From an uncultured bacterium (lineage in GTDB: Bacteria > Hydrothermota > UBA3073 > NMUJ01), in contig CBFDTI010000041.1 in the NCBI GenBank assembly GCA_965612795.1, forward strand, positions 1 to 11,370: 11,370 nucleotides of DNA, in the 5' to 3' direction. Below, piece after piece: positions 1 to 11,370 of the stretch (within the stretch, counting starts at the first letter, position 1; each line of letters begins with the position of its first letter). The position numbers and the translations under genes are program-made. The notes under the pieces are model-generated. The model had not been told where the DNA came from. It made no database searches and saw nothing but the letters and a program-made list of their open reading frames with translations.

Positions 1-647
1 AGTGTGAATGTATCGATGATCTCATCCTGTTCACGTGGATGCCGTATACCTATTTTCCAGCTACCGATTACACCTATTTCGCCACCACCGTTCACCAATG
101 CTTTCCTTACCCCCATATCTTTAAGCACTTTGATGGCGGACTCAACTGCATAACCCTTAGCAAGACCGCCTAAATCTATACCGTAGCCTTCGGGTATTAC
201 CAAAGTGTCGTGACGAAACTCTATCTTCCTGTAATCCACCTTTTGCAATGCAGCCAAGATTTCGCTCTCTGTTGGTACATATCTATCATGGAAGAAATGC
301 CAACACTTCATCACCGGATATATTGTGACATCGAACGCACCACCGCTCAGATTACCTATTTTGATACCAACTTCCAGCATCTCCTTCAGTTCCCTCGAAA
401 CCTGCACCCGGTGGCCACTGTTTATTTTTGCGAGCTCACCGTTGCCGAACACATTAGCTATTGAGTCGATGTGTGAGATCACGGCAAAAACTCTGTTAAA
501 TGCACGTTTTGGATACACATGTGATACAATTTTAACTTCCCATAAGGTGTCCATATAAAATGCGGAACGTTCAAATTCTTTCGCCCTCACGAAGTATAGG
601 AGGATTAAGATTGCTACGAATAGCCCACTATATATGTAGCGACGCAT
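1..647 (-). CDS. apbE: FAD:protein FMN transferase (ApbE family), 3' end truncated by window edge
   Basis: Manually translated; not in ORF track. ATG at 647 gives MRRYIYSGLFVAILILLYFVRAKEFERSAFYMDTLWEVKI..., an N-terminal membrane anchor/signal followed by ApbE motifs GAFDVTI and GIDLGGLAKGYAVE...ALVNGGGEI...WKIGIRHPR. The frame stays open to the edge (215 codons) and overlaps the upstream gene by 20 nt. Confidence 0.92.
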   Translation of the reverse strand, partial: MRRYIYSGLFVAILILLYFVRAKEFERSAFYMDTLWEVKIVSHVYPKRAFNRVFAVISHIDSIANVFGNGELAKINSGHRVQVSRELKEMLEVGIKIGNLSGGAFDVTIYPVMKCWHFFHDRYVPTESEILAALQKVDYRKIEFRHDTLVIPEGYGIDLGGLAKGYAVESAIKVLKDMGVRKALVNGGGEIGVIGSWKIGIRHPREQDEIIDTFT

Positions 648-1704
648 AAAGCTTACGTTTACCTTCAACGATCTTTTTGCCAAACTTACCTGCACGAAAC
701 TCCTGTAGCTCTTTCTGTGTGGTTTCAACTAACTTCTGTGCATATTTATTCTCTTTTATGCTATTGGCTGCATCTGCAGCCGCTATTTTACCTTCAAGTA
801 ATGCAGAGACAGCCTCTTCGACACCAGCAGCATCACCTGCCACGTATAACCCAGATACCGAGGTCTCGAGGTTTGGCTTGTGCCAGGGTAACCACCCACC
901 CAACTCCGGTATATATACGATTTTGGCACCCGCCTGTGCTGCCAGTTCGTATGAAGGCGCTAACCCAACCGCCAGGCACACAAAATCCACATTTAATTCT
1001 TTCTCGCTACCTGAGATGGGTTCCCAATGTGCATCTAATTTAGTGATCACCGCTGCCTCCACCTTATTGTTACCTATTGCTGCTTTGATCGTATGTCGCA
1101 AAAGTATCGGTATGCCTAACCGCTTCACTTTAGCTGCATGTACTTCATAGCCACCTATGTGATCCATCGCCTCCAGTATGGCAACCACTTCTACACCTGC
1201 TTGCATTAACTGATAGCTCACAATCAACCCTATATTACCTGCTCCCACCATAAGTGCACGCTTACCAGGTAATACACCATAGACATTAACTAACGTCTGT
1301 ACTGCACCTGCGCCATACACACCAGGTAGATCATTATTTACAAACGATAGCATGTTCTCGCGTGCACCTGTTGCTATGATTATCTTTTTGGGATGCACAA
1401 CGCGCAAATCTTCCTCACTGGCTATAGCTACACCATCTTCGTATATACCGATGACGGTACTTTCTAAGTACTTGGTGATACCGAGTTTGTTTACCCTATC
1501 CTCGAGTATTTCTGCGATATCGATCCCACGTATACCACAGTAGTTGCTTTCGGAGCCAAAAAACTTATGTGTCTGCTTGATAAGCTGGCCACCTAACCTG
1601 GGGTTCTCATCTACGATGATCACGGAATGATCGAGTTCCGCCGCAGTGATGGCTGCGCTCAAACCAGCCGGCCCGCCACCTATCACAAGTACATCAATTT
1701 CCAT
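628..1704 (-). CDS. FAD/NAD(P)-dependent oxidoreductase (pyridine nucleotide-disulfide family; L-proline dehydrogenase/sarcosine oxidase alpha-subunit-like, HcnB-like)
   Basis: FAD motif DVLVIGGGPAGLSAA, LGGQLIKQTHKFFG, ATGARE...NDLPGVYGAGA, second Rossmann motif VGAGNIGL, and SGLYVAGDAAG. ATG 1704 (MEIDVL) is preferred over GTG 1713 because AAGGT lies about 7 nt upstream and the Rossmann fold begins immediately. Confidence 0.88.
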   Translation of the reverse strand: MEIDVLVIGGGPAGLSAAITAAELDHSVIIVDENPRLGGQLIKQTHKFFGSESNYCGIRGIDIAEILEDRVNKLGITKYLESTVIGIYEDGVAIASEEDLRVVHPKKIIIATGARENMLSFVNNDLPGVYGAGAVQTLVNVYGVLPGKRALMVGAGNIGLIVSYQLMQAGVEVVAILEAMDHIGGYEVHAAKVKRLGIPILLRHTIKAAIGNNKVEAAVITKLDAHWEPISGSEKELNVDFVCLAVGLAPSYELAAQAGAKIVYIPELGGWLPWHKPNLETSVSGLYVAGDAAGVEEAVSALLEGKIAAADAANSIKENKYAQKLVETTQKELQEFRAGKFGKKIVEGKRKLYASLHI

Positions 1705-2005
1705 CGAGTACACCTTTACCTTTCTGACGTCTAATCCTCATGCCATCACGTACACGTACCATACACGCCATCTGATTGGGTTTACCATCTATTTCCATCA
1801 AACATGACGAACATTTACCTATCGCACAGAATAATCCACGTGCACGTTTATGCCGTGGACTATATCTGAATACATAAATGCCAGCTGCTATCAACGCAGC
1901 TGCTACGGATTCACCCTCGTACGCCTCAATAGGCTTACCCTCAAAATATATTGTGACCTTTTTGCCACGCTTAAACTTAATTATGGGGTGTTCCGTTATT
2001 CGCAT
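1694..2005 (-). CDS. (2Fe-2S)-binding protein (Fer2_4-type; HcnA-like/sarcosine oxidase alpha N-terminal-like)
   Basis: AYEGESVAAALIAAG followed by RGLFCAIGKCSSCLMEIDGKPNQMACM (C-x4-C-x2-C-x11-C); overlaps the oxidoreductase gene, its usual partner. Confidence 0.9.
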   Translation of the reverse strand: MRITEHPIIKFKRGKKVTIYFEGKPIEAYEGESVAAALIAAGIYVFRYSPRHKRARGLFCAIGKCSSCLMEIDGKPNQMACMVRVRDGMRIRRQKGKGVLDGN

Positions 2006-2438
2006 CTTCTATACCTAGCATTTTCTTGATATTCTCGTAATGTGTACCTTTCCAGTAATAGCGGCCGCAACCTGGGCAGTAAGCAAACTCGTCATGTACT
2101 TCATAAACATGGTATGGTACCTTACCACGTACTTCCGTCTTGGATACCTCAACTAACTCCGTGTTGCAGATTGAACACCTGGTGAATGGATTAATATCAA
2201 GTGGAAACGCTTTTTTGACTTCCTCAAGCTGTTCACGCCAATCCTGGCTCTTGATAACGAATATGGATGGATGGTGTGGCAGCTTATGGCTACGTGTAAG
2301 GATGACACGCCCCTCTTCTAGCGCCATTTTGAGCATACCATTACGGTCAGTTGGTTTTACATATATCACGTCCTGGCCCAATAATCGTAACACTCTCGCA
2401 AGCTTACCCAACATAAAATCTGCAATGAATCGCATCAC
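1977..2438 (-). CDS. Mut7-C RNase domain protein (DUF82; PIN-like fold with Zn ribbon)
   Basis: RFIADFMLGKLARVLRLLGQD, RVILTRS, FTRCSICNTEL and FAYCPGCGRYYWKGTHY are the family signature. Start is GTG 2438 or ATG 2435, both overlapping the serS stop codon. Confidence 0.9.
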   Translation of the reverse strand: MMRFIADFMLGKLARVLRLLGQDVIYVKPTDRNGMLKMALEEGRVILTRSHKLPHHPSIFVIKSQDWREQLEEVKKAFPLDINPFTRCSICNTELVEVSKTEVRGKVPYHVYEVHDEFAYCPGCGRYYWKGTHYENIKKMLGIEDANNGTPHN

Positions 2439-3685
2439 GGTATACGTTCCCTACCATCCATATATGGACGTAACACTTCTGGTATTGTAAGGCTACCATC
2501 TGCATTTTGATAAGTTTCAAGTATCGCTATAAACGTACGTGGGGTGGCTACCCCCGATGCATTCAATGTATGTACATAGTCTGTACGATGTTTGGTACGA
2601 AACTTAATCTTAGCACGTCGTGCTTGAAATGCTTCACAGTTGCTGACAGATGAAACTTCCAACCACTCCTTGGATACTGGTGCCCATACCTCTATGTCAT
2701 AGGTTTTTGCAGCCGCAAACCCCAATTCATATATGGGTAGGAGTACCACACGATATCTAAGGCCGAGCGACTTGATAACCTCTTCCGCCTCGTTGAGCAG
2801 AAACTCAAGTTCCTGATAGGAACGTTCGGGATGTGCGAACGAGAATAGCTCTACTTTGTTGAATTGATGTACACGTTTGAGCCCACGCGTGCCCTTGCCG
2901 TAACTGCCGGCCTCACGTCGGAAACATGCAGTATACGCCACATAACGTAGGGGGAGCTTCTCCTCTGGTAGTATCTCTTCACGATGCAGATTGGCTACTG
3001 TTACCTCAGCGGTGGGATTGAGGAAGAAATCTTCGCGCTCAATATGATACATATCATCTTCGAGTTTCGGCAACTGTCCCGTACCTATCATGCTCTGACG
3101 GTTGGCTACAAACGGCGTGAATACTTCCTTAAAGCCACGCTTAACGTGGAAATCCAACATGTAATTTAAGAGTGCACGTTCGAGCCTCGCACCCCACCCT
3201 ACGTACAATGGGAAGTTAGAGCCTGCAACTTTGGCACCTCTAACGAAATCGACCATACCCAACTGTTCAGCAAACGTGAAATGATCTAATCCCTCAAATT
3301 TGTGTTCACGAAACCCGCCCACCTCACGCAGTGTCTTAGGTTCATCTAAAGGTACTGATGCATGTACCGTATTGGGTATCCACAACAATAGTTGCATAAA
3401 TTCAGCTTCTATCGAGCGTAGCTGTTGCTCCAGCTTATCTATTTCATCTGATAGCTGACGAGCTGCTTCAATAAGCTTTGGGTCGTCCCTACCTTCACGT
3501 TTGAGCTTACCTATTTCACGTGTGAGTTGGTTCAACTCGGCTCGCTTTGTGTCACACTCTCTTACAAGTTGGCGACGCTGATTGTCTAGCTCCTTTAATT
3601 TGTCGATATCGACGGATTCGCCCCGTAATTCAACAATATGCTTAACTTTATCCCAATTCGTACGTAGATACTTTAAATCGAGCAT
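2435..3685 (-). CDS. serS: Serine--tRNA ligase (bacterial-type, class II)
   Basis: MLDLKYLR N-terminus plus coiled-coil arm, GTGQLPK, LNPTAEV, motif 2 CFRREAGSYGKGTRGLKRVHQFNKVE, KTYDIEVW, EVSSVSNCEAFQARR, motif 3 HTLNASGVATPR, and IPEVLRPYM. Confidence 0.98.
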   Translation of the reverse strand: MLDLKYLRTNWDKVKHIVELRGESVDIDKLKELDNQRRQLVRECDTKRAELNQLTREIGKLKREGRDDPKLIEAARQLSDEIDKLEQQLRSIEAEFMQLLLWIPNTVHASVPLDEPKTLREVGGFREHKFEGLDHFTFAEQLGMVDFVRGAKVAGSNFPLYVGWGARLERALLNYMLDFHVKRGFKEVFTPFVANRQSMIGTGQLPKLEDDMYHIEREDFFLNPTAEVTVANLHREEILPEEKLPLRYVAYTACFRREAGSYGKGTRGLKRVHQFNKVELFSFAHPERSYQELEFLLNEAEEVIKSLGLRYRVVLLPIYELGFAAAKTYDIEVWAPVSKEWLEVSSVSNCEAFQARRAKIKFRTKHRTDYVHTLNASGVATPRTFIAILETYQNADGSLTIPEVLRPYMDGRERIP

Positions 3686-3691
3686 CTCTTA

Positions 3692-3718
3692 AAAATAAAA
3701 GCATTAGAAACAGGTCAA
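3692..3718 (-). promoter_or_regulatory. Candidate sigma70-type promoter for the serS operon (possibly leaderless transcript)
   Basis: Minus strand TTGACC (3718-3713), 15-nt spacer, TATTTT (3697-3692), then 6 nt to the serS ATG. No strong Shine-Dalgarno. The spacer is shorter than the usual 17 nt. Confidence 0.4.
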
Positions 3719-3737
3719 TCTATACAGTTACGTTCAC

Positions 3738-3764
3738 TTGACATCTACATTTAGATGGTAATTT
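3738..3764 (+). promoter_or_regulatory. Candidate sigma70-type promoter for the tRNA/TonB-receptor operon
   Basis: Perfect TTGACA (3738-3743), 15-nt spacer, extended -10 TGgTAATTT (TG 3756-3757; TAATTT 3759-3764), ending 27 nt upstream of the tRNA. Confidence 0.45.
3742..3757. repeat. Inverted repeat CATCTA-N4-TAGATG, candidate operator
   Basis: Perfect 6-bp arms at 3742-3747 and 3752-3757, filling the spacer of the candidate plus-strand promoter. Confidence 0.45.
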
Positions 3765-3791
3765 TTAATTTGACAAGCCATAATGTAATCT

Positions 3792-3863
3792 GGCAGGGTG
3801 GAGCAGCGGAAGCTCGCCGGGCTCATAACCCGGAGGTCGGTGGTTCGAATCCACCCCCTGCCC
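3792..3863 (+). tRNA. tRNA-Met (CAT), initiator-type body with atypical acceptor end; CCA not encoded
   Basis: Full cloverleaf: acceptor GGCAGGG/CCCTGCC (3792-3798/3856-3862), D stem GAGC/GCTC, anticodon stem CCGGG/CCCGG with loop CTCATAA (CAT 3824-3826), variable region AGGTC, T arm GGTGG-TTCGAAT-CCACC. Confidence 0.96.
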
Positions 3864-3877
3864 AGCCGATCACGAAC

Positions 3878-3887
3878 AGGAGGGAGG
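3878..3887 (+). promoter_or_regulatory. Shine-Dalgarno sequence of the TonB-dependent receptor
   Basis: AGGAGGGAGG ending 4 nt before ATG 3892. Confidence 0.8.
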
Positions 3888-3891
3888 CACC

Positions 3892-6534
3892 ATGTTAAGG
3901 TCTAAGTTTATAGTTCTCATCTTTTTAATAATTCCCACCCTCCTCTTTGCTGGTGTTTATGGTAAAATTGCCGGTAGAGTAGTAGACAAGGAGACAGGTA
4001 AGCCGCTGGAAAACGTCAACGTGTACATACCCGGTACCGCTTATGGAGCGGCTACGGATAAACATGGTGAATATTTCATATTGAAAGTACCACCGGGTGA
4101 ATACACTGTACGTGCCGAACGGATAGGTTATCGTCCAGTGGATGTTAAAGGTATAATTGTAAGGACGGACCTCACCACGCGGGTAGATTTTGCACTCGAA
4201 CCGACAGCCATTGAAGTACCCGGTATAACAGTGATAGCTGAACGTCCGCTTATACAACCAGATGTCACCGCCTCTGTACGATACGCATCACGAAAGGAGA
4301 TTACCACAACACCGAAGGTGGAATCGTTCGAAGACGTTGTCGCTTTGCAACCGGGTGCTGTAGGTAGAGGTAGGGCTATCCATATAAGAGGCGGTAGGAG
4401 TGGCGAGATCCTGTATATGGTAGACGGTATTCCTATAAGGCATCCCATATATGGTGGTACGGCGGCGTTCGATCTGGACGTAATATCCATACAGGAGATT
4501 GAAATGCTCACGGGTGGGTTCAATGCCGAATATGGGCAAGCACAATCCGCAGTGGTTAACATAGTGACACGTGAGGGTGGGCCCAAGCTGTCAGGTGAGC
4601 TGATATACAAAAGCGATAACCTTGCACCTCAACGGTATTCGTTCAACACAGACTATGGAGCTGTATCATTTGGTGGTCCCCTACCAGTACTTGATCGTAT
4701 TGTACCGGGTGATCTCAGATTCTTTATCTCAAGTAATTTTAAGCTCACCGATACGTATTACAATAATCATCGTACAAGAGAGAAAATCGAAATATTACCC
4801 GGTATATTCGAGATCACCGAACGTCAGGAGAATAAGGCTGCCTTAAACCTCAAACTTACATATCAACCTACCAAGGCATACAAATTTGCCTTTGGATATA
4901 GGAGAGCGAGTGAACGTTGGAGTAGGTTCGATTGGTATTGGAAGAATATGCCAGATTCATTACCCATAAGTCATAGGTTTAATGAGCATGCCACTTTTTC
5001 GTTCATCCATACGGTGTCGCCTAAGACATTCTACACATTACATCTGGGTTACTTGAAGACACGTTACTACTCGTGGTTACACACACCGCCTGAATTTTGG
5101 CATATGGAGATAACCCCTGAAGGTGATACAATCTACAGATCAACCCCATGGGGTTGGGATACTGATGGTGATGGATTTTGTGACTTAGGTGCCGATTCAC
5201 GATACAGGGACGATACTTCTTACGTATATACGTTGAAGTATGACATCACGTCACAGATACATCGGCGACACTTGGTAAAATCCGGTATAGAGATCAACTA
5301 CCACGATGTGAATTTCATCGATATCCAGTACCCTGGCTCCTTCCGTTACCCTGGTCGTGACACCGTACCAGGACCGTATCCAGAGTATGGGCTATACCGA
5401 TGGTGTTTCGAGGGCTATCCCATCAAGGGGGCTGCCTACATACAGGATAAGATGGAATTTGAAGGCCTTATAGTAAATGTGGGGTTAAGGGTTGACTATT
5501 TCACACCGGGTGAAACCGTAACCCAGCCCGATTATCTGAGACAATGGCAGGCCATCACCCAGCTACCGCTTGAAGTCAAACGTCACAGGTTACAGATAAG
5601 TCCACGGCTGGGTATATCACACCCTATAAGTGACAAAACCGTCATATACTTTGCTTATGGGCATTTCAGCCAGATACCTGAGTTACAGTTCTTCTATCGT
5701 GACCCCTGGACCGGTACATGGGTAGGTAACCCTAACCTAAAGCCTGAAGTTACAGTAGCTTATGAAGTTGGTATCTCACACAAGATAATGAGAGATATGG
5801 CTGTGGATTTCAAACTGTTCATGAAGGATATATCCGATTATGTAGGACTCGTGAAAACGGGCGAACCTCCGGTATGGGTATGGATTAATAAAGGTTACGG
5901 GCGCGCAAAGGGACTTGAGATACATCTACGTAAACGATACTCGAGGTTCACCTCAGGTAGTATAGCGTATACCTTACAATGGGCTAATGGTTATGCATCA
6001 AGTGCATTCATGGAATGCTATAGGGTGTGGAGTGGTATGACCCTACCGATACGTGAACGGCCACTGGATTGGGACCAACGTCACTCAATCGTTATGATAG
6101 CCAATGTTGAGGTTCCAAAAGGTAAACATCCAGTGTTATTTGGTAAGAAGTTGCCGGATGATTGGTTAATAAGCATACTCTGGAGGTTTGGCTCGGGTCT
6201 ACCTTATACACCTGGTGGTAAAGATCCGCAGATATACGAAAATACTGCACATGCACCGTATACGAGTACGGTCGATCTTAAAATGGAGAAAGGACTTAAT
6301 ATTGGCAACCTCGATATAGTACTTTTCACGGAGATATCGAATCTACTTGACAATCAGAATGTAACCCATTTATGGTGCGGGTTCAACACATGGACGGGTG
6401 AACCTTACAAATATGGGGATGCTAATGAAGCATATCGTCAAATCTATAGCTGGAAACAGATATACGCCATGAGGAACCCATATGTATTCGATCCTGGCAG
6501 ACAGATTGAGTTGGGCATTAGAATAAAATGGTAA
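3892..6534 (+). CDS. TonB-dependent outer-membrane receptor with N-terminal carboxypeptidase-regulatory-like domain
   Basis: Signal peptide; GKIAGRVVDKETGKPLENVNV...GAATDKHGEYFI...PGEYTVRAERIGY domain; TonB-box-like ITVIAE; plug motifs HIRGGRSGEILYMVDGIPI and LTGGFNAEYGQAQSAVVNIVTREG; barrel motifs ISPRLGISHPIS and GNPNLKPEVTVAYEVG; C-terminal aromatic strand GIRIKW. Confidence 0.95.
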   Translation: MLRSKFIVLIFLIIPTLLFAGVYGKIAGRVVDKETGKPLENVNVYIPGTAYGAATDKHGEYFILKVPPGEYTVRAERIGYRPVDVKGIIVRTDLTTRVDFALEPTAIEVPGITVIAERPLIQPDVTASVRYASRKEITTTPKVESFEDVVALQPGAVGRGRAIHIRGGRSGEILYMVDGIPIRHPIYGGTAAFDLDVISIQEIEMLTGGFNAEYGQAQSAVVNIVTREGGPKLSGELIYKSDNLAPQRYSFNTDYGAVSFGGPLPVLDRIVPGDLRFFISSNFKLTDTYYNNHRTREKIEILPGIFEITERQENKAALNLKLTYQPTKAYKFAFGYRRASERWSRFDWYWKNMPDSLPISHRFNEHATFSFIHTVSPKTFYTLHLGYLKTRYYSWLHTPPEFWHMEITPEGDTIYRSTPWGWDTDGDGFCDLGADSRYRDDTSYVYTLKYDITSQIHRRHLVKSGIEINYHDVNFIDIQYPGSFRYPGRDTVPGPYPEYGLYRWCFEGYPIKGAAYIQDKMEFEGLIVNVGLRVDYFTPGETVTQPDYLRQWQAITQLPLEVKRHRLQISPRLGISHPISDKTVIYFAYGHFSQIPELQFFYRDPWTGTWVGNPNLKPEVTVAYEVGISHKIMRDMAVDFKLFMKDISDYVGLVKTGEPPVWVWINKGYGRAKGLEIHLRKRYSRFTSGSIAYTLQWANGYASSAFMECYRVWSGMTLPIRERPLDWDQRHSIVMIANVEVPKGKHPVLFGKKLPDDWLISILWRFGSGLPYTPGGKDPQIYENTAHAPYTSTVDLKMEKGLNIGNLDIVLFTEISNLLDNQNVTHLWCGFNTWTGEPYKYGDANEAYRQIYSWKQIYAMRNPYVFDPGRQIELGIRIKW

Positions 6535-6543
6535 GGAGGTATT

Positions 6544-8412
6544 ATGCTCATACCCTTTTTAATTTTTATGTTGGGTGTTGAGCCTCCAGCTATAGATTGG
6601 AAGAAACACGATGTGGGCCTTATACGGTTGAAGATATCGAACCTTGGTACAATGGGTAAACATCAAGCCGAAGTTTATGGCCAGGGGCGTCCACATTGTG
6701 AGTATCCGCCTGAAAGTAGCGAAGAACACATATGTGGTGCAGGCCTATGGATAGGTGCTAAGGTTGATGACCAGCCCCGTGTAACACAAGCGTTTCATGA
6801 TTGGGCAGAAGGTGGATCGGATATGTTCGAATTCTATCCTACAAATGATCCGAACGATACTCTATGGGTGGCAAGCATAAACGATCTGGATACACTACAT
6901 GGTGTACGGGGTGTGGACGATGATGGCGATGGTAAGGTGGATGAGGAGTTCCTCGATGGCCGTGATAATGATAATGATGGCCTCATTGATGAAGATTATG
7001 CTACATATTCGGAGCAGGATTTCACCTGTCACTACTGTGATGACTATTGGACTGATATTGTTGCACATAAGCCGTTACATCTTGAGGTTATACAACGTAG
7101 CTGGGCGTGGGGTTACCCTCCCTATGATGAATTTGTATTTGTAGACTACCAGGTGGTTAATAAGAATGAAGAGCCGTATCCTGAGCTCTATCTTGGATTT
7201 TGGTTCGATTTTAACGTAGGTATATACCCTACTTGGGGATGGTGGGATGGCGACTACTCGTGGTTTGATGAAGATTTACTTGTATCTGAAAGTGATACAA
7301 TCACAACGTATACGATGTATGCGTTTAGCCTGCCAGATCCATCCGGTACCCCTGTAGGTGCAGTTGCTGTATCGATACTTAAATATCCGAAAGAGCCTGG
7401 GTTACGGGCGTATCGTTGGTACATGGACTGCGGTGAACCTTATAACGATAGCATAAGGTACGAGCATCTTTCACAACCTATAATAATGGAGAGCCAAGGT
7501 CCAGACCAGGCGAGTGGCGGTTCGGGTAACCTTATCTCGTTTGGCCCCTACTACTTTGCACCCGGTGATACATTGCGACTTACGATAGTGGTTGTTTGTG
7601 GTATGGGGCCAGAGGGTGTAGAAAAGAATGTTGAAACAGCACATGAGTTTTATGCGAATGATTTTCATGGACCTGCGCCTCCACCGTCGCCTCCATTGGA
7701 AGTATATCCGGATGAACATAAGGTCAGGCTATGCTGGAAGTGGGAGCCCGGTGATCCGGGTACCAATCCCGAAGAGTTCTATGACCCCTACCGGATGGAC
7801 GGTATAGAATATCCGTTTGCTGGATATAGGATCTATAAAAGTACCAGCGGTATAAATGGGCCATGGACACTGATGGCTGATTACGATAAGAAGGGCGACG
7901 GGTTTGGTCGTGAAACCGGTCTACAATACGAATATGTAGATAGTGGGTTAGTAAATGGTATACCTTACTGGTATTGTGTCACCTCGTATGCGATATCACA
8001 TGAAGGTGTGTGGCTGGAGAGTGCGAAGTTTGCCAACGTGCAGAAAGTTGTACCAGGTTCGCCACCTAAGAAGCTGGGGCGAGTAGCGGTGGTACCCAAC
8101 CCATATCTCGGTAATGTCGATTATACAAGTCCATTGCCATGGGAAACGCCACGTGAGGCTGGTAGACAGTGGTCGGAAGCTGATAGGCGTGTGCAATTTA
8201 TAAATCTACCAGCTCACTGTACGATAAGGATTTATACATTAAGTGGCGATCTCGTAGATGTTATCGAGCATAACGATCCTAATAAAGGTTATGAAGATTG
8301 GTACCTCGTGTCACGTGCAAATCAGGCGATAATGACTGAAATCTACATATTCTCGGTGGAAGACCACGAAACTGGTGAGGTTCAAATAGGTAAATTTGTC
8401 GTCATTAAATAG
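6544..8412 (+). CDS. Secreted protein with DxDxDG repeats, fibronectin-III-like domain and T9SS type A CTD-like C-terminal domain
   Basis: Short hydrophobic N-terminus; tandem DxDxDG motifs; proline linker PAPPPSPPL, then Fn3-like VRLCW...FAGYRIYKS...EYVDSGLVNGIPYWYCVTSY; C-terminal VVPNPY...FINLP...IRIYTLSGDLV...W...YIF...GKFVVIK resembling the CTD pattern (xPNP, IY..G..V, GxY, KxxxK). Confidence 0.78.
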   Translation: MLIPFLIFMLGVEPPAIDWKKHDVGLIRLKISNLGTMGKHQAEVYGQGRPHCEYPPESSEEHICGAGLWIGAKVDDQPRVTQAFHDWAEGGSDMFEFYPTNDPNDTLWVASINDLDTLHGVRGVDDDGDGKVDEEFLDGRDNDNDGLIDEDYATYSEQDFTCHYCDDYWTDIVAHKPLHLEVIQRSWAWGYPPYDEFVFVDYQVVNKNEEPYPELYLGFWFDFNVGIYPTWGWWDGDYSWFDEDLLVSESDTITTYTMYAFSLPDPSGTPVGAVAVSILKYPKEPGLRAYRWYMDCGEPYNDSIRYEHLSQPIIMESQGPDQASGGSGNLISFGPYYFAPGDTLRLTIVVVCGMGPEGVEKNVETAHEFYANDFHGPAPPPSPPLEVYPDEHKVRLCWKWEPGDPGTNPEEFYDPYRMDGIEYPFAGYRIYKSTSGINGPWTLMADYDKKGDGFGRETGLQYEYVDSGLVNGIPYWYCVTSYAISHEGVWLESAKFANVQKVVPGSPPKKLGRVAVVPNPYLGNVDYTSPLPWETPREAGRQWSEADRRVQFINLPAHCTIRIYTLSGDLVDVIEHNDPNKGYEDWYLVSRANQAIMTEIYIFSVEDHETGEVQIGKFVVIK

Positions 8413-8423
8413 GAGGGAGTAAG

Positions 8424-9338
8424 ATGCGCAAATTCTTGAGCTTTACGTTCCTTATACCTCTACTCCTCTATGGGGTATATGATAGGCCTGGCAGCACTAC
8501 TGCACAGCTGCTCAAAATCGGATGTCATGCACGTGCGGTTGGTATGGGTGAAGCCTACATTGCAGTAGCAGATGATGCAAGTGCATTGTATTATAACCCA
8601 GCGTGTCTGGCACGTGTGAATGGTTACAGTATGTTCGCCACCCATATACCATGGTTTGCGAATATTAATTATGAATATGTAGGGATAGCGAAAAGTTTCA
8701 CAAGGGTGGGTACATTTGGTGTATCATTTGGTACATTGTACACAGATAAGATGCCGGTACGTACCATACTGCGGCCTGAGGGTACTGGTGAGTATTTCTA
8801 TTGTAGTGATTTTGTGTTGGGGCTCACCTATGCGACATTCCTCACGGATAAGACAGCGATCGGATTTACGCTGAAGTATGTGGGTATGTATCTTTATGTA
8901 TACTCAGCTGGTACGATATGTTGTGATATCGGTACATATTACTGGACGGGTTGGCATAACGTGCGGTTCGGTATGAGGATAATGAATTTTGGGCCTTACC
9001 TTAAGTTTATGCATGAGATGTGCCCTTTGCCTACTATGTTTTCATTTGGGGTTGCGGATGAGTTTATCGAGACTGATATGTATAAACTCACTGTGGCAGT
9101 CAATGTTGACAAGCCAACGGACTCTAAGGAACGATTAGCAATAGGGTGTGAATACTGGTATAATAATATGTTTGCTATACGGGCTGGTTACAAGATAGGA
9201 CATGATTCCGAAAAGTGGTCCACTGGTGTAGGGTTTGTACAGCATGTAGGTAAGCTTAGGTTCAGCATCAACTGCGCATACACACACTATGAAGGGCTTA
9301 ATGATGTGTATAGGTTGACGTTAGGGATAGCCATCTAA
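8424..9338 (+). CDS. PorV/PorQ-family (UPF0164, FadL-like) outer-membrane beta-barrel protein
   Basis: Signal peptide, then LLKIGCHARAVGMGEAYIAVADDASALYYNPACLA (family N-terminal signature), amphipathic beta strands, and GCEYWYNNMFAIRAGY; 304 aa. Confidence 0.88.
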   Translation: MRKFLSFTFLIPLLLYGVYDRPGSTTAQLLKIGCHARAVGMGEAYIAVADDASALYYNPACLARVNGYSMFATHIPWFANINYEYVGIAKSFTRVGTFGVSFGTLYTDKMPVRTILRPEGTGEYFYCSDFVLGLTYATFLTDKTAIGFTLKYVGMYLYVYSAGTICCDIGTYYWTGWHNVRFGMRIMNFGPYLKFMHEMCPLPTMFSFGVADEFIETDMYKLTVAVNVDKPTDSKERLAIGCEYWYNNMFAIRAGYKIGHDSEKWSTGVGFVQHVGKLRFSINCAYTHYEGLNDVYRLTLGIAI

Positions 9339-9347
9339 GGAGGTACA

Positions 9348-9974
9348 ATGAAAATACGTGCTGTTTTATTCATCACGGTAATTTCGGCAATAATGTTGAT
9401 TCAATGTACGAGACAGTTCACTACACCTGAACCCGGTTACCTACGTGTTTGGATAGAAGGTGAAGCCACCGACCGTAATGTGTTGGGTATCCAACCCGGT
9501 GATTGTTTAAACTTGAAGATCAACAACATAAGGGTATTTAGGGAAGATGGTTATTATAAACCGATATATTGGTCAACGGATGTGTTCCATGATACAGATA
9601 GGATTGTGAACATATTTGCATGGGATACAACAGAGGATAAATTTAGAACCTATTTCTTGGGTGAAACGGATCTACCGCCACAGAAGTTCGATACAATTAA
9701 GGTGACGATCAACCTCAGCCCTTACGTGGAGACCACTTACGTGGATACTGATACAGTGATTAATTACCGTTATAATGTGTTCAAACTGGGTGGACATCTA
9801 CTCAGTATAGACCTCGAATGGGGTACAAGTGTGGCGAAGGCCAATTTTGATTTACAGGTTGAGGAACACAAGTATTACGACCTCTACCTGTATTTCGATA
9901 TCGATAGCTCATTATCGAGGACTGCTGAAGGTTATGAGATGGCACCCGTAATTAAAGTGAAATCATTGGAGTAG
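9348..9974 (+). CDS. Putative lipoprotein, DUF4382-like beta-rich domain
   Basis: MKIR, hydrophobic stretch, then LIQC (Cys20). LGETDLPPQKFDTIKVTI and FDLQVEEHKYYDLYLYFDIDSSL resemble the DUF4382 pattern. Strong SD upstream. The CDS is secure; the family call is tentative. Confidence 0.65.
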   Translation: MKIRAVLFITVISAIMLIQCTRQFTTPEPGYLRVWIEGEATDRNVLGIQPGDCLNLKINNIRVFREDGYYKPIYWSTDVFHDTDRIVNIFAWDTTEDKFRTYFLGETDLPPQKFDTIKVTINLSPYVETTYVDTDTVINYRYNVFKLGGHLLSIDLEWGTSVAKANFDLQVEEHKYYDLYLYFDIDSSLSRTAEGYEMAPVIKVKSLE

Positions 9975-9981
9975 GAGGTAT

Positions 9982-11370
9982 ATGATGTCCAAAAGAACCA
10001 GCATCATAGTGATCACCAGTTGTATGATGTTGATGTTACTGGTCTACTGTCGGCGAGGAAAAATCGGTACACCCTACCCAAATAAGGTGCCCGAAACTAT
10101 AATAACCTATGGGCCGGTACCGAATGATTCTTTGCATTCGCTGACAAAGGGTGATTCACTACCTTGCTACTTTGCGTTACAGCAGATATGTTGGGATGGT
10201 GACGACGAAGATGGTTATGTGGTAAGATATAAATATAGGTATCGCACCATACACAAAACAAGAGGTGATACATACTACTTCCCTGCAAAAGATGAATGGG
10301 CCGAGACAACAGCTACTGAGATAACGATACCGTTTGAATCGTCAGATGAAGATCTCATAACAGAGGATGGTGATACTATTTCACGTAATCTGCAGATATT
10401 TGAGGTTGCTGCTATAGATAACGAAGGTGCAATCGATACCAGTCCAGCGGTGTTGACCTTTTGGACGCTCGCCAATAAGCTGCCCGAGACTGAGATCATC
10501 TATCCTGCTGAGGGTGATACGTTTCTTGCACTCACATATACCACAGCTACATGGAGGGGTATAAAGGTAAGCTGGACAGCTACCGATCCAGATGGTGAAG
10601 TGATGGATTACAAATGGCGAGTAGATAGCCTTGTATGGTCACATTGGATAACGGATACCTCAATATATATACCGCCGACAGCTTTTAAGGAGCCACTCGA
10701 GGGTAGGCATACCATAGAAATAGTGGCACGTGATAATACATTTAATGAGGATCTTACACCCGCCTCTATACATATATATCTGGTGGAGGTCATATTTGAT
10801 AAACCGCTACTGGTTGTGGATGAAACTCGACGTGTGGTGGGTGCTGAGGGTGTATATGATGATTCGGTATTCTACAAGGAGATATTAGACGAGATTTTGG
10901 GAGTAACAGGTTATGATGTGTTAGATTGGGAGACATTCACTGGTGGGTTGTTATCGATTATAGCAGGATACAGGATGGTGTTCTGGTATGATGATGATTG
11001 GAGCTACGGTACGGAATTTTGGTCACCTGCAGTTATAGATGCGATTACACAGTACCTGAAAGTTGGTGGTAAGTTATGGATTACAGGGTGGCGTATGTTT
11101 GAGCGTGCGGATACAAGTCTATTCGCAGAGGATGGCTTTATACATGACTATTTCTATATAACAGGTAGCTCGGTGATCCCTGAATATGAGTTTAAAGGTG
11201 CAATAGGGGTTGGTGGGTGGCCATCAGTTGATGTAGATACAAATAGAACATGGAGACACCAATATTTGAGGACAATATCATGGGTATCCATTGTGCCATT
11301 CACACCAGCATATGAGGTGCTTACGTTTAATCCGGTGACAGATACGACACTTATCGGCAAACCTGTAGGT
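9982..11370 (+). CDS. Large putative lipoprotein: two tandem Ig-like repeats followed by an alpha/beta (class I GATase-like) domain; 3' end truncated by window edge
   Basis: Manually translated; not in ORF track. Open for 463 codons from ATG 9982 (alternative ATG 9985) after AGGAGG: MMSKRTSIIVITSCMMLMLLVYC(23)RRGK...; repeats NKVPETII...WDGDDEDG...FEVAAIDNEGAIDTSPA and NKLPETEI...WTATDPDG...IEIVARDNTFNEDLTPA; then KPLLVVDE...YRMVFWY...AITQYLKVGGKLWITG. Confidence 0.85.
   Translation, partial: MMSKRTSIIVITSCMMLMLLVYCRRGKIGTPYPNKVPETIITYGPVPNDSLHSLTKGDSLPCYFALQQICWDGDDEDGYVVRYKYRYRTIHKTRGDTYYFPAKDEWAETTATEITIPFESSDEDLITEDGDTISRNLQIFEVAAIDNEGAIDTSPAVLTFWTLANKLPETEIIYPAEGDTFLALTYTTATWRGIKVSWTATDPDGEVMDYKWRVDSLVWSHWITDTSIYIPPTAFKEPLEGRHTIEIVARDNTFNEDLTPASIHIYLVEVIFDKPLLVVDETRRVVGAEGVYDDSVFYKEILDEILGVTGYDVLDWETFTGGLLSIIAGYRMVFWYDDDWSYGTEFWSPAVIDAITQYLKVGGKLWITGWRMFERADTSLFAEDGFIHDYFYITGSSVIPEYEFKGAIGVGGWPSVDVDTNRTWRHQYLRTISWVSIVPFTPAYEVLTFNPVTDTTLIGKPVG
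10081..10785 (+). repeat. Intragenic tandem domain duplication (units about 10081-10473 and 10474-10785)
   Basis: Unit starts AATAAGGTGCCCGAAACT (10081-10098) and AATAAGCTGCCCGAGACT (10474-10491) match at 16/18 nt; shared protein pattern NKxPET...WxxxDxDG.V..YK.R...E..A.DN....D..PA. Confidence 0.8.

Follow-up and report, generated by a model that had tools for sequence, protein, structure and literature searches.

A G1:C72 initiator-type tRNA in a genus of candidate division WOR-3 whose Fmt lacks the basic part of its docking loop

Initiator tRNAs and the 1:72 position

An unpaired or weak 1-72 position is the major determinant for the formylating enzyme Fmt; the initiators of all domains have it, and Fmt must open the pair (PMC5393177). 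More specifically, the unpaired C1-A72 is named as the major determinant, with A73, G2-C71, C3-G70 and G4-C69 as minor ones (PMC9976931). An earlier reading of the present DNA, made from its letters alone and hereafter called the sequence-only reading, had described the canonical rule in the same terms (a 1x72 mismatch and A73, the mismatch being the main Fmt determinant), and its account agrees with both sources. In Escherichia coli, the enzyme uses a 16-residue loop carrying Arg42, which docks on the acceptor stem at C1.A72 (PMC13234167). [quoted passage not shown]

Natural departures from this rule have been described by Shah et al. (2018), who surveyed the initiators of all sequenced bacteria and reported natural i-tRNAs combining three G:C pairs with U1:A72, U1:G72 or G1:C72 (their Fig. 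S13l-m); they suggest that such paired-1:72 i-tRNAs might also elongate (PMC6265465). According to the same source, E. coli 1:72 mutant tRNAs bound both IF2 and EF-Tu, an E. coli strain with a C1:G72 mutant as its sole tRNA-Met is viable with slower growth, and mitochondrial Fmt reads mainly the amino acid, one tRNA-Met filling both roles in that system (PMC6265465). Formylation itself has been called dispensable in Pseudomonas, Streptococci and Bacillus (PMC7949028). A separate literature search on initiator tRNA with the wording "G1 C72" matched no paper.

The tRNA at 3792-3863 and its genome

The stretch of DNA analysed here (the window, 11,370 nt) is contig C41 of a metagenome-assembled genome, G000, which comprises 1.42 Mb in 128 contigs and is 99.48% complete and 0.08% contaminated. 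The lineage is placed in candidate division WOR-3 by the names on its Fmt homologues, and the sequencing runs that contain the stretch are labelled as seawater, marine, hydrothermal vent and sediment metagenomes. Comparison was made with two other species of the same genus (G001 and G002) and with a genome of the same order (G003). ARAGORN finds a single tRNA in the window, a tRNA-Met(CAT) at 3792-3863 on the forward strand, which covers positions 1-73 and encodes no CCA. The Rfam model RF00005 matches this interval over its full length (66.3 bits, E 5.7e-13, model positions 1-71 of 71), and the structure was read from the sequence and from an alignment that sets it beside E. coli metZ and ten further initiators, those of relatives among them. 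A scan of 3600-3950 for a sigma-70 promoter or an intrinsic terminator found none.

All parts of the tRNA lie on the forward strand, and its D and anticodon arms have the canonical initiator form. The D arm (GAGC-AGCGGAA-GCTC, 3801-3815, also aligned by Rfam) contains the purine11:pyrimidine24 pair as A11:U24 (A3802:T3814). The anticodon arm (3817-3833, stem CCGGG/CCCGG, supported by ARAGORN and Rfam) presents the anticodon CAT (3824-3826) within the loop CTCATAA, that is, CAU within CUCAUAA, on a stem with three consecutive G:C pairs (29:41, 30:40 and 31:39) formed by GGG at 3819-3821 with CCC at 3829-3831. The acceptor stem departs from the canonical form. Its 5' strand GGCAGGG (3792-3798, identical in G001 and G002) pairs with its 3' strand CCCTGCC (3856-3862, supported by the Rfam structure line), so that G1 G2 C3 A4 G5 G6 G7 face C66 C67 C68 U69 G70 C71 C72. 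Position 1:72 is therefore G3792:C3862, a strong Watson-Crick pair where canonical tRNA-fMet has a mismatch or a weak pair; the discriminator, at 3863, is C73 instead of A73, and A4:U69 stands in place of G4:C69, while G2:C71 and C3:G70 are retained. A trailer AGCC follows at 3864-3867, with a C-run of variable length before its A. The hallmarks that the sequence-only reading had listed (three G:C pairs, A11:U24, CUCAUAA, G2:C71 and C3:G70) are all where it had placed them, and its assignment of G3792:C3862 to 1:72 and of C3863 to N73 is confirmed by the sequence, the metZ alignment and Rfam.

The tRNA shares with E. coli tRNA-fMet (metZ, metW, metV and metY) the CAU anticodon, the CUCAUAA loop, the three G:C pairs, A11:U24, G2:C71, C3:G70 and G5-G7:C66-C68. 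The E. coli genes differ in having C1xA72, A73, G4:C69 and an encoded CCA, against G1:C72, C73, A4:U69 and no CCA in the WOR-3 tRNA, whose D loop is moreover two bases shorter. Elongator tRNA-Met is marked by Y11:R24, a strong 1:72 pair and an anticodon stem that lacks the run of three G:C pairs beside the loop; of these features the WOR-3 tRNA has only the strong 1:72 pair, its D and anticodon arms being initiator-type. Archaeal and eukaryotic initiators also have a paired 1:72 position and do not require formylation; nonetheless, their pair is a weak A1:U72 of unusual geometry (PMC5393177), whereas the WOR-3 tRNA combines a strong G1:C72 with the bacterial A11:U24 in a genome that carries fmt and def. 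Among laboratory tRNAs, the E. coli mutants G72 and G72G73 (C1:G72) likewise place a strong 1:72 pair in an initiator body, and G72G73 also alters the discriminator. These mutants show a defect in formylation, are sensitive to Pth and can act in elongation (PMC6265465). The WOR-3 pair, in contrast, is natural, fixed in its genus, of opposite polarity and found alongside a loop-less Fmt.

The closest described natural tRNAs are the G1:C72 i-tRNAs of Shah et al. (2018), which share the three G:C pairs and G1:C72 and occur in organisms that mostly have a separate elongator tRNA-Met (PMC6265465). The tRNA at 3792-3863 falls within their definition of the variant, namely three G:C pairs and a paired 1:72 in a bacterial genome. 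The comparison is with the section text of that survey, which makes no mention of C73 or of the state of Fmt, and WOR-3 tRNAs may be among those it counted (PMC6265465). A G1:C72 bacterial initiator is a rare variant already in print, and what is new here is the context of a loop-less Fmt. The sequence-only reading had foreseen that this acceptor end might turn out to be a common documented variant; it is documented (PMC6265465), as a rarity. As far as its sequence tells, the tRNA is by descent and by its remaining features the lineage's initiator, yet by its 1:72 pair it is not a canonical tRNA-fMet.

The inventory of tRNA genes agrees with this assignment. ARAGORN finds 46 tRNAs and a tmRNA in G000, and just three of the tRNAs carry CAT: the initiator at 3792-3863, an elongator-type tRNA-Met on contig C20 (14095-14167; G1:C72, A73), and an Ile2-like tRNA on contig C19. 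The genome also encodes TilS (182.3 bits), which makes the assignment of the third gene to Ile2 consistent. The search for a second initiator that had been proposed as a check returned none: the anticodon-arm pattern picks out one tRNA per genome in G000, G001 and G002, in each case the G1:C72 gene, and a non-G1 initiator pattern has no match in the three genomes. This sole-initiator status is that of metagenome-assembled genomes, in which an unassembled gap could hold a second initiator. A further match to the initiator arm on contig C17 of G001 is not a tRNA. The absence of CCA had been listed among the oddities of the gene, and it is real, but it is ordinary for this genome, since none of the 46 tRNA genes encodes CCA and the genome has a gene for a member of the CCA-adding-enzyme family. 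The orthologue in G001 even encodes C73 followed by CCA. C73, for its part, is found in G000 only in tRNA-His and in the initiator.

Upstream of the tRNA lies a divergent gene for seryl-tRNA synthetase (serS, 2435-3685 on the reverse strand, 416 aa, Pfam PF00587 and PF02403), which is also the neighbour in G001 and G002. Downstream, a TonB-dependent receptor with a CarboxypepD_reg domain is encoded at 3892-6534 on the forward strand (880 aa, Pfam PF00593, PF13620 and PF07715), as it is in G001. The tRNA is flanked by serS and the receptor within the genus only, which means that outside it synteny is no further evidence of orthology. Past the receptor, the frames at 6544-8412, 8424-9338 and 9348-9974 comprise proteins of 622 and 208 aa without a Pfam match and a weakly matching PorV-like outer-membrane protein (30 bits), and the open reading frames 3' of the receptor may form an outer-membrane uptake cluster. 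On the reverse strand, at 628-2438, a protein with a Mut7-C RNase domain (1977-2438) adjoins a 2Fe-2S protein of the Fer2_4 family and a pyridine nucleotide-disulphide oxidoreductase.

The three species G000, G001 and G002 share one and the same sequence over positions 1-73, with fmt and def genes that differ at dS 0.25-0.47, and the tRNA body has 91% identity with the G003 initiator. The variable part is the C-run after C72 (window 3860-3864; L002 and L003), which has one C in G000, two in G002 and in the Logan data sets X3 and X4, and three in G001. Logan contigs from the runs of other studies are in agreement: record 17 of X3 is exact over 3786-3837 (0 differences), and record 9 of X2 has two differences over 3600-3837, both of which lie before the start of the tRNA. 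X3 and X4 differ at many positions in the flanks, and among the differences listed the interval 3786-3866 has only one extra C in the 3' C-run. The Logan contigs break inside the tRNA, and the X2 pieces of this organism stop before 3838, which sets the extent of this agreement; one RNA run shared 0.04 of the stretch's words.

These data bear on whether the acceptor end is an artefact, such as an error of assembly, the mark of a pseudogene or the outcome of an old insertion that replaced the 3' end. It is true that the genome is metagenome-assembled and lies in 128 contigs. An assembly slip is nevertheless rejected because positions 1-73 are the same in three species and contigs of other studies agree, and the suspicion of an error at 3792 or 3862-3863 falls with it, the species sharing the whole of positions 1-73 and the Logan contigs agreeing over the 5' half. 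Decay is opposed by the full-length Rfam match. The earlier suggestion of a past insertion at the 3' end finds no support either: the 5' base G1 has changed too, and three species have these ends in common. The window holds the 3' half of the tRNA only once, and no match to an integrase family turned up among the eight window proteins scanned against Pfam. An artefact of any of these kinds is scarcely credible and is excluded for practical purposes.

Rarity of the pair and the enzymes of formylation

The distribution of the G1:C72 pair was followed in 272 WOR-3 species genomes searched with a full-length initiator pattern, 238 of which gave a pattern-matched initiator. A G1 initiator is present in three of these 238 (3/272 searched), all of them in the genus of G000, while the non-G1 pattern matches in 235 of the 272. 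Among the 150 non-G1 matches listed, none has a Watson-Crick 1:72 pair, the states being C1xU72, U1xU72, C1xC72, C1xA72 and one A1xA72; another 22 of the 88 further non-G1 matches were viewed through the class-level initiators. Within the class, where an initiator was found in 21 of 22 genomes, position 1:72 is G1:C72 in three, U1:A72 in one (G003), C1xA72 in ten, C1xC72 in six and C1xU72 in one. All class initiators found have A73 except those of the genus of G000, and across the other WOR-3 initiators seen A73 is likewise general save for one gene, a second initiator copy in G085 (contig C56, 290-362) that combines C1xA72 with C73, the other copy being a normal C1xU72/A73 gene. The G1:C72/C73 state is rare and derived within WOR-3.

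Wider scans had other limits. In a metagenome scan restricted to the G4:C69 form of a G1:C72 initiator, a single record in 241 million was found; this contig from a bioreactor-labelled metagenome (L187) carries an independent initiator-like tRNA with G1:C72, G4:C69 and U73. A GTDB-wide 15-mer scan for G1-type initiators returned at least 120 loci, mostly chance matches in high-GC DNA, from which no frequency can be derived. Among the GTDB matches listed, five are tRNAs, all of them G1xA72 initiators of other phyla (L112, L128, L132, L179 and L186), and one of these (L132) also has C73, followed by CCA.

Two further peculiarities were noticed in the initiators of the class. In families f3-f6 (L013, L017-L019, L021, L023-L026, L029 and L192; G004, G008, G010, G012 and G014), the anticodon loop is CCCAUAA, with C33; U33, which is near-universal in tRNA, is retained in the genus of G000, in G003 and in G016 (family f7). 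In family f4 (L013, L017, L018, L021 and L023-L026), U3:A70 is found instead of C3:G70, which is another altered E. coli Fmt determinant within the class that has the shortened-loop Fmt.

The genes of formylation and deformylation are in place, as the sequence-only reading had asked to be checked. In G000, fmt is intact (contig C25, 7507-8412, equivalent to L031:1489-2394) and encodes 302 aa scoring 243.7 bits against TIGR00460, above the cut-off of 201.5. The def gene is also intact (159.6 bits) and its product has the motifs GLAAPQVG, EGCLS and HEVDH; pth is intact as well (178 bits; contig C49, 4522-5097, equivalent to L034:1492-2067). In the relatives, def is found in G001, G002, G003 and G007, and fmt in G001; no fmt orthologue was found in G002, a genome that is 66% complete. 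The dN/dS ratios among members of the genus are 0.12 (fmt) and 0.05-0.11 (def). Judged by these ratios, both genes are under purifying selection in the genus and have been constrained since G1:C72 arose.

It is the docking loop of Fmt that sets the class apart. In an alignment of 30 WOR-3 sequences with E. coli Fmt, the 16-residue insertion loop is short by 7-11 residues and lacks the basic GRGxK stretch in all 21 sequences of the class, whereas it is full in E. coli and in the 9/9 Fmt from other WOR-3 classes. The enzymes of G000 and G001 miss seven loop residues, the GRGxK stretch included, so that a docking loop of the E. coli Arg42 type is absent from G000 Fmt. The predicted model of this protein (pLDDT 94.8, pTM 0.92) has the two-domain fold, superposes on the solved Fmt structures 3tqq, 4iqf, 1fmt and 2fmt with TM 0.92-0.93, and places eight residues between the strand at 28-33 and the helix at 42-49. 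Among the nearest 120 database homologues of Fmt, 14 have the shortened loop, all of them resembling the class. A literature search judged by titles, which is not proof of absence, found no description of a loop-less Fmt. The enzyme shows no change peculiar to the genus at any of the 15 columns that are invariant in its relatives (0/15), and so there is no sign of an enzyme adaptation specific to G1:C72.

Of 22 Pth columns without variation among relatives, exactly one has changed in the genus (R133K, mature E. coli numbering), the residue being R in 27 relatives and in E. coli. R133 of Pth touches the backbone of the acceptor stem at G2 and G3, and a part in holding the 5'-phosphate has been proposed for it (PMC3488237). 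The substitution could be part of an adjustment to G1:C72; it is a weak lead, given that K also occurs outside the genus (nine of 120 database homologues have K in this column, eight of these outside the genus) and that the change within it is a single evolutionary event.

Origin and use of the G1:C72 initiator

The explanation that we favour, and hold to be fairly probable, is that this tRNA is the sole functional initiator of a genus of uncultured marine bacteria, derived from ordinary bacterial initiators and still charged with methionine, formylated and used for initiation, its closed acceptor end being tolerated through a prior loss of the Fmt loop. Descent from ordinary bacterial initiators would account for the retained anticodon arm, A11:U24, G2:C71 and C3:G70. 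The shortest route may have started from C1xC72, a common state in the class, and led through a single C1-to-G step and a change of A73 to C; a compensated change of G4:C69 to A4:U69 would also lie on this route. We infer continued charging, formylation and use in initiation from the purifying selection that has maintained fmt and def in the genus. The basic part of the docking loop would have been lost first, throughout the class, and the closed 1:72 pair would have been tolerated afterwards, presumably because the Fmt of the class had already lost this part. With the loop part lost, recognition of the initiator must rest on other features, which may be G2:C71, C3:G70, the D stem and the C-terminal domain of Fmt; the methionine may contribute too, as it does in mitochondria. 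Mammalian mitochondrial Fmt, for which acceptor-stem determinants are not the main requirement (PMC6265465), may serve as a model for the loop-less WOR-3 enzyme in this respect. It is important to note what speaks against this proposal. In E. coli, a Watson-Crick 1:72 pair brings a formylation defect and sensitivity to Pth (PMC6265465; PMC5393177), and the WOR-3 tRNA has in addition lost two minor Fmt determinants, A73 and G4:C69. A loop-less Fmt might be worse, not better, at opening a 1-72 pair, and the retention of fmt could reflect another role. Furthermore, an initiator was detected in 18 other genomes of the class, whose Fmt is equally loop-less, and none of these tRNAs has a strong 1:72 pair (17 have mismatches and one the weak U1:A72), which indicates that loop loss alone does not free position 1:72.

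An alternative view is that a tRNA with G1:C72, C73 and A4:U69 is a poor Fmt substrate, and that initiation would proceed mostly with unformylated Met-tRNAi, as in fmt mutants of some bacteria, fmt and def having a minor or another role. The major and two minor E. coli determinants are missing, the Fmt has no docking loop, formylation is dispensable in the genera named above (PMC7949028), and E. coli lives, if more slowly, on a C1:G72 mutant as its sole tRNA-Met (PMC6265465). Loss of the function would, on the other hand, predict the decay of both genes, and instead fmt and def are intact in G000 with dN/dS of 0.05-0.12 in the genus and intact catalytic motifs in Def. Formylation-free initiation, one of the options raised by the sequence-only reading, is not favoured because fmt, def and pth are all intact and the first two are under purifying selection; this weakens the option without refuting it, and we regard such a state as unlikely. 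Still less likely is that the tRNA serves two functions, its unformylated form binding EF-Tu and decoding internal AUG while a formylated fraction initiates, like the tRNA-Met of mammalian mitochondria and the E. coli 1:72 mutants. An initiator-derived elongator or dual-use tRNA had also been among the initial options, and the possibility has its precedents in the proposal of Shah et al. (2018) for natural U1:G72 or G1:C72 i-tRNAs and in the binding of IF2 and EF-Tu by the E. coli mutants (PMC6265465). Mitochondria, though, have one tRNA-Met for two roles, whereas in G000 initiator and elongator genes are separate; the elongator-type gene on contig C20 makes dual use unnecessary. Dual use could, at the same time, coexist with a formylated initiator.

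An encoded acceptor end might also differ from the mature one, if editing, or trimming and repair, restored a mismatch or A73 after transcription. Nothing supports this directly. The length of the 3' C-run varies among strains, which means that the encoded 3' end has to undergo trimming and rebuilding anyway, and the CCA-adding-enzyme family protein is there. Against such a process, three species conserve G1 together with its partner C72, and this conservation points to selection for the pairing as such. We know of no editing of positions 1 or 72 in bacterial initiators, and we consider this explanation very improbable.

A broader form of the formylated-initiator explanation would extend to the whole class. 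In it, formylation would be non-canonical throughout, carried out by a loop-less Fmt with another mode of recognition, perhaps of the amino acid, under which the acceptor end has relaxed (C-A, C-C, C-U, U1:A72 and, in one family, U3:A70) and the G1:C72/C73 form is either formylated or shared with elongation. This extension is tentative, and on balance we doubt it. If true, initiation with fMet would here, for the first time in a free-living bacterial lineage, do without the 1x72 rule.

An open 1:72 position is taught as the mark for formylation, as the shield from peptidyl-tRNA hydrolase and as the bar to EF-Tu. A genus in which a strong G:C pair has been fixed at this position while fmt, def and pth are kept is a natural experiment on how strict the rule is. 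The added value of the present case lies in its phylogenetic placement, the evidence of selection and the enzyme context, the tRNA variant itself being already in print. From a practical point of view, an annotation pipeline keyed to the 1x72 mismatch may take such an initiator for an elongator. The loss of the Fmt docking loop throughout the class offers a concrete, testable reason for a relaxed rule, and it provides a natural Fmt variant for comparison with the E. coli and mitochondrial enzymes.
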